Source of the DNA: Gemmatimonadales bacterium
GTDB taxonomy: Bacteria; Gemmatimonadota; Gemmatimonadetes; Gemmatimonadales; GWC2-71-9
Length of the DNA: 64,000 nt
Direction: 5' to 3'
Assembly (NCBI GenBank): GCA_036395695.1
Contig: DASWDA010000075.1
Location: forward strand, 13,441-77,440
The position numbers and the translations under genes were made by a program. Within the stretch, counting starts at the first letter, position 1, and every line of letters starts with the position of its first letter. The notes beneath the pieces are model-generated. The model worked only from the letters and a program-made list of their open reading frames with translations. It had not been told where the DNA came from and made no database searches. Positions 1 to 64,000 of this stretch are shown here, one piece after another.

Positions 1-810
1 GCGGTCGTGCACGTCATCCGCTGCTTCGAGGACCCCGACGTGGTGCACGTCATGGGGCCGGTCGATCCGGTGCGCGATCACGACGTGATCACGAGCGAGC
101 TGGCGCTCGCCGATCTCGCCGTCGTGGAGCGCCGGCTCGACAAGGCGCGGAAGTCCGCGCGCGCGGGCGACAAGGAGGCCCAGCTCGAGCTCGTCCTCCT
201 CGATCGCGTCGTGGCGGAGCTGAATCGCGGCCGCGGCGCACGCGAAGCCGGCGAAACCGCCGACGCGATCAAGTTCCTGCGCACGTTGGGACTGCTCACC
301 GCGAAGCCGATTCTCTACGCTGCCAACGTCAACGAAGACGACCTCGCAGCGGGCGGGGGCAAATGGCTCGACAAGCTGAAGGCCGCCGTGCAGACACACC
401 ATGAAGAAGCAGAGATCGTGCCCTTCTCCGCGAGGTTCGAGGCGGAGCTCGGCGAGCTGGCGGGCGAGGAGCGGCGAGAGTTCCTGTCGAGCGCCGGCGT
501 CGCGGAGCCGGGGCTCGACCGCCTGATCCACGCCGGCTACCACCTGCTCGGCCTGCAAACATTCTTCACCGTGGGCGAGAACGAGGTGCGGGCCTGGACG
601 ATGCACGCCCGCGGGACCGCCTTCGACGCCGCGGGCGAGATCCACTCCGATTTCCAGCGCGGGTTCATTCGCGCCGAAACGGTGGGCTTTGCGGAGTTTG
701 TGAAAGCGGGCAGCTACAAGGCTGCCCGCGAGCAGGGTCTGATCAGAAGCGAGGGGCGCGACTACGTCGTGAAGGACGGCGACATCCTGTTATTCCGATT
801 CAACGTCTAG
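1..810 (+). CDS. ychF: Ribosome-binding ATPase YchF, C-terminal ~270 aa (5' end lies outside the window)
   Basis: The frame is open from base 1. The translation ...VITSELALADL...LLGLQTFFTVGENEVRAWT...DYVVKDGDILLFRFNV matches the YchF helical insert and the TGS-like C-terminus. Confidence 0.9.
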   Translation, partial: AVVHVIRCFEDPDVVHVMGPVDPVRDHDVITSELALADLAVVERRLDKARKSARAGDKEAQLELVLLDRVVAELNRGRGAREAGETADAIKFLRTLGLLTAKPILYAANVNEDDLAAGGGKWLDKLKAAVQTHHEEAEIVPFSARFEAELGELAGEERREFLSSAGVAEPGLDRLIHAGYHLLGLQTFFTVGENEVRAWTMHARGTAFDAAGEIHSDFQRGFIRAETVGFAEFVKAGSYKAAREQGLIRSEGRDYVVKDGDILLFRFNV

Positions 811-1556
811 CGCGTCCAGATCTCCACCAACCCACAGGACCCGCCGGCTGACCGGCCCGTGCCCATCCACGTGGAAGAGCCGACCACCGGAACCAGCGAG
901 CGGCTCAGGTCTGCCGGCGGCACGCCCCGGTAGACCTCGACACCGGCAACGTCCGAGATCTTGATGCCATCGTAATCGGGTTCGCGCTGCGCAACGCCGT
1001 TGACGCTGACCGGAACCAGGCAGAGCGACCCACGGGTGACCCGCGTCGGGCGGCATTCCACGGAGCAGCGCGTCACGATGCCCTCGAGCGTGAGCAGACT
1101 GCTGAGCTTCGCCGCGTGGAGGTGACTGATCTCCTCGCGCGTAAAGAAGTGCGCGAAGCCGCGATAGGTCTCCCGCCGCTCGTAGAATCCCGCCAGATCA
1201 CGCCACAGATTCGGCGCTTGCGCTTCGACGACCAGCGGATCGAGATCCTCCGCATCCTGGTCGAGCAACACGGCGATCCGTTTCGAGCGCTGGGGCTCGA
1301 GCGAAAACAGGTAATCCTCGGTTACGCGCCCGTCAAAGGAGATCAGGATGGTCCGCCGCCCGCTGCGCAAGCCAGTGAGGGCAAACCGTCCTTGCGCGTC
1401 GGTGAGGGTGAACTTCCCGCCGTCGAGGGCCGCGATCATCACACCGGCGATGGGGCGGCCGTTGAAGGACGACATGACTGCCCCGTGGATCCCTGCGGTG
1501 GTATCGACTTGCAGGGGCATGGCTGAGGCGACGATCGCGGCTGTCACCAGGAGCAT
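807..1556 (-). CDS. Secreted protein with a CarboxypepD_reg-like domain and a TonB-receptor plug-like domain, but no barrel
   Basis: There is an N-terminal signal-like segment MLLVTAAIVASAMP. GVMIAALDGGKFTLTDAQGRFALTGL resembles a carboxypeptidase-regulatory-like domain. VSVNGVAQREPDYDGIKISDVAGVEVYRGVPPAD resembles the end of a plug domain. Third codon positions are strongly G/C. Confidence 0.6.
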   Translation of the reverse strand: MLLVTAAIVASAMPLQVDTTAGIHGAVMSSFNGRPIAGVMIAALDGGKFTLTDAQGRFALTGLRSGRRTILISFDGRVTEDYLFSLEPQRSKRIAVLLDQDAEDLDPLVVEAQAPNLWRDLAGFYERRETYRGFAHFFTREEISHLHAAKLSSLLTLEGIVTRCSVECRPTRVTRGSLCLVPVSVNGVAQREPDYDGIKISDVAGVEVYRGVPPADLSRSLVPVVGSSTWMGTGRSAGGSCGLVEIWTR

Positions 1557-1568
1557 GACCTACAATAG

Positions 1569-1608
1569 CACGCCGTTTCACGCCTTTCCACGCCTCTCCA
1601 CGCCGTTT
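1569..1608. repeat. Four direct CACGCC repeats with exact 10-bp phasing, in the divergent intergenic region upstream of rpsF
   Basis: CACGCC occurs at 1569, 1579, 1589 and 1599. The units are CACGCCGTTT, CACGCCTTTC, CACGCCTCTC and CACGCCGTTT. Confidence 0.8.
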
Positions 1609-1682
1609 ATGTTTCCCCCTCACATATCCCCTACTCGGTGCCTTCCACCGCACCGGGTCACCCACGACCAAAGGGAGGTGGC

Positions 1683-2045
1683 ATGAATCGTCGGTACGAG
1701 ACAGTCTACATTTTTGATAGCGCCCTGGACGAGCCGGCAATCACCGAAAAACTGAATCGCTTTCACGCCTTGCTGACCAAGGACGGGAAAGGCACGCTCA
1801 CGAACGTGGCCCACTGGGGCAAGCGGACGATGACGTACAAGATCAAGAAGAAAGACACCGGCTACTACGTGGTCGCGGAGTTCTCGACGGCGGGCGATCT
1901 GTTGCCCGAGTACGAGCGCGCCGTGAAGCTCGATGAAGGTGTGCTGCGGTACATGTGCGTCGAAGCCGCGCGCGAGCAGCCGAAACCGGTCGTGGCTGCG
2001 ACCGCCGCCCCTGAAGAGGAAGAGCTGGAAGAGGAGGAAGCGTGA
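1683..2045 (+). CDS. rpsF: 30S ribosomal protein S6
   Basis: [13 protein letters not shown]...[20 protein letters not shown] is typical of S6, with an acidic [11 protein letters not shown] tail. AAGGGAGG lies just upstream of ATG 1683. Confidence 0.95.
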
Positions 2046-2263
2046 GACGTCCCGCCAAAACCTGTCCCGTGTGCGAGTCCGGCGCGCGCGTGCTCGACTA
2101 TAAAGATGACCGGACGTTGAGCCGCTTTCTCACGGAACGCGGAAAAATTTTGCCGAGCCGGCTGTCGGGCATGTGCGCGCGGCACCAGCGGCAGCTCGCC
2201 ACGGCGATCAAGCGCGCCCGGCAGCTGGCGCTGCTTCCGTATATCAAGGGGCACACCGCATAG
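2042..2263 (+). CDS. rpsR: 30S ribosomal protein S18
   Basis: [51 protein letters not shown] matches S18. A GTGA overlap joins it to the rpsF stop. Confidence 0.95.
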
Positions 2264-2304
2264 CCGCCCCCGCTCGTCCCGCCCAGGAGTCGTGGTGGCG
2301 TCTG

Positions 2305-3228
2305 GTGCTGGCGCTGCTCGCATTCCTGCTGTGGGCGCACCCGAGCCTCGTGGGATTACCGTGCGCGGCGCTGCTCGTCCTCGGGCCCCCTCTGCCCCGC
2401 GCCAAACCCGGCTGGTCTCAGCCCATCGCCGGGATGATCGGCGCCGTCAGTCTGGCGCTGCTGGTGGTGAGCGGCGGCAATGGGAGCCGGCTCGGCGCCG
2501 CCACGAGCGCCTACATCGTGCTCGCCACCGCGGCGTTCGTGTCCCTGGTGCTGCTCCGGCCGGACACGATCCTGCGCCAGGCGTTCCGGTCGACCGTGGC
2601 GGCCGGAGTCGCGACCGCCCTGCTGATTCAGGTGATGTGGGGACCGGACGCCTGGGGCTCGCTCGGCTGGGAGGCGACGCGCGAAGCGAGTCTGACGATG
2701 CGAACGATGGTGCAGATCGCGCCTGACGCCTTCTCCATTTATGAGCCGATGGTCCGCTTCATCAGCGCCACGTGGCCTGGGATGCTGGCGCTGCAGACGC
2801 TCGCCGGACTGGCACTGGCGTGGCAGCTGCACCGCCGCATCGCCGCGTCCGGGCCGGCCACCAGCGCGCCGCTCATGCGGTTCAAGGACTTCTACATCGG
2901 CGACGGTTGGGTCTGGGGCATCGTCGCCTGGCTCGCCGTGCTGATTCTGCCGGTCTCGAGCGTCCTGCACGTCGCCGGCACCAATGTGGGACTCGTGGCG
3001 AGCACGCTGTATGTGCTGCGCGGCGCGGCGATCGTCGCGACCTTCGCCGAGGCGTTCGGCATTTCGGCGGTGGCGCTGGTGATCGTGGGGGCCGCCGCGG
3101 CGGCGCTGGCCGTGCCGCTGGTGTTCGTGCTCCCGGGCCTGTGCACGCTCGGCATCACCGATACGTGGTACCAATACCGCCGCCGTCTGGCCGAAGCCAG
3201 GCAGCGACAGCGGCCCAACACACCCTGA
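2305..3228 (+). CDS. DUF2232 (YybS-like) polytopic membrane protein
   Basis: It has multiple hydrophobic helices and a C-terminal LGITDTWYQYRRRL resembling the DUF2232 end motif. Its position between rpsR and rplI is conserved, as in the Bacillus yybS region. The start is uncertain: GTG 2305, or ATG 2173 overlapping rpsR. Confidence 0.6.
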   Translation: MLALLAFLLWAHPSLVGLPCAALLVLGPPLPRAKPGWSQPIAGMIGAVSLALLVVSGGNGSRLGAATSAYIVLATAAFVSLVLLRPDTILRQAFRSTVAAGVATALLIQVMWGPDAWGSLGWEATREASLTMRTMVQIAPDAFSIYEPMVRFISATWPGMLALQTLAGLALAWQLHRRIAASGPATSAPLMRFKDFYIGDGWVWGIVAWLAVLILPVSSVLHVAGTNVGLVASTLYVLRGAAIVATFAEAFGISAVALVIVGAAAAALAVPLVFVLPGLCTLGITDTWYQYRRRLAEARQRQRPNTP

Positions 3229-3239
3229 GGATCTACGAG

Positions 3240-3683
3240 ATGGAAATCATTCTGCGGGCAGACGTGCAGCATCTGGGAAAAGTCGGCGAAGTCGTCAAGG
3301 TCAAAGACGGCTACGCCCGCAACTACCTCCTCCCCAAGGGCCTCGCCTATCCGGCGACCGAGGCCAACAAGAAAAAGATCACCTACGAGGGCGAGCGGTT
3401 GGTGAAGCAGCAGGCCGCCGAGAAGACGGCGGCCGAGACGGAAGCCACGCGGCTCGCCGGCGTGCATCTCACCTTCGAGGTGAAAGTGGGGGAGGAACAG
3501 AAACTGTACGGCTCCGTTACGGCAGGCGACATCCAGCGCAAGCTCGAGGAGCTGAACATCCGCGTCGACAAGCGGAAGATCGACCTGGCAGAGCCGATCC
3601 GCGAGCTGGGCGAGTATCAGGTCGGGATCAAGATCCATCCCGAGGTGCGGCCCGAAGTCCGCGTCACCGTCGTGAAGGAATAA
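3240..3683 (+). CDS. rplI: 50S ribosomal protein L9
   Basis: MEIILRADVQHLGKVGEVVKVKDGYARNYLLPKGLA is a canonical L9 N-terminus. Confidence 0.95.
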   Translation: MEIILRADVQHLGKVGEVVKVKDGYARNYLLPKGLAYPATEANKKKITYEGERLVKQQAAEKTAAETEATRLAGVHLTFEVKVGEEQKLYGSVTAGDIQRKLEELNIRVDKRKIDLAEPIRELGEYQVGIKIHPEVRPEVRVTVVKE

Positions 3684-3685
3684 CG

Positions 3686-5491
3686 ATCGTCGCGATCGGT
3701 TACGTCGACGGCCCGCGGTTTCGGCGTTCGCTGCTGGCAGCCGCGGACTGGGTGGCGGCCGGGCGTGACGAGTTGAATCGCATCAACGTTTTTCCCGTCC
3801 CCGACGGCGACACGGGGACCAACATGTGGCTCACGTTGCGCGCCGTCGCGGCCGCGCTGCGCAACCTCGGCGGTGACGACGGCGACACGGCGCTGCCCCT
3901 CCCCTACGTCGCCGAAACGATGGCCCAGGCCAGCGTGCGGGGCGCCCGCGGCAACTCCGGCATGATGCTGTCACAGTTCCTGCTCGGCTTCCGCGAAGGC
4001 ATCGGCCAGCGGTTGCGTGCCGACGCCCGCGGGCTGGCTGCGGCGATCGGTCTCGGCTTCGAGCGGCTGCAGGCATCGCTCGACGACCCCATTGAAGGCA
4101 CCATCCTGACCGTCGTCCGCGAAGCAGCGGAGGAAGCCGGACGCGCGCGCGGCGAGTCCGACCTCCGGGTCTTCATGAGCCGCATCGTGAACCGGGCGGA
4201 GGCCGCGCTCCAGCGCACACCCGAGCTACTGGCTGCCCTGAAGAGCGCCGGGGTGGTCGACGCCGGCGCGAAAGGGTTTGTCCGCCTGCTCGAGGGCGTG
4301 AAGCGGCTTATAGAAGAAGGTCACATCGCCCAGGGTGCGGTCGACCGCATGAGCACCGCAACGAGCGCCGCCGCACAAACCGAGGTCGAAGCCGACCGTG
4401 ACTACCGCTACTGCACCGAGTTGATGGTCCGCTCGCCGAGCCTCCCCGACCCCGCCGTCGTGCGCAAGGCGTTGCGCCCGCACGGCGGCTCGATCGTCGT
4501 GCTTGCCACGGGCGACCTGCTCAAAGCTCACGTGCACACCGACGCGCCCGACGACGTCTTCACGCTCGCCAACAGCTGGGGCACGCTGGAGTCGACCAAA
4601 GCCGACGACATGCGCGCCCAGCATCAGGCGCTGCAAGCCCGCCGACCCATCGCGTTCGTGAGCGATACCGCGTGCGACTTGCCGGACGAGCTGGTGCTGC
4701 AGTACGACATCGGGCTGGTTCCGCTGCAGCTCATCGTCGCCGAACGCTCGTATCGCGACCGCCTCGAGCTGACCGCCGCGGAGTTCTTCCGCCGCATGCG
4801 CGCCGGCCTCGACGCCAGTACGTCGCAACCTGCGCCACAGGCGTTCACGGACGCCTACCAGGACGCCGCACGCGGTGCAGACCGAGTCATCGCCGTCATC
4901 GTGTCCAGCGCGCTCTCAGGCACCCACGGCAACGCCGACGCGGCCGCCCGGCGCTTCGACACCAGTCGCGTGACCGTCGTCGACAGCCGGAGCGCCTCGC
5001 TCGGCGAAGGCCTGCTGGTGATCCGTGGCGTCGAGCTCGCCGCGGCCGGCTGGCAGGCGGACGCCATCGTGCGGGAGCTCGAGCGCGTGCGGAGTCACTC
5101 GGGCGGGTTATTTACGGTGGACAACTTCGAGCGCCTGGTACGCTCAGGCCGGCTGGGGCGGGGTCGGGCGTGGCTCGGCACCAAGCTCAATCTGAAGCCG
5201 GTGATGGCGCTTACTATGGAAGGGAGAATCGAGCCTGTCGGCCGGGTGCGCGGCCGGGATGCCGCGCGCCGCCGCATCCTCGAGCTGCTCGATCACGCGC
5301 TGACACCGCGCCCGCGCGCCCTCCGTCTGGGCGTTGCGCATGGAGACATCCCTGAGTTTGCCGAAGCGTTGCGCGTCGAGCTCGTGGCGCGCTACCGGCC
5401 GATGCAGTGTCTGGTGACGCCAATCACACCGGTAATCGCCGCACACGCCGGAATTGGAGCGTGGGGCGTGTTCTATCAGAATGAAGACTGA
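3686..5491 (+). CDS. DAK2 (DhaL/FakA-like) domain fused to a DegV (FakB-like) fatty-acid-binding domain
   Basis: The N-terminal half has NVFPVPDGDTGTNM and ...YCTELMV...GGSIVVLATGDLLKAHVHTD, as in the YloV/FakA N-terminal and middle domains. The C-terminal half has IAFVSDTACDLP...STSQPAPQAF...IVSSALSGTHGNA...VVDSRSASLGEG, as in DegV. The first canonical start is GTG 3752, but YloV-like sequence (IGYVDGPRFRRSLLAAADWV) continues upstream to about 3686. Confidence 0.8.
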   Translation: MVAIGYVDGPRFRRSLLAAADWVAAGRDELNRINVFPVPDGDTGTNMWLTLRAVAAALRNLGGDDGDTALPLPYVAETMAQASVRGARGNSGMMLSQFLLGFREGIGQRLRADARGLAAAIGLGFERLQASLDDPIEGTILTVVREAAEEAGRARGESDLRVFMSRIVNRAEAALQRTPELLAALKSAGVVDAGAKGFVRLLEGVKRLIEEGHIAQGAVDRMSTATSAAAQTEVEADRDYRYCTELMVRSPSLPDPAVVRKALRPHGGSIVVLATGDLLKAHVHTDAPDDVFTLANSWGTLESTKADDMRAQHQALQARRPIAFVSDTACDLPDELVLQYDIGLVPLQLIVAERSYRDRLELTAAEFFRRMRAGLDASTSQPAPQAFTDAYQDAARGADRVIAVIVSSALSGTHGNADAAARRFDTSRVTVVDSRSASLGEGLLVIRGVELAAAGWQADAIVRELERVRSHSGGLFTVDNFERLVRSGRLGRGRAWLGTKLNLKPVMALTMEGRIEPVGRVRGRDAARRRILELLDHALTPRPRALRLGVAHGDIPEFAEALRVELVARYRPMQCLVTPITPVIAAHAGIGAWGVFYQNED

Positions 5492-5834
5492 TCTCACACA
5501 CGTCCTAGACGCATTGGTGGACCGCAAGGCGGTCGATCCGGTAGTTTTGGACTTACGTGGCCTGTCGGGCGCGACCGATTATTTCGTGATCGTGTCGGGG
5601 ACCTCGGCCGCGCACGTGCGCGGGATGGCGGATCACCTCGTGACGGCACTCGCGCCGCGGGGCTTGAAGCCCCATCATGTGGAAGGGCTGGCGCAGGGCC
5701 GGTGGGTGTTGCTCGACTATGTGGATTTCGTCGTGCACGTCTTTCACCCGGAGCTGCGCGAGTTTTACCAGCTCGAGCGGCTGTGGGGCGACGCTCCTGT
5801 CGTCGCCGCGGGCGATGACGGAGGCTCGAAATGA
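5481..5834 (+). CDS. rsfS: Ribosome silencing factor RsfS (iojap family)
   Basis: ATDYFVIVSGTSAAHVRGMADHL...WVLLDYVDFVVHVFHPELREFYQLERLWGDA matches RsfS. Confidence 0.9.
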   Translation: MKTDLTHVLDALVDRKAVDPVVLDLRGLSGATDYFVIVSGTSAAHVRGMADHLVTALAPRGLKPHHVEGLAQGRWVLLDYVDFVVHVFHPELREFYQLERLWGDAPVVAAGDDGGSK

Positions 5835-8800
5835 CTCGTGTGGCGGTGTTTGCGGCGTTCCTCGTGCTTACGGCACAACCGCTGGCTGCGCAGTACTTCG
5901 GCCAGAACAAGGTGCAGTACAAGAACTTCCACTTCCAATCGATTCAGACCGAACACTTCGACATCTACTATTATCCCGATGAGCGGGGCGGCGCGCTCGA
6001 CGCGGCACGCATGGCGGAGCGCGCGTATGCGCGTCTGTCGCGCATCCTCCATCACCAGTTCCAGAGCCGCAAGCCGATCATCCTGTACGCCTCGCAGTCC
6101 GATTTCCAGCAGACGAACGTCGTCGACGCCACGGGTGAGGGACTGGGCGGTGTCACGGAGTTCTTCAAACACCGTGCGGTGCTGCCGTTCACCGGCTCGT
6201 ACGCCGAGTTCGAGCACGTGCTCCAGCACGAGATGGTCCACCAGTTCCAGTACGACGTCTACAGCCGCGGCCACGCGGGCGCCGGCGTGCAGACGCTGGT
6301 TGCCGTCAATCCGCCGCTCTGGTTTATGGAAGGGATGGCCGAGTACCTGTCGCTCGGGCCGATCAACACGGAGACGGCGATGTGGCTGCGCGACGCGGCC
6401 CTCGAGGGCCACCTCCCCTCGATCGAGGAAATGACGTCCGATCCCTACATCTTCCCCTACCGGTACGGCCACGCGCTGTGGGCGTACATCGGCGAGAAGT
6501 GGGGCGACGAGGTGATCGGCGAGATTCTGCAGAGCTCCGCTACGTCGGGGCTCGATGCGGCATTCAAGCGCGCGCTGGGCCGGTCGCTCGAGGATCTCTC
6601 GAACGACTGGCGCGACGCCATTCAGACGACATTCCTGCCGCAGCTCGGCGATCACTATCGCGCCCGGCGGATCGCGGAGCCGACGCTGACCGAGCGGCGC
6701 TCGCACGGGCGGATTTTCCTCGCCCCCGCGCTCACACCGGACGGGAAGACCCTGGCGTTCTTCGGCGATGAAGGCGGGTTCTTCGTCGATCTGTGGCTCG
6801 CGGATGCCGAGACCGGGCGCGTCCGGCAGCGGCTCGTGAAATCGACGCAAAACAGCAACTACGAGAGCCTGCGCTTCATCAATTCGGCGGGCGCGTTCTC
6901 TCCCGACGGCCGCTCCTTCGCGATCGCCGCCAAGCGGAAAGACCGCGACGATCTCGTCATTCTCGACGTGAAACGGGGCCGCGAAGAGCGGCGCATCCAC
7001 GTGGGCCTGAGCGGGCTGCAGACACCGCAGTGGTCGCCCGACGGGCAGCAGCTCGTCTTCACCGGCTTCCGCAACGGCTTCACGGACCTGTACATCATCA
7101 ACCGCGACGGCACCGGCCTGCGGCGGTTGACCGATGACAAGGACGCCGATCTGCATCCGTCGTGGTCGCCCGACGGCAAGACGATCGCGTTCGTCACCGA
7201 CCGGGGCGGCGAGACCGATTTCGATCTGCTGCGGTTCGGGAATCTGCGAATCGCCCTGCTCCACCTGGACAGCGGCGCCATCGAGGTCCTCGGCAACATG
7301 GGGACCGGCAAGAACATCAACCCGGTGTGGGCGCCCGATGGCCGGTCGCTGGCGTTCGTGTCCGACCGCACCGGCATCAGCAACGTGTTCTTGTACGAAT
7401 TCGACGACGGCCAGATCTATCAGCTCACGAATCTGTTCACCGGCGTGCAGGGCATCACGCCCCTGTCGCCCGTGCTCACCTGGGCGCCGCAGGCAGACCG
7501 CATGGCGTTCGTGTATTACGAGGACGGCCAGTACAGCGTGTACTCGGTGGAGAATCCACGCTCGCTGCGCCGCGCGCCCTATCATGGACCCGCGTCGCAG
7601 CCGGTCGTGACGCTGCTCGAGGCGGAAGGGCGAGACACGTTACTCAAGGCGCCGCCGCCAGTCGCGCTGGGGGGAACGGGCACCGCGACGAGTCTGCCGC
7701 GCCTGCCCGCGCCGGCGTCCATCTATCGGTCGGCAGCGGGATTCCGCCCCTCCGCGCTGCCGCCGCAGGCCGAAGCAGCCGCGACGCCGCCCCCCGTGAC
7801 GGTGCGCGGGCTCCTCGACTCCGCCACGCTCGCGTTGCCCGACACGAACGAGTTCACCTTCAAGCCGTACAAGGTGCGATTCACGGCCGACTACGTGGTG
7901 CGTCCGACAATCGGCTACGAGCGGGACAATTTTGGCCGCGGCGTGTTCGGCGGTACGGCGATCGCGCTGTCCGACATCCTCGGCAATCATTCCGTCGTGA
8001 TCGCCGGGTCGGTGAACGGCCGCATCGGCGAAGCGCAATTCCTCGGGGTGTACGTCAATCAGACCCATCGGCTGAATTGGGCCGGCGGCTTCTCACAGGA
8101 TCCGCTGTATTTCTACGGCGGCAGCGACTGGACACGGACCGCCGATACGCGGCAGCCCGGCGACAGCCTCGACGTCTTCACGACGCGGATCCGGCGCTTT
8201 GTCGTGCGAGACCTGTTCACCGAGTCGTCCTATCCGTTCAGCCGTTTCAATCGCGTCGAGCTGGGCCTGCACGCCGTCAACATTGCCGAAGCGACCCTGG
8301 CTCTCCAGACGTCGTACAACGCGACCACCGGAGGGTTGGTCGGCCAGCAGCTCGTGCAGGGCGGCGGCCCGTCGGCGACGTATGTGCAACCGTCGATCGC
8401 GCACGTGCACGACAACACGCTGTTCGGGTACGTCGGCCCATTCGCCGGCGCGCGCTCGCGGCTGTCCATCGCGCCGGCATTCGGCAGTTGGCGCTTCACG
8501 GCGGGCCTGGTCGACTACCGGCGCTACATCTTTGTCCGGCCGTTCACGCTCGCCGTGCGCAGCGTGATGTTCGGCCGCTTTGGACGCGATGCCGACCACT
8601 TTCCCGTCTTCCTCGGCAGCACCGACCTGATTCGCGGCTACACCTCCGGCTCGTTCCGGAGCCACGAGTGTGCCGCCGCCACACAGCAAACCTCGCAAAC
8701 GGGATGCGCCGAGCTCGATCAGTTGATCGGCTCGAAGATCGCGGTCGGCAACGTGGAATTGAGATTCCCGCTGACACGCAACCTCGTGCTGGGCTTTCTT

Positions 8801-9055
8801 CCGGTGGGCTTCCCGCCGATCGAAGGCGCGATCTTCTACGACATCGGAATGGCGTGGGACGATGCGAGCACCGTCAAATGGAACCGCGCTGCGACCGACG
8901 ACCCTGTACTCGTTCGCCAGCCGCTGCGCAGCTGGGGAACGTCGATCCGCGCCAACGTCTTCGGTCTGCTCATCATGCGGTTCGACTACACCCGGCCACT
9001 CGATCGGCCGCTGAAACGGTCGTATTGGACCATCAGTTTAGGTCCGACGTTCTAA
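5831..9055 (+). CDS. Outer-membrane protein: signal peptide, HExxH peptidase-MA-like domain, PD40/TolB-like beta-propeller and Omp85 (surface antigen D15) barrel
   Basis: The signal peptide is MTRVAVFAAFLVLTAQPLAAQ. The HExxH region reads HVLQHEMVHQFQ ... WFMEGMAEY. Repeated PD40 signatures are FSPDGRSFA, WSPDGQQLVF, WSPDGKTIAF, WAPDGRSLAF. The C-terminus LIRGYTSGSF...VGNVELRFPL...EGAIFYDIGMAW...WTISLGPTF ends in Phe like an OMP. An ATGA overlap joins it to rsfS. Confidence 0.75.
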   Translation: MTRVAVFAAFLVLTAQPLAAQYFGQNKVQYKNFHFQSIQTEHFDIYYYPDERGGALDAARMAERAYARLSRILHHQFQSRKPIILYASQSDFQQTNVVDATGEGLGGVTEFFKHRAVLPFTGSYAEFEHVLQHEMVHQFQYDVYSRGHAGAGVQTLVAVNPPLWFMEGMAEYLSLGPINTETAMWLRDAALEGHLPSIEEMTSDPYIFPYRYGHALWAYIGEKWGDEVIGEILQSSATSGLDAAFKRALGRSLEDLSNDWRDAIQTTFLPQLGDHYRARRIAEPTLTERRSHGRIFLAPALTPDGKTLAFFGDEGGFFVDLWLADAETGRVRQRLVKSTQNSNYESLRFINSAGAFSPDGRSFAIAAKRKDRDDLVILDVKRGREERRIHVGLSGLQTPQWSPDGQQLVFTGFRNGFTDLYIINRDGTGLRRLTDDKDADLHPSWSPDGKTIAFVTDRGGETDFDLLRFGNLRIALLHLDSGAIEVLGNMGTGKNINPVWAPDGRSLAFVSDRTGISNVFLYEFDDGQIYQLTNLFTGVQGITPLSPVLTWAPQADRMAFVYYEDGQYSVYSVENPRSLRRAPYHGPASQPVVTLLEAEGRDTLLKAPPPVALGGTGTATSLPRLPAPASIYRSAAGFRPSALPPQAEAAATPPPVTVRGLLDSATLALPDTNEFTFKPYKVRFTADYVVRPTIGYERDNFGRGVFGGTAIALSDILGNHSVVIAGSVNGRIGEAQFLGVYVNQTHRLNWAGGFSQDPLYFYGGSDWTRTADTRQPGDSLDVFTTRIRRFVVRDLFTESSYPFSRFNRVELGLHAVNIAEATLALQTSYNATTGGLVGQQLVQGGGPSATYVQPSIAHVHDNTLFGYVGPFAGARSRLSIAPAFGSWRFTAGLVDYRRYIFVRPFTLAVRSVMFGRFGRDADHFPVFLGSTDLIRGYTSGSFRSHECAAATQQTSQTGCAELDQLIGSKIAVGNVELRFPLTRNLVLGFLPVGFPPIEGAIFYDIGMAWDDASTVKWNRAATDDPVLVRQPLRSWGTSIRANVFGLLIMRFDYTRPLDRPLKRSYWTISLGPTF

Positions 9056-9078
9056 CTCCGCTTCGCCAAAACAGTTGC

Positions 9079-9119
9079 AATGGCCTCGCCGGTTGTCTAT
9101 TTTGTCCGGCGAGGCCATT
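9079..9119 (+). terminator. Perfect 14-bp GC-rich hairpin 24 nt after the OMP stop codon; either a terminator or a start-site-sequestering structure
   Basis: The structure is AATGGCCTCGCCGG, a 13-nt loop TTGTCTATTTTGT, then CCGGCGAGGCCATT. Only a weak T tract follows. Both candidate starts of the next gene (ATG 9080, TTG 9119) lie inside the arms. Confidence 0.45.
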
Positions 9120-10504
9120 TGCCGAACTCTCGCTTCCTTCTCCTGTCGATGATCACGCTTTGGGGTTGTGGACCCAAAGCGCCGGCGGCTGGATCGTCAC
9201 AACAACAAACACCGCAACGTGTTAGCGAACTCCAGATCCTCGCGCGCTCGCCCGGCGTCGCGATCAGGCTGCCTGCCAAAGGCGGGACGCCGCAGCTCTA
9301 CCGCCTTCCCCGGCTTACGGCCGTCGAGGGGGTGCTGAAGGGCAAACTGCCCCCCGTGGAGCGCGTCATAGGGCTCGATCCGGAATCCGAGTTTCTGTTT
9401 GTCACGACGGCCAAGCATGAGCTGCTCGCGCTCGATCTCGGCAGCGGTCGCGTGGATACCGTCGGCACCACGATCCGGCAGGCCGCCCTCGGCCCGGACG
9501 GCACGCTCTACGCCGTGGATTCGTCCCGGCGCGTCATCTCGCTCTCGCGCCGCACCCGCTTCACCTGGCCCCAGGCGCTGACGGCGCTCCCGCGCGAGCT
9601 GTTTGGCGCGACGGATCAGCATCTCGTCGGCGTGATCCCGCAAGACAAACTGTTGATCGCCGCGGCCGATCAGCCGCCGACCGTGCGGACGATCGCCGCG
9701 GGCGGTGACGTGGCGGCGACACGCTGGGGCGATCTCGTGGCGGTCGCGAGTGATTCGGGCATCACCTTCTATGATCCACTCGGCCGCCGCGACCCGTCGT
9801 TCGTGAAACTGGCCGATGCCCCGCGCGCGCTCGCCTTCTCGCCATCGGGCCATCGCATTTATGTCGCGCGGCGCAATGTGCCCGGTCTCGCGGTCGTCGA
9901 CCGCTACGAGCGCACGGAGCTCGACGGCGTCGCGCTCCCCGGTCCCGTCGCCGCGCTGCGCCTCGACCCGCTCGGCCGCTGGCTGCTCGCTCGTCCGGCC
10001 GTGGGGGACTCGGCGTGGATCGTCGATCTGCCGATCAAGCGCCACACCGGCATCGTGCCCACCCAATGGCAGTCCGACTTGCCGTCGATCTCTCCCGACG
10101 GGATGCTGATCTACCGGCGCGGGAAAGACGTCGTCTCGGCACGACCCGACTCGCTGAACGACCATGGGAAGGTCACAAACGGCGCGGCCGATATCTGGGT
10201 GCTGACGTCGTGGCTGCCGCGCGGTGTACCCGCGAGCACGGTGAGTGCGGCGAGCTCGGACAGTTCGGGCACGGGCGCGGAAGGCCCGCTCTACGTCCAG
10301 GTGTCCACGTCGCAGAACTCCGAGTGGTCGGGACATCTCGCTGACGACCTCACGCGCGCCGGTTTGGCCGCGCGCGTGCTGCCACCGCAGCATCCTGATG
10401 ACGGCTATCGCGTCGTGCTCGGTCCCTACGCAACGCGCGAGCAGGCTGAGGCCACGGGCCGGCGGCTGGGCCGGCCATTCTGGATCTACCAACCGGGACA
10501 GTGA
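9119..10504 (+). CDS. Lipoprotein with a beta-propeller-like central region and a C-terminal SPOR domain
   Basis: From TTG 9119 the N-terminus reads (M)PNSRFLLLSMITLWGC, a lipobox-type signal; ATG 9080 is the alternative start. The C-terminus YVQVSTSQNSEWSGHLADDLTRAGLAARVLPP...YRVVLGPYATREQAEATGRRLG is SPOR-like. Confidence 0.65.
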   Translation: MPNSRFLLLSMITLWGCGPKAPAAGSSQQQTPQRVSELQILARSPGVAIRLPAKGGTPQLYRLPRLTAVEGVLKGKLPPVERVIGLDPESEFLFVTTAKHELLALDLGSGRVDTVGTTIRQAALGPDGTLYAVDSSRRVISLSRRTRFTWPQALTALPRELFGATDQHLVGVIPQDKLLIAAADQPPTVRTIAAGGDVAATRWGDLVAVASDSGITFYDPLGRRDPSFVKLADAPRALAFSPSGHRIYVARRNVPGLAVVDRYERTELDGVALPGPVAALRLDPLGRWLLARPAVGDSAWIVDLPIKRHTGIVPTQWQSDLPSISPDGMLIYRRGKDVVSARPDSLNDHGKVTNGAADIWVLTSWLPRGVPASTVSAASSDSSGTGAEGPLYVQVSTSQNSEWSGHLADDLTRAGLAARVLPPQHPDDGYRVVLGPYATREQAEATGRRLGRPFWIYQPGQ

Positions 10505-11772
10505 CCACCGTCCGGCAGCTGCCGCTCTCGCGGCTCGGGCATCTGGTTCCGCCGCTCCTTGACGGCGCGGCGCTGGTCGGCCTGATGCCCGTCGGCAGCG
10601 ATCCGCAGTGGGCGGCAAAGGCCGCATGGGACATCGCGCGCATCGCCGCGCGCGACGGGCGGCGCGTCGCACTCGTCGACCTGTGCCTCGAGAATCCTGC
10701 ACTCCACGAAACCGTGGGGCTCCAGGCCACCGAAGGCATCGTCGACGCGTTCGAATACGGCGTTTCGCTGAACAAGGCGGCGCATGAAGTGACCGGCGTC
10801 TTCATTATTCCCGCGGGCTCTGAGACTGCGCATCCCGCGGAGGTCTACGCCCATGCGCGGTGGCGGAAGCTGCAAGCCGGATTCCGCTCCGAAGGCGCGC
10901 TCCTGCTGGCGCTCATACCACGCGCCGGACTGGCGCAGCTCTCGGCAGATCCGGACGGCGTGTTCGTCCTCGCCCCGGAAGGTGTGAGTCCCGCGTTTGC
11001 GCTGGGACGGGATGTGCCGCTGCTCGGCGTCGTCCGCGATCGGTGGTTGCCGTCGAATGGGAGCGCACGCGTATCACCGCTGCCCCGAACAATGCCGGTC
11101 GAGGAGACACCGCGGCGTGGGCTGCGGGTCGCGCTGGCCGCGCTGATCGTAGCGGGACTCGCCGTGGGAGGATGGGCACTGCTGGCGCGAGCGCGCGAGG
11201 CGCTCATCGCGCCCCCGCCGGCTAGTCCGCCGACGGCCACTCCTCCGCCTGCTCCCACGGCTCCCCCGTCCTCGACAACATCCACCAACCTCCACCAACC
11301 GCCACCGGCACCCGCAGTTCGCGTCGACACGTTGGGGTGGACCATTCAGCTCGCCGCGTACGCCTCACTCGACAAGGCGCTGGCGCACGCTGACCGGCTC
11401 GCGGCCGACGCGGGCGTGCCGGCCCTCGTCACGCCGGTGCCGCAGAGCGGCAGTGGCCCCGTCTGGTATCGCGTGCTCGCCGGCTCCTACGCCACGCGCG
11501 CGGACGCCGGCACCGCCCGAGCGGGGATGTGGCGCCGCGGTGTCGCCGCCGAGGGCGTAGGCGACATATTGCTGGCCCCCTATTCCTACCACGCGCCGAC
11601 CGGCGCGACGGTCGATATGCTGCGGCGCCGCGGCCTGCCCGCGGTGCGCTGGTCCAATGGGGTGATTTTGCTGGGCGCGTTCGAAGCACCTGAGCAGGCC
11701 GCATTCACGCAGGCCGCACTCAAGCGCGCCGGCGTGCGCGCGAACCTCCTCCCTCGCATGGGGACACCATGA
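10501..11772 (+). CDS. Bitopic membrane protein: degenerate BY-kinase/MinD-like P-loop fold, TM helix, Pro-rich linker and SPOR domain(s)
   Basis: The N-terminal ~175 aa align by eye to the CpsD/MinD fold (RVALVDLCLENPALHETVGL...GIVDAF...VFIIPAGS), but GSDPQW replaces Walker A G-x-GK[ST]. The TM helix is LRVALAALIVAGLAVGGWALLA, followed by a PPPASPPTATPPPAPTAPP linker. The SPOR region is WTIQLAAYASLDKALAHADRL...WYRVLAGSYATRADA. GTGA and ATGA overlaps join it to both neighbours. Confidence 0.6.
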   Translation: MTTVRQLPLSRLGHLVPPLLDGAALVGLMPVGSDPQWAAKAAWDIARIAARDGRRVALVDLCLENPALHETVGLQATEGIVDAFEYGVSLNKAAHEVTGVFIIPAGSETAHPAEVYAHARWRKLQAGFRSEGALLLALIPRAGLAQLSADPDGVFVLAPEGVSPAFALGRDVPLLGVVRDRWLPSNGSARVSPLPRTMPVEETPRRGLRVALAALIVAGLAVGGWALLARAREALIAPPPASPPTATPPPAPTAPPSSTTSTNLHQPPPAPAVRVDTLGWTIQLAAYASLDKALAHADRLAADAGVPALVTPVPQSGSGPVWYRVLAGSYATRADAGTARAGMWRRGVAAEGVGDILLAPYSYHAPTGATVDMLRRRGLPAVRWSNGVILLGAFEAPEQAAFTQAALKRAGVRANLLPRMGTP

Positions 11773-14700
11773 GACTGAGCAGGCTCGAGCTCTCTGGATT
11801 CAAATCATTTGCGGGCGCGGTGGAGCTGCCGTTCGATCAAGGCGTCACCGCGATCGTCGGGCCGAACGGCTGCGGCAAGTCGAACATCTCGGACGCGGTG
11901 CGCTGGGTGCTCGGCGAACAGTCGCCGCGCCTCTTGCGCGGTGGAAAAATGGAAGACGTGATCTTTCAGGGATCCACCGGCCGCCGGCCCGTGAACGTCG
12001 CCGAGGTCTCTCTCGTCTTCGATAACTCCGACGGTAGTCTCCCCGTCGCGTATCAAGAGGTCGTCGTCACCCGGCGGCTGTCGCGCTCGGGACAAAGCGA
12101 CTACCTGCTGAATCGCTCGCCGGTGCGGCTGCGCGACATCCAGGACATGCTGAGTGGCACCGGCCTGGGTGCCGACGCCGCCGTCGTCATGGAAGCGAAG
12201 ATGATCGAAGCGCTATTGTCCGAGAAAGCCGAGGAGCGGCGGGGGCTCTTCGAGGAGGCGGCAGGAATCGGACTGTATCGCAACCGCAAAGAGAGCACCG
12301 AGCGGCGGCTCGAGGAGACGGCCGCCGATCTGGCGCGGCTCGAGGACCTCATCGCCGAGGTGCAGACGCAAGTCCGCAGTCTCGCGCGCCAGCGCGGCCG
12401 CGCCGAGCGCTACGGCAAAATGATCGAAGAGCGCTTTGGCGTCGCGATGACGCTGGTGCGGCGCGAGATCGAGGACTTCGACCTCTCCCTCGGCGCGCTC
12501 GGCGTCCGAGCCCGCGAGCTGGCCGAGCAGCTCCCCGCCGCACGGGCCCGGCTCGAGGATGCGGAGCACCAGCGCGAAGTCCGCGTGCAGGCGAGGCATA
12601 CGGCGGAAGCGCGGCGCACCGAAGTCGAACGCCGGCTGGGTGACGCCCGGCTCGAGGTCGGGCGGCTCGAGAGTGATCTCGCGCTCGCCGCCGAGCGGCT
12701 CGGCAACGCCGGGCAGCGGCGCCAGACCGCGGCGGATGAGCGCGTCCAAGCCGAGCGGCGCGCCGCGCAGGCGGAACGCGAGCATGCGGCGGCCGCCGCC
12801 GAGCGCACGGGCGCCGAGCGCGACCTCGCCGCCGTGCAGCGTGAGCTCGGCGCGCGGACCGGCGACGAAGACAGCGTCCGGGGCCGGCTGACGGCGGAGC
12901 GGCAGGCGGTGCGTGAGCTCGAGGAAGGACTGCAAGGACGCGCGGAGGCGGCGCGCGCGCTCGAGATCGAAAGCGGCGCATTGGACCGCGAGCGCAGCGA
13001 GTTGCGCGAGCAGCTGGCGCTGGCAACCGCCGAGCGCCAGGACCGCGATGCCGCGGCCCATGACGCGGCGCGCGACGCCGAGACTGCCGCACAGCGCGTC
13101 CACCACGGTGCGCAAGGCGCGCTCAGAGCGGTGGAGGCCCTCCAGCACGCGCGGCGGCACGTCGCCACGCTCCACGAACAAGAGATGAGCGCGCGCTCGG
13201 CCCGGCGTCAAGCGGAGGCCGCGCTGGCGCAGCTCGAGGCCCGGCGCGACGCCCTCGGCGAGCTCGACCGCGAGCACGTCGGCCTCGCGCCCGCGGCGCA
13301 GACGTTGCTGAAGGCCAAGAGGCAATTCGGCGACGGGACGGTGCTCGGTCCGCTCGCCGATTTCGTCCGCACGAGCCGGCGCGATGCCGAGCTGGCGGAG
13401 CGGTTGTTGGGCGAATGGCTCCACGCGGTGCTGGTGCGCGACGCGTCGGTGATCGACGCGATCACGGCCTGGCACGCCGAGACACAACCGGGCCCCCTCG
13501 TCCTGCTGCCGTGCGTTCCGGGCCCCCGGCTCGGCGCCGACGGCCATCCGCTCAAGGACGAGCTGCGAGTGGATGGACCTGCCGCCGCGTGGGTCCACGC
13601 GTTGCTCGCGGGACACGAGGTCATCGGTGCAGGGTCGCTGCGGCGCGCCAATGGCGCGGTGTTCCTCGACAGCAGCGCCCGTGCCGCCGGACCGCTACAG
13701 CGCCGTGCCGAGCTGGAAGCGCTCGAGAAAGATGTGCGGGAGGCGACGAAGAATCTCGATCGCGCGCGCGCCGCCGAAGAGTCCACGCTGAAAGAGCTCA
13801 CGGCCGCGGAAACGGCGCTCACGGCCGCCGGGAATGGGGCCGAGCAGGCACGCCGCGTAGAGCTCGAGGCCGGCGCGGAGAAGGGCGAAGCGGACCGCGG
13901 GCTGATTCACGCGCGCCGCCAGGCCGAGGAATCGGCCGCGCAGGTGGAGCGCCTCACCAAGCGGCTCGCCGAGGTCGAGCTGCGGGTTGGCGCGGTCCAC
14001 GTCGAGCTGCAGGAGCGCGAGGTCGAGCGGCTCCGCTCGGCGGAGGAGCTGGGCGCCGAGCGCGCCGGCTTGGCCGATCTCGAGGCGCAGCAGGAGGCCG
14101 CGCGCGAGCAGCGCGTCCGCTGGCAGGTCGAAGCCGCCCAGGTGGAAGCCCGTCTCGCCGCAGCCTCCGAGCGCGCCACGCGCGCCGACACCGACGCCAA
14201 GGCGTCGCGCGAGCAGGCCGGCGCGCGGGCGGAGGAGATCGCGCGCATCGAGCACGAGACCGGGACACTCACCACACAGCGTGCGCAGTGGCAGGACGCG
14301 CTCCAGGAACGCCGCGTTGCATTGACCGAGCTGGAAACGGCCGCCACGGACGCCGAAGCCCAGGTGGGCATGACTGACGCCGACCTCGGCCAGGCGGAAG
14401 GCGCGCTCGATCAGGCGCGCAAGGCGCTCGCCGCTCTGGGCGAGGAGGAGCACCGGCTCCAGCTCCAGCGCACGGAAGCCGAAGGCCGCAAGCGCGGACT
14501 CGTCGAGCGCGTGGAAACCGAGTGGCGCAAGCCGCTCGACCAGCTCCTGGTCGACGCGCCGGAGGTCGCCGGCGACCTCGAGTGGTTACGGCAGGAGAAC
14601 GACCGGCTGCGCGGCGCGATCGACGCCGTCGGCCCCGTGAACGCGCTCGCCGTCGAGGAGCACGCCGAGGAAACGAAGCGGCTCGAGTTCCTGCAAACGC

Positions 14701-15236
14701 AGCGGGACGATCTCGTGACCGCCCGCAACTCGCTGCAGCAGGCCGCGCGGGAGATCGATCAGACCGCGAAGACGCTCTTCTTGGAGTCGTTTGCCAAAGT
14801 ACGAGAACACTTTCGGTCCGTGTTCCAGACGTTGTTCGGCGGCGGCGAATGCGACGTGCGTCTCGCGAATGAGGATGAGCCTCTCGAGAGCGAAATCGAA
14901 ATCCACGCCGCGCCGCGGGGGAAGCGCACGCAGCGAATCCACTTGCTGTCGTCCGGTGAGCGCACCCTGGTCGCCGTGTCGCTGCTGTTCGCGATCTTCC
15001 TCGCCAAGCCGAGCCCATTCTGCCTGCTCGACGAAGTCGACGCGCCGCTCGACGACGCCAATGTCGGGCGCTATGTGCGGCTCCTGGCCGAGTTCAAGGA
15101 CCAGACGCAGTTCATCGTCATCACGCACAACCCACGGACGATGCAGGCGGCTGACGCAGTCTATGGCGTCACCATGCAGGAGCCGGGGGTCTCCACTATC
15201 GTTGGAGTCCGTCTCGGTCAAATGGAACCGGCCTAG
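11769..15236 (+). CDS. smc: Chromosome partition protein Smc
   Basis: MRLSRLELSGFKSFA...IVGPNGCGKSNISDAVRWVLGEQS is the Walker A head. Long coiled coils follow. The C-terminal head has LSSGERTLVAVSLLFAIF...FCLLDEVDAPLDDAN. Confidence 0.95.
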   Translation: MRLSRLELSGFKSFAGAVELPFDQGVTAIVGPNGCGKSNISDAVRWVLGEQSPRLLRGGKMEDVIFQGSTGRRPVNVAEVSLVFDNSDGSLPVAYQEVVVTRRLSRSGQSDYLLNRSPVRLRDIQDMLSGTGLGADAAVVMEAKMIEALLSEKAEERRGLFEEAAGIGLYRNRKESTERRLEETAADLARLEDLIAEVQTQVRSLARQRGRAERYGKMIEERFGVAMTLVRREIEDFDLSLGALGVRARELAEQLPAARARLEDAEHQREVRVQARHTAEARRTEVERRLGDARLEVGRLESDLALAAERLGNAGQRRQTAADERVQAERRAAQAEREHAAAAAERTGAERDLAAVQRELGARTGDEDSVRGRLTAERQAVRELEEGLQGRAEAARALEIESGALDRERSELREQLALATAERQDRDAAAHDAARDAETAAQRVHHGAQGALRAVEALQHARRHVATLHEQEMSARSARRQAEAALAQLEARRDALGELDREHVGLAPAAQTLLKAKRQFGDGTVLGPLADFVRTSRRDAELAERLLGEWLHAVLVRDASVIDAITAWHAETQPGPLVLLPCVPGPRLGADGHPLKDELRVDGPAAAWVHALLAGHEVIGAGSLRRANGAVFLDSSARAAGPLQRRAELEALEKDVREATKNLDRARAAEESTLKELTAAETALTAAGNGAEQARRVELEAGAEKGEADRGLIHARRQAEESAAQVERLTKRLAEVELRVGAVHVELQEREVERLRSAEELGAERAGLADLEAQQEAAREQRVRWQVEAAQVEARLAAASERATRADTDAKASREQAGARAEEIARIEHETGTLTTQRAQWQDALQERRVALTELETAATDAEAQVGMTDADLGQAEGALDQARKALAALGEEEHRLQLQRTEAEGRKRGLVERVETEWRKPLDQLLVDAPEVAGDLEWLRQENDRLRGAIDAVGPVNALAVEEHAEETKRLEFLQTQRDDLVTARNSLQQAAREIDQTAKTLFLESFAKVREHFRSVFQTLFGGGECDVRLANEDEPLESEIEIHAAPRGKRTQRIHLLSSGERTLVAVSLLFAIFLAKPSPFCLLDEVDAPLDDANVGRYVRLLAEFKDQTQFIVITHNPRTMQAADAVYGVTMQEPGVSTIVGVRLGQMEPA

Positions 15237-15239
15237 GTT

Positions 15240-15278
15240 CCCCCCCCGAGGCCCGAACCCCTAACCCCTAGCCCCTAG
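15240..15278. repeat. C-rich/G-rich intergenic element (copy A), G-quadruplex-prone on the minus strand
   Basis: CCCCCCCCGAGGCCCGAACCCCTAACCCCTAGCCCCTAG lies between the smc stop and the S8 peptidase ATG. By hand alignment 29 of 35 positions match copy B at 23161-23195. Confidence 0.7.
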
Positions 15279-15280
15279 TA

Positions 15281-17554
15281 ATGCGGCGGTTCTTCTGGCT
15301 TCTGTTCCTGCCTGCCGGGCTGGCCGCGCAGCGTCCCGCGGTATCCCCGGCGTTGCCCCGGCTGCTCGCCCGCCGCCCGGACACGACGGTTTCCGTCTGG
15401 CTGTTCGCGCGGCCGACCGCCTCGCTCGACTCGGTCAGCGCACGGGTGGCGGTGGCGGGAGGGAACGCCCGTGTACGAGTGGTGAGCCGCTGGCTGCATG
15501 CCGTCAGCGCGGACGTGCCGGCGGCCGCGCTCCGGCAGCTGCTGCAGGACCGCGACCTGCGACGGATCCAGCCGCTGGGACGCTTCAAGGTCCGGCAACA
15601 GAGCCCCGTCCTCCGCAGTATCACCGCACCAACGCAAGGACCGGGCGACACGTGCGGCGTCACGCCCGGCGACGATCCCGTGCTGGGCCCGTCGGCGATG
15701 CCATACCGCCAGCTCCACCTCCGGCCGCTCACCGATCAGGGCATCGACGCGACGGGCGTCCGCATCTTGATCCTCGATGCGGGCTTCGACACCGCGAACC
15801 CCGCGTTCAACGGCGTCACGATCACCGCACAGCACGACTTCGTATTCAATGACGACACCGTGAAGGACCAGCCGGGCAAGGACGTGAGCGGGGCGCAATT
15901 TCACGGTACCGCAACGTGGTCGCTGTTCGCCGGTGAGGTTGCGGGCCGGCTTCACGGCATCGCACGCGGCGCGAGTTTCCTGCTTGCCAAGACCGAAGAC
16001 ATCCGCAGCGAGACACGTGTCGAGGAAGACAACTACGTCGCCGCGCTCGAGTGGGCCGATTCGATCGGCGTGGACATCGCCTCTTCAAGCCTCGGCTACT
16101 ACGCCTTCGACAATGGCTTCAGCTACACGCCGTCGCAGCTGAACGGCGACGTCGCGGTGACGACGGTCGCCGCCGATCTGGCTGCGCAGCGCGGCATTCT
16201 CGTCGTCACCGCCGCCGGCAATGACGGGCCGTCCTCGCGCTCGATCTCCACGCCTGCCGACGGCGATTCCGTGTTGACGGTCGGCGCGGAGGATTCACTC
16301 GGTACGATCGCGGCCTTCTCGTCGCGCGGCCCGACTGCCGATGGGCGCATCAAGCCGGACTTCACGGCCCCAGGGGTCGCCGTCTGTGTCGTCACGGGCG
16401 TCGGCCAGGTGCGGCGCGAGCAGGGCACCTCGTTCGCCACCCCCCTGCTCGCCGCCAGCGCGGCACTCGTGAAGCAGATGCATCCAGCGCTGCTCCCCAT
16501 GGACGTGCGGGCCGCGTTTCGCAGCACGGCGACCAAGCGCGCCGCCCCCGACACGATCTCCGGCTGGGGCCGGCCGGACGTCGCTGCCGCCGCGGTGTTT
16601 CCCGGCGGCGTCGCCGCGACTTCCCCGCTGCCCGCCGCCGGCCCGTTGACGACGATCACCCCGACGTTCTCCTGGACCGTGGGCACGGTGCCCGCTTCCG
16701 CCTCACCGGTGACCTATCGGCTCCGGATCAGCCGCGACAGCACGCTGGCTGCCCCCATCGCCGACACGGCGCTCAGCGCGCAAGCGTTCGCGCTCACCGC
16801 CGCGCTCAAACCGGGCAACGTGTTCTGGCGCGTTGATGCGACGGCGGCGAGCGGCGAGACCGCGACGAGCGGTGTGATTGGACCGGTCGTCCTACCAGCC
16901 TGGGCGACGCTGACGTCGCTCAGCAATCCCGCCGGCATGGTCATCGACACCGCCCAGCCGACGTTCACGTGGAAGCCGGTGCAGGTCTCATCTCCGCCGG
17001 GGCCACTCGTCTTCGACCTGGACGTGCGGCGCGTCGCTACGGGTGTCACGGATTTCAACGTCGCGAATCTGACGGACACAAGCTTCGCGATCACGCAGCC
17101 GCTCGAGCGCAACACCGCGTATCGGTGGTTCCTGACGGTGCACGCCGGGCCCGATACGAGCACCGTCCGAAGCCAGGGATCGTTTCTCGTCGTAGATCTC
17201 GGTATGCCGACGTCGACCCTCCTCTACCAAAACTTTCCGAACCCCTTCCCCACCGCCGGCCGGGACTCGACCTGCCTGTGGTTTGACCTCGCATTGGCGG
17301 GGTCAGTCGACCTCGACATTCTCGATCTGCGCGGCAATCTCGTGCGCCGCTTCATTCCCGGGCCTGACTTCCCCGGCGTTTTGGCCCCTGGCCGCTATGG
17401 CCGCGGGTCGGGCAGCGGCGGGATCTGTGACCCGCGTCTGATGTGGGATGGCCGCGCCGGTAATGGGCACCTGTTGCCAGCGGGCGTGTATCTCGCCAAG
17501 CTCAAGGCGCCCGGCTTGCTGATCTTCAAGCGGATCGTCTTTCGCGGAAAGTGA
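15281..17554 (+). CDS. Secreted S8 (subtilisin-family) serine peptidase with a FlgD-Ig/T9SS-like C-terminal domain
   Basis: The signal peptide is [17 protein letters not shown]. The catalytic triad contexts are [17 protein letters not shown] and [10 protein letters not shown]. The C-terminus is [10 protein letters not shown]...[16 protein letters not shown]...GVYLAKL. Confidence 0.85.
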
Positions 17555-18330
17555 GTATGGAACTCGTTACCGTCGGCACCGGCACGGTTGCACCCTCGGC
17601 CCGCCGCACCTGCCCCTGTCACTGGGTCGCGCGCGGCGATCTGCGCGTGCTGCTCGACTGCGGCTCGGGCGCGCTGCACCGGCTGGCGGAGTTCGGGTTG
17701 CCCTGGCATCAGGTGACGCACGTCATCCTGACGCACTTCCATCCCGATCACTGGAGCGACCTGCCGATGCTCGTGTACGCGCTCAAGTACACGACGGAGC
17801 CGCCGCGCCGCGAGCCGTTCGTGATCCTCGGGCCGCCCGGCGTCGTCCAGCTGCTGCGCACGCTGGCCGAGGGCTACGGCGACTGGCTGCTCGACCCCGG
17901 GTTCCCCATCGGCATTCTCGACGTGCGCGACGCCGAGCCCTTCCCGCTCAACGCGGACGTGAATCTCGAGACGTTCCCCGTTCCCCACACCACCGAGAGC
18001 GTGGCCGTTTCCTTGACGGCACCGGAGGGACGCCTCGTCTACACCGGCGACACCGGGCCGAGCAGCGAGCTGGCGCGGTGGGCAAGCGGGTGCGACGTGC
18101 TGCTCTCGGAATGTTCCTTGCCGGAAGAGCGGGCGATGGATACCCACCTGACGCCCCAACAGGCTGGGGATCTGGCCAAGGAAGCGGGAGCGAAGCGCTT
18201 AGTCTTGACGCACTTCTATCCTCCAGTAGAAACTTCGGACCCGGCGAAAATTGCGGGCACGCGCTTTGGCGGCCCGGTGTCGGCGGCGAAGGATGGCGAT
18301 CGCTTCACTATTGGAGATGGGAGACGCTAG
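17551..18330 (+). CDS. MBL-fold metallo-hydrolase (RNase Z/BN-like)
   Basis: [13 protein letters not shown] is an HxHxDH-type motif, and ...VLTHFYP lies near the C-terminus. The start is GTG 17551 (GTGA overlap) or ATG 17557. Confidence 0.7.
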
Positions 18331-18332
18331 TC

Positions 18333-19373
18333 GTGCTGATCGTAATGCGGCATGGCGCAACGCCTGACGAGGTCCAGAAAGTCATCTCCGTCATCGAGGA
18401 GATGGGCTATCAGGCGCAACCCATGCCTGGGAATCAACGCACCGCGGTGGGTCTCGTCGGCAACGACGGCCGCGTGGACGCTTCACGCCTCGAGGGCCTG
18501 CCCGGCGTTCACGAGGTCATTCACGTCTCCCAACCCTACAAGCAGGTCAGCCGCGAATGGAAGGCCGATCCGACGGTCGTTCGACTCCCCGGCGGAGTGG
18601 CGTTCGGCGGGACGGAAGTCGTGGCAATCGCCGGCCCCTGCTCCGTCGAAACGGAGCGCCAGATCATCGAGGCGGCGCGCCAGGTCAAAGAAGCGGGAGC
18701 GGTCGTGCTCCGGGGCGGCGCGTGGAAGCCCCGCAGCTCGCCGTACTCGTTCCAGGGACTCGGCAAGCCGGGCCTGCGGCTGCTCGGCAAGGCGCGCGAA
18801 GAGACCGGACTCCTGATTTGCACCGAAGCGATGGACGAGACCGGGCTCGGCTGGGTCGCCGAGATGTCCGACATCGTGCAGCTCGGCGCGCGCAACATGC
18901 AGAACTTCTCGCTGCTGAAGATTGCGGGCCGCTGCGGCAAGCCGGTGCTCCTCAAACGCGGTATCAGCGCCACGGTGCAGGAGCTGCTGCTGTCGGCGGA
19001 ATACTTGCTCGCCGAGGGGAATCACGACGTGATTCTGTGCGAGCGCGGCGTGCGGAGCTTCGATACCGCGACGCGCAATCTCTTCGATCTGACCGCCATT
19101 CCGGTCGTGCACAAGCTGTCGCACTTGCCGATCATCGCGGACCCATCGCACGGGACGGGACTGCGCGACAAGGTGATCCCGATGGCACGCGCGGCGGTGG
19201 CCGCCGGAGCCGACGGCATCATGGTCGAGGTGCATCCCAACCCCGAAGAGGCGCTGTCGGACGGCGCGCAGTCGCTCTACCCCGATCAGTTTTCGCAGCT
19301 GATGCGTGAGGTGCGCATTATTGCGGAGGCGATTGGCCGTCGTGTAGCGGAACCCGCCGCCGTAGGCGCATGA
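18333..19373 (+). CDS. aroF: 3-deoxy-7-phosphoheptulonate (DAHP) synthase, type I-beta, with an N-terminal ferredoxin-like regulatory domain
   Basis: [49 protein letters not shown] ... [10 protein letters not shown] matches the AroF/KdsA-type fold. The N-terminal [25 protein letters not shown] is an ACT/FL-like domain. The start is GTG 18333. Confidence 0.85.
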
Positions 19374-20047
19374 AGTCCACGTCGGCACGACTGCACGTCG
19401 GCACGATGACGTTGCTAGCGCTCGTCGCTCTCGTGCCGACGTTCCAACGTGCCGACGTGGACCCATGGCCAACACTCGACCGCGCCTCCGCCTCTTTCGA
19501 CACCGTCCGCACGCTCCAGGCCGACTTCATCCAGATCATCGAAAACCCGATGCTCGGCGATCCCGATACCACACGCGGCAAACTGTTCCAGCGGCGCCCC
19601 AACTACTTCGCGATGCGGTTCAGCGAGCCGAAGAACGACCGCATCGTAGCGGACGGACGGCGCCTCTGGCTCTACACACCCAGTACCACGCCGGGACAAG
19701 TGATTCGGACCACGATCCCCGGCTCCGGTACGACGGGACCGAATCTGATCGGGCAGTTTGTGGAACATCCCCGCGAGCGCTACGAGGCCACGTACCTACG
19801 CGCCGATTCGCTGCCGGATGGACCGGTGGATGTGATCGCGCTGACTCCGCGCGCCAAGGATCTTCCCTACTCGGCGGCGACGGTCTGGATTTCGAGGCGG
19901 GACGGCCTGGTGCGGCGGATCGATCTCGTCGAGACGTCCGGCCAGCGCCGCACGATTACCCTGCAACAGCTCAGCGTGAACCGGGCGATTGCGCCCCGGG
20001 AATTCCGATTTTTCCCGACGTCCGGAGTACGGGTGGTAGATCAGTAG
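19370..20047 (+). CDS. lolA: LolA-family outer-membrane lipoprotein carrier-like protein
   Basis: [62 protein letters not shown] is a LolA-like pattern. An ATGA overlap joins it to aroF. Confidence 0.65.
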
Positions 20048-20909
20048 CTAATGCCTCCGCGACTTTCGCGGCGGTCGCCTCGTCCATTCCCTGCTTTTGT
20101 GCCAGCTCGAGCGCGGCCCGCCCGAGCGCCCGGTACAGCTTCGCGTCGTCGACCGCGAGCGACTCGAGATGTCTGGTGATCGTCGCCGTATCGCCGCGCA
20201 CCACCGGCCCCGTCAGGGCCTCGCGCGGCTCATGCCGGCTCAAGTTATCGAACGTCCCTTCCACCAGCGGCCGGAGTGCCGCCCAGGCGTCGGCGTCCGA
20301 GAGGCCGGCGTGCCGCAGCAGCCGCTGGGCGATCGCCTCCACCACCACGAGATAATTCGACGCGAACACCGCGCCGGCATGATAGATCGCCTTCGACTTG
20401 GTAGCGATGCGGAACGGCCGCATGCCGAGGTCCCGCGCGATCTGCTCGCCGCTCTCGATCGCCCGCGGCATCCCTTCGACCGCCGCCCAGGCGCCTTTGA
20501 GCCGCGCGGGCGTCCGCTCGGGCTCGACGATCGCTTGCAGCGGATGAAACGAGCCGAGCGCCGCCCGGCTGGTGACCAGTGGACCGAGGGCTTCCTGTCC
20601 CTGGACGCCGGAGACATGCAGGACGACGTGGCGCTCGCCGATCGCCCGCGCCTTGGCGAGCGACGTCGCCAGCGGCGTTATCGCGTCGTCCTTGACCGTG
20701 AGGATCACGACGTCGACCTCGCCGATCCAGGGCGGCGGCGTGACGCCGTCGCCGATCGTGAGGGTCAGCGGTGGTGGTGCGATTACGCCTTTTTTATGTC
20801 GCCCGTGAAGGCGGACGGAGTATCCTGCCTGGGCCAGTGCGAGAGCCAGTCCGACTCCCGCGCGACCGGGCCCAATGAGCCCGATCGCGCGGGACGACTG
20901 GTGGGTCAC
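19971..20909 (-). CDS. Rossmann-fold plus DUF2520 domain oxidoreductase-like protein
   Basis: IGLIGPGRAGVGLALALAQAGY is a dinucleotide-binding motif. YHAGAVFASNYLVV...LTGPVVRGDTATITRHL is DUF2520-like. Its 3' end overlaps convergent lolA by 77 nt. Confidence 0.7.
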   Translation of the reverse strand: MTHQSSRAIGLIGPGRAGVGLALALAQAGYSVRLHGRHKKGVIAPPPLTLTIGDGVTPPPWIGEVDVVILTVKDDAITPLATSLAKARAIGERHVVLHVSGVQGQEALGPLVTSRAALGSFHPLQAIVEPERTPARLKGAWAAVEGMPRAIESGEQIARDLGMRPFRIATKSKAIYHAGAVFASNYLVVVEAIAQRLLRHAGLSDADAWAALRPLVEGTFDNLSRHEPREALTGPVVRGDTATITRHLESLAVDDAKLYRALGRAALELAQKQGMDEATAAKVAEALATDLPPVLRTSGKIGIPGAQSPGSR

Positions 20910-22534
20910 CGATTGCGAACCGGGGACGGAGCGGGCTGCGCGGTGGCGAGCGTGAGCAGATCCTGCGGCGAGCGAGCCCGATCGGCCAGTGTGAGCGCGC
21001 GCTTTACCTGCTCGTCATCAGCCATGCGGCGGCGGAATTCCGCGGAACGTCCGAAGACATAGCGCGCCGCCTCATAGCCCAGCTCCTGCGTGATCAGGCT
21101 GCGCCCGCCACCTACAACCGAATCCGGGAGCTCGGCGCCCTTGGCACGGATGCGGCGCACGATCTCGTCCACCATGCCGGCGGTGACGCTGAAATTCGGC
21201 GATGCCAGGCGGTTGCCTTCCTTCAACTCGATCGCGTACGCGGTCAAAGCGTCGCGGAACAGCGGCACCTTGTCGCCCAGCGCCTTGACGAACGCCCGCT
21301 CCGAGGTCGTGAACGTATCGGCCACGACGTAGAGGTCGGGTCGGATCCCACCGCCCCCGTAGATCGTCCGGCCGGCGTCGGTGTGGAACACCGCCGTCGA
21401 ATCGATCTTCGTGTCCTGCCCGCGCTGAGCCGCGATCACCTGCGCTTCCTGCTCCGCTTCGTTCCGCGTCACGCGCTGAATCGTGCGGCCGCTCGGCGTG
21501 AACCAGCGCGCCGTCGTGAGCTTGAGGCCCGTTTCCGGCGTGAGACGCCAGAACGACTGCACCAATCCCTTGCCGAAGGTCGGCGTGCCGACGAGCACCG
21601 CGCGGTCATGATCCTGCAGCGCACCGGCGATGATCTCCGCGGCGCTCGCGGACCCGCCGTTGACGATCACCACGATGGGGAGGCGCGGCCACTGCTGCGG
21701 TTTGGCGTCGCCGAATTCATGCGATGAGCCGGGCGCACGCCCGCGTGTTTCGACAATCGCCTTGCCGGGGTCGAGGAACAAATCCGACACCGCAACGCCC
21801 TGATCGAGCAGCCCGCCCGGGTTTCCGCGCAAGTCGAAGATCAGCGACTTCATCCCCTGCTTGAGCAAGGTGTCGATCGCCTGCGAGACTTCCCGGGCCG
21901 AGCTCTCACTGACCGGTGAGAGCGCGATGTAGCCGACACGGTCGTCGAGCATCATCGTGATCCGGGGATCGACCGAGCGGATATGAATCGTGGCCCGCGT
22001 GAGCTTATACGTGATCGGCTTGTCGACGCCGGTGCGCCGGATCAGCAGCTCGGCCGGCGTTCCTGCCGGGCCGCGCAGCTCCTTCACCGCCTGATCCTGC
22101 TTCCACCCTTCCGTCGAGCGGCCGTCGAGCTGGACAATGCGGTCGCCCGTCATAACGCCCGCGCGCTCGGCTGGGGTGTCCGGCAGCGGCGCCACAACGG
22201 TGATCCACCCGTCGCGCACGTCGATCTGAATGCCGAGCCCCGAGTAGTTGCCGGTCGTCGCTTCCGAGAGCTGCCGGAAGTCGTCGGGTTTCAGGAACAC
22301 GGAATAGGGATCGTTCAGCTGATCGAGCATGCCGTCGATCGCCATCTGGTACAGCTGACGCTCGTCCAGCGAATCGACATAGTAGTCGGCGACGTGCTCC
22401 AGCACGTCGTCGAACAGCCGAGCCTGCTGGTAGACCGACCCGGCGGGCTCCGTTTCCCGCTGCAGGAGCCAACCGCCCGAGACCAACGCCGCTAGCACAA
22501 CGACGGCAACCACGGACCCTTTATGACGAATCAT
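20906..22534 (-). CDS. S41 family C-terminal processing peptidase (Ctp/Prc-like) with a PDZ domain
   Basis: The PDZ region is GVMTGDRIVQLDGRS. LIFDLRGNPGGLL and VVIVNGGSASAAEIIAGALQD are S41 signatures. Confidence 0.85.
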   Translation of the reverse strand: MIRHKGSVVAVVVLAALVSGGWLLQRETEPAGSVYQQARLFDDVLEHVADYYVDSLDERQLYQMAIDGMLDQLNDPYSVFLKPDDFRQLSEATTGNYSGLGIQIDVRDGWITVVAPLPDTPAERAGVMTGDRIVQLDGRSTEGWKQDQAVKELRGPAGTPAELLIRRTGVDKPITYKLTRATIHIRSVDPRITMMLDDRVGYIALSPVSESSAREVSQAIDTLLKQGMKSLIFDLRGNPGGLLDQGVAVSDLFLDPGKAIVETRGRAPGSSHEFGDAKPQQWPRLPIVVIVNGGSASAAEIIAGALQDHDRAVLVGTPTFGKGLVQSFWRLTPETGLKLTTARWFTPSGRTIQRVTRNEAEQEAQVIAAQRGQDTKIDSTAVFHTDAGRTIYGGGGIRPDLYVVADTFTTSERAFVKALGDKVPLFRDALTAYAIELKEGNRLASPNFSVTAGMVDEIVRRIRAKGAELPDSVVGGGRSLITQELGYEAARYVFGRSAEFRRRMADDEQVKRALTLADRARSPQDLLTLATAQPAPSPVRNR

Positions 22535-23181
22535 TCTGCCCCTCTCAGTGATGGGGTCCCCCCCGTTACCGCCGTGACTTCCCGCCAGGCGGCCTCCTGG
22601 ACGGCCCGCTTTGTCTGACTGGCATCAATATGAACAATCCCGGGCCCGGATGCGCTACGGTATGCGTCACGAACCCGTGTGTGAAACCGGTCATCCTCAC
22701 GCTCGATGCGGTCTTTGACCTTGCCGGCGTTCCGCTGGCGCTCGCGCCCCACCGCGACCGGGATATCGAGGATCAGGGTGAGATCAGGCTGGAGCCCTCC
22801 CGTGGCGACCCGCAGGGCGGCTTCGACATCCACCCGCGACAGCCCCCGTCCCGCAACCTGATACGCGATGGTGGACAACCCAAAGCGGTCGGCGACGACG
22901 ATCTGGCCATCTGCGAGCGCGGGCCGGATCACCCGTTCCACCAGATCGGCGCGGGCTGCGAGGAACAGGAACAGCTCGGCACCAAAGGCCCGGTCGTGGC
23001 GCGATTTCAGCGCCAGCTTCCGCGCGGCCTCGGCGATCGGTGTGCCACCCGGTTCTCGAACGGGCACCACGCGCCGCTGCTCCGCCTGGAGGCGCGCGAC
23101 GAGCCACTTTACAAGCGTGGACTTCCCCGCCCCCTCGGGACCTTCGATCACGACGAAGAACCCCGAGTCCCGAACCCCCAA
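22531..23181 (-). CDS. tmk: dTMP (thymidylate) kinase
   Basis: FFVVIEGPEGAGKSTLVKWL is the P-loop, followed by ...VADRFGLSTIAYQ. The likely start is TTG 23181, giving (M)GVRDSGFFVVIEG; ATG 23253 is the alternative. Confidence 0.9.
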   Translation of the reverse strand: MGVRDSGFFVVIEGPEGAGKSTLVKWLVARLQAEQRRVVPVREPGGTPIAEAARKLALKSRHDRAFGAELFLFLAARADLVERVIRPALADGQIVVADRFGLSTIAYQVAGRGLSRVDVEAALRVATGGLQPDLTLILDIPVAVGRERQRNAGKVKDRIEREDDRFHTRVRDAYRSASGPGIVHIDASQTKRAVQEAAWREVTAVTGGTPSLRGAE

Positions 23182-23195
23182 GCCCCAGTCCCTAG
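23161..23195. repeat. C-rich/G-rich element (copy B), G-quadruplex-prone on the minus (coding) strand
   Basis: The plus strand reads CCCCGAGTCCCGAACCCCCAAGCCCCAGTCCCTAG. The minus strand reads CTAGGGACTGGGGCTTGGGGGTTCGGGACTCGGGG. The element spans the ylbF-like stop codon and the tmk start. Confidence 0.7.
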
Positions 23196-23545
23196 CCAAG
23201 CGTAATGATGGGGCTCGCGGAGCCCTTCTTGATGCCCTCGTAAATCCGGGCATTAATCCTGGCCATCAGCTTCTCGAAGTTCGCCTGCGCGGCGACCATT
23301 TGCTGATACACCGCGTTGCCCTGTACGCTCTGCAGCGCTTTGTCGTATTGCTCGACCTGTTCTTTGGTCGGCTCCTTCCCCTGCTGCGCCGCGCGCTCGA
23401 TCTCCTGCGCCAACTGCTCCGCTTCCGCGAGCACCTTCTGCACCGCTTGATCTTCTCGGAGCGCTTCTGTCGCACGACGCAACGCCTTGTATTCGTCGGT
23501 CTGGCCGAGCACGCGCCCCAGATCCTCTGCCTTCTCTTCGAGCAC
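23192..23545 (-). CDS. YlbF/YmcA-family (UPF0342-like) helical protein
   Basis: Translation from GTG 23545 gives (M)LEEKAEDLGRVLGQTDEYKALRRATEALREDQAVQKVLAEAEQLAQ.... AAGGAGG lies upstream. Its start overlaps the prmC TAG stop by 1 nt. The remainder of the 291-aa ORF on the track is out-of-frame overlap with prmC. Confidence 0.6.
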   Translation of the reverse strand: MLEEKAEDLGRVLGQTDEYKALRRATEALREDQAVQKVLAEAEQLAQEIERAAQQGKEPTKEQVEQYDKALQSVQGNAVYQQMVAAQANFEKLMARINARIYEGIKKGSASPIITLG

Positions 23546-24327
23546 TACCCCTCCTTGATAGAGAGCGCGTACCGCGGGCGGCCGAACAGGTCGGGGTGAA
23601 TTGCAACGTTCCAACCATGGCTCTTGCCCAGCGCGCGAACGGCAGCGGCGCGCCGTTCGTCGATCTCGAGGGCGAGCAGACCGCCGGGCTCGAGCAGCGC
23701 CGCCGCGCCCGCGAAGAGTCCGCGGGTCGCGTCGAGACCGTCCGCGCCGCTCACCAGCGCGTCGCGCGGCTCGTGACGGGAGACCGACGGATCCAGCTCT
23801 TCGTATTCCACCAACGACAGGTAGGGCGGGTTCGACACGATGACATGGAATCGGTCTCCCGTGTCCACGAGCGGAGCGAGCAGGTCCCCTTCGCGAATCT
23901 CGATGGGAGTCGTGGGCGCCACGCGTTGCAAATTCTCCCGCGCGAGCGCCGCGGCGGCAGCCGATTGCTCCACCGCGACGATTCTCTCGAATCGGCCTTC
24001 GACGGCGAGCGACAGCGCGATGCAGCCGCAGCCCGTTCCGATGTCCGCGGCCAGTCCGCTCGAGCACCGCGCGAGGACGAGCTCCACGAGACCTTCAGTC
24101 TCCGGCCGCGGGATCAACGCGCGTCGATCGATCTTGAGATCGAGCGTGCGGAATCCTACCGAGCCGACGGCGTACGCGAATGGCACGCCGCGCTCCAGCT
24201 GCGCGACCGCGTCCCGATACCTGGCGAGGAGCTCGGGCGATTTCGGTTCGTCGCGGCGCAGCCAGGCGTCGCCGACCGTCGTTCCGGAGACGGCCGCCCA
24301 GACCTCGGGGGGGGGCGCTTTAAACAC
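23545..24327 (-). CDS. prmC: Release factor glutamine N5-methyltransferase PrmC (HemK)
   Basis: DIGTGCGCIAL is the SAM-binding motif and VIVSNPPYL is the NPPY catalytic motif. It overlaps the prfA stop by 8 nt. Confidence 0.9.
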   Translation of the reverse strand: MFKAPPPEVWAAVSGTTVGDAWLRRDEPKSPELLARYRDAVAQLERGVPFAYAVGSVGFRTLDLKIDRRALIPRPETEGLVELVLARCSSGLAADIGTGCGCIALSLAVEGRFERIVAVEQSAAAAALARENLQRVAPTTPIEIREGDLLAPLVDTGDRFHVIVSNPPYLSLVEYEELDPSVSRHEPRDALVSGADGLDATRGLFAGAAALLEPGGLLALEIDERRAAAVRALGKSHGWNVAIHPDLFGRPRYALSIKEG

Positions 24328-25378
24328 TGAGCTGTTCCTTCTCCTGCGCCTGCTTCACGGCCGCGATCAGATCGTCGAGCTTCCCGTCCAACACTTGATC
24401 CACGCTATGGGTGGAGAAATGGATGCGATGGTCAGTCACCCGGTTCTGCGGAAAGTTGTACGTGCGGACTTTCTGTGAGCGGTCACCGGTGCCCACCTGC
24501 GCGCGCCGCTCGCGCGAGCGGGCCGCCTCTTGCTCCGACACCTTGAGGTCCAGGAGGCGCGAACGCAGGATCTCCATCGCCTTGATCTTGTTTTGCAGCT
24601 GCGACTTTTGGTCCTGACACTTCACCTCGAGACCGGTCGGCAGGTGCGTCACGCGAACCGCGCTGTCGGTGGTATTGACACTCTGGCCACCTGGCCCACC
24701 CGAACGAAACACGTCGATCCGGAGGTCCTTGTCCTCGATCTTGACGTCCACCTCTTCGGCCTCAGGCAAGACCGCGACGGTCGCGGCGGATGTATGGATG
24801 CGGCCCTGCTGCTCGGTGACGGGGACGCGCTGTACGCGGTGCACACCAGACTCGTAGCGCAGCGTCCCATATGCTTTGGGACCGCGGGCGGCGAACACGG
24901 CTTCCTTGAGCCCACCGAGCGTTCCTTCGGAAAGCGAGAGGATGTCCACCTTCCATCCCCGCCGCTCGCAAAAGCGCGTGTACATGCGGAACAGGTCAGC
25001 GGCGAAGAGCGCGGCTTCGTCACCGCCGGTGCCGGCCCGGATCTCGACGATGGCGTCGCGATCATCGAACGGATCGGTGGGGGTGAGCAGCTCGGTCAGC
25101 TCCGCCTCGAGACGTTCGATCTCGGGCTGCAGCCGCTCGACGTCGGCGCGCGCGAGCTGGGAGAGCTCCGGGTCCTTGTCGGCGAGCACCTCGCGCGCCT
25201 GCCCTAGCTCCCCTTCCAGGCGCTCGATGCGCTGGTGGGTGAGCCGGATGGCGTCGAGCTGAGCGTGTTCCCGACCGAGGGCCTTGAGTTTGGCGGGATT
25301 GCGCGCCGTGGCGGGTTCGGCCAGCTCCCGGGCGACCTCCTCCGCCCGCGCGAGCGCCTGGCGGAGTCGGGTCTCCAA
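24320..25378 (-). CDS. prfA: Peptide chain release factor 1
   Basis: RSGGPGGQSVNTTDSAVRVTHLPTG carries the GGQ motif, and VPVTEQQGRIHTSAATVAVLPE is present. Confidence 0.97.
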   Translation of the reverse strand: METRLRQALARAEEVARELAEPATARNPAKLKALGREHAQLDAIRLTHQRIERLEGELGQAREVLADKDPELSQLARADVERLQPEIERLEAELTELLTPTDPFDDRDAIVEIRAGTGGDEAALFAADLFRMYTRFCERRGWKVDILSLSEGTLGGLKEAVFAARGPKAYGTLRYESGVHRVQRVPVTEQQGRIHTSAATVAVLPEAEEVDVKIEDKDLRIDVFRSGGPGGQSVNTTDSAVRVTHLPTGLEVKCQDQKSQLQNKIKAMEILRSRLLDLKVSEQEAARSRERRAQVGTGDRSQKVRTYNFPQNRVTDHRIHFSTHSVDQVLDGKLDDLIAAVKQAQEKEQLSV

Positions 25379-25382
25379 CGGA

Positions 25383-25589
25383 TCAGCTCGCTTTGGTAGC
25401 GTACTTCTGGCGGAACCGCTCCACGCGGCCGGCCGTATCGAGCAGCTTCTGCTTGCCCGTGAAGAAGGGGTGGCAGGCAGCGCAGACTTCGACGTGAATC
25501 ATGGGCGTGGTCGAGCGCGTCACAAACGTGTTACCGCATGCGCACTGGACGGTTGCCCGCTGGTATTTGGGGTGAATTCCGGGTTTCAC
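25383..25589 (-). CDS. rpmE: 50S ribosomal protein L31 (Zn-ribbon C+ form)
   Basis: Translation from GTG 25589 gives (M)[21 protein letters not shown]...[16 protein letters not shown]. Confidence 0.93.
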
Positions 25590-25680
25590 TGACAGATCCT
25601 TGCCTGAATGTCGAACGGAACGAAGTACGGAAATATAGCCGGGACAGCAACTTGGGGGCAAGGCTTGGCCTCCGCTTCGA

Positions 25681-25709
25681 TTGACACCGCTCTAGTCACA
25701 CCGTAAGCT
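25681..25709 (+). promoter_or_regulatory. Sigma-70-type promoter candidate for the Crp/Fnr-family gene; predicts a leaderless mRNA
   Basis: TTGACA (25681-25686), a 17-nt spacer, then TAAGCT (25704-25709). The GTG start at 25716 lies 7 nt after the -10 box. Confidence 0.45.
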
Positions 25710-25715
25710 GTTCGC

Positions 25716-26387
25716 GTGTCTGCGACCGATGTGCTGCAGAAGGTTCCCCTGTTCAGCCAGCTCTCCGCCGCAGACCTGCAGCGGGTGGTGGAAGTCGCCC
25801 GCGACCGTACCTACCCGAAGAACTCCGTCATTCTGTTCGAGGATGATCCCGGCGATGCGCTCTTCGTCGTGGCGAAGGGTCAGGTCAAAGTCGTCCTCAT
25901 CGGCGAGGATGGCCGCGAGGTCATTCTCTCGGTGCTCGGCGAAGGGGAGTTCTTCGGCGAGATGGCGTTGATCGACGACGAGCCACGCTCCGCGCACGTC
26001 ATCGCGATGGAGGACTCGACGCTGTACGTGCTGCGGCGCGAAGACTTCCAGGGCATTCTCGAGCATGCGCCGGGCATCGGCCTCGCCCTGCTCCGCGAAC
26101 TGTCACGCCGCCTCCGCCGCGTCGATGAAAAAGTCGGCAGTCTCGTCCTGCTCGACGTGCACGGCCGTGTCGCCCAACTGCTGCTTGACCTCGCCGACGA
26201 AACGGACGGCCAGCGCATCACGCGCCGTCTCACCCATCACACGATCGCCCAGATGATCGGCTCGTCCCGCGAAACAGTGTCGCGGACCATGCGCGAGCTC
26301 GTTGATAAGGGAATGATTGACGTAAGTCGCAAGGACATTGTGATCAAAGACCGCGGCTCGCTCGAGCAGGCGGCGGGGCGGTCGTGA
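25716..26387 (+). CDS. Crp/Fnr family transcriptional regulator (cNMP-binding domain plus HTH)
   Basis: LFVVAKGQVKVVLIGEDGREVILSVLGEGEFFGEMALID is a cNMP-binding fold. TIAQMIGSSRETVSRTMRELVDKGMI is the HTH. Confidence 0.85.
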   Translation: MSATDVLQKVPLFSQLSAADLQRVVEVARDRTYPKNSVILFEDDPGDALFVVAKGQVKVVLIGEDGREVILSVLGEGEFFGEMALIDDEPRSAHVIAMEDSTLYVLRREDFQGILEHAPGIGLALLRELSRRLRRVDEKVGSLVLLDVHGRVAQLLLDLADETDGQRITRRLTHHTIAQMIGSSRETVSRTMRELVDKGMIDVSRKDIVIKDRGSLEQAAGRS

Positions 26388-26441
26388 CTCGCATCACGGC
26401 TCTACGTCACTAATTACCAGTAACTTAGCCCGAGTATAGGC

Positions 26442-27320
26442 GTGTCCACACGCACGACGTACACGGTGACCTTCTGGGGAACCCGGGGGAGTATTCCTAC
26501 TCCCGGGCTCGCGACGTCGCGGTACGGCGGCAACACGCCGTGCGTCGCCGTGGAAGGCACAGGAGGCCAACTCGTCGTGCTCGACGCCGGTACCGGAATC
26601 CGGGCGCTGGGGCTCGATCTGGTGGCGAAACAAAACGGCGCCGCCCGTGTCGAAATTCTGCTGTCGCACGCGCATTGGGACCACATTCAAGGGCTGCCGC
26701 ACTTCAAGCCGTTCTTCGCGCCGGGCAATTCGGTGCGGATCTGGGGATCGCGTCAGGGGACGACCTCCCTCGAGGCCATCCTGCGGCAGCAGATGGATCC
26801 GGCGGTGTTTCCGGTGCCGCTCGATGCGTTGTCGGCGAAGTTGACGGTGCAACAGGTGGACACGGACGACTTCTCGATCGGCGAGTTTCGGGTCCGGACG
26901 ATGAAGTTGCGGCACCCGGGAACGACGTTGGGATTCCGGCTGACCCCCGTGAAGGGCGGGCCCAGCCTCGCCTATGTGACGGACAACGAGCTCGGCGCAG
27001 GCGGCCAGTACGACGTGTCGAAGACCTGGCGCCGCGATTTCGTGACGTTCTTGAAGGGCGTCGAGCTCTTGATCCACGACGCGATGTACACGCCGAAGGA
27101 GCTGGAGCAGCACCGCGGCTGGGGCCACTCGACCTATGAAGAAGCGGTGACCCTGGCTCAGGATGCCGGCGCGACGAAGCTCGTGTTGTTTCACCACGAG
27201 CCCGAGCACGGCGACGAAGAGATGGATGGCTTGCTGGCGGCGGCGCGCAAGTACGCGAAGGCGCGCGGAGGTTCGCTCGAAGTGGTAGCCGCCCAGGAAG
27301 GCATGAAGGTGACCCTGTGA
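26442..27320 (+). CDS. MBL-fold metallo-hydrolase (Lactamase_B_2-like)
   Basis: TFWGTRGSIPTPG...YGGNTPCVAV...LLSHAHWDHIQGLPHF...LVLFHHEP. Confidence 0.7.
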   Translation: MSTRTTYTVTFWGTRGSIPTPGLATSRYGGNTPCVAVEGTGGQLVVLDAGTGIRALGLDLVAKQNGAARVEILLSHAHWDHIQGLPHFKPFFAPGNSVRIWGSRQGTTSLEAILRQQMDPAVFPVPLDALSAKLTVQQVDTDDFSIGEFRVRTMKLRHPGTTLGFRLTPVKGGPSLAYVTDNELGAGGQYDVSKTWRRDFVTFLKGVELLIHDAMYTPKELEQHRGWGHSTYEEAVTLAQDAGATKLVLFHHEPEHGDEEMDGLLAAARKYAKARGGSLEVVAAQEGMKVTL

Positions 27321-27334
27321 CCGAAGGAGTAGCT

Positions 27335-28030
27335 ATGCGCACGCGTGCAGTCATGACGGTCCTGAGCCTGGTTCCGGTGCTCCTCGCTGCGCAGCAGCGC
27401 AGCCAGGATACCCGCCCCGGTATCGCCGTCCTCCCCTTCAGCAACGGTGGCTCCTACGGTCAGGGCAAAGAAGATTTCGACGCCCTGGAGCGCGGCATCG
27501 CCGGGATGATGATCTCCGAGCTGGAACAGAATCCGGCGGCGCGTCTGGTCGAGCGCCAGGAAATCCAGCACCTGGTCGACGAGCAGAACCTCGGTGCGCA
27601 AGGCCGCGTGGATGCCCAGACCGCCGCCAAGGTCGGGAAGCTCGTCGGCGCCCGCTACGTCGTGCTCGGCACCTTCATTGATTTCTACGGTGACTTCCGC
27701 GTCGACGTCCGCCTCGTGAACACCGAAACGAGCGAAATCGTAAAGACCGAGTCGGAACGGATGCAGCGCGATCACATGTTCGACATCATCCGCAACATCG
27801 CGGCGCGGCTGATGAAGGACGCGAATCTCCCCGCGCTGCAGCGCCAGGCGTCGGACCAACGCATGAGCCGCCAGATTCCGACGGAGGCCCTGACGTACTA
27901 TTCGCGCGGCCTGCTGTACCAGGATCGCGGCGACAAGGCGAAGGCGGCCGACATGTTCACGCACGCCCTCGACATCTTCCCCCAATACGCTGAGGCCCAG
28001 GAAGGCCTGCAGCACGTGAAGTCGTCCTAA
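27335..28030 (+). CDS. CsgG/LpoB-like periplasmic protein with a C-terminal TPR
   Basis: The signal peptide is MRTRAVMTVLSLVPVLLAAQQ. GIAVLPFSNGGS...LVERQEIQHLVDEQNLG...AAKVGKLVGARYVVLGTF is CsgG-like. The TPR-like tail is ALTYYSRGLLYQDRGDKAKAADMF. AAGGAG lies 6 nt upstream of ATG 27335. Confidence 0.55.
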   Translation: MRTRAVMTVLSLVPVLLAAQQRSQDTRPGIAVLPFSNGGSYGQGKEDFDALERGIAGMMISELEQNPAARLVERQEIQHLVDEQNLGAQGRVDAQTAAKVGKLVGARYVVLGTFIDFYGDFRVDVRLVNTETSEIVKTESERMQRDHMFDIIRNIAARLMKDANLPALQRQASDQRMSRQIPTEALTYYSRGLLYQDRGDKAKAADMFTHALDIFPQYAEAQEGLQHVKSS

Positions 28031-28032
28031 CG

Positions 28033-28812
28033 GACCCCTTCACCCGCCTCGGCAAGTCGACTGCGCGCCGGCTCTCCCGATTAGGAGCGCTGGCGCGCTT
28101 CGGCTTTGGCTCCCTCCGCGCCGCCACCCGCCTCACCGCCGCCGGTCGCGCGGTCGCGGCGCGGCTCGCCATCACCCAAGTCCGCTTCACCGCGCTCAAC
28201 GCCGTCGGGCTGGTCACCCTGCTTTCCGGGATTCTGTCGTTTCTCGTGATCTCGCAGCTGACACGTGAGCTGAAGGGCATCGGCGCGACGGACCTGATCG
28301 GCACCGTCATCGTCGTCGCGATCGTGCGCGAGCTGGGACCCCTGCTCACCGCCCTCGTCGTCGTGGGCCGGTCCGGCACCGCCATCGCCGCCGAGCTCGC
28401 GACCAATCAGGTCATGGGCGAAGTCCGCGCGCTCGAGTTCATGGGCATCGATCCCAAGCAATACCTCGTGCTGCCGCGCTTCGTCGGATCGTTGGTGAGC
28501 GTCTTCGCGCTACTCATCGTGTTCGACTTCGTCGCGATCATGGCGGGCTTCGCCGCGGCCCGGTTCAACGGCCTGCCTGGCCCCCGCTATTTCCAGATCG
28601 TGCTCCAGTCGCTCACGAACCGCGATGTGTGGCTCACGATCTTCAAGGCCCTGGCCTTCGGCGCGATCGTCGGCGTGGTGCCGAGCTACTTCGGCCTGGC
28701 GGTGCGCCGGGCCTCGACGGAGATCCCGATCGCGGCAAGCCGGGCGGTCGTGGCGGCGCTCGTCGGCATCTTCCTGTGCTCGGCGTTGTTCGTGGCCCTG
28801 GGCGGATCATGA
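28033..28812 (+). CDS. mlaE: MlaE-family ABC transporter permease
   Basis: VVAIVRELGPLLTALVVVGRSGTAIAAELATNQVMGEVRALEFMGIDP is the MlaE signature region. Homology (RLGKSTARRLSRLGALARFGFGSL...) runs from about 28033, but the first ATG/GTG/TTG in this frame is GTG 28246, so the start codon is unresolved. Confidence 0.8.
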   Translation, partial: DPFTRLGKSTARRLSRLGALARFGFGSLRAATRLTAAGRAVAARLAITQVRFTALNAVGLVTLLSGILSFLVISQLTRELKGIGATDLIGTVIVVAIVRELGPLLTALVVVGRSGTAIAAELATNQVMGEVRALEFMGIDPKQYLVLPRFVGSLVSVFALLIVFDFVAIMAGFAAARFNGLPGPRYFQIVLQSLTNRDVWLTIFKALAFGAIVGVVPSYFGLAVRRASTEIPIAASRAVVAALVGIFLCSALFVALGGS

Positions 28813-29486
28813 CGGCTCCGCTCGTTTTCGATTCGATCCCGATCGCCCGGCAGGCATCCGCCCCCTTCTCGCTGGAGGTCGCAGAGCGGCGGACGGTCGC
28901 GGTGCTGGGAGATGAAGACTCCGGGGTCGGGCTGCTGGGAGGATTGGCGCTGGGGCTGGAGCGGCCGCCGGCGGGTCGCGCGCTGATCTTCGGCACGGTC
29001 ATCGCCACGCTTCCAGAGCCTGCGCGTTTAGCATTCCGCAGGCGCGTGGGCTACCTTCCCGCCGGCGAGGGGCTGCTGCAGAATCTCTCGCTGCGCGACA
29101 ACGTGGCGCTGCCGCTCAGGTTCGGCAGCGGCGCCGCCCCGCGGGAGATCGAAGGTCGCGTCACCGTCATGTTGACTGCGCTGCGGCTCACCGGCGCCGC
29201 GAACCTGCGCCCCGCGCAGGCCAACGAAGAGGAACGGCGCCGTGCGGCCCTGGCACGCGCCATCGCGTTCGATCCGACGTTGCTCATCCTGGAGCAGCCA
29301 TTCGATGGTCTGACGGCGCGCGTGGCGTCGGAGCTGCTGGAAATCGCGCGCGGCGGCGAGTCCGCCGACGGCGCACGGCGCACGATCTTCATCACCGGGC
29401 AGGAGATTCCGCCGATCATTTTGCGGCGCGTGGATCAGGTGTACCGGCTCACGCGCGCCGGCATGCTGGAGCCGGAAACCGTCTAG
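28809..29486 (+). CDS. MlaF-like ABC ATPase-fold protein with all catalytic motifs degenerate (predicted pseudo-ATPase)
   Basis: It is colinear with MlaF. Walker A GPSGIGKTT is replaced by GDEDSGVGL. The signature LSGG is replaced by ANEE. Walker B FDEP is replaced by LEQP. The H-loop SHD is replaced by TGQ. The RRAALARAIAFDPTLLIL scaffold is retained. An ATGA overlap joins it to mlaE. Confidence 0.7.
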   Translation: MTAPLVFDSIPIARQASAPFSLEVAERRTVAVLGDEDSGVGLLGGLALGLERPPAGRALIFGTVIATLPEPARLAFRRRVGYLPAGEGLLQNLSLRDNVALPLRFGSGAAPREIEGRVTVMLTALRLTGAANLRPAQANEEERRRAALARAIAFDPTLLILEQPFDGLTARVASELLEIARGGESADGARRTIFITGQEIPPIILRRVDQVYRLTRAGMLEPETV

Positions 29487-29509
29487 GGGACGAGGGAGAG
29501 GACTGGGGA

Positions 29510-30430
29510 GTGGAAACGCGGCAGGACTTCTACGTCGGCGTGCTGATCGTGGCGACGATCGCGCTCGTGCTGGGCGCGCTGATCGCGACGAGCGGCTGGG
29601 GCGAGCGGCGCTATGAGCTGTACGTGCGCGTGATCAGCGCCGACGGCATCTCGCGCGGGACGCCGGTCGTGATCGAAGGGCTGGACGTGGGACAAGTCAC
29701 CAGCGTCTCCCCGCGCGTGGACTCGGCCACGCGCCGGATCTCGTTCGTCGCCAAGTTGTCGGTTAAGGAGCGGTTCGAGAACGGCTCGAGCCTCCAGCTC
29801 CCGCTGGGCACGCGCGTCGAGCTCGTGCAGACAAGCCAGATCTCGCCGGCGGTCGCGATTCGTCTGGTGCTGCCCGACACGATCCGCGGACGCCGTATCT
29901 ACCTCCATGCCGGCGACACGCTCGACTCCCGGCGCAAAGGCAGTGCGCTCGAAGCCGTGGCGGAAGTCGCGGACGAGCTGTCGCAGCGCGTGCAGGAGAT
30001 GGTCCGCACAGCGACGCAGACGCTCGTCCGCGTGCAGTCCACGCTGCGGGAGGTGACGCCCGACGTCGAGCGGACGCTGACCGGCGTCGCGTCCACGATG
30101 GGCCGGCTCGACTCGATGGTGAACCGGTTCTCACAGCGCGGCCTAGCGGATTCGGTTTCGACCGCGGTCGCGAACACCAACCGCCTGCTGCTGCGCCTCG
30201 ACTCCCTCGCGCATGAAGCGCACTCGCTCGCCACGGAAAACCGCAGCGATCTCCGGCTCACCGTCGCGAACCTGACGGAAGCGTCGCGGCAGCTCAACAA
30301 TTTCGTGGACCAGATGTCGCGGCGACCGTTCCGCGCGCTCACGGGCGTGAAACCCTTGCCGCCACGCGATACGACCCGCGCCGCGGCCGATAGCGCCGCC
30401 GCGCGCGGCGCGGTCGGGGTCAAGCCGTGA
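29510..30430 (+). CDS. mlaD: MlaD/MCE-domain protein (single N-terminal TM helix)
   Basis: FYVGVLIVATIALVLGALIA is the TM helix. YELYVRVISADGISRGTPVVIEGLDVGQVTSVSP is the MCE core. A helical tail follows. Confidence 0.8.
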   Translation: METRQDFYVGVLIVATIALVLGALIATSGWGERRYELYVRVISADGISRGTPVVIEGLDVGQVTSVSPRVDSATRRISFVAKLSVKERFENGSSLQLPLGTRVELVQTSQISPAVAIRLVLPDTIRGRRIYLHAGDTLDSRRKGSALEAVAEVADELSQRVQEMVRTATQTLVRVQSTLREVTPDVERTLTGVASTMGRLDSMVNRFSQRGLADSVSTAVANTNRLLLRLDSLAHEAHSLATENRSDLRLTVANLTEASRQLNNFVDQMSRRPFRALTGVKPLPPRDTTRAAADSAAARGAVGVKP

Positions 30431-32382
30431 GATACCTGCTCCTGCACCCGCCGCGGTGGCAGCCCGACGCCGTCGCGCCGGCGCTGGAGACGTCGCAGGT
30501 CGAGGCGCGGCCTGTGCGCCAGGCGAAGGAGCTGATGGTCGCCGACGACCGGCCGACCGTCTTCCTGCTCGACGCCGAGAGTCGCTCGATCTTCCCGGTC
30601 GACGTCATGCGCTCGTTCGTGGACGCGGGCGGCGCGATCGTCGCGCTGGGACGCGACGGCGAGAACGACGTGCCGGACGGCATGCCGACGGAATTCCTGT
30701 CCGGCTTCCTGACCCAGCCGACCAGTCCGCGCGGCCTGCTCGTCGCCATCCGCGCGGGGTTCCGCGAAGCGGCCGCGCGCGCCGAAACGGCGCGGGCGCG
30801 CGGCGAGGCGGCGCAGCGCGCCCGGGAAATCGGCGAGTTGACGCGCATCGGCGTCGCGCTCGGAACCGAACGAGACATCAAGACGCTGCTCGATCTGATC
30901 CTGACGCAGTCGCGCCGCATCACGCAGTCGGATGCCGGCAGCCTCTACCTCGTCGAAACGAACGACAACGGCGACAAGCGGCTGCGCTTCCGGCTCGCGC
31001 AGACCCTCTCCAAACCGGAAGCCCCGTTCGTCGAGCACACGATTCCCGTCGATCGCGGCAGCCTCGCCGGCTACTGCGCCGTCACGGGCGACCCGCTCGT
31101 CATCGACGATGCCTACTTCCTGCCGCCCGACGTCGAGTACACCATCAACCGCTCGTTCGACGAGCGGTACGGCTACCGCACGAAATCGATGCTCGTGATT
31201 CCGATGAAGGACCACAAGGACGAGATCATCGGCGTGCTGCAGCTCATCAATCGCAAGCGCAACTTCGACGCCATTCTGACGACGTCCGCGGACGTCGACC
31301 GCCAGGTGGTGCCCTTCTCCAAACGCACGGTCGAGCTCGTCACCGCGCTGGCCGGCCAGGCCGCGGTCGCCATCGAGAACAGCCGGCTGTACGACGACAT
31401 CGAGAGGCTGTTCGAGGGATTCGTCCTGGCGGCGGTGCACGCGATCGAGCAGCGCGACCCGACGACCTACGGCCACAGCGGCCGCGTGGCGGGCATGACG
31501 GTGAGCCTGGCCGAGGTGGTCGACCGGGCCGGGGACGGGCCGTATCGGGGCGTGAGGTTCTCGCGCGAGCAGCTGAAGGAGATCCGCTATGCCGCGCTGC
31601 TGCACGACTTCGGCAAAGTCGGCGTCCGTGAGCAGGTGCTCATCAAGGCGAAAAAGCTGTACCCGTCCGACCTCGGCCTCGTGCGTCACCGTCATGCGTT
31701 CATCCGGCGGACGGCGGAGCGCGAATTCTGGCGCAAGCGCGCCGAGTTTCTCGAGGCCCACGGCAAGAACGGCTACGACCGCTTCATCAAGGAGCTCGAA
31801 GCCGCGCACGAGCAGGAGCTGAAGGAGCTGGACCGCTTCCTCGAAATTGTGCTCCAGGCAAACGAGCCGAGCATCCTGCCCGACGGCAGCTTCGACGATC
31901 TCAAGGCGTGGTCGAAGCGCAGCTACCTGGCATTTGACGGCGCGACCGAGCCATTTCTCTCAGACGACGAGATGCGGTACCTGACGATTCGCAAAGGCAG
32001 CCTGGACGACGCCGAGCGGCACGAGATCGAGAGTCACGTCACGCACACGTTCGAGTTTTTGCAGCGCATTCCGTGGACCCGCGAGCTCCAGCAGATCCCG
32101 CTCATCGCCTACGGGCATCATGAAAAGATGGACGGACGCGGGTATCCCCGGCGCATTACCGCCGACGCGATTCCGGTTCAGACGCGGATGATGACGATCA
32201 GTGACATCTACGACGCGTTGACGGCCCAGGACCGGCCGTACAAGCGGGCGGTGTCCGTCGATCGCGCGCTCGACATCCTCACGACTGAAGTAAAAGAGGG
32301 TCAGCTCGACCCGGACCTGTTCAAGCTGTTCATCGACGGCAAGCTATTCCAGCGTCCGGCGGAGGACGCCACCGCGCCTTAG
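30427..32382 (+). CDS. Receiver-like, GAF and HD-GYP domain protein (putative c-di-GMP phosphodiesterase)
   Basis: The GAF domain is SDAGSLYLVETNDNGDKRLRF...MLVIPMKDHKDEIIGVLQLINRK. The HD-GYP domain is GHSGRVAGM...AALLHDFGKVGV...AYGHHEKMDGRGYP...ISDIYDALTAQDRPYK. A GTGA overlap joins it to mlaD. Confidence 0.8.
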   Translation: MRYLLLHPPRWQPDAVAPALETSQVEARPVRQAKELMVADDRPTVFLLDAESRSIFPVDVMRSFVDAGGAIVALGRDGENDVPDGMPTEFLSGFLTQPTSPRGLLVAIRAGFREAAARAETARARGEAAQRAREIGELTRIGVALGTERDIKTLLDLILTQSRRITQSDAGSLYLVETNDNGDKRLRFRLAQTLSKPEAPFVEHTIPVDRGSLAGYCAVTGDPLVIDDAYFLPPDVEYTINRSFDERYGYRTKSMLVIPMKDHKDEIIGVLQLINRKRNFDAILTTSADVDRQVVPFSKRTVELVTALAGQAAVAIENSRLYDDIERLFEGFVLAAVHAIEQRDPTTYGHSGRVAGMTVSLAEVVDRAGDGPYRGVRFSREQLKEIRYAALLHDFGKVGVREQVLIKAKKLYPSDLGLVRHRHAFIRRTAEREFWRKRAEFLEAHGKNGYDRFIKELEAAHEQELKELDRFLEIVLQANEPSILPDGSFDDLKAWSKRSYLAFDGATEPFLSDDEMRYLTIRKGSLDDAERHEIESHVTHTFEFLQRIPWTRELQQIPLIAYGHHEKMDGRGYPRRITADAIPVQTRMMTISDIYDALTAQDRPYKRAVSVDRALDILTTEVKEGQLDPDLFKLFIDGKLFQRPAEDATAP

Positions 32383-32735
32383 GACAGCAGCAGCTTCACC
32401 GACATCAGCAGCAGGAACCCGCCAAACAGCTTCCGCAGCATCACATCCGAAATCGAGCCCGCCAGCCGGGCCCCAAAGTAGGCACCGATGAGCAGGCCGA
32501 CCGCAACGACGCCGGCGTAGGCCCAGTGCACCTGGTCACGCTTGGAATACTCGAGCACCCCGAGCAACCCGACCGGCAGGAGCAGCGCCGCGAGCGACGT
32601 GCCGTGTGCCGTGTGCTGCGGCAACTTGGCGATCAGCACGAGGCCCGGAATGATGACGACCGCGCCGCCCACGCCGAACAGCCCCGAGACGACGCCCGCG
32701 AGAAGCCCAAGCAGCGAGACGAGAACCCACGTCAT
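32379..32735 (-). CDS. Half-size TauE/SafE (DUF81) family membrane transporter subunit
   Basis: It is 118 aa with about 4 TM helices. GLFGVGGAVVIIPGLVL and HTAHGTSLAALLLPVGLLG are TauE-type motifs. Confidence 0.7.
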   Translation of the reverse strand: MTWVLVSLLGLLAGVVSGLFGVGGAVVIIPGLVLIAKLPQHTAHGTSLAALLLPVGLLGVLEYSKRDQVHWAYAGVVAVGLLIGAYFGARLAGSISDVMLRKLFGGFLLLMSVKLLLS

Positions 32736-34252
32736 GTCTGTTGTCCTTTCCCCCAGCCGCCACCACCCGGGGTCTCAATGCGGAGGATATCCCCCGCGTT
32801 CAGTCGCATAGTGGTCTTCGACGCCAGCTCTTGACCGTTGAGCAGATTCGCTCCCGGCGCGCCGTCCCGCCCGCCCGCTCCACCGGCAGGCCCGTGCCGC
32901 CGCCGTTCCGTCAACAAGGTCGTCTCCATCGGGGCGAGCGCTTCGAACTCGCGGACGACGCCTTCGCCACCCGTCCACTGCCCCACGCCGCCGCTGCCGT
33001 GGCGGAGCGCGTACGTGCGCACGCGCAGCGGGTGCTCCATCTCCAGGACTTCAATCGGCGTGTTCAACGTGTTCGACATCCCGACATGCACGCCGGACGG
33101 TCCGTTGGCACCCTGACTCGCGCCTTGGCCTCCGCCAATCGTCTCGTAGTATGTCCAGCCTTCCCCCCCGAATGTCACATTGTTCATCGTGCCCTGCCCC
33201 TGTGCCGGTACCACGCAGCCACCGGCCGCCAGCGCGCGAAACACGGTGTCCGCGATGCGCTGAGACGTCTCGACGTTGCCGGCGGCGACGGCGCTCGGCG
33301 GGCGCGCGTTCACGAGACAGCCCGGCGGCGCCGTCACCTCGATCGCGCGCGGCACTCCCCCGTTCATCGGCACGTCGTCGGGCAGGAGCGTCCGCACGAC
33401 GAACAGCACCGCCGAGCGCGTCACGGCGATCGGGCAATTCACGTTGCCGGGCGCCGCAGCACGCGTTCCGGTGAAATCGGCGTGAAACATCCCGTCGCGA
33501 ATCGTCACCTCGACCCGGATCTCCAGATCCTCGTCGATGACGCCGTCACCCTCCAGATAGTCCGCGGCCGTCATTGGCGTTGCTGACGGCAGACGGCTGA
33601 TGGCTGTCTTTGTGCGTCGCTCGGCGTAGTCGAGGAGCTCGCGCGCGGCATCGCGCAACGCCGCCCACCCGTGCCGCCGCGCGAGCGCCACGAGACCGCT
33701 CGCCCCACGCTCCACCGCGGCGCGCTGCGCCGCGAGATCGCCCCGCCGCATCGCCGGCGTCCGCACATTCGCGAGCAGCATCCGCTCGAGGTCCGGCGTG
33801 AACCGGGTGGGCGGGATGATGAGACCCTCCTGATACAACTCGCGAGCGCCCGCGGGCATGCTGCCCGCCGTCATTCCCCCGATGTCGGAGTGGTGGGCGC
33901 GCACGACGCTGTATCCACCGACGTGCCCCTCGATGTCGATGGCGCCGATCAGCGTGAGATCGGGCAGATGGCTGCCGCCCGCGTACGGATCGTTGAGGAG
34001 AAACAGCTCGCCGGGCAGTGGCTCGAGCGCGCGCACCGCCGCCACCGCGTCGGCCAGTGCGCCCAGGTGCACGGGAATGTGCGCCGCCTGCGCGATCATC
34101 TCGCCACCTGCGTCGAACAGCGCCGCCGACGCGTCCCGCCGCTCCCGGATGTTCGGCGACAGGGCACTGTGCACCAGCACCAACCCCATCTCCTCCGCGA
34201 CCCCGGCGAAGGCGTGCGCCATGACCTCGAGACCGACGGCATCGAGTCTCAC
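32732..34252 (-). CDS. Hydantoinase B/oxoprolinase family protein (HyuB-like)
   Basis: DAVGLEVMAHAFAGVAEEMGLVLVHSALSPNIRERRDASAALFD...NDPYAGGSHLPD. Confidence 0.85.
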   Translation of the reverse strand: MRLDAVGLEVMAHAFAGVAEEMGLVLVHSALSPNIRERRDASAALFDAGGEMIAQAAHIPVHLGALADAVAAVRALEPLPGELFLLNDPYAGGSHLPDLTLIGAIDIEGHVGGYSVVRAHHSDIGGMTAGSMPAGARELYQEGLIIPPTRFTPDLERMLLANVRTPAMRRGDLAAQRAAVERGASGLVALARRHGWAALRDAARELLDYAERRTKTAISRLPSATPMTAADYLEGDGVIDEDLEIRVEVTIRDGMFHADFTGTRAAAPGNVNCPIAVTRSAVLFVVRTLLPDDVPMNGGVPRAIEVTAPPGCLVNARPPSAVAAGNVETSQRIADTVFRALAAGGCVVPAQGQGTMNNVTFGGEGWTYYETIGGGQGASQGANGPSGVHVGMSNTLNTPIEVLEMEHPLRVRTYALRHGSGGVGQWTGGEGVVREFEALAPMETTLLTERRRHGPAGGAGGRDGAPGANLLNGQELASKTTMRLNAGDILRIETPGGGGWGKGQQT

Positions 34253-36228
34253 ACGCGCTCCACAATGACGGCGCCCGACTCGTGCACGAGGCCCCGCCAG
34301 CCAGGCTCGATGAGACCGGTGGCATCGGGGCCCGCCAGAATCGCCGGCGCGTTGAGCACGCGCCCTGCCTGTATGTCACCGAGGGGCCACACATCGGCGC
34401 GCACCCGTTTGCCATCGCGAGTGACGATCATCCGCCGCGAGCTCGCCGCCCCTTCGCCGCCCTCCGCCGCCCTTCGCCGCCCCGCACCGCATGCAGGCAA
34501 GGGCACCGACCGCTCTGCCACAACGCGCAGGTTGATCAGCTCCACCGGTTGATCGGGTTCGCCGTGCCCGTGACGGGCGCGATGTGCGGCGCGGAACCCC
34601 GCCGCGAGTGTCGCCGGATCGTCGTTCGGCGCCGGAACCGTGACCTCATATCCCTGCCCTTTGAACCGGCAGTCGACAAACCGCGACACCGCGGCGTGCG
34701 GGAGCGCGGCCGCTGCCGCCCGCGCGAGCGGCTCGAAGGCCCGGGTGAGCTCGCCATCGGACAGATCGGCCAACGAGCGGTGCAGCGAGGCGAGCAGGTC
34801 GATGCGCTCCGGCGCCGCGGCCAGCCCGAGCGCACTCAGTACACCGGGATGCGGCGGCACCACGACGCGCGACATGCCCAGCGCGTCCGCCAGCGCACAA
34901 CCAAACAGCGGGCCGGCGCCGCCGAACGGCAACAGCACCATCCCGCGCGGATCGATGCCGCGCGCCACACTGACGCGCTTGAGCGCCCGCGCCATCACCG
35001 CGGTGGCGACCTGGACGATCCCGGCGGCGATCTCGCAGACGTCGTGGGACAATGGCAGTGTCGACAGCGCACGCTCCGCGGCCGCCCGGTCGAGACGGAC
35101 CGAATCCGCGAGCGGGTACAGGGGATCGAGCCAGCCCAGCACGAGGCAGGCGTCGGTCACGGTCGGTGCGATGCCGCCGCGTCCGTAGCACGCCGGACCC
35201 GGCTCCGCCCCGGCGCTGCGCGGGCCGACCCGCAAGGCGCCACCTTCGTCCACCGCCGCAATGCTCCCGCCGCCTGCGCTTACCGTCTCGATCAGGATCG
35301 ACGGCAGGGCGATCGGCACACCGGCGACCGACTCGGCACCCTCGCTGAGCGCGACGCCGCCGCTGATCAGGCTCGCGTCGGCGCTCGTGCCGCCCATGTC
35401 GAGCGTGAGGAGATCGGCTGCGCCCACCGCCGCACCGACGAGGCGCGCGCCCACGACGCCGCCGGCGGGACCGGAAAGCGCGAGACTCGCCGCGCGCCGC
35501 TCCGCTTGCGCGGCGCTGAGCGTTCCCCCGCTCGACGTCATGATGAGAAGTGAGCGCACGCCGCGCTGGCTGCTCACCGCCGCCGTTTTCGCGACGTACG
35601 ACGCCACCTTCGGTCTGAGATAGGACTCCGCGGTGGTCGTACTGGTCCGCTCGTATTCCCGGAAGACCGGCAGGATTTCATGACTCGCCGTCACCGGAAC
35701 GTGCGGCAGCGCCGCGCGCAGCGCGGCCGCGAGACGGCGCTCGTGCTCGGCGTGCCGAAACGCAAACAGCAGAGAGATGGCAATCGACTCGGGCGCGAGC
35801 ACCCGCAGCGCGGCCGTGACCCGCGAGACCTCGCGGTCCGAGAGCGCCTCGACAACGCCGTTCGGTCCCATGCGCTCGCGCGCCCCGATCACGTCAGGAC
35901 GGGCGACGAGCGGCGCCGGGTGGCTACGCGCGAGATCGTACAACGCCGCCCGGTCCTGGCGCCGCAGCCAGAGCAAATCTTCGAAGCCGGCGGTCGTGAC
36001 CAGCACGATACGGGCCCCCCGGCGCTCGAGCAGGGCGTTCGTTGCCACCGTCGTGCCGTGCACGAGCACATCGATGGCGTCGCCGCCGAGCTCGTCGAGC
36101 GACCGGAACAGACCGAGCGAGGGGTCCTGCGGTGTGCTCGCCACCTTCCGGATTTCGAGTGTGCCGTCGGGTGTGACCGCGACGAGATCGGTGAACGTCC
36201 CGCCGACGTCGACGCCGACACGCGTCAT
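34249..36228 (-). CDS. Hydantoinase A/oxoprolinase family protein (HyuA-like)
   Basis: MTRVGVDVGGTFTDLVAV...VHGTTVATNALLERRGA...LTLDMGGTSADASL. Confidence 0.85.
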   Translation of the reverse strand: MTRVGVDVGGTFTDLVAVTPDGTLEIRKVASTPQDPSLGLFRSLDELGGDAIDVLVHGTTVATNALLERRGARIVLVTTAGFEDLLWLRRQDRAALYDLARSHPAPLVARPDVIGARERMGPNGVVEALSDREVSRVTAALRVLAPESIAISLLFAFRHAEHERRLAAALRAALPHVPVTASHEILPVFREYERTSTTTAESYLRPKVASYVAKTAAVSSQRGVRSLLIMTSSGGTLSAAQAERRAASLALSGPAGGVVGARLVGAAVGAADLLTLDMGGTSADASLISGGVALSEGAESVAGVPIALPSILIETVSAGGGSIAAVDEGGALRVGPRSAGAEPGPACYGRGGIAPTVTDACLVLGWLDPLYPLADSVRLDRAAAERALSTLPLSHDVCEIAAGIVQVATAVMARALKRVSVARGIDPRGMVLLPFGGAGPLFGCALADALGMSRVVVPPHPGVLSALGLAAAPERIDLLASLHRSLADLSDGELTRAFEPLARAAAAALPHAAVSRFVDCRFKGQGYEVTVPAPNDDPATLAAGFRAAHRARHGHGEPDQPVELINLRVVAERSVPLPACGAGRRRAAEGGEGAASSRRMIVTRDGKRVRADVWPLGDIQAGRVLNAPAILAGPDATGLIEPGWRGLVHESGAVIVERV

Positions 36229-37790
36229 GGACGGAAACGGCGTTTGAGCAAGAATCCCGCACCGCCGAGGGTGAGCACGACGACGAGCACGCCGACCCAG
36301 TCGCCCAACCGAACGTAGAGCGGGACGACGTCACTCGTGCGCAGCATGCCGGCGACCGCCCCTGCTTCGTTGCGCTGGATCGCGGCGTAGGTTCTGCCCA
36401 GAGGGTCCAGGAATTCGGTGATGCCCGAATTCGCGGCGCGGGCGACGCCCATGCGCGTCTCGATCGTGCGCAGGACCAGATGCGATGCGTGCTGCGCCGG
36501 CGCGCTTGTGTTTCCGAACCACGCGTCGTTGGTCACGTTGATGAAGAACTCGGCGCCCCGCGCCCGATAGATCCGCGTGGCATCCTCGAAGGCGGACTCG
36601 TAACAGATCACCACGCCGAACTTGCCCACCGGAGATGCGTAGATCGGCCAATCCGTTCCGGGGCGAAAGCCACCGGACCATCGCGCGAGTCCGGGAATCG
36701 CGCGGAACAGACGCACCGGCACGAACGGCACGCGTTCGGTCACGGGGACGAGATAATGCTTCGCATAGATCGGATAGCGCGTCCGATCTCCCGCCGTGTC
36801 GTAAAAGAACGCCGCGTTGAAAATGCGATAGGCGCGAGGGAGAAAGCTCTCCGGTTCCGCGTTGAGGCCGCCGGTGAGCAGCGGGACGCGATTCTCGCGC
36901 ACGAACGCGGCAATCCGCGCGTCCCACTGCGGGTGATCGAGGAAGAATCCGGGAATCGCTGCCTCGGGCCATACCAGGAGGTCGGGCTTGGTCGCCTGCG
37001 CCATCAACCCGCCTGACAGCTCCAGCAACGTGTTCATCGCGCTGTCGGCATGCGCGGGGTTCCACTTCTCGCTGAAGGCTTCGTTGGGTTGCACCATCCC
37101 GATCACGCCCACGTCGCGGATCGGCAGCGTCTTCATGCGCCACAGGCCGTATGCGAGTGCCATCAGTACGGTGCCAAGCACCGGAGCAAGTCGACGCACG
37201 ACGTACGACGCACGACGTACGTCCAAGTCGATGGCGGCCTCGACGATCGCAACGTTGCACCACGCGACCCACAGGGTCACGCCGCGTGCCCCGGCGATGT
37301 CGGCCCACTGCACCAGCACGGGGGCATCGGCGAGCGACGTGCCGAGGCCGAGCCACGGGAAGCTCACGTCGCCCAGATGGCCAATCAGCCATTCGAGCGC
37401 CGTCCAGACGACGGGCAGCGCGACCCACAGCGGCACCCGGGGAGCGGCCAGGCGGATACGCACGACGAACCAGAACATCGCGCCCGTGAACAGCCCAATG
37501 ATCGCGATCGTGGCGAAGTACCCGAGCGCCGAGAACGGTGTGAAGTGCCACAGCGCGACGACCATCCAGTACAGCACCAGGGCGTTCGTCATCAGACCGT
37601 ACCACCAACCGCAGCGAAATGCGCTGCGGGGATTGCCGTCCTGCACCGCCTGGCGGACCAGGAGCACGGCGGGCGTGATGGCAAAGAAGCTGAGGAATGG
37701 CAGGGGAAACGGTGGGTAGCTGGCGGTGAGCGCGATGGCGCCCACCACGACGAGTACAACCAAACGACGTCGGGCGGGGGTGGGGGTCAC
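36225..37790 (-). CDS. lnt: Apolipoprotein N-acyltransferase
   Basis: The N-terminus is polytopic. The CN-hydrolase domain has DLLVWPEAAIP...FGVVICYESAF...INVTNDAWFG. Confidence 0.85.
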   Translation of the reverse strand: MTPTPARRRLVVLVVVGAIALTASYPPFPLPFLSFFAITPAVLLVRQAVQDGNPRSAFRCGWWYGLMTNALVLYWMVVALWHFTPFSALGYFATIAIIGLFTGAMFWFVVRIRLAAPRVPLWVALPVVWTALEWLIGHLGDVSFPWLGLGTSLADAPVLVQWADIAGARGVTLWVAWCNVAIVEAAIDLDVRRASYVVRRLAPVLGTVLMALAYGLWRMKTLPIRDVGVIGMVQPNEAFSEKWNPAHADSAMNTLLELSGGLMAQATKPDLLVWPEAAIPGFFLDHPQWDARIAAFVRENRVPLLTGGLNAEPESFLPRAYRIFNAAFFYDTAGDRTRYPIYAKHYLVPVTERVPFVPVRLFRAIPGLARWSGGFRPGTDWPIYASPVGKFGVVICYESAFEDATRIYRARGAEFFINVTNDAWFGNTSAPAQHASHLVLRTIETRMGVARAANSGITEFLDPLGRTYAAIQRNEAGAVAGMLRTSDVVPLYVRLGDWVGVLVVVLTLGGAGFLLKRRFRP

Positions 37791-38794
37791 AACAATACGT
37801 CGCGCCCTTCCTCGGACGACCGGTAGATCGCGTCGAGCACGCGCTGCAACGCCAGCTGATCGCGCGGCGGCGGCGCACTCACATCACCCTTGATGACCGC
37901 CAGGAAGTACATCCACTCGGCGCGATACGACTGAGTGAACTGGGTCTCACGCCCGATGGCGCCGGTCGGCGTGACGTCGACAGCCTGGCCGTGCTGCTCC
38001 TTGAAAATGCGCAGCGGCTGGATCATCGCCGAGCCCTTCGCGCCGACGACGTCGAACCAGAAGCGCTCACCTTCGCCGAGGTGCCGCCAGCTGACGTCGA
38101 CCGTGAGGGACACGCCGTTTTCACACACGATCAGCGCCGATCCCATGTCCTCGAGGGCGTCCTTGTTCGGCCGGGTCAGATGGGCAGAGATCCGTTTCGG
38201 GGCGGGCCAGCCCGCGAGCCAGAGCCCCAAGTCGATGAGTGGCAGCCCCAAATCGAGCAGCGCGCCACCGCCCGCTTGCTCCCGCCGCAGCCGCCACCCG
38301 AGCATCTGGCGGCTCGGCTGGAAGGTGTACCAGCCGCCGCGCACCGCCTGCAATCCGCCCAGATCGCCGCCCGCGAGAAACCCCCGCACCGCCTGCACGT
38401 CGGAGCGGAAGCGATGGTTCATGCCCACCATCACGCGCTTGCCGGACTTCTCGCTCGCCGCGAGGGCACGCTCGACACCTGCCACGGTCAGGGCCAGCGG
38501 CCGCTCGCACAGTACGTGGACCCCGGCGCTCAGTGCGGAGGTGACGTGGATCTCGTGCAGATGGTTGGGTGTGCAGAGCACGACGACGTCGACGTTGGCG
38601 TAGCGCAGCACCTCTTCGATGTCGTCGTAGGTGTCTTCCACCTCAAAGCGCGCGGCGAGCGCCTGCGCCTTGCCGACATCGTTGTCGCAAATCGCCGCCA
38701 CTTCGACACCGGGCAAGCGCCGCAGCACCGGCAGGTGCGCGACCTGCGCTATCGCGCCCGCGCCGAGGACTCCAACCCGGATGGGGTCGTTCAC
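37787..38794 (-). CDS. Gfo/Idh/MocA family oxidoreductase
   Basis: IRVGVLGAGAIAQVAHLPVLRRLPGVEVAAICD...VLCERPLA. Confidence 0.8.
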   Translation of the reverse strand: MNDPIRVGVLGAGAIAQVAHLPVLRRLPGVEVAAICDNDVGKAQALAARFEVEDTYDDIEEVLRYANVDVVVLCTPNHLHEIHVTSALSAGVHVLCERPLALTVAGVERALAASEKSGKRVMVGMNHRFRSDVQAVRGFLAGGDLGGLQAVRGGWYTFQPSRQMLGWRLRREQAGGGALLDLGLPLIDLGLWLAGWPAPKRISAHLTRPNKDALEDMGSALIVCENGVSLTVDVSWRHLGEGERFWFDVVGAKGSAMIQPLRIFKEQHGQAVDVTPTGAIGRETQFTQSYRAEWMYFLAVIKGDVSAPPPRDQLALQRVLDAIYRSSEEGRDVLL

Positions 38795-39480
38795 TTCGTA
38801 GGCGCTCTGCTGCCTTTGAGCCGGTACATGATCCCGGTGCGGAGGCTCGCCGCCTTGAGTCCGCTCGACAGCGTGCCGCGCCCGTCCAGCGTGAACTGCC
38901 AGGCATGGGACAGGTTGAACTCGAACGCAATTGTCCCGTTGAGCCCTGCGGTGATGACGTCGAGGGCATCCTCCACGAAGGTGCCGTTGATCGCTGCCCC
39001 GCCGCCATTGCGCACGTGCACGCTGATCCCCGTGCCGATATACGCGGTGACACCGTGCGCCTGGGGGAAGACGTACTGGAAGTCGATGTCGCCGATGATG
39101 TCGCTGATCGTAATGCGCCCGAGGTTGATCGTATCGGGTGTCGATGGATTCACGATGCTGTCGAGGCGCCGTTCAAACCGGTCGCGCGCCTGATTATCGA
39201 ATTGGGAGTGGAAGTAGGAAACGCCGAGCAGCAGCCGCACCTTGGGAGCGATGCGGCCGTAATCAACGCGGATCCCTCCCACGGTGGCGCCCCTCAGCTC
39301 CGTCGCCCCGAGCACGCCGAGATCGAATTGGATTCCTGAGACACGGAGATTGTCGTAGGAGAACTGGCTCAGGACACCCTGTGCGGAAAGTTGGACGGTT
39401 GGAATGTTGGAAAGAAGAAACAACACCAAACATTCCAACTTTCCAACCTTCCAACGCCTCGTTTCAGTAGATCTTCTCAA
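38791..39480 (-). CDS. Putative outer-membrane beta-barrel protein
   Basis: The signal-like N-terminus is RRWKVGKLECLVLFLLSNIPTVQLSAQG. Alternating beta-strand patterns follow, and the C-terminus is aromatic-rich (LRTGIMYRL). The start is TTG 39480. Family assignment is uncertain. Confidence 0.45.
   Translation of the reverse strand: MRRSTETRRWKVGKLECLVLFLLSNIPTVQLSAQGVLSQFSYDNLRVSGIQFDLGVLGATELRGATVGGIRVDYGRIAPKVRLLLGVSYFHSQFDNQARDRFERRLDSIVNPSTPDTINLGRITISDIIGDIDFQYVFPQAHGVTAYIGTGISVHVRNGGGAAINGTFVEDALDVITAGLNGTIAFEFNLSHAWQFTLDGRGTLSSGLKAASLRTGIMYRLKGSRAPTK
39390..39455. repeat. AT-rich 25-bp imperfect inverted repeat built from three GTTGGAA and three TTCCAAC units
   Basis: The left arm is GTTGGACGGTTGGAATGTTGGAAAG (39390-39414). 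A 16-nt loop follows. The right arm is CATTCCAACTTTCCAACCTTCCAAC (39431-39455). 22 of 25 positions are complementary. Confidence 0.8.
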
Positions 39481-40729
39481 TCTTCGTCCCCGGAAAGTAG
39501 GTTGTGAGTATCGCTCGATAGTCCTGGCCCGCGCGCGCCCGGCCGATCGCGCCCCACTGACACATCCCGACCGCGTGCCCGGATCCGGCGCCCGCCGCGA
39601 CCAGTCGCGTCACCGCGCCGTTCGCCTTCGTCACCGTCAGCTGAAACGCGGTGCTCGCGAGCATGCGATCCGCCTCTGGGCGAAGCACCGAGCGGACGTC
39701 GGGTCCCGGAATCCGCACGTCGCCGCGCTCGAACACGATCCGCAGCTCACCGACGCGTCCCGATCGCGTCGTGCGGCTCACCGTCACGTCGGTAATGCGC
39801 TGCAGTCCGTCGCCCGACAACGGTGTTACGGTGGGCAGCGTTCGCGACAATATAGCGCGCAGCTTGGACGCATCCCATTCTTCGCGCCAGCGGAATCGGG
39901 GTGAAATATCACAGTAGTAATGTCCGCCACCCCGGTCGTCCGACACCGGTCGCAGATAGGGACGCGTACGCGCGGCCGCGAACGCTTCTTCGATACCGGC
40001 CGTGCTGAAGCCGCACGTCGAGTGGAAATACGCGTCGATCACGTCACCGTCATACTCCAGCACCTGTCCCGCGGTCCGGCGCACCGCGTCCCACGCCTGA
40101 TCGGTTTCCACGGCGACACCGAGATAGACCTGATCGCGGGTATCGGCGTAGGCATCGAACCCAAACGCCTCCCACCGGCCCCGGTTCTTGATGGCAAAGG
40201 AGCGGGAGACGACGGCCTGGGCGAGGACGGCGGCGACCTCGTCGGGCCGGCGCGCGCCGATCTCCGGCCCGAGCACACCCGCGAGGTAGCTCTCGACGTT
40301 GACGCGATTCACGACGGTGAGGCCGCCCCGGCCGGACGTGATGTTGATGCGCCCCCGATACCGCCGGCCGTTCGCCACCACGAACCGGTTCTCCGTGACG
40401 TTCACGACGGCAATCCCGCGCAATGGCTCGGTCCGCGTGGTATCGGGCTTGACGAGTCGGAGTCGCGAGGGATCAGCCGAATCCGGGACGACGACCCAGC
40501 GGACCCCGGGCGGAACCGACCCCACGGGCGTGCCGCTCGCCGCGTCACTGACGAACAACTCGCCGCTTTCGGGTCCGCCGATCGACGTATTGGCGAGTCC
40601 CGTCGCGAGGCCGATCCGCAGCTCCAGCTCGCCGGCCAGCGGCTGCGGTCCGCCGCCCGGCGCCCGCGGGCAACCTGCCGTCGCCAGGAGGGCGACGCTA
40701 GCGACCGCGTGCTTCGCCCAACGCCGCAT
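39464..40729 (-). CDS. SpoIID/LytB domain lipoprotein
   Basis: MRRWAKHAVASVALLATAGC is a lipobox signal from ATG 40729. VESYLAGVLGPEIG...AQAVVSRSFA...YFHSTCGFSTAG are SpoIID motifs. Confidence 0.8.
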   Translation of the reverse strand: MRRWAKHAVASVALLATAGCPRAPGGGPQPLAGELELRIGLATGLANTSIGGPESGELFVSDAASGTPVGSVPPGVRWVVVPDSADPSRLRLVKPDTTRTEPLRGIAVVNVTENRFVVANGRRYRGRINITSGRGGLTVVNRVNVESYLAGVLGPEIGARRPDEVAAVLAQAVVSRSFAIKNRGRWEAFGFDAYADTRDQVYLGVAVETDQAWDAVRRTAGQVLEYDGDVIDAYFHSTCGFSTAGIEEAFAAARTRPYLRPVSDDRGGGHYYCDISPRFRWREEWDASKLRAILSRTLPTVTPLSGDGLQRITDVTVSRTTRSGRVGELRIVFERGDVRIPGPDVRSVLRPEADRMLASTAFQLTVTKANGAVTRLVAAGAGSGHAVGMCQWGAIGRARAGQDYRAILTTYFPGTKIEKIY

Positions 40730-41984
40730 CGAGCTGCTCGATGGTGAAATCGATATCGGCGTCCGCATGCGCCGCCGAGACGAAGCCTGCTTCGAAGGCA
40801 GACGGGGCGAGGAACACGCCGCGCGCGAGCGCCGCCTTGTGCCAGCGCGCGAACAGCGCCGTGTCGGCTTGCTTGGCGTCGGCGTAGTTGCGGACCGGCC
40901 CGGGTGTGAAGTACAAGCTCCACATCGATCCCGCGTGACCCACGGAGACGGCGACGCCGTGCCGCTGCGCGAGCGCGCGCAGGCCCGCTACGAGGCGCGC
41001 CGTCTTCTGTTCCAGATCCTCATAGAAGCCGGCGCGACTCGTCTCCCGCAGGGTCGCGAGTCCCGCGGCCATCGCGACCGGATTCCCCGAAAGCGTGCCC
41101 GCCTGGTAGACCGGCCCTTCGGGGGCGATCCGTTTCATCAAGTCCGCGCGGCCGCCGTAGGCGCCCACCGGAAACCCGCCGCCCACGACTTTGCCCAGGG
41201 TGGTAAGGTCAGGCCGCACCCCAAGGCGCTCCTGGGCGCCCCCGCTGGCCACGCGGAATCCCGTCATCACCTCATCAAAGATCAGGAGCGCACCGTACTG
41301 GTCACACACGGCGCGCAGCGCCGGATGAAAGTCGGAATCGGGACTGATGAACCCGGCATTCCCGACGTACGGCTCGACGATGATCGCCGCGATCCGGCCC
41401 TCGTGCGCCCGAAATAGATCGGCGACGGCCCGCGCGTCGTTGAACGGCGCGGTCAAGGTTAGCTCGGCCAACGCCGCCGGGACGCCCGGACTGTCCGGCA
41501 GTCCGAGCGTCGCCACACCCGACCCCGCCTTCACGAGGAAGCCGTCGGCGTGGCCGTGATAGCAGCCCTCGAATTTCACGATGAGCTCGTGCCCCGTGAC
41601 CGCGCGGGCCAGCCGCACCGCGGCCATCGTCGCCTCGGTCCCGCTGTTCACGAACCGCATCATCTCGAGACTGGGCATGCGGCGCCGGACCTCTTCTGCC
41701 AGCTCGACCTCCGCCTCGCACGGGGTGCCGTACGTCCAGCCGCGGGCGGCGGCCTGCTGGACGGCCTCCAGCACGGCCGGATGCGCGTGGCCGAGGATCA
41801 GCGCTCCCCAGGAGCAGACGTAATCGAGGTACTCGCGGCCGTCGACGTCGGCGAGGCTCGCGCCATGCCCATGCGCGACAAAAAAGGGCGATCCGCCGAC
41901 AGCCCGGAACGCCCGTACGGGTGAGTTGACGCCCCCGGGCAACACCCGTTTCGCCCGGTCGAAGAGCTCGCTCGACCGTGTCAC
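40698..41984 (-). CDS. hemL: Glutamate-1-semialdehyde 2,1-aminomutase
   Basis: LPGGVNSPVRAFRAVGG...FDEVMTGFRV...LGKVVGGGFPVGAYGG. Confidence 0.95.
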   Translation of the reverse strand: MTRSSELFDRAKRVLPGGVNSPVRAFRAVGGSPFFVAHGHGASLADVDGREYLDYVCSWGALILGHAHPAVLEAVQQAAARGWTYGTPCEAEVELAEEVRRRMPSLEMMRFVNSGTEATMAAVRLARAVTGHELIVKFEGCYHGHADGFLVKAGSGVATLGLPDSPGVPAALAELTLTAPFNDARAVADLFRAHEGRIAAIIVEPYVGNAGFISPDSDFHPALRAVCDQYGALLIFDEVMTGFRVASGGAQERLGVRPDLTTLGKVVGGGFPVGAYGGRADLMKRIAPEGPVYQAGTLSGNPVAMAAGLATLRETSRAGFYEDLEQKTARLVAGLRALAQRHGVAVSVGHAGSMWSLYFTPGPVRNYADAKQADTALFARWHKAALARGVFLAPSAFEAGFVSAAHADADIDFTIEQLDAALGEARGR

Positions 41985-43288
41985 GTCAGCGCGGCCGCCT
42001 GGAAGTCGTAGTCCTCACTCGCCGTGATGCGCGCACGCACGAAGCCGCCGGGCTGGGCCCAGCCGCCCTGCTCCAGATACGTGACGCCGTCGACGTCATC
42101 CGCCTGCCACTGGACTCGCCCGACCTTGATGCCCTCTTCTTCTTCCAGCCGATCCACGAGCACGTCGACCTCACGCCCGACGAACCGCGTCAATCGCTCG
42201 GCGGAGATCGCACGCTGTACCTCGACGATTTCTTCTAGACGATCTCGCTTGACGCCGTCGTCTACGTCGTCCTCGTATTGCATCGCCCGCGTCCCCTCCT
42301 GCGGCGAGTATGAAAACGCGCCCATGCGGTCGAATTGCGCTTCTTCCAGAAACCCGAGCAATGCCTGGAAGTCCTCAGCGGTCTCACCGGGGAACCCCAC
42401 CAGGCACGTCGTCCGAATCGCGAGATCGGGGATAGCGCCACGGAGCCAGGCGAGCTTTTCGCGCAGCGTGCGCAGGCGCTCGGGGCGCCGCATCCGCTCC
42501 AGCATCCGATCGGTCGCGTGCTGGATCGGCATGTCGATGTACGGGACGATCCGCGGGTTCCGCGCGATCAGCTCCACCAACCGCTCGTTGATCCCCGCCG
42601 AGTAGACGTACAGCAAGCGGAACCACGGGACCGTGGTCTCCCGCAGCAGCGCCTCGAGCAAGTCGGGCAACTTGGGCCCACCGAGCCCCAAATCCCTTCC
42701 CCAATGCCCCAGATCCTGCGCAACCAGGTTGATCTCCTTCGCGCCTTGCGCCTCGAGCTGCTGCGCCTCGCGCACCAGCCGTGTCAGCGGCTCGGAACGG
42801 TGCTTGCCGCGCATCAGGGGAATGGCGCAGAACGCGCAGGTGTGGTCGCAGCCTTCCGAGATCTTGAGATAGCGAACGTGTGACTGAAGGCCGAGGAACT
42901 GCCGGACGCCGGGATGCGCGGCGACGGGGTCGGTAATCAGCCCTCGCTGGGCGAGCTCGGGAACGAGGTGGTGCAGCTCCGAGAACCCGAGGAATAGATC
43001 GACTTCGGGAATCTCAGTCTGCAGCTCATGCTTGTAGCGCTGCACGAGACACCCGACCGCGACGACCGCCTTGACCGCCCCGGTTGTTTTGAGCTTTGCG
43101 GCTTCGAGCATCGCGTCGATCGATTCCTGCTTCGCCGCGTCGATGAAGCCGCAAGTATTGATGAGGATGACGTCGGCCGCCTCGAGCTCGGGCGTGACGA
43201 CGGCGCCGTGCCCGACCAGCTCGCCCACGAGCCGCTCCGAGTCCACCGTCGCTTTGTCACAGCCGAGGGAGATGACGCCCAGCTTCAT
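41981..43288 (-). CDS. rimO: Ribosomal protein S12 methylthiotransferase RimO (radical SAM plus TRAM)
   Basis: MKLGVISLGCDKATVDSE is a RimO-type N-terminus. CDHTCAFCAIP is the radical-SAM CxxxCxxC motif. A C-terminal TRAM domain is present. Confidence 0.9.
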   Translation of the reverse strand: MKLGVISLGCDKATVDSERLVGELVGHGAVVTPELEAADVILINTCGFIDAAKQESIDAMLEAAKLKTTGAVKAVVAVGCLVQRYKHELQTEIPEVDLFLGFSELHHLVPELAQRGLITDPVAAHPGVRQFLGLQSHVRYLKISEGCDHTCAFCAIPLMRGKHRSEPLTRLVREAQQLEAQGAKEINLVAQDLGHWGRDLGLGGPKLPDLLEALLRETTVPWFRLLYVYSAGINERLVELIARNPRIVPYIDMPIQHATDRMLERMRRPERLRTLREKLAWLRGAIPDLAIRTTCLVGFPGETAEDFQALLGFLEEAQFDRMGAFSYSPQEGTRAMQYEDDVDDGVKRDRLEEIVEVQRAISAERLTRFVGREVDVLVDRLEEEEGIKVGRVQWQADDVDGVTYLEQGGWAQPGGFVRARITASEDYDFQAAALT

Positions 43289-43788
43289 CCGCGGTAGTTC
43301 CCGAAGCGGAGCTCGATGCCGAAGTCCTGCGCGCGCAGGAACGCGATGACTTCCTGGAGCTCGTCCTTCGACGGCGCCTGCACGCGGATCTCTTCGCCCT
43401 GAATCGAGCTTTGCGCCTTCTTGAATTTTTTGTCCTTGATTGCCTTCACGATCGCCTTGGCTTTTTCCTGGGGGATGCCCTGGGTGAGCTTGATCTCACG
43501 CCGCACCGTGTCGTTCGCCGCCGGCGTGATCACGCCGAGCTCCATGTTTTTCACCGGGACGCCGCGCTTGATCATCTTCGACTGCAGCACGTCGAACAGC
43601 GCTTTCATCTTGAAGTCGTCGTCGGCGATCAGCGTGAGCGTCGCTTTGGGACGATCGAACGCGATCGACGCCTTCGAGCCTTTGAAGTCGTAGCGCTGGA
43701 TGATTTCTTTCTGGGCCTGATTGACGGCGTTGTCGACCTCTTGGAGGTCGGCGCCGGTGGACACGTCGAACGATGCAGTGGAGGCCAT
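43285..43788 (-). CDS. yajQ: YajQ family (UPF0234) nucleotide/c-di-GMP-binding protein
   Basis: SFDVSTGADLQEVDNAVNQAQKEIIQRYDFKGS...IQGEEIRVQAPSKDELQ. Confidence 0.9.
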   Translation of the reverse strand: MASTASFDVSTGADLQEVDNAVNQAQKEIIQRYDFKGSKASIAFDRPKATLTLIADDDFKMKALFDVLQSKMIKRGVPVKNMELGVITPAANDTVRREIKLTQGIPQEKAKAIVKAIKDKKFKKAQSSIQGEEIRVQAPSKDELQEVIAFLRAQDFGIELRFGNYRG

Positions 43789-43789
43789 A

Positions 43790-43810
43790 GGGCGGGTAAT
43801 CTACCCGCCC
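43790..43810 (-). promoter_or_regulatory. Perfect 9-bp stem and 3-nt loop hairpin filling the rpoD-yajQ intergenic gap
   Basis: GGGCGGGTA-ATC-TACCCGCCC. On the minus-strand mRNA it ends 1 nt before the yajQ ATG (43788). Confidence 0.5.
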
Positions 43811-43815
43811 CGACC

Positions 43816-44673
43816 CTAGGACAGGAAGCTTTCCAGTGCGCGAGCTCTGGAGACGTGACGGAGCCTCGCCAGCGCCTTTTCCTTCAATTGGCGGACGCGT
43901 TCCCGCGTGATGCCCAGCTGCGAGCCGATCTCCTCCAGCGTCATCGGCTCCTGGCCCTCCAGCCCAAAATAAAGGCGCAGGATGCGGGCCTCACGCTCTT
44001 TCAACGTCGCGAGCACCGACTCGATCGACTCGGTGAGGGCGTGCTCGAAGATCTCGTCGTCGGGACCCGGATTGGTCGTGTCGGGCAAATAGTCGAGCAA
44101 TTTGTTGTCTTCGCCCGGCGTGAGCGGCGCGTCGAGCGAGAGATGCGCCTGCGAGATCGACAGCGTCTTGGCGACTTCCTCCTCGGAGATGTCCATCCCC
44201 TCGGCGATCTCTTCGACGGTGGGCTCGCGGCCCAGCTCCTGCAGCAGCGAGGCGGAGCGCTTGCCGATGCGATGCAGCGTGCCGGCGCGGTTCAGCGGAA
44301 CGCGCACGATGCGCGATTGCTCCGCGAGCGCCTGGAGGATCGCCTGGCGAATCCACCAGACCGCGTACGAGATGAACTTGATGCCTTTCGTCTCGTCGAA
44401 CTTGTGCGCGGCGCGGATCAAGCCGAGGTTGCCCTCGTTGATCAGATCGGAGAGCGAGACGCCCTGATTCTGATATTTCTTGGCGACGGACACGACAAAG
44501 CGCAGGTTGGAGCGCACCAGCTTATCCAGTGCCTCCCGATCGTTCTGCTTGATCCGCTGCGCGAGCGTGACCTCTTCTTCTCGCGTAATCAGCGGATACT
44601 GACTGATTTCCCGCAGATACTGATCCAGAGATCCCTCGTCATATGACGCGCGCCTCGCCGTATTCAGCTGCAT
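43816..44673 (-). CDS. rpoD: RNA polymerase sigma-70 family factor, RpoD/SigA-like (short form without region 1.1)
   Basis: YLREISQYPLITREEEVTLAQRI and NLRFVVSVAKKYQNQGVSLSDLINEGNLGLIRAAHKFD cover region 2. Regions 3 and 4 follow, including TLEEIGSQLGITRERVRQLKEKAL. Confidence 0.8.
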   Translation of the reverse strand: MQLNTARRASYDEGSLDQYLREISQYPLITREEEVTLAQRIKQNDREALDKLVRSNLRFVVSVAKKYQNQGVSLSDLINEGNLGLIRAAHKFDETKGIKFISYAVWWIRQAILQALAEQSRIVRVPLNRAGTLHRIGKRSASLLQELGREPTVEEIAEGMDISEEEVAKTLSISQAHLSLDAPLTPGEDNKLLDYLPDTTNPGPDDEIFEHALTESIESVLATLKEREARILRLYFGLEGQEPMTLEEIGSQLGITRERVRQLKEKALARLRHVSRARALESFLS

Positions 44674-44704
44674 GGGGTGGCCACTCCTTTCGGGGAAGCT
44701 ACCT

Positions 44705-45475
44705 CTAGTGAATCAGCGAACCGAGCCGACTCCAACGAATGTCCGTCAACCAGGGGAGCGCGTCATGCGTTCCCCGCTCATAACTGAAATAGACGACGAG
44801 CGGGCGACCCTTCACCGCGCTCACATCGACAAATCCCCAATAGCGCGAATCCTCGGAATTGTCCCGGTTGTCGCCCAGCACGAAATACTTGTCCATCGGG
44901 ACGCGAAGCGGGCCCCAGGTATCACGCGTCGGATGATAGCCGCGGCGCTGCTCGACGCTGGGCGGCACGAGATACTCGCGCTGCCAGTTGAACTTGGGAT
45001 CGAATCCGTCGTGCAGTGGATCCTGGCGCTGCACGTACGGCTCCTCCAACGCGCGGCCGTTGACGTACACCTGCCCGATCCGCATTTCGACGATGTCACC
45101 CGGCGCGCCGACGACCCGCTTCACATAGCTGAGCGACGGGTCCTTCGGATACGCGAACACGATCACGTCGCCGCGGTGTGGCGTATTGAAACCGGGCAGT
45201 CGTGCGCTGGTCCCGGGGATCTGCGCGCCGTACACCGCCTTGTTGACGAACAGAAAATCCCCGACCAGCAGCGTGCGTTCCATGCTGCCGGAGGGGATTT
45301 GAAAGGCTTCGAGCAGGAAGGTGCGAATGATGATGAACAGCACGAGCGCCATACCAAGGGATCGCATCCAACTGTCGAACCAGCGGGCGAGTACAGACCG
45401 CCGCGATGACGGGGTCGGCGGGAGCCGTGGCGTATCTGCGCCATGTCCAGCCACGGAGGGCCCCAAGTCATGCAT
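44705..45475 (-). CDS. lepB: Signal peptidase I
   Basis: IPSGSMERTLLVGDFLFVNK (catalytic Ser), VKRVVGAPGD and GDNRDNSEDSRYWG. The start is ATG 45475 or ATG 45511. Confidence 0.9.
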   Translation of the reverse strand: MHDLGPSVAGHGADTPRLPPTPSSRRSVLARWFDSWMRSLGMALVLFIIIRTFLLEAFQIPSGSMERTLLVGDFLFVNKAVYGAQIPGTSARLPGFNTPHRGDVIVFAYPKDPSLSYVKRVVGAPGDIVEMRIGQVYVNGRALEEPYVQRQDPLHDGFDPKFNWQREYLVPPSVEQRRGYHPTRDTWGPLRVPMDKYFVLGDNRDNSEDSRYWGFVDVSAVKGRPLVVYFSYERGTHDALPWLTDIRWSRLGSLIH

Positions 45476-45485
45476 GTGATTTATC

Positions 45486-45731
45486 TTAGCAAGCCGGCCC
45501 GCACGGCGCAACGGTTACGCCCCATCCGCGGGGCTCGGCCCATTGCCTGACTCTGACTCGGAATTCAGAAACCGGGTCCCGATGACGAACGCGGGCGGCG
45601 AGACAGGCGAGCGGACCTTCGCGCTCGATGCGACACCATGTGACGGCGGTCTCCGGTAACGCGTCGAGCGCGTCACGTTCGAGGCGCGCGCCCTGGGTCG
45701 CGAGGACGACCACCACGGACTCGTACGGCAT
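45486..45731 (-). CDS. Hypothetical small protein (weak call)
   Basis: This is the only ORF filling the 278-nt gap between the MoeZ-like gene and lepB. The first half has G/C-rich third positions and the second half does not. I recognise no motif. Confidence 0.25.
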   Translation of the reverse strand: MPYESVVVVLATQGARLERDALDALPETAVTWCRIEREGPLACLAARVRHRDPVSEFRVRVRQWAEPRGWGVTVAPCGPAC

Positions 45732-45789
45732 GTCCCGACGCTAGCCGTCCGCCGGTGATCATCGTCACCATTCGGTCGCCGGGTGGTTC

Positions 45790-46944
45790 TTAATAACGCG
45801 GCAGCGTCGGATCCACCTCCTCCTGCCACCGCAGGATCCCGCCCGTCAGGTTCGTGACGCGCGGGAATCCTGCCTCGGCGAGATGCGACGCGGCCGCCCG
45901 GCTGCGACTGCCGCCCTTACAGTAGACGACTACTTCCCTCTCGCGATCGAGTGTGTCGACGACATCGGGGAGGGTCGCCAGCGGGACGAGCCGCGCGCCC
46001 GGAATCCGCGCGATGTCCCACTCGAACTGCTCGCGCACGTCGAGCAGCTGCAGCGCCTCGCCCCGTGATAGCCGGCTCTGGAGTTCCCGGGGCGTGACCT
46101 CGACGAACCCACCCACCGCGCGTGGCTCCGCTTCGGCGGCGCGAACCCCGCAGAACTGCTCGTAATCGATGAGCGCTTGGATCTCGTGGGTGCCGCACGC
46201 GGGGCACGTGGGATCCTTGCGCACGTTGACGGTGCGGAACGTCATCCCGAGGGTGTCGATGAGGAGCAACCGTCCCCGCAGCGGCTCGCCGGCGCCGACG
46301 ATCAGCTTGATCGCCTCCGTGGCCTGAATCGTCCCCACCAGCCCGGGCAGGACCCCCAACACGCCACCCTCCGCGCAGCTGGGCACCAGGCCGGGCGGTG
46401 GCGGCTCTGGAAACAGACAGCGATAGCATGGTCCATCCGGCAGTGCGAACACCGACGCCTGCCCCTCGAACCGGAAGATGCTGCCGTACACGTTTGGCTT
46501 GCCCAGCAGCACACAGGCGTCGTTGACGAGATAGCGCGTCGCGAAGTTGTCGGTGCCGTCGACGACAATGTCGTACCCGCTGAGAATGTCGAGCGCGTTC
46601 TTCGAGGTCAGGGCCGTCTCGTAGGTCTCGAGCCGGACGTGCGGGTTCACATCGGCGATGCGCTCCCGCGCCGAGACCAGCTTGGGCCGACCAACGTCCT
46701 TCGTGCCGTGCAGGATCTGTCGCTGCAGGTTCGTGACGTCGACGTTGTCGAAGTCCACGAGGCCAAGGGTGCCGACGCCGGCCGCGGCGAGATAGAGCGC
46801 CGCGGGCGATCCGAGCCCGCCCGCGCCGATGAGCAGGACCCGAGCGGCCTTGAGCTTTTCCTGGCCCGGGACGCCGACATCGGGAAGGATGAGATGCCGG
46901 CTGTAGCGCACCAGCTCGGCCTGGACGAGCGTCGTCACGGTCAA
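45790..46944 (-). CDS. MoeB/ThiF-type adenylyltransferase fused to a rhodanese domain (MoeZ-like sulfur-carrier activating enzyme)
   Basis: VLLIGAGGLGSPAALYLAAAGVGTLGLVDFDNVDVTNLQRQ matches the adenylyltransferase core. CYRCLFPEPP...PSCAEGGVLG is present. The rhodanese tail has VVVYCKGGSRS. Confidence 0.85.
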   Translation of the reverse strand: MTVTTLVQAELVRYSRHLILPDVGVPGQEKLKAARVLLIGAGGLGSPAALYLAAAGVGTLGLVDFDNVDVTNLQRQILHGTKDVGRPKLVSARERIADVNPHVRLETYETALTSKNALDILSGYDIVVDGTDNFATRYLVNDACVLLGKPNVYGSIFRFEGQASVFALPDGPCYRCLFPEPPPPGLVPSCAEGGVLGVLPGLVGTIQATEAIKLIVGAGEPLRGRLLLIDTLGMTFRTVNVRKDPTCPACGTHEIQALIDYEQFCGVRAAEAEPRAVGGFVEVTPRELQSRLSRGEALQLLDVREQFEWDIARIPGARLVPLATLPDVVDTLDREREVVVYCKGGSRSRAAASHLAEAGFPRVTNLTGGILRWQEEVDPTLPRY

Positions 46945-47216
46945 CCTCCTGCGATCGCCGGGACGACGATGATCTCATCGCCGTCGCGCACGCTCGCCGC
47001 AAATCCGCCCTGGAGTCTGGCGTCGTCGTCGTTCACGTAAAAGGTCACGAAGGGATAGGGCTGACCGGCGGCGTCACGCAGCCGCGGGGCCAACCCCGGG
47101 AATCGGGCGGCGACGTCGGCGACGACGTCGCCCAGCGTCGATCCGTGTGCTTGGAGCGAACGCTGGCCGTCGGCCAACTTTGCGAGCACCGTGGGAAGTT
47201 GCAGCGTGATGCTCAT
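46941..47216 (-). CDS. CysO/MoaD/ThiS-family ubiquitin-like sulfur carrier protein (C-terminal GG)
   Basis: MSITLQLPTVLAKLADGQRSLQAHGSTLGDVV...FYVNDDDARLQGGFAASVRDGDEIIVVPAIAGG closely parallels my recollection of mycobacterial CysO. AGGAGA lies upstream of ATG 47216. ATGA overlaps occur on both sides. Confidence 0.8.
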   Translation of the reverse strand: MSITLQLPTVLAKLADGQRSLQAHGSTLGDVVADVAARFPGLAPRLRDAAGQPYPFVTFYVNDDDARLQGGFAASVRDGDEIIVVPAIAGG

Positions 47217-48187
47217 GATATCTCCTGACTGGTGACTGGCACGTGGTGCGTGGTGACTGCAGACACCGATGCACCCGGGACGGCACTCGAACATGTGATC
47301 AGCTCGGCCGCAATGCCGACGTCGCGCCACGCGGCGAGCATCGCCGTACCGACCGCAGCCGATCGCTCGCGCGGGGCGATCGCCACGATCGCGGAGCCGG
47401 CACCCGACAACGTCGCCCCGAACGCTCCGGCGCGCTGCCCGGCGGCGACAACGGCATCGTAACCGGGAATGCGCGCGCGTCGGAACGGCACGTGCAGCAG
47501 ATCGTCGAGCGCGGCGCCCAGGAGGGCGCCATCACCCGTCGCCAGACCCTGCACCAGTGCCGCGGCCCGGCTGGCCGCGACCACTGCATCGCTGTGGGGC
47601 AACGTGTGTGGCAGCGCGGCGCGCGCCGCTTTCGTGTCATTCGGAAATGGCGGCACCGCAATCAGCAGCTCGATCGCGGGCGAGACCCGCAGCGACGAAG
47701 AGACAAATCCGGCCTGCGTGTGGACGCTCAACACCGCACCCCCGTAAATCGCCGCCGCCACGTTATCGGGATGACCTTCGATCGTTGTAGCGATCTCGAG
47801 GATTTTGGCGCGAGACAGACCCAGCTCGAGCGCCGCGTCCGCCAGCATTGCGCCGGCCACGATCGCCGCCGCCGATGATCCGAGCCCACAGCCGACGGGA
47901 ATGTCCGAGGCAGCGTCGATTGTCACGCCCCCCCCGCCCCCCCCGCCCCCCCCCGTCCCCGTGGGCGATGCACCGCCCGCGGCGCAGGCGGCGCGAAAGC
48001 CGCGCGTGATGAGATCCTGGTCCGCCCGTACGCGGACGGTGCTCAACGTCCCGCGGCGACGGATCGAGATCCCGCTTCCCCCCAGCGTGACGGACGCGAC
48101 GAGCCAGCGGTCGACCGCGATGCCGATACAATCAAAGCCCGCGCCGAGATTGCTCGAGCTCGCCGGCACACGCACGCGCGCGGTCAT
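47213..48187 (-). CDS. thrB: Homoserine kinase (GHMP family) with an internal poly-Gly insertion
   Basis: VPASSSNLGAGFDCIG, and PVGCGLGSSAAAIVAG (GHMP motif II), and GATLSGAGSAIVA. It contains TGTGGGGGGGGGV. Confidence 0.85.
   Translation of the reverse strand: MTARVRVPASSSNLGAGFDCIGIAVDRWLVASVTLGGSGISIRRRGTLSTVRVRADQDLITRGFRAACAAGGASPTGTGGGGGGGGGVTIDAASDIPVGCGLGSSAAAIVAGAMLADAALELGLSRAKILEIATTIEGHPDNVAAAIYGGAVLSVHTQAGFVSSSLRVSPAIELLIAVPPFPNDTKAARAALPHTLPHSDAVVAASRAAALVQGLATGDGALLGAALDDLLHVPFRRARIPGYDAVVAAGQRAGAFGATLSGAGSAIVAIAPRERSAAVGTAMLAAWRDVGIAAELITCSSAVPGASVSAVTTHHVPVTSQEIS
47927..47953 (-). repeat. Perfect tandem repeat (GGGGGGGGC)x3 on the thrB coding strand
   Basis: The plus strand reads GCCCCCCCC three times and encodes nine consecutive Gly. 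The adjacent GGGG gives four or more G-runs. Confidence 0.9.
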
Positions 48188-49437
48188 GAGGCGTCCTTCA
48201 CGAGCGCGCGCACCTCGGCCACGCGCGCCGCGATGATGGGGGCCGCGGGCAACACCGGGGCCACGACGTCGACAGTCTTGAGTCCGTTTCCCGTGATGCA
48301 CAACACGACTTCGTCATCGGGTGAGAACCGGCCTTCGGCCGCCAACGCCAGCGCCGCGGCGACGGTGACACCGCCCGCGGTCTCGGTGAAGATCCCCGCC
48401 TCCTCCGCGAGCAGCCGAATCCCGGCGACGAGCTCCGCGTCCGACACCGCTGCGGCCCAGCCGCCCGATTCAAGAATCGCACGCTTGGCGAACAGGCCAT
48501 CGGCGGGATTCCCGATCGCAATCGAGCGGGCGATGGTGTGCGGCACGACCGGCTCGATGGCGTCGGCGTTGTCGCGCACGAGTCGCACGATCGGCGCGCA
48601 CCCCGCCGCTTGCGCGCCGAAGATCCGGGGGGCGCCTCCGCTGACCAGTCCGGCGGCGCTGAACTCCCGGAAACCCTTCCGAAGCTTGGTCACGAGTGAG
48701 CCGCCCGCCATCGGAGCAACCACCGCGGTCGGCAGCCGCCACCCCAGTTGCTCGGCGATCTCGAACGCCATCGTCTTCGACCCTTCGCCGTAGTAGCCGC
48801 GCAGGTTGACGTTCACGATGCCCCAGCTGAACAGGTCTGCCACCTGCGCGCACAGCCGATTCACGTCGTCGTAGTGGCCACGCACCCGCACCAGTCGTGC
48901 GCCAAACACCGCGGTCCCGACGATCTTGGCGACCTCGAGATCCTCCGGAATGAAGATCCAGGCCTTGAGCCCGGCGCGCGCCGCCTGCGCGGCGACGGCG
49001 TTTGCCAGATTGCCCGTCGAGGCACAGCCGATCGTGTCGAGCCCGAACGCGGCGGCCGCGTTGATCGCCGTCGCGACGACCCGGTCCTTGAACGACAGGG
49101 ATGGATGCGAGACCGCGTCGTTCTTGACCCAGACGCGCGCCACGCCGAGCCGCGCGGCGAGCCGCGGCGCCTCGACGAGCGGAGTGCCGCCGGTATCGAG
49201 CGACAGGACGGGCTCGCCGTCGAACGGCAGCCACTCGCGGTACCGCCAGAGCGACCAGGGACGCGCCGCGATCGCATCGCGCGTAGGGAGCACCCGTGCC
49301 GCATCGACAACCGGATCGAGGGGGCCGAGGCATTGCTCGCAGATCGCCACGGGAGCTGGCTGATGTAGCGTGCCGCACGCTCGGCACACCTGCGGCCGGG
49401 GCCGTAACGCCGCGGGCGGCGCCACGGTGGTCGTCAT
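48184..49437 (-). CDS. thrC: Threonine synthase-family PLP enzyme with an N-terminal Zn-ribbon
   Basis: CRACGTLHQPAPVAICEQCLG is a CxxC...CxxC ribbon. HPSLSFKDRV carries the PLP lysine. CASTGNLANAVAAQAA and ...LCITGNGLK are present. Confidence 0.8.
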   Translation of the reverse strand: MTTTVAPPAALRPRPQVCRACGTLHQPAPVAICEQCLGPLDPVVDAARVLPTRDAIAARPWSLWRYREWLPFDGEPVLSLDTGGTPLVEAPRLAARLGVARVWVKNDAVSHPSLSFKDRVVATAINAAAAFGLDTIGCASTGNLANAVAAQAARAGLKAWIFIPEDLEVAKIVGTAVFGARLVRVRGHYDDVNRLCAQVADLFSWGIVNVNLRGYYGEGSKTMAFEIAEQLGWRLPTAVVAPMAGGSLVTKLRKGFREFSAAGLVSGGAPRIFGAQAAGCAPIVRLVRDNADAIEPVVPHTIARSIAIGNPADGLFAKRAILESGGWAAAVSDAELVAGIRLLAEEAGIFTETAGGVTVAAALALAAEGRFSPDDEVVLCITGNGLKTVDVVAPVLPAAPIIAARVAEVRALVKDAS

Positions 49438-50324
49438 GGCGTCGCCCCCACTGCCGGTGCCGGCGTTTGCCGGGCCGCACGAATCAGCGCCTCATCGGCC
49501 GCGTCGATTTGATAGCAATGTTCCGGACCCGGGAAGACGCTGGCCCGGACGTCGCGCGCGTACTCGCTGAACGCACGCTCCACCTGCGCGCCCACCTCCG
49601 CGTACCGCCTCACAAACCGCGGCGCGATGTCGCCCACGAAGTTGCCGAGCATGTCGTGCGAGATGACGAGCTGCCCGTCCACGTGCGGACCGGCCCCGAT
49701 CCCATAGAGAAGCACTCCAACACGCTCGCGCACAAAGGCCGCGGTCTCGGCGGGAACCGCTTCCAGCAGAATCGAGAAGGCGCCGGCGCGCTCCAGCGCT
49801 TCGGCATCGCGCAGCAAGCGTTCGGCAGCGGCGAGGCATTTGCCCTGCACCCGGTAGCCACCGAGCTGCCCAATGCTTTGCGGCGTGAGGCCCAGGTGTC
49901 CCATCACCGCGATGCCGGCGTCCACCATGGCGCGGACGCGGCGTGCGACGCGGGTTCCCCCTTCACACTTCACCGCGTCGCAGCCGGCCGCTATGAAGGC
50001 ACCCGCACTGCGAATCGCCGTCTCGTCCGACGGCTGGTACGACAGGAACGGCAAATCGCCCACCACGAAGGCGTGCTTCGCGGCGCGCGTGACCGCTTTA
50101 ATGAAGACCAGCATTTCGTCGAGTCCGATTTGCAGCGTGCTCGGCAGGCCCAGCATCGTCATCGCCGCGGAATCGCCCACGAGAATCATGTCGACGCCCG
50201 CCCGGTCCGCGAATGTGGCCGTGGGGTAGTCGTAGGCCGTGACGAAGACGGCCTTCTCGTTGCGTGCCTTCAACCCGGCCAGGGTGGCGACGGTGACCTT
50301 ACGAACCGACATGGACGCCTCCAT
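49434..50324 (-). CDS. panB: 3-methyl-2-oxobutanoate hydroxymethyltransferase
   Basis: VFVTAYDYPTATFADRAGVDMILVGDSAAMTMLG...VVGDLPFLSYQ...VKCEGG. The alternative start is ATG 50312. Confidence 0.93.
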   Translation of the reverse strand: MEASMSVRKVTVATLAGLKARNEKAVFVTAYDYPTATFADRAGVDMILVGDSAAMTMLGLPSTLQIGLDEMLVFIKAVTRAAKHAFVVGDLPFLSYQPSDETAIRSAGAFIAAGCDAVKCEGGTRVARRVRAMVDAGIAVMGHLGLTPQSIGQLGGYRVQGKCLAAAERLLRDAEALERAGAFSILLEAVPAETAAFVRERVGVLLYGIGAGPHVDGQLVISHDMLGNFVGDIAPRFVRRYAEVGAQVERAFSEYARDVRASVFPGPEHCYQIDAADEALIRAARQTPAPAVGATP

Positions 50325-51516
50325 CGGTCAGAGAAGCGACCGCGAGGTCGCTGACAAATTCGCGGATCCGCTCGAGCGCGAGATCGAGATCGGCGGGCGA
50401 CACGGCGCACGACAGACGCAGATGGCCGGCGCCACCCGGTCCGAAGTCGGTGCCGGGCAGCACCGCCACACCGTAGTCGTCGAGCAGGCGGGCGGCGAGC
50501 TTGCGGGTCGAGAGCCCCGATCGCTCTTCGACCAGCCGCACGTCCGGGAACGCGTAGAACGCTCCCGCAGGCCGCGCGCAGCGGACGCCCGGAAGGCCGT
50601 TCAAGCCGTCGACCAGCCAATCCCTCCGGCGCTCGAACCGCGCCACCGCTGCGGTCACGGCATCCTGCGGCCCGGTGAGCGCGGCGACCCCCGCCAGCTG
50701 CACGAACGGCGGCGTACAAGACGTGCCGTTGACCACCAGCGTCGTCACGCGCTCGACCAGCGCCGCGGGCAGCACGCCGAAGCCCAGCCGCCAGCCGGTC
50801 ATGTTATAGGACTTCGAGAAGCTGTCCACGATGATGGTGCGCTCGAGCAGGTCCGGCAGGGCCGCGATGCTGTCCGAACGCCCATCGTACCGGATCCGGC
50901 CGTACACCTCGTCCGAGACCACGACGAGGTCGTGCCGCAACGCGAGCTGAGCGATCGCGTGCAGGGCATCCGTGGTCGCGACGCCGCCGGTGGGATTCCC
51001 AGGAAGATTCACGACCAGCGCGCGAGTGCGCGGGCCGATCAAAGGGGCGATGCGCTCAGCATCCAGCCCCCCCACTTCATCGAGCGGGTAGCGGACCGGG
51101 ACCGCCCCGGCGAACCGCACAACCGACGGATAGATCGGGAAACCGGGGTCCGGCACGAGCACCTCATCGCCCGCCTCGACCACGGCGAGGAGGGCGTAGA
51201 ACACCATCGGCTTGGCCCCCGGAACGACGACGACGTTCTCTGCCGACGCCCCCCGGACACCACGCCAGGGGAGCGATGCGGCAATCGCATCGCGCAAGGC
51301 GGGCAAGCCGGCCGGGTTCACATAACGCGTGTGGCCATCGTGCAGCGCGCGGACGCCTGCCTCGACCACGTGGGGCGGCGTTGCCCCGTCAGGCTCGCCG
51401 ATCTGGAGGTGAATCACGTGGCGACCGGCGGCCTCGAGGCGGCGTGCGGCCACCAACACGTCGAACGCGCCTTCGCCCGAGAGTGCATTGACTCGACTAG
51501 CAGGAACGACGGGCAT
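50299..51516 (-). CDS. Class I/II pyridoxal-phosphate aminotransferase (aspartate aminotransferase-like)
   Basis: Translation from ATG 51516 gives MPVVPASRVNALSGEGAFDVLVAARRLEAAGRHVIHLQIGEPDG...VVNLPGNPTG...DSFSKSYNMTGWRLG (PLP lysine context). Confidence 0.85.
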   Translation of the reverse strand: MPVVPASRVNALSGEGAFDVLVAARRLEAAGRHVIHLQIGEPDGATPPHVVEAGVRALHDGHTRYVNPAGLPALRDAIAASLPWRGVRGASAENVVVVPGAKPMVFYALLAVVEAGDEVLVPDPGFPIYPSVVRFAGAVPVRYPLDEVGGLDAERIAPLIGPRTRALVVNLPGNPTGGVATTDALHAIAQLALRHDLVVVSDEVYGRIRYDGRSDSIAALPDLLERTIIVDSFSKSYNMTGWRLGFGVLPAALVERVTTLVVNGTSCTPPFVQLAGVAALTGPQDAVTAAVARFERRRDWLVDGLNGLPGVRCARPAGAFYAFPDVRLVEERSGLSTRKLAARLLDDYGVAVLPGTDFGPGGAGHLRLSCAVSPADLDLALERIREFVSDLAVASLTDGGVHVGS

Positions 51517-51537
51517 GATCCCCCCACGGCCGGAACG

Positions 51538-51563
51538 AAAACGGCCGCTCAGCTGAGCGGCCG
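51538..51563 (-). terminator. Terminator-like or attenuator hairpin: perfect 22-nt palindrome followed by UUUU on the minus strand
   Basis: CGGCCGCTCAGCTGAGCGGCCG (51542-51563) is followed on the minus strand by TTTTCG. It lies about 25 nt upstream of the aminotransferase ATG. Confidence 0.5.
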
Positions 51564-51689
51564 CGGGAAGCGATTCCCTGAAACAATCATCGCCCGGACC
51601 AATAAAGCCGCGGGCGAGTCGCTTTTTAGCACCTTGTTTAACGTGGCGGCAATACGCGGCAAATGACCACGGGTCGACAGTTGTAAGGT

Positions 51690-51719
51690 ACTCTAGCCCC
51701 GCTGCACCGGCGCCGTCAA
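51690..51719 (-). promoter_or_regulatory. Sigma-70-type promoter candidate (minus strand) just after the ALDH stop
   Basis: The minus strand reads TTGACG, an 18-nt spacer, then TAGAGT. This predicts a leader of about 165 nt for the aminotransferase gene. Confidence 0.35.
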
Positions 51720-51722
51720 GGG

Positions 51723-53219
51723 CTACTCCGTGTCGATCTGCGCCCGCTGCAAGTGCCCCGAGAAATCGACGTAGATGGTCTTGGTCTCGGAGTAGAAGTC
51801 GTACACCTCCCACCCGCCCTCACGATGCCCGTTGCCGGTTTGCTTCACCCCCCCAAAGGGGAGATGGGCTTCGGCCCCGATCGTCGGCGCGTTCACATAG
51901 GTGATGCCCGTATCCAGATCGGTCATCGCCTGGAACGCGCCGTTGATGTCCCGCGTGTAGAGGGAGCTCGACAGTCCGTACTTCACGCCATTGTTGATCC
52001 GGATCGCGTCGGGCAGGTCCTTCGCCTTGATAACGGCCAGGACCGGTCCGAAGATCTCTTCCTGCTCGACCCGCATCCCCGGCTTCACGCCGGCGAGCAC
52101 GGTGGGCTCGTAGAACCAGCCGCACTCGAGACGCGTGTCGCCCTGGGGAATCCGGCCACCCAGTGCGACGCTGGCGCCTTCTTTCTTGGCGATATCGACG
52201 TACTCGGCGACCTTCTGGCGGGCCTCTTCGTGAATCAGCGGGCCGACCTCGGTTTTCGCGTCGAGCCCCGGCCCCAGCCGCAGCTTGGCGGCGCGATCAC
52301 TGACCATCTGCACGAACTTGTCGTGGATCTTCTCGTGCAGGATCAGCCGGCTCGTCGCGGTGCAGCGCTGCCCGGTGGTGCCGAACGCCCCCCACAGCAC
52401 GCCGTCGAGCGCAAGATCCAGATCGGCATCATCCATCACGATCATCGCGTTCTTCCCGCCCATTTCGAGCGAGAGACGCTTGTGCATCTTGCCGCAGGTC
52501 GCGCCAATGGCTGAGCCCGTCTCCGTCGATCCCGTAAACGAGATCACCGGGACGTCGGGGTGTTCGACGAGCGCGCGGCCGACGACCGAGCCTTGCCCGT
52601 GCACCAGCTGCACCACCTCGGGCGGCAATCCCGCTTCGAGCAGCACCTCGACCAGCAGATGCGCCGTGTGCGGCACATCTTCGGCGGGTTTGAAGATCAC
52701 GGCGTTTCCGCACAGCAGCGCCGGAAACATTTTCCAGGTGGGAATCGCGAGCGGGAAGTTGAACGGCGTGATCAGCCCCGCGATCCCGATCGGCCGGCGA
52801 TAGCTCATCGCCCACTTGTTGCGCAGCTCCGACGGCACGACTCGGCCGAACAGGCGCCGGCCCTCGGTGGCGGCGTAGAATGCCGTGTCGATCCCCTCCT
52901 GCACGTCGCCGCCCGTCTCCGCGACGACCTTCCCCATCTCGCGCGTCATCGCGCGCGCGATGTCGTCCTTGCGCTCGACTAAGAGCTGTCCGACCCGCTG
53001 CAGCACCTGCCCGCGTATCGGCGCCGGTGTTTTGGACCACTGCGCGAAGCCGCGCTTGGCGGACGCCACGGCGCGCTTCAAGTCGTCCGCGCCTGAACGC
53101 GGGAAGCGGCCGATGACGTCGTTCCAGTCCGCGGGGTTGCGGTTCTCGAAATACTCGCCTGTCGACGGAACGACCCAATCGCCGGCAATGAAATTCTTGA
53201 ATTCAGGAGGCTGAGCCAT
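51723..53219 (-). CDS. NAD(P)-dependent aldehyde dehydrogenase family protein
   Basis: FKNFIAGDW...FNFPLAIPTWKMFPALLCGNAVIFKPAE...LEMGGKNA...GQRCTA (catalytic Cys)...EEIFGPV. The start is ATG 53219; TTG 53240 is the alternative. Confidence 0.9.
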   Translation of the reverse strand: MAQPPEFKNFIAGDWVVPSTGEYFENRNPADWNDVIGRFPRSGADDLKRAVASAKRGFAQWSKTPAPIRGQVLQRVGQLLVERKDDIARAMTREMGKVVAETGGDVQEGIDTAFYAATEGRRLFGRVVPSELRNKWAMSYRRPIGIAGLITPFNFPLAIPTWKMFPALLCGNAVIFKPAEDVPHTAHLLVEVLLEAGLPPEVVQLVHGQGSVVGRALVEHPDVPVISFTGSTETGSAIGATCGKMHKRLSLEMGGKNAMIVMDDADLDLALDGVLWGAFGTTGQRCTATSRLILHEKIHDKFVQMVSDRAAKLRLGPGLDAKTEVGPLIHEEARQKVAEYVDIAKKEGASVALGGRIPQGDTRLECGWFYEPTVLAGVKPGMRVEQEEIFGPVLAVIKAKDLPDAIRINNGVKYGLSSSLYTRDINGAFQAMTDLDTGITYVNAPTIGAEAHLPFGGVKQTGNGHREGGWEVYDFYSETKTIYVDFSGHLQRAQIDTE

Positions 53220-53224
53220 GGCTT

Positions 53225-53713
53225 TCACGGTTCGGGACAAAAGAAAGGAACGGGAGTCTTACCGTACACACGCGGCAGCAGTTGACGGCCGGCCAGGGCG
53301 AGACCCCAAACGATCAGGATGATCGACAGCGTATGCGCGACGCCCAGCCGGCGTTTCCAGGAGGTCAGGGCGCTCCAGACTCCGGCGACCGTCACGGTCG
53401 CCGCGCCAATAAGATAGAAGACGAGTTTGAGCCCGCAGGCGTGCGTGTACGGCCAGACGAGCATACCGACGCCCAGACCGACCGCGAGCCCGACACGGAG
53501 CCAGGTGGTGAGCCACGCGCGTCCCCGTGCTGGACCAGCCGGCTGCACCGCGCTCGCGCCAGCGACACCGCCCAGCCCGGGACGCGGCGAGACCGGTACC
53601 GTCGGCACGCCACGGCCCAGCGCGGGGTCCGCTTCCGGCAGTTTCGCGAGCAGCTTGTCCACCTCGCGCATCTCGCGATCCCAGTCGCGCTCTTTCGGAT
53701 CCTTCTCTTTCAC
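53225..53713 (-). CDS. Hypothetical membrane protein (charged N-terminus, about 3-4 TM helices)
   Basis: Third codon positions are strongly G/C. A GTGA overlap joins it to the upstream sigma-54 activator. The hydrophobic segments are [34 protein letters not shown] and [14 protein letters not shown]. Confidence 0.55.
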
Positions 53714-55110
53714 GGAGCTCCCTCTCCACCGCGGGCCAATCCGTAACGCTCGATCTTTTTGTAGAGATTGCTGCGCGGCATCTGCAATGTGCGCGCGGTC
53801 TCCGAGACGTTCCAGTCGTGCTCCCGCAGCTTACGGAGCAGAAACGCGCGCTCCGCCGATTGCTTGAACTCTTCAAACGTTGCGGCGCGGAGCCAGGCGG
53901 CATCGCCTCCAGTGGCTGCAGCTGCTGCGCTCTTGCCGCGTCCTGCGTCCGCCCCAGCCCCTCCCCTCCCCACAAGCCGCTCAACGTCGCTTGCGGTCAC
54001 GGTGGGGCCGCTCGCGAGAATGAGCAGCCGCTCGACGGCATTCTTCAACTCCCGAATGTTTCCCTGCCAGTCGTGCGCGGTCAGCCGCTCGACCGCGGCC
54101 GTGTCGAACTCCTTCGCCGGCAATCCCCCGCCCTTGGTCAACTCCGCGCAGAAATGGGTGACAAGCTGCGGGACATCGGTGCGGCGTTCGCGCAAGGATG
54201 GCACGTGAATCGGCACCACATTGAGCCGGTAGAGCAAGTCTTCCCGGAAGTGCCCCTCTGCGATTTCCGCGCTCAGATCCTTGTTGGTGGCAGCGATGAC
54301 GCGCACATCCACCGGCAGCGCCTTCCCCGAGCCCACGCGCGAGATCACGCCTTCCTGCAGTGCGCGCAGCACCTTGGCCTGCGCCGACAGGCTCATGTCG
54401 CCGATTTCGTCCAGAAACAGCGTGCCGCCGTCGGCGAGCTCGAACTTCCCGGCGCGATCGGCGAACGCGCCCGTAAAGCTGCCCTTCATATGGCCAAACA
54501 GCTCGCTTTCGATGAGCTCGGTCGGGATCGCGGCGCAGTTGACTTCGATGAAGGGACCGGCGGCACGGGGGCTCAAGGCGTGAATGGCCCGCGCCACGAG
54601 CTCCTTGCCGGTGCCGTTCTCGCCGGTGATCAGCACGCGCGCCGGCGTAGGCGCGACCTTCTCGATCAGTCCAATCACCTGGCGCACGGCCTTGCTCGAC
54701 CCCACGATCTCGTACTGGGCGCGGACTTCCTGCTTCAACCGGACGTTTTCGGTGACGAGCACGACATGCTGCAGCGCGTTCCGGAGCGTCAGCAGGATGC
54801 GATCGGTGTCGAGGGGCTTCTCGAGGAAATCGTAGGCGCCGAGCTGGGTCGCTTCGACCGCGGTCTGAATGGTGCCGTGGCCGGAAATCATCACCACCTG
54901 CGCCTGGGCATCGAGCGCGCGGATGCGCTTGAGTGTGTCCAGACCGTCCATCCCTTCCATCTTTACGTCCAGGAACACGAGGTGCGGCTTGAAGTCGGGA
55001 TAGGCGCGGATTGCCTCGTGCCCCGACGCGCAGACCTGCACCTCGATTTCTTCGTATTCCAGAACCTGCTTCAGCGCTTCGCGAATCCCCTTTTCATCAT
55101 CGACGATCAT
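53710..55110 (-). CDS. Sigma-54-dependent response regulator (REC, AAA+ and Fis-type HTH; NtrC family)
   Basis: [13 protein letters not shown]...[13 protein letters not shown] is the REC domain. [17 protein letters not shown] is Walker A. GSFTGA is a GAFTGA variant. [10 protein letters not shown] is present. The C-terminal HTH is [22 protein letters not shown]. Confidence 0.9.
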
Positions 55111-55124
55111 GGCGCGGCGCGGGC

Positions 55125-55790
55125 TCACGAGCCGCTCCGCCGCCGCTTGTAGAGCACGACGCCGGTGGGGTGCACCTTCACCGCGGTCACCGCGGGATCC
55201 ACCTTCACGGGCACCGCGCCGTTGCTCGAGGCACCCGCCATCTGTTTCGTGATCTGAGTGACAAAGGGCCCGGGAATCTCGATGCCTCGCAGGCTGATCG
55301 CGGTGATCGCGTACAGCGCCGTGCCCGGCTTCCCAATTGAGACCGTGCCGGCCATCCGCAGCGGCTCGTGCGTCCCGAACATGCCGGCGAACGGTCCCAG
55401 TGTACCGGGCGGCAGCGCGCGGGTGTCGAGCCGGGCGTGGAGCACGAGCGTGTCTTCTTGCAGCTCGACGCGCAGCGAGTCGTACATCTTGCGCACGTTC
55501 CAGTCGATGCCCCCACCGATCAGCGACGCCATCTCGTTCGGCGTGAGGACCACGGAGTCGGGCCCGGCAGAGGTCCGCAGATTGCCGACTTTGGCTTTCC
55601 CCGAGGCCACAGCCTTGGGTGTGGGGGCGCCGACCGCCGTGTCGGCGACCGGCGGCAGGGCCGTCGAGCGGCCGAACCAGCGCGCGCCGGTTTGCATGAT
55701 CGGCTCGCGAAACCACCACACAAGCGCGAGCGCGCCGATCACGAGGATCGCGCACCCGAGCTTGAAGACACCCTTAAGACAGCCGTCCAT
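55125..55790 (-). CDS. Hypothetical N-terminally membrane-anchored protein
   Basis: Third-position bias is coding-like throughout. The TM helix is [20 protein letters not shown] recognise no domain. The start is ATG 55790 or ATG 55817. Confidence 0.55.
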
Positions 55791-56454
55791 GCGATCTGAC
55801 CTGATACACCGGGCCATGGGGTTGGAGCGTACTCTGCATCAGGTCGACCTCCGTCACGGTGACCGTTGCATCGAAAGCGGTGCCGGTGAGTATCTCTTCG
55901 AGTCCTTTGAAGTCGCGCGATCGCGCATCGCGCGTGGCGCGCCCCAGTGTCACATGCGGCCGAAACGCCCGCGCTTCCGTGAGAAAGCCAAGCGGCGCGA
56001 ACGCCTGCTCGACGCCATGCTGCAGCAGCTCAAGGCCGGGATCGGGCGTCACGCCCGCCCACAGCACATGCGGGCGGTGGTAGTCGGGAAAGACGCCGAA
56101 GCCGCCGATCTGCAGCGTCAGCGGGCGCGGCTCAGGGCGCGAACCGGCGGCACGCTGCAGCGCCGCGACGAGGTCCGGCTCCCGTGTTTCCTCTACGTCG
56201 CCCAAAAACTTGAGACTCAAATGAATGTTCTCGGGACGCACCCACTTCACCGGAAGCTTTTCGCGTCGCTCGCGCAGGGGCGCGAGCGCGTCCCAGAGCT
56301 CCTGGCGCACGGCCGCAGGAAAGTTCAGGGCGACGAACGCTCTAACAGGCTCCCCCGGCGGTAGCCCTTCGGGTCGATCTCGACCTGCGCAAATCCCAAT
56401 GTCGTCAGATGCGCCGTGATGGCTGCCTGTCGCGCCTCGATCCACGAAACCCAT
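55774..56454 (-). CDS. thpR: RNA 2',3'-cyclic phosphodiesterase ThpR (2H/LigT family)
   Basis: There are two H-x-T/S-x motifs: IHLSLKFLG and PHVTLGRA. RAFVALNF is a typical N-terminal strand. The only canonical starts (ATG 56454, GTG 56445) create an overlap of about 130 nt with the upstream gene. Confidence 0.75.
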   Translation of the reverse strand: MGFVDRGATGSHHGASDDIGICAGRDRPEGLPPGEPVRAFVALNFPAAVRQELWDALAPLRERREKLPVKWVRPENIHLSLKFLGDVEETREPDLVAALQRAAGSRPEPRPLTLQIGGFGVFPDYHRPHVLWAGVTPDPGLELLQHGVEQAFAPLGFLTEARAFRPHVTLGRATRDARSRDFKGLEEILTGTAFDATVTVTEVDLMQSTLQPHGPVYQVRSHGRLS

Positions 56455-57116
56455 TGCGGCTCGACCTCGAGGCGCGCGCGGTCACCGAGGTGGCGGACTC
56501 GCAGATCGCCGGTCACGCCCAGCTCCCGCAAATACGCTTCTCCCGCCTCGACCTGTTTCAAGCGCGACGGCGTGATCGTGAGCCCGTACTGCACGCGGCT
56601 CGAGAGACACGGTGCCGCCGGCGCGTCCCAGGTCGGCAAACCCAGCTCCCGCGACCGAGCGCGGATCTGCGCCTTGGTGAGTCCCGCCTCGGCGAGGGGC
56701 GAGCGCACGCCCGCAGCAACGCCCGCCGCCTTCCCCGGCCGATGTTCGTGCAGATCGTCGGCGTTCGTGCCGTCGCAGACGACCGCAAGTCCGCGCTCGG
56801 CGGCGAGCGGCACGAGCCGGTGCCACAGCTCGGTCTTGCAGTAGAAGCAGCGGTTTGAGGGGTTCGCGAGATAGCTCGCGTCGTCGAGCTCGTGGGTCGC
56901 GATTTCCGTGAGCGGGATATCGAACTGTATCGCGACCTGACGGGCGACCTGCCACTGTGCGTCGGGATAGGAGGCGCTGCGACCGATCACCGCCAACATG
57001 CGGTCCCCGCCGAGCTCCTGCCGCATGATCACCGCGAGAAACGCCGAATCCACGCCGCCCGAATACCCAAGCAGGGCCGAAGGAAACTCGCGAACGAGGG
57101 CGCGGAGAGCCTGCAT
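56325..57116 (-). CDS. PP-loop ATP pyrophosphatase, LarE-like (TIGR00268-type)
   Basis: LLGYSGGVDSAFLA is the PP-loop (SGGxDS). CFYCKTELW and ...APCLSSRV are present, the latter being the Cys-containing loop seen in LarE-type proteins. Confidence 0.75.
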   Translation of the reverse strand: MQALRALVREFPSALLGYSGGVDSAFLAVIMRQELGGDRMLAVIGRSASYPDAQWQVARQVAIQFDIPLTEIATHELDDASYLANPSNRCFYCKTELWHRLVPLAAERGLAVVCDGTNADDLHEHRPGKAAGVAAGVRSPLAEAGLTKAQIRARSRELGLPTWDAPAAPCLSSRVQYGLTITPSRLKQVEAGEAYLRELGVTGDLRVRHLGDRARLEVEPQWVSWIEARQAAITAHLTTLGFAQVEIDPKGYRRGSLLERSSP

Positions 57117-57243
57117 CGCTGGAATAGTACGCCCGCCCTTGTCCTAATCAAAGGACAGTTTGAAAGTAAGAAACGGATATTCCGTAGGAGAGAAACCTAG
57201 TAGACTTACGAAGCGTTCACAAACAAACTCGAGAGCCTCCCAA

Positions 57244-57723
57244 ATGACCGCGAAAACTGAGCTCGACGCCATCGACCGACGGATTCTTCGCATTCTCGCC
57301 CAAGACGGGCGGGCCAGCTATCAGGCCGTCGCCGATGAAATCGGCCTCTCCCGGCCGGCGATCATGGAGCGCGTGAAGCGGCTCGAAGAGTCAGGCTACA
57401 TCCAAGGCTATCGCGTCCAGCTCGATCGCGCCAAGGTCGGGCTGCCCGTGACGGCGTTCGTGACGGTGCGCTATGGCTCGAGCGACTACGTCGGTGATGA
57501 GCCACGCATGCGTGAGATGGAAAAACATCCCGGCGTGCTCGAGTGCCATCATATCGCCGGCGACGACTGCTACATCCTGAAGGTCGTCGCCCACGATCTC
57601 GAAGGGGTGCAGGCAATCTTGCGCGATTTACGCGGCCCGAATTCCCAGATGAACACGCGCACCACGATCGTGCTCTCCACGTTGTTCGAGAAACCTGGCT
57701 TCATTCCGGCGGAGCCCGACTGA
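57244..57723 (+). CDS. Lrp/AsnC family transcriptional regulator
   Basis: LDAIDRRILRILAQDGRASYQAVADEIGLSRPAIMERVKRLEESGYIQGY, followed by a RAM domain. Confidence 0.85.
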   Translation: MTAKTELDAIDRRILRILAQDGRASYQAVADEIGLSRPAIMERVKRLEESGYIQGYRVQLDRAKVGLPVTAFVTVRYGSSDYVGDEPRMREMEKHPGVLECHHIAGDDCYILKVVAHDLEGVQAILRDLRGPNSQMNTRTTIVLSTLFEKPGFIPAEPD

Positions 57724-58709
57724 TGGGAGCAGCGCTCAAGGGCAAGGCGCTCATCGCCTATCTGGTCGTCTGCGTCTTCTGGGGCTCGACCTATCTCGCC
57801 ATCAAGGTCGGGGTTACGGAGCTGCCGCCGTTCTTGTTCGCCGGCTTGCGGTTTCTTGTGGCCGGTCTGGTCCTGCTGGCACTCGCCCGCGCCCTCGGTG
57901 ATCCGTTACCTCGGCGCAGTGATTGGCGCACGCTGGCGATCGTCGGCCTGCTGCTGCTCGCCGGCGGCAACGCGTTCGTCGTCTGGTCGGAACAGTACAT
58001 CGGGTCCGGCATCGCGAGCATCTTCGTCGTCACCGTCGCGATGTGGACGGCCTTGTTCGATGCCGTCATCCCCGGCGGTTCGAGCGAGCTGAACTGGCGC
58101 ATCATCGCCGGGCTCCTGCTCGGCTTCGCCGGCACGCTCCTCCTGGTCGGCGCCTCGCCGGCCGAGATCCTTGCGGCCGATAAGCGCGGCCCGATCGCCT
58201 TGTCGCTGGCGAGCGCGTCGTGGGCACTGGGCAGCGTGTACGCCAAGCGCCATCCCACACAGGCCAGTCCGTACATGGGGGCGGCATTCCAGATGATCGT
58301 CGGCGGCAGCGCGGTCGCGCTCGTGGGAACGCTGCTCGGCGAATGGCCGGCATGGCACCTGAGCTCACGGGGCATCGGCGCGATCGCCTATCTGGTCGTA
58401 TTTGGATCGGTGCTCGGCTACAGCGCGTACTCCTATGCATTGCGGCACGCGTCGGCGACGATTGTCGGCACGTATGCCTACGTCAACCCGGTGATCGCCG
58501 TGCTGCTCGGGTGGCTGCTGCTGCATGAACCGGTGGGGGCGCGCACATTTGTCGCGATGGGGATGATACTCGGAGCGGTGATCTGGATTCAGTTCTCGTA
58601 TAAGCTGCGCCGGGCTGATGGGCGGATGGGCGGACCGGCGGAGACACCACAGCCCATCAGCCCATCCGCCCGACCGCCCGTCGGTCCGGAGCCCGAGGCG
58701 ACGACATGA
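57723..58709 (+). CDS. EamA/DMT family transporter
   Basis: It has ten predicted TM helices and VCVFWGSTYLAIKVGV. A TGATG overlap joins it to the lrp-like gene. Confidence 0.85.
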   Translation: MGAALKGKALIAYLVVCVFWGSTYLAIKVGVTELPPFLFAGLRFLVAGLVLLALARALGDPLPRRSDWRTLAIVGLLLLAGGNAFVVWSEQYIGSGIASIFVVTVAMWTALFDAVIPGGSSELNWRIIAGLLLGFAGTLLLVGASPAEILAADKRGPIALSLASASWALGSVYAKRHPTQASPYMGAAFQMIVGGSAVALVGTLLGEWPAWHLSSRGIGAIAYLVVFGSVLGYSAYSYALRHASATIVGTYAYVNPVIAVLLGWLLLHEPVGARTFVAMGMILGAVIWIQFSYKLRRADGRMGGPAETPQPISPSARPPVGPEPEATT

Positions 58710-59275
58710 GTCCGAAGCTCCCTCAGGATGCGGTGCTCTTGGTCGTCGACGTCCAGAAGGGCATGGATGTCTACGCCGAGCGCTACAATCGGAACAATCC
58801 CGATCTCGAAAAGAACATCGCGCGATTGCAGGCCGCCTGGCGCAAGACGGGACGTCCGATCATTCACGTCCAGCATCTCTCCACCGAGCCCAAGTCCCCG
58901 CTCCGGCCGGGGCAGCCCGGCGTGGAAATCAAGGACGAGGTGCGGCCCCTGGCGGGTGAGCCCGTCGTGCAGAAATCGGTCAGCAGCGCATTCATTGGCA
59001 CGACGCTCGAAAATGATCTACGCCGCCGGGGCCTCACGACGCTGGTGGTCGTCGGCATGCAGACGAACATGTGCGTCTCGACGACGGCGCGGATGGCGGG
59101 CAACCTCGGCTTTACCACGTACGTCGTGTCCGACGCAACCGCGACATTCGACAACATCGGGCCGAACGGCACACGCTACTCCTCGGAGCTGGTGCATGAC
59201 ATCGCCCTCGCGGATCTGAACGGCGAGTTCTCCGCCGTCGTCGATACCGACACGCTCCTGGAGCGCGCGTCATGA
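58706..59275 (+). CDS. Isochorismatase-family cysteine hydrolase
   Basis: AVLLVVDVQKG...TLVVVGMQTNMCVSTTAR (catalytic Cys context). Confidence 0.8.
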   Translation: MSPKLPQDAVLLVVDVQKGMDVYAERYNRNNPDLEKNIARLQAAWRKTGRPIIHVQHLSTEPKSPLRPGQPGVEIKDEVRPLAGEPVVQKSVSSAFIGTTLENDLRRRGLTTLVVVGMQTNMCVSTTARMAGNLGFTTYVVSDATATFDNIGPNGTRYSSELVHDIALADLNGEFSAVVDTDTLLERAS

Positions 59276-59643
59276 GCCCCCCCGTCCGCAAGGTCAATCT
59301 CACCGAAATGTTCGGCCGGTTTCAGGATCAGTGGAGTCCCAAGATCGTCGGCGCCGTGAACGACAACCTCGTGAAGCTCACAAAGCTCAAGGGCGAGTTC
59401 GTGTGGCACCATCACGAGCACGAGGACGAGCTGTTTCTGGTCGTGAAGGGCCGTCTGCGGATGAAGCTGAGAGACTCCGACCTCGTGATCGAGCCGGGCG
59501 AGTTCGTCATTATCCCGCACGGCGTTGAGCATCTGCCGGTCGCCGAGGAAGAGACCCACGTCCTCTTGTTCGAACCGAATTCCACCCTGAACACGGGAAA
59601 CGTCCGCAATGAACGCACCGTCGCCGAGCTCGATCGGCTCTAG
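59272..59643 (+). CDS. Cupin domain protein
   Basis: GEFVWHHHEHEDELFLVVKG...GEFVIIPHGVEH carries the two cupin motifs. Confidence 0.75.
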   Translation: MSPPVRKVNLTEMFGRFQDQWSPKIVGAVNDNLVKLTKLKGEFVWHHHEHEDELFLVVKGRLRMKLRDSDLVIEPGEFVIIPHGVEHLPVAEEETHVLLFEPNSTLNTGNVRNERTVAELDRL

Positions 59644-59644
59644 G

Positions 59645-59950
59645 TTGATCGCCCGCATCTGGCATGGCGTGACCGATGCCGCGCGGGCCGATGAGTACGC
59701 CGACTATCTCGAGCGCACCGGGGCCAAGGAGTGCCGAGCGACGCCCGGCAATCGTGGCGTCTACGTATTGCGGCGCATCAAGCAAGATCGCGCCGAGTTC
59801 ACGTTCATTTCGTTGTGGGAATCAATCGATGCAATCCGGCGGTTCGCCGGAGAGGACTATGAGAAAGCCCACTACTACCCGGAAGACCGCGACTTCCTCG
59901 TCGAGCTCGAACCCTTCGTCGACCATTACGACGTCATCGCCGGAGATTAG
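59645..59950 (+). CDS. ABM/Dabb-like (ferredoxin-like alpha+beta barrel) small protein
   Basis: Translation from TTG 59645 gives (M)IARIWHGVTDAARADEYADYL...FTFISLWESIDAIRRFAGEDYEKAHYYPEDRDFL. Family assignment is from memory only. Confidence 0.5.
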   Translation: MIARIWHGVTDAARADEYADYLERTGAKECRATPGNRGVYVLRRIKQDRAEFTFISLWESIDAIRRFAGEDYEKAHYYPEDRDFLVELEPFVDHYDVIAGD

Positions 59951-61448
59951 CCTCGACCCCCAGGGCGCAAAGGAGTGGGAGGAGCTGCGCCAGCTCGGCC
60001 ATCGCATGGTGGACGAGATGCTCGAGTATCTGCGGACCGCGCGGGAACGCCCCGTCTGGCGGCCGGTCCCTGCTGCTGTGCGCGCGCGGCTGTCCGGCCC
60101 GGCGCCGCGCCAGCCGGCGGCGGCGGCGGACGTCTACGAGGAATTCAAGCGCGACGTGCTCCCCTACCCCACCGGCAACATCCATCCGCGCTTCTGGGGC
60201 TGGGTGATCGGGACGGGGACGCCGGTGGGCATGCTGGCCGACATGCTGGCGTCCGGGATGAATCCCCAGGTCGCCGAGTTCGACGACTCGTCGGCCGTGG
60301 TGGAGAACCAGGTGATCGGATGGCTCGTCGAGCTGCTCGGACTTCCCGCGGGCACGCACGGCCTGCTCGTCTCCGGCGGGTCGATGGCGAACTTCGTGGG
60401 TCTCGCGGTCGCCCGAAACGCCCGCGCGGGGTTCGATGTCCGCGAGCGCGGCCTCCAGAACGGCGCCGGCCCGCGGCTGAGCGTCTATGCGTCCACTGAG
60501 ACGCATTCCTCGGTACGCAAAGCCGTCGAGCTGCTTGGACTCGGCCACGACGCATTGCGCGCGATTCCCGTCACTGCCGACTACGCGATTGACCTGCAGG
60601 CCCTGCGGGGGAAGCTCGCCGCCGACCGAGCCGCCGGATGGCGTCCGATCTGCATCGTGGGCAACGCCGGCACGGTGAATACGGGCGCGACCGATGACCT
60701 GCGCGCGCTCGCGGCGCTCAGCCGGGACGAGCAGACCTGGTTCCACGTCGACGGCGCGTTCGGCGCGCTGGCCGCACTGGTCCCCGAGCTGCGGCCGCTC
60801 GTCGCAGGACTCGAGGACGCCGATTCCGTCGCGTTCGATTTGCACAAATGGCTGTACATGCCCTACGAGGTCGGCTGCACCCTCGTCCGCGATCAGCAGG
60901 CGCACCGGGCCACGTTCAACGTGACGCCGGCGTATCTCGCGTCCTTCGACCGGGGCATCGCGGCCGGCGGCTTTCCCTTCGCCGAGCGCGGCGTGCAGCT
61001 CTCGCGCGGCTTCCGCGCCCTCAAGGTCTGGATGTCGTTCAAGACACACGGCGTGGACGCCTACGCGCGGCTGATTCATCAGAACGTGCGCCAGGCCCAT
61101 TACCTCGCCGGGCTCGTGACCAAGCATCCCCGGCTTGAATTGCTCGCGCCGGCGCCCCTGAACGTCGTGTGCTTCCGATTCGTCGGGCCGAGCGCGGATG
61201 AGGCGCAGTTGAACGCGCTGAACACCGAGATCCTGCTGCGGATTCAGGAGAGTGGGCTCGCGATCCCGTCGCAGACGATGCTCAACGGCAAATTCGCGAT
61301 CCGGGTCGCCGTGACGAATCACCGCAGCCGTCGCGAGGACTTCGATCTCTTGGTGAAGGCCGTCGTCGAGACTGGGACGGCGCTCTACTCCTCGGGGGTG
61401 CCTACGATCTTGCCTTCGATCGGATTGCTGAACGACCGCACGGTGTGA
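59946..61448 (+). CDS. Group II PLP-dependent decarboxylase (aromatic-L-amino-acid/DDC-like)
   Basis: WEELRQLGHRMVDEMLEYLRTARERPVW...LLVSGGSMANFVGLAVARN...FDLHKWLYMPYEVGC (PLP lysine). The conserved N-terminus begins about 59946-59970. The nearest in-frame canonical starts are ATG 59676 (a 90-aa junk extension overlapping the ABM gene) and ATG 60006 (truncating). Confidence 0.85.
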   Translation: MSLDPQGAKEWEELRQLGHRMVDEMLEYLRTARERPVWRPVPAAVRARLSGPAPRQPAAAADVYEEFKRDVLPYPTGNIHPRFWGWVIGTGTPVGMLADMLASGMNPQVAEFDDSSAVVENQVIGWLVELLGLPAGTHGLLVSGGSMANFVGLAVARNARAGFDVRERGLQNGAGPRLSVYASTETHSSVRKAVELLGLGHDALRAIPVTADYAIDLQALRGKLAADRAAGWRPICIVGNAGTVNTGATDDLRALAALSRDEQTWFHVDGAFGALAALVPELRPLVAGLEDADSVAFDLHKWLYMPYEVGCTLVRDQQAHRATFNVTPAYLASFDRGIAAGGFPFAERGVQLSRGFRALKVWMSFKTHGVDAYARLIHQNVRQAHYLAGLVTKHPRLELLAPAPLNVVCFRFVGPSADEAQLNALNTEILLRIQESGLAIPSQTMLNGKFAIRVAVTNHRSRREDFDLLVKAVVETGTALYSSGVPTILPSIGLLNDRTV

Positions 61449-62305
61449 TACGCAAGCTCGATATCCGGCGCCTTCCCGAACTCAGTCAGAATATCGTCCC
61501 AGATCGCCGAGACGGTGCCGCGGCGGCGGCGCGGCTCGATGAGATAGCGAACGGTGAGCAGAATGCCGGACGCCGATGTGCCGGTGTAGACGATCGGGGT
61601 CAGCTTCTTGTAGTTGATCAGAAACTGCTGGGAGGCCGCCAGCAGATCGCGCTCCGCCTCCGCCGTCAGATGCTCGGCGTGCTTGAACGCGATGGCGGTG
61701 AGAATCTCCTTCGCCTTTCTCCAGTTGCTCTCGTAGGTCACCAGCACCGGTACTTCGTTCCAGATGTACTTGAAGCCCTTGTCATAGTTCGCGACCGGCT
61801 CGGTGAACACCATCTGGTTCGGGATGTGGACGATGCGACCGGTGCTTTGATCCGCGTCCACCCAGACGCCGATCTCGTTCAGCGTGAACTGGAAGAGATG
61901 CACGTCGATGACGTCGCCGCGGTGCTTGGCGATTTCGACGCGATCGCCGACGTCGAAGGGCCGTCGCCAGACGATGAACGCCCATGCCGCCAGGTTGGAG
62001 AGCGGGTCCTTCAACGAAATCGCGATCCCCGCCGAGACGATGCCGAGGAATGTCGCGAGGGATTTGAAGCCTTCGAGCCACTCCCGCCCGATCACCATCA
62101 CGGCGATCGCGAGCGTGATGTAGGTGATCGTCTTGCGCCAGCGGTAGCGTGACCAGGGATCGGTGACGCGGCGGTAGACCAGCGCGAGGACGAGCCGCTC
62201 GAGGATCCACAGCCCCGCGATCACGATGACCGTGACCAGCAGGTGCATCTGCACTTCGGGACTCAGCCCAATACGGGTTTGCAGCCAATCGCGCACGGTG
62301 GCCAA
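61385..62305 (-). CDS. Mechanosensitive ion channel family protein (MscS-like)
   Basis: AGIAISLKDPLSNLAAWAFIVWRRPFDVGDRVEIAKHRGDVIDVHLFQFTLNE. The start is TTG. Its 3' end overlaps the convergent decarboxylase gene by 64 nt. Confidence 0.85.
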   Translation of the reverse strand: MATVRDWLQTRIGLSPEVQMHLLVTVIVIAGLWILERLVLALVYRRVTDPWSRYRWRKTITYITLAIAVMVIGREWLEGFKSLATFLGIVSAGIAISLKDPLSNLAAWAFIVWRRPFDVGDRVEIAKHRGDVIDVHLFQFTLNEIGVWVDADQSTGRIVHIPNQMVFTEPVANYDKGFKYIWNEVPVLVTYESNWRKAKEILTAIAFKHAEHLTAEAERDLLAASQQFLINYKKLTPIVYTGTSASGILLTVRYLIEPRRRRGTVSAIWDDILTEFGKAPDIELAYHTVRSFSNPIEGKIVGTPEE

Positions 62306-62335
62306 AGCTACGAGGCCTCCTAGTTTTAGGCCACC

Positions 62336-64000
62336 GTGGAACAGCTACACATCCTTCGCGACCTCGCCGTCATCTTCGCCGGCTCACTGCTGGTCATTCT
62401 GGTTTTCCATCGGTTCAAGCTCCCCGCCCTGCCTGGCTTCATCGTCGCCGGGATTCTGCTGGGCCCCAATGCGCTCGGGCTCGTGTCCGATCCGAAGGAT
62501 GTCGAGAGCCTCGCCGAGGTCGGCGTGATCATGCTGCTGTTCACGATCGGCATCGAGTTCTCGCTCAGCCGCCTGCGGGAAATGGGGCGCCAGATTCTGG
62601 TGGGCGGGTTTTCGCAGATGGCGTTCACGGTGCTGGCGACGTTGGCGGTGGGTCTCGCGTTGCTGGGAGACTGGCGGGTATCGCTGTTCCTCGGATTCCT
62701 GATTGCACTGTCCAGCACCGCGATCGTGCTGAAGGTCTTGACGGACACCGGAGAGATCGACGCGCCGCACGGCCGTCTCGCGACCGGTGTCCTCATTTTC
62801 CAGGACCTCTGCGTGGTGCCGATCATGCTGGTGCTGCCGTTCCTCGCCGGGAAGGCGGCCGGCGGTCCGGTGGGGCTGCTCCTGGCGCTCGGCAAGGCGG
62901 CGCTCGTCGTGGTCGGCGTCGTCCTCGCGGCCCGCACGATCGTCCCGCGCGCGCTCGCGGCGATCCTGAAGACGCGCAGCCGCGAGCTCTTCCTGATCGC
63001 GGTCATCCTCATCGGCACCCTCACCGCGCTCGGCACCGCCGCCGCCGGGGCATCCCTCGCCCTGGGCGCGTTCCTCGCGGGTCTGATCATTTCGGAATCG
63101 GATTACGGCCACCAGGCGCTCGCCGAGCTCATGCCGTTCCGCGACATCTTCATTTCGCTCTTCTTCGTCGCCGTCGGGATGCTGGTACAGCTCGACACCA
63201 TCACGGCCCATATCGGCGTCACGGTGCTGGCGGTGGCCGTGATCATGGGCGGCAAGACGCTGTCCGCGGCGGTAGGCCCGGCGCTGATGGGCTACTCGGG
63301 GCGCGTCGCCCTGCTCGCGGGCGTTGCGGTCTCGCAGATCGGCGAGTTCTCGTTCGTGCTCGCAAAGGAAGGCCGCGTCGCGGGGCTGTTGCCGGATCTG
63401 TTGTACCAGCAGTTCCTGGGCGTTGCGGTGATCACGATGCTGGTGACGCCGTTCCTGCTGCATGGCGGACCGGCGATCCTCGACGCACTCGAGACAGTCG
63501 TCCCACTCGACAGGCTCTTGCCGGGGTTCCGGCCGCGCGAGCTCGCGCCTGTCCACGAGCAGGTCAAGAATCACGTCATCATTGCCGGGTACGGCCTCAA
63601 TGGCCGGAACCTCGCGGCGGCGCTGCGCTCGATCAACGCGCCCTATCTCATCGTCGAGCTGAACGCGCAGACCGTGCGGAAGGCGCGCGCCGAGGGCGAG
63701 CCCGCATTCTATGGCGACGCCACACGCGACGAGATTCTGCACGCCCTCGGCATCGACCGCGCCCGCCTCTTCGTCATCGCGATCTCCGATCCGGCGGCGA
63801 CGCGGCGGATGGTGCGGGTGGCCCGGGAGCTCAATCCCAAGCTCTACATCATCGCCCGCACGCGGTACGTGATCGAAATCCCCGAGCTCACCCGGCTCGG
63901 CGCCAACGTCGTCATCCCCGAAGAATTCGAAACGTCGATCGAGATCTTCTCCCGCGTGCTGGCGCACTACAGCGTGCCGCGCGACGAGATCGAACGGCTC
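62336..64000 (+). CDS. CPA2 family cation:proton antiporter (Kef-type) with an RCK/TrkA-N domain; 3' end lies outside the window
   Basis: My own translation from GTG 62336 gives (M)EQLHILRDLAVIFAGSLLVILVFHRFKLPALPGFIVAGILLGP...EVGVIMLLFTIGIEFS...VIIAGYGLNGRNLA (Rossmann GxGxxG). The frame stays open to base 64000, and the ORF is absent from the ORF track because no stop is reached. Confidence 0.85.
   Translation, partial: MEQLHILRDLAVIFAGSLLVILVFHRFKLPALPGFIVAGILLGPNALGLVSDPKDVESLAEVGVIMLLFTIGIEFSLSRLREMGRQILVGGFSQMAFTVLATLAVGLALLGDWRVSLFLGFLIALSSTAIVLKVLTDTGEIDAPHGRLATGVLIFQDLCVVPIMLVLPFLAGKAAGGPVGLLLALGKAALVVVGVVLAARTIVPRALAAILKTRSRELFLIAVILIGTLTALGTAAAGASLALGAFLAGLIISESDYGHQALAELMPFRDIFISLFFVAVGMLVQLDTITAHIGVTVLAVAVIMGGKTLSAAVGPALMGYSGRVALLAGVAVSQIGEFSFVLAKEGRVAGLLPDLLYQQFLGVAVITMLVTPFLLHGGPAILDALETVVPLDRLLPGFRPRELAPVHEQVKNHVIIAGYGLNGRNLAAALRSINAPYLIVELNAQTVRKARAEGEPAFYGDATRDEILHALGIDRARLFVIAISDPAATRRMVRVARELNPKLYIIARTRYVIEIPELTRLGANVVIPEEFETSIEIFSRVLAHYSVPRDEIERL

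Follow-up and report, generated by a model that had tools for sequence, protein, structure and literature searches.

A SAM-II riboswitch-headed operon in Gemmatimonadales probably encodes MetM/MetO-type homocysteine synthesis

Does the threonine synthase-like gene of this Gemmatimonadales locus make threonine, or does its product form homocysteine from O-phosphohomoserine with sulfur borne by a small carrier protein? The initial annotation of the window (the whole 64-kb stretch analysed, whose numbering is used for all coordinates) had proposed a homocysteine-forming or bifunctional enzyme rather than a plain threonine synthase, and it pointed to MetM/MetO of Streptomyces and Thermus. This pathway is indeed published. 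As relayed by PMC12172450 and the GapMind 2026 preprint, homocysteine synthesis from O-phospho-L-homoserine by MetM/MetO was first described in 2024, in Streptomyces albulus (Hasebe et al. 2024, Appl Environ Microbiol 90:e01247-24). The preprint calls MetM 'often misannotated' as threonine synthase. We consider it very probable that the core of the operon described here encodes MetM/MetO-type homocysteine synthesis and that the operon is a methionine-branch unit repressed by SAM through a SAM-II riboswitch.

The four adjoining genes of the initial annotation are present, co-directional and on the minus strand at the positions it gave, as the open reading frames and domain scans agree (Table 1). 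They make up the distal end of an operon of six genes, in the order aminotransferase, panB, ThrC-like gene, thrB, CysO-like carrier gene and MoeZ-like gene. The unit counts six genes, not the four initially described, because the panB/ThrC-like junction is another ATGA overlap and the aminotransferase gene overlaps panB. The reading frames abut or overlap along the entire operon, and the ThrC-like, thrB and carrier genes are translationally coupled. ATGA overlaps had been claimed between all four genes; they are found at the ThrC-like/thrB and thrB/carrier junctions but not between the carrier and MoeZ-like genes. There, the downstream frame begins either with TTG at 46944 (a TTGA overlap) or with GTG at 46938, 3 nt past the stop. 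An AGGAGG Shine-Dalgarno sequence for the GTG start sits within the Gly-Gly codons of the carrier, and the MoeZ-like genes of relatives are annotated as the 382-aa GTG form; GTG is probably the start.

Table 1. Features of the operon and its leader (window numbering)
Feature	Coordinates	Strand	Basis or description
Putative sigma-70-like promoter	51690..51719	-	Consensus scan; TTGACG-18 nt-TAGAGT, just 5' of the riboswitch
SAM-II (SAM_alpha, RF00521) aptamer	51604..51680	-	Rfam match in operon leader
Terminator-like hairpin	51531..51564	-	10 bp stem, 8 G-C pairs, then TTTCGTT; between aptamer and first gene
Class I/II PLP aminotransferase, AspC-like, 405 aa	50299..51516	-	NCBIfam matches; first operon gene
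panB, 3-methyl-2-oxobutanoate (ketopantoate) hydroxymethyltransferase	49434..50324	-	TIGR00222, NF001452
MetM-like ThrC-family fold-type II PLP enzyme, 417 aa	48184..49437	-	PALP domain, TIGR00260, motifs, tree
thrB, homoserine kinase, GHMP kinase, 324 aa	47213..48187	-	TIGR00191
MetO/CysO-like ThiS-family carrier, 91 aa, ends ...AIAGG	46941..47216	-	PF02597
MoeZ-like E1, ThiF plus C-terminal rhodanese (loop YCKGGSRS)	45790..46938	-	PF00899, PF00581

Ahead of the operon lie a riboswitch, a promoter-like site and a terminator-like hairpin, all missed by the initial annotation. The RF00521 match spans the full-length model (positions 1-79) and scores 40.5 bits, where the gathering score is 36, with E-values of 1.1e-5 over the whole window and 1e-7 in a local search. 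As with known SAM-II (metA-motif) riboswitches, the match lies above the gathering score, and here it heads a predicted methionine-biosynthesis operon; the family takes its name from Alphaproteobacteria, whereas the present host belongs to Gemmatimonadota. The consensus scan gave three promoter-like sites for the region (0.3 expected in shuffled sequence), and the -35 element TTGACG is kept in close relatives. The first start codon follows 88 nt after the aptamer, with no obvious Shine-Dalgarno sequestration and with the intrinsic-terminator-like hairpin in between. This hairpin appears in the centroid fold and is kept in three related lineages (L001, L090 and L088), with changes confined to the loop; L003 has a different hairpin plus a T-run immediately after the aptamer. 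The hairpin is likely to be the expression platform, and would act by attenuation. At low SAM the leader would be read through, and at high SAM the aptamer would fold and the downstream terminator would halt transcription.

The riboswitch match could be spurious, or the element could regulate the first gene only, leaving the rest expressed independently of SAM. We regard both as very improbable. The window score is just 4.5 bits over the gathering score, and the invariance of the P1 helix leaves the aptamer without covariation. However, SAM-II is also found by Rfam at the equivalent position in six related loci (39-55 bits), which makes seven independent matches, and the 60-nt aptamer core is nearly invariant over the seven lineages, even as the proteins of the flanking genes diverge by 5-30% or more. 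A simple scan found an internal promoter-like site at 50828-50801, a further point for this rival reading; against it stand the overlapping or abutting frames and the arrangement in L088, where the element is now directly 5' of panB and still accompanied by the same set of downstream genes.

The ThrC-like protein is, as first described, a ThrC-family fold-type II PLP enzyme with an N-terminal Cys4 (CxxC...CxxC) zinc ribbon (C18, C21, C33 and C36); its PLP lysine is K117. It scores 254 bits with the TIGR00260 thrC model and so passes the equivalog cutoff of 167, which counts against a homocysteine-forming role, and 35 bits with the CysM model (cutoff 413). It is 48-52% identical to actinobacterial proteins (317-375 bits) and 35-39% identical to solved canonical threonine synthases (147-179 bits). 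A Streptomyces orthologue shares 34% identity with B. subtilis ThrC, and the preprint gives 33% for S. albulus MetM against that protein. The link to MetM was made through orthologues from Streptomyces species other than S. albulus and their genomic context. The phylogenetic placement that had been proposed as a check set the protein apart from canonical enzymes: in a neighbour-joining tree, the zinc-ribbon group that includes the window protein is separate from a clade made up of the four canonical bacterial ThrCs taken from the PDB. The node holding the zinc-ribbon group has 71% bootstrap, and the deep nodes are weak (6-31%), which also weighs against the homocysteine reading.

The canonical enzymes compared (T. 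thermophilus 1uim, A. aeolicus 2zsj, B. subtilis 6cgq and M. tuberculosis 2d1f) share with the window protein the fold, the PLP-lysine motif SFKDR, the predicted substrate O-phosphohomoserine and the adjacency of thrB. The window protein differs in its extra ribbon and its apparent SAM control, and canonical motifs are replaced: SFKDRGM by SFKDRVV, STGNT by STGNL, VNSVNPxRxEGQKT by VNVNLRGYYGEGSKT, PVGNAGN by PMAGGS, QAxGAAP by QAAGCAP and EPASA by ETAGG. In all eight motif states, SFKDRVV, STGNLA, PMAGGS, GCAP and ETAGG among them, the window protein agrees with the MetM-like group and departs from canonical ThrC. Positions L144, N211, Y216 and G245 align to T. thermophilus T88, S155, R160 and N188, residues that we take to hold the substrate/product phosphate and so to direct water addition.

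The remaining three gene products were also much as the initial annotation had them. ThrB is a GHMP-domain homoserine kinase (TIGR00191, 204 bits against a cutoff of 168) with a poly-Gly tract of variable length. The carrier is a ThiS-family protein resembling mycobacterial CysO (PDB 3dwg_C, E = 1.2e-22, 43% identity), and it is 38-44% identical to the Streptomyces and Kitasatospora carriers encoded downstream of metM-like genes. The MoeB-rhodanese fusion has both its ThiF (E = 5e-86) and rhodanese (E = 1.9e-20) domains; its best NCBIfam match is MoeZ NF005902, though at 513 bits it stays under the equivalog cutoff of 647.

In all seven Gemmatimonadota lineages examined, SAM-II precedes a set made up of panB, the MetM-like gene, moeZ and the carrier gene. 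Gene order is shuffled in L095 (aminotransferase-panB-thrB-carrier-moeZ-metM) with gene content retained. The actinobacterial homologues are preceded by a SAM-I riboswitch in 13 of 13 cases tested, as is the homologue of L005, an unassigned metagenomic lineage; thus two riboswitch classes have converged on a single gene family. The enzyme gene of Streptomyces and Kitasatospora is directly followed by one for a 91-aa GG-ended carrier, which is the published metM-metO layout. More widely, ThiS-family genes follow the enzyme gene in many Actinobacteria, in Gemmatimonadota and in three further metagenomic lineages (L005, L092 and L093). Within 6 kb of the actinobacterial genes, thrB and moeZ are both absent. 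No Rfam riboswitch match was obtained for three lineages at a greater distance, which have the enzyme-carrier pair or, in L094, the enzyme together with a NIL-domain gene; this counts against the homocysteine reading.

An ordinary thrC-thrB threonine operon could instead stand beside an unrelated CysO/MoeZ pair that serves cysteine synthesis, with the CysM gene at another locus, or the making of molybdopterin or thio-cofactors. The thrB gene beside the enzyme gene fits such a pair too, and both proteins exceed their family cutoffs; the carrier is equally near to CysO and to the Streptomyces carriers, and MoeZ-type enzymes serve several carriers. We nevertheless give this arrangement very little credence. 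It would be senseless to place threonine synthesis under a SAM riboswitch, and the motifs of canonical ThrC have given way to others. Moreover, enzyme and carrier genes are linked in several phyla and stay so under shuffled gene order, and both are translationally coupled with thrB here. Because four independent lines agree (SAM-II/SAM-I control, identity, motif states and recurrent carrier linkage), the "threonine synthase" most likely belongs to the MetM type and forms homocysteine from O-phosphohomoserine with carrier-borne sulfur.

Were it the sole ThrC-family protein of the cell, the enzyme might be bifunctional, turning O-phosphohomoserine into threonine with water and into homocysteine with the thiocarboxylate, and the operon would stand at the threonine/methionine branch point. 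The presence of thrB within the operon in five of seven Gemmatimonadota lineages speaks for this, as does the absence of a second thrC or thrB from the 64-kb window; if the genome has no other thrC or thrB, the MetM-like enzyme must make threonine too. A cyanobacterial homologue, 51.6% identical to MetM, is reported to show weak threonine synthase activity, and threonine deaminase activity, in vitro (PMC12172450), which also weighs against the homocysteine reading. We judge bifunctionality unlikely, since a cell that repressed its sole thrB and thrC by SAM would be starved of threonine and the four presumed phosphate-holding positions are all substituted. It is also at odds with the operons of L003 and L096, which have no thrB; that gene must therefore exist elsewhere in those genomes.

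The MetM/MetO-type reading suggests the following route. ThrB, by family membership, would phosphorylate L-homoserine to O-phosphohomoserine. By analogy with MoeZ/CysO, the ThiF domain of the MoeZ-like enzyme would adenylate the C-terminal Gly-Gly of the carrier, and a persulfide on the rhodanese-domain cysteine would turn the carrier into a thiocarboxylate. The ThrC-like enzyme, as proposed by analogy with S. albulus MetM/MetO, would eliminate phosphate from O-phosphohomoserine, and the thiocarboxylate would attack C-gamma in place of the water addition at C-beta by threonine synthase. Hydrolysis would release homocysteine, possibly aided by a JAMM hydrolase encoded elsewhere; the methylation of homocysteine to methionine would also be encoded elsewhere. 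The initial annotation saw no CysM or JAMM gene in the window, and we agree: tblastn found no second PALP, ThiS or ThiF paralogue there, and no ORF of the window has a JAMM motif. Both families are also absent from the Pfam tables of syntenic relatives. The lack of a JAMM/Mec hydrolase in the window is a further point against the homocysteine reading.

The locus is probably a new member, from Gemmatimonadota, of the already known MetM/MetO pathway; added here are thrB, moeZ, panB, the aminotransferase and the other riboswitch class. In so far as the two sources relay the S. albulus system, it shares the ThrC-homologous PLP enzyme co-transcribed with a CysO-like, ThiS-family, GG-ended carrier, the MoeZ-dependent activation, the upstream SAM riboswitch and the 'threonine synthase' annotation. 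Compared with Streptomyces, the present locus has SAM-II in place of SAM-I, about 48-50% identity, a different phylum, thrB and moeZ within the operon, and co-regulated panB and aminotransferase genes. Some Streptomyces carriers end in GGC, whereas the carrier here ends exactly at GG and so would need no Mec trimming. The CysM/CysO/MoeZ/Mec cysteine synthesis of M. tuberculosis (PDB 3dwg) is alike in its carrier family, its type of E1-rhodanese activator and a fold-type II PLP enzyme that takes a protein thiocarboxylate and a phosphorylated hydroxy-amino acid, as predicted here. It differs in its PLP enzyme, which is of the CysK/CysM branch, whereas the one here is of the ThrC branch and has no Mec/JAMM gene adjacent. 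Because the predicted substrate is O-phosphohomoserine, the reaction would be a gamma-replacement, compared with the beta-replacement of O-phosphoserine by CysM. In the HcyS/HcyF/HcyD/MetY route of Wolinella succinogenes, a ThiS-like carrier thiocarboxylate likewise gives the sulfur of homocysteine, but the route uses O-acetylhomoserine, the fold-type I enzyme MetY and a JAMM protease.

Judged from sequence, the aminotransferase and PanB are co-regulated with the homocysteine genes. PanB exceeds both of its family cutoffs (TIGR00222, 267 bits against 208; NF001452, 325 against 272), retains the catalytic motifs, has M. tuberculosis PanB (1oy0, E = 2.7e-66) as its best PDB match and lies within the SAM-II unit in all seven Gemmatimonadota lineages. 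The best NCBIfam matches of the aminotransferase are generic or aspartate aminotransferases, all under their cutoffs. Its gene adjoins panB in five of the seven lineages and in L088 lies outside the riboswitch unit.

The four genes proposed in the initial annotation are all present on the minus strand, as seen from their open reading frames and domain matches (see the table of coordinates). The transcription unit reaches further upstream and also takes in panB and an aminotransferase gene. From their positions and the gene junctions, a promoter-like site, the SAM-II aptamer and a terminator-like hairpin come first in the unit, and they are followed in turn by the genes for the aminotransferase, PanB, the ThrC-like enzyme, ThrB, the carrier and the MoeZ-like protein. 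ATGA overlaps had been claimed at all three internal junctions of the four genes. Two of these stand, including the overlap that joins the carrier gene to thrB, but the carrier/moeZ junction more likely uses a GTG start; this codon lies 3 nt past the carrier stop, and an AGGAGG sequence is found inside the carrier Gly-Gly codons. In relatives, the moeZ-like product is called as a 382-aa form.

Coordinates of the features discussed in the text (positions in the window unless a locus handle is given)
Feature	Position	Strand	Remarks
Promoter-like sequence	51719-51690	-	TTGACG-18 nt-TAGAGT; precedes aptamer
SAM-II aptamer	51604-51680	-	RF00521; Rfam 40.5 bits against a gathering score of 36
Terminator-like hairpin	51564-51541	-	10 bp, G+C-rich, T-rich tail; after aptamer
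Aminotransferase gene	50299-51516	-	Overlaps panB; first ATG at 51516
panB	49434-50324	-	ATGA overlap with ThrC-like gene
ThrC-like PLP enzyme	48184-49437	-	417 aa; PALP PF00291, E = 3.9e-63; TIGR00260, 254 bits against a cutoff of 167
thrB, homoserine kinase	47213-48187	-	GHMP kinase; TIGR00191, 204 bits against a cutoff of 168
ThiS-family carrier	46941-47216	-	91 aa, C-terminus AIAGG; PF02597, E = 4.1e-11; PDB 3dwg_C (M. tuberculosis CysO), E = 1.2e-22
ThiF-rhodanese fusion (moeZ-like)	45790-46938	-	PF00899 + PF00581; top NCBIfam match MoeZ
Cys280 codon	48600-48602		Motif GAQAxGCxP
Poly-Gly tract of thrB	47928-47960		C-runs on the + strand; thrB codons for GTGGGGGGGGGV
Hairpin in metM-like coding sequence	48974-48958		Terminator-like
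81-aa ORF	45486-45731	-	Downstream of moeZ; no family match
LarE-type gene	56325-57116	-	TIGR00268, 268 bits against a cutoff of 150
Reordered six-gene cluster	L095:2083-8275		Gemmatimonadaceae relative
SAM-II aptamer of a close relative	L088:5692-5768		Between aminotransferase and panB
PhdYeFM antitoxin / PIN toxin pair	L001:13660-14303		Gemmatimonadota relative
NIL-domain gene (PF09383)	L093:3826-4062		Distant metagenomic lineage
NIL-domain gene (PF09383)	L094:7960-8535		Distant metagenomic lineage

The SAM-II aptamer, which the initial annotation had not included, is the single Rfam match in the whole window and sits in the gap that separates the aminotransferase gene from a gene for an aldehyde dehydrogenase. 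The covariance model match is above the gathering score and lies upstream of a methionine gene, as expected for a SAM-II riboswitch. Binding of SAM would favour the terminator. The same riboswitch matched upstream of the cluster (39-55 bits) in all six related lineages. The core of the aptamer hardly varies across the seven lineages, while their encoded proteins diverge by 5-30% or more, which argues for selection on the RNA. The Rfam consensus structure line marks P1 alone, and this helix is invariant in the seven sequences, so that the covariation that can be counted is zero. A literature search for SAM-II riboswitches in Gemmatimonadota returned no paper. A further terminator-like hairpin within the metM-like coding sequence was set aside as a chance occurrence (three such sites against 3.2 expected).

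The gene contexts in Gemmatimonadota were obtained by contig look-ups of homologues (n=12), which gave six further lineages. Two of them, L001 and L090, with enzymes 91% and 88% identical to that of the window, have the same six-gene order. In L088 (95%), the aptamer does not precede the aminotransferase gene but separates it from panB; thus, the leader has moved relative to the first gene. L003 and L096 (75% and 76%) share a shorter layout of SAM-II, panB, enzyme, carrier and moeZ, without thrB and the aminotransferase. L095 (80%) keeps all six genes in a changed order: SAM-II, aminotransferase, panB, thrB, carrier, moeZ and enzyme. Homologues recorded under an organism name put the source of the window in the Gemmatimonadales. 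Wherever the window protein and its Gemmatimonadota relatives are named in public records, they are called ‘threonine synthase’.

The ThrC-like enzyme is a fold-type II PLP enzyme of the PF00291 family, homologous to ThrC. The PLP lysine is K117 of the SFKDR motif, which aligns with K61 of T. thermophilus ThrC. The additional N-terminal CxxC...CxxC element described in the initial annotation was confirmed as C18-x2-C21...C33-x2-C36. In pairwise comparisons, the enzyme is 48-52% identical to the actinobacterial genes described below (317-375 bits) and 35-39% identical to the solved ThrCs from T. thermophilus, A. aeolicus, B. subtilis and M. tuberculosis (147-179 bits). By these measures it is closer to genes in the published metM layout than to canonical ThrC. 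A Streptomyces orthologue shares 34% identity with B. subtilis ThrC; for S. albulus MetM, an independent preprint gives 33% to this ThrC. In a neighbor-joining tree (100 bootstraps), the four bacterial PDB ThrCs cluster on their own, away from the zinc-ribbon group to which the window protein belongs (71% support for the node holding this group), but a well-supported MetM clade within that group was not resolved (6-31% support). Because of these weak nodes, motif states and genomic context were used instead.

Active-site inspection gave a clearer result. The canonical ThrC motifs SFKDRGM, STGNT, NPxRxEGQKT, GNAGN and EPAS are all replaced in the window protein. Eight of eight group-specific motif states are common to this protein and the MetM-like group, and canonical ThrC differs at each of them.

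Motif states of canonical ThrC compared with the window protein and the MetM-like group
Canonical ThrC	Window protein and MetM-like group
SFKDRGM	SFKDRVV
STGNT	STGNLA
VNSVNPxRxEGQKT	VNVNLRGYYGEGSKT
PVGNAGN	PMAGGS
QAxGAAP	GAQAAGCAP
EPASA	ETAGG

The enzyme passes the TIGR00260 equivalog cutoff for canonical ThrC. The model is unlikely to tell MetM and ThrC apart, since Streptomyces-type metM orthologues carry the same core motifs. According to GapMind, MetM is often misannotated as threonine synthase.

Four residues of T. thermophilus ThrC, T88, S155, R160 and N188, correspond to L144, N211, Y216 and G245 in the window enzyme. We take these four residues to be the ones that hold the substrate/product phosphate, which steers water to C-beta. 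In ThrC, the phosphate is reportedly used in this way in what has been called product-assisted catalysis. A literature search on the T. thermophilus ThrC residue numbers yielded no paper, and a separate one on product-assisted catalysis yielded two papers, both without residue detail. If the assumed roles are right, loss of the phosphate-retention site would fit an enzyme that no longer adds water at C-beta but carries out a gamma-replacement with a thiocarboxylate. A cysteine residue (Cys280) is invariant in a ten-sequence alignment of MetM-like proteins, and its position is occupied by Ala or Ser in canonical ThrCs. This residue could be catalytic or take part in sulfur handling.

MetM has been described as a homocysteine synthase of Streptomyces that uses O-phospho-L-homoserine (Hasebe et al. 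2024, cited in PMC12172450). According to the same source, the sulfur carrier MetO is encoded beside MetM, and a SAM riboswitch lies upstream in S. albulus (PMC12172450). Orthologues from other Streptomyces species served as proxies for S. albulus MetM. Species-representative genomes were scanned with a Micromonosporaceae representative (49% identical to the window enzyme) as seed, and matches were ranked by similarity to the first query sequence. The scan yielded at least 80 loci, with only Actinobacteria among the matches listed. Among these matches, the carrier gene directly follows the enzyme gene in Streptomyces, Kitasatospora, Streptosporangium, Nocardioides and Kribbella, among others. 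The actinobacterial carriers are 91 aa long in most loci and end in AGG, in some cases with one to about 27 further residues. A SAM-I riboswitch was found immediately upstream in 12 of the 12 scanned loci tested and at the Micromonosporaceae locus. This arrangement of SAM-I, enzyme and carrier is the published metM-metO layout. No thrB, moeZ or panB gene was seen within 6 kb of the metM-like genes among the matches listed. The window differs from the S. albulus type in having SAM-II in place of SAM-I, and in its operon carrying thrB, moeZ, panB and the aminotransferase gene.

The pairing of enzyme and carrier is also seen in other metagenomic lineages. The unassigned lineage L005, whose enzyme is 55% identical to that of the window, has SAM-I upstream and a carrier gene downstream. 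Three more distant lineages have the enzyme followed by a ThiS-family gene (L092), by a ThiS-family gene and a NIL-domain gene (L093), or accompanied by a NIL-domain gene (L094); an Rfam riboswitch search of these three gave no match. The NIL-domain genes adjoin the MetM-like gene or the carrier. This domain is otherwise tied to methionine transporters and to archaeal homocysteine synthesis.

Both the enzyme-carrier linkage and control by SAM riboswitches are therefore conserved across phyla. In the window, the enzyme gene lies in one operon with the gene for a MetO-like carrier with a C-terminal Gly-Gly and stands behind a predicted SAM riboswitch, of the SAM-II and not the SAM-I class. The idea of a plain thrC-thrB pair that happens to lie beside unrelated genes for CysO and MoeZ conflicts with the SAM control, with the replacement of the canonical ThrC motifs and with the conserved linkage of enzyme and carrier. 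The initial annotation had also considered that the enzyme might be bifunctional. Such an enzyme, as the sole ThrC of its genome, is the less likely reading: threonine synthesis would then be shut down by SAM, and the operons of L003 and L096 are without thrB. The suggestion that the ThrC-like gene encodes a homocysteine-forming, MetM-like enzyme is thus supported by regulation, motifs, carrier linkage and sequence identity. Two classes of SAM riboswitch have been recruited to one enzyme family in different phyla, and this constitutes evidence of function from regulation, independent of sequence similarity.

The carrier belongs to the ThiS family and ends in GG with no extension. The strong resemblance to CysO noted initially was upheld by the match to PDB 3dwg_C, and the carrier is 43% identical to CysO compared with 38-44% to the Streptomyces carriers. 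It is thus equidistant from CysO and MetO; naming it as either from sequence was rejected, and its identity is set by genomic context only. Some Streptomyces carriers end in GGC, unlike that of the window. Among the loci whose carrier C-termini were compared, GGC ends occur in L058, L070, L071, L078, L084 and L087, and longer tails in L005, L055 and L069. Carriers with residues past Gly-Gly would need proteolytic maturation by a Mec/JAMM protease. The Gemmatimonadota carriers all end exactly at GG, and trimming by Mec is not needed for the window carrier.

The fourth gene had been assigned to the MoeZ type. The ThiF-rhodanese architecture with its catalytic Cys agrees with this, and the translation shows GAGGLGSP, the CxxC pairs and the YCKGGSRS loop. 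The score against NF005902 (513 bits) is below the cutoff of 647, so that a MoeZ architecture is established but equivalog membership is not. NF006444, annotated as MoeB, was passed (471 against 449).

Taken together, these genes suggest a reaction in which O-phosphohomoserine and the thiocarboxylated carrier (carrier-COSH) yield homocysteine. ThrB would supply O-phosphohomoserine, the MoeZ-like enzyme would adenylate and thiocarboxylate the carrier, and the ThrC-like enzyme would perform a gamma-replacement to give homocysteine. A JAMM hydrolase, if needed to free an amide adduct, would be encoded elsewhere.

The presence of panB in the operon is unexplained, as no standard link between pantoate synthesis and SAM accounts for it. 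It lies within the SAM-II unit in seven of seven Gemmatimonadota lineages, including the one with shuffled order, and is accompanied by the aminotransferase gene and thrB in most of them. It would be switched on at low SAM, whereas competition for methylene-THF predicts the opposite. The protein looks canonical by every measure applied: it scores above the TIGR00222 cutoff, M. tuberculosis PanB is its top match in the PDB (1oy0, E = 2.7e-66), and it keeps the motifs VGDS, DLPF, VKxEGG and HxGxTPQS. A comparison of the active site with three reference structures, a set too small to be informative, brought out a few clade-specific substitutions (DLPFG to DLPFL and VKLEGG to VKCEGG). One could imagine that the six genes form a linear route from pyruvate and a one-carbon unit to homocysteine that bypasses aspartate. 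In such a route, PanB would hydroxymethylate pyruvate to 4-hydroxy-2-oxobutanoate, the aminotransferase would convert this to L-homoserine, ThrB would then form O-phosphohomoserine, and MetM with MetO and MoeZ would complete the synthesis. This would explain the constancy of panB, the accompanying aminotransferase and thrB, and expression of PanB at low SAM. The only precedent for homoserine chemistry by PanB appears to be a promiscuous activity in an engineered strain: a delta-hom strain supplied with a formaldehyde source was rescued in part when P. putida PanB was overexpressed (bioRxiv 10.1101/2025.02.17.638773). We regard the route as very improbable, given a PanB that looks fully canonical and an association seen in one phylum only, where inherited gene order is possible. 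The conserved co-regulation of panB and the aminotransferase gene is nonetheless a concrete lead that can be tested.

A MetM/MetO kind of system has been known since 2024, and the Gemmatimonadota locus is a new occurrence that extends the pathway to another phylum. The operon is a SAM-regulated module complete in itself: the kinase that forms the substrate and the E1 enzyme that activates the carrier are both encoded in it, which makes it a convenient unit for reconstitution. With the ‘threonine synthase’ label, metabolic reconstructions would miss this methionine route and might over-count threonine synthases. The main interest lies in correcting this systematic misannotation, in the convergent riboswitch evidence and in the panB lead.

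Several features near or within the operon are also worth recording. The LarE-type gene, some 5 kb upstream of the operon, encodes an ATP-dependent sacrificial sulfur transferase; this is another sulfur-transfer protein, and no operon link is evident. Downstream of moeZ, the position of the 81-aa ORF is a variable spot: close relatives have a PhdYeFM antitoxin/PIN toxin pair at or near it. ThrB is the fastest-evolving protein of the cluster, with 44-79% identity where the MetM-like enzyme has 80-95%. A poly-Gly loop in it is encoded by an imperfect (GGGGGGGGC)n tract, and this loop varies from 0 to 9 Gly in close relatives, always in frame.
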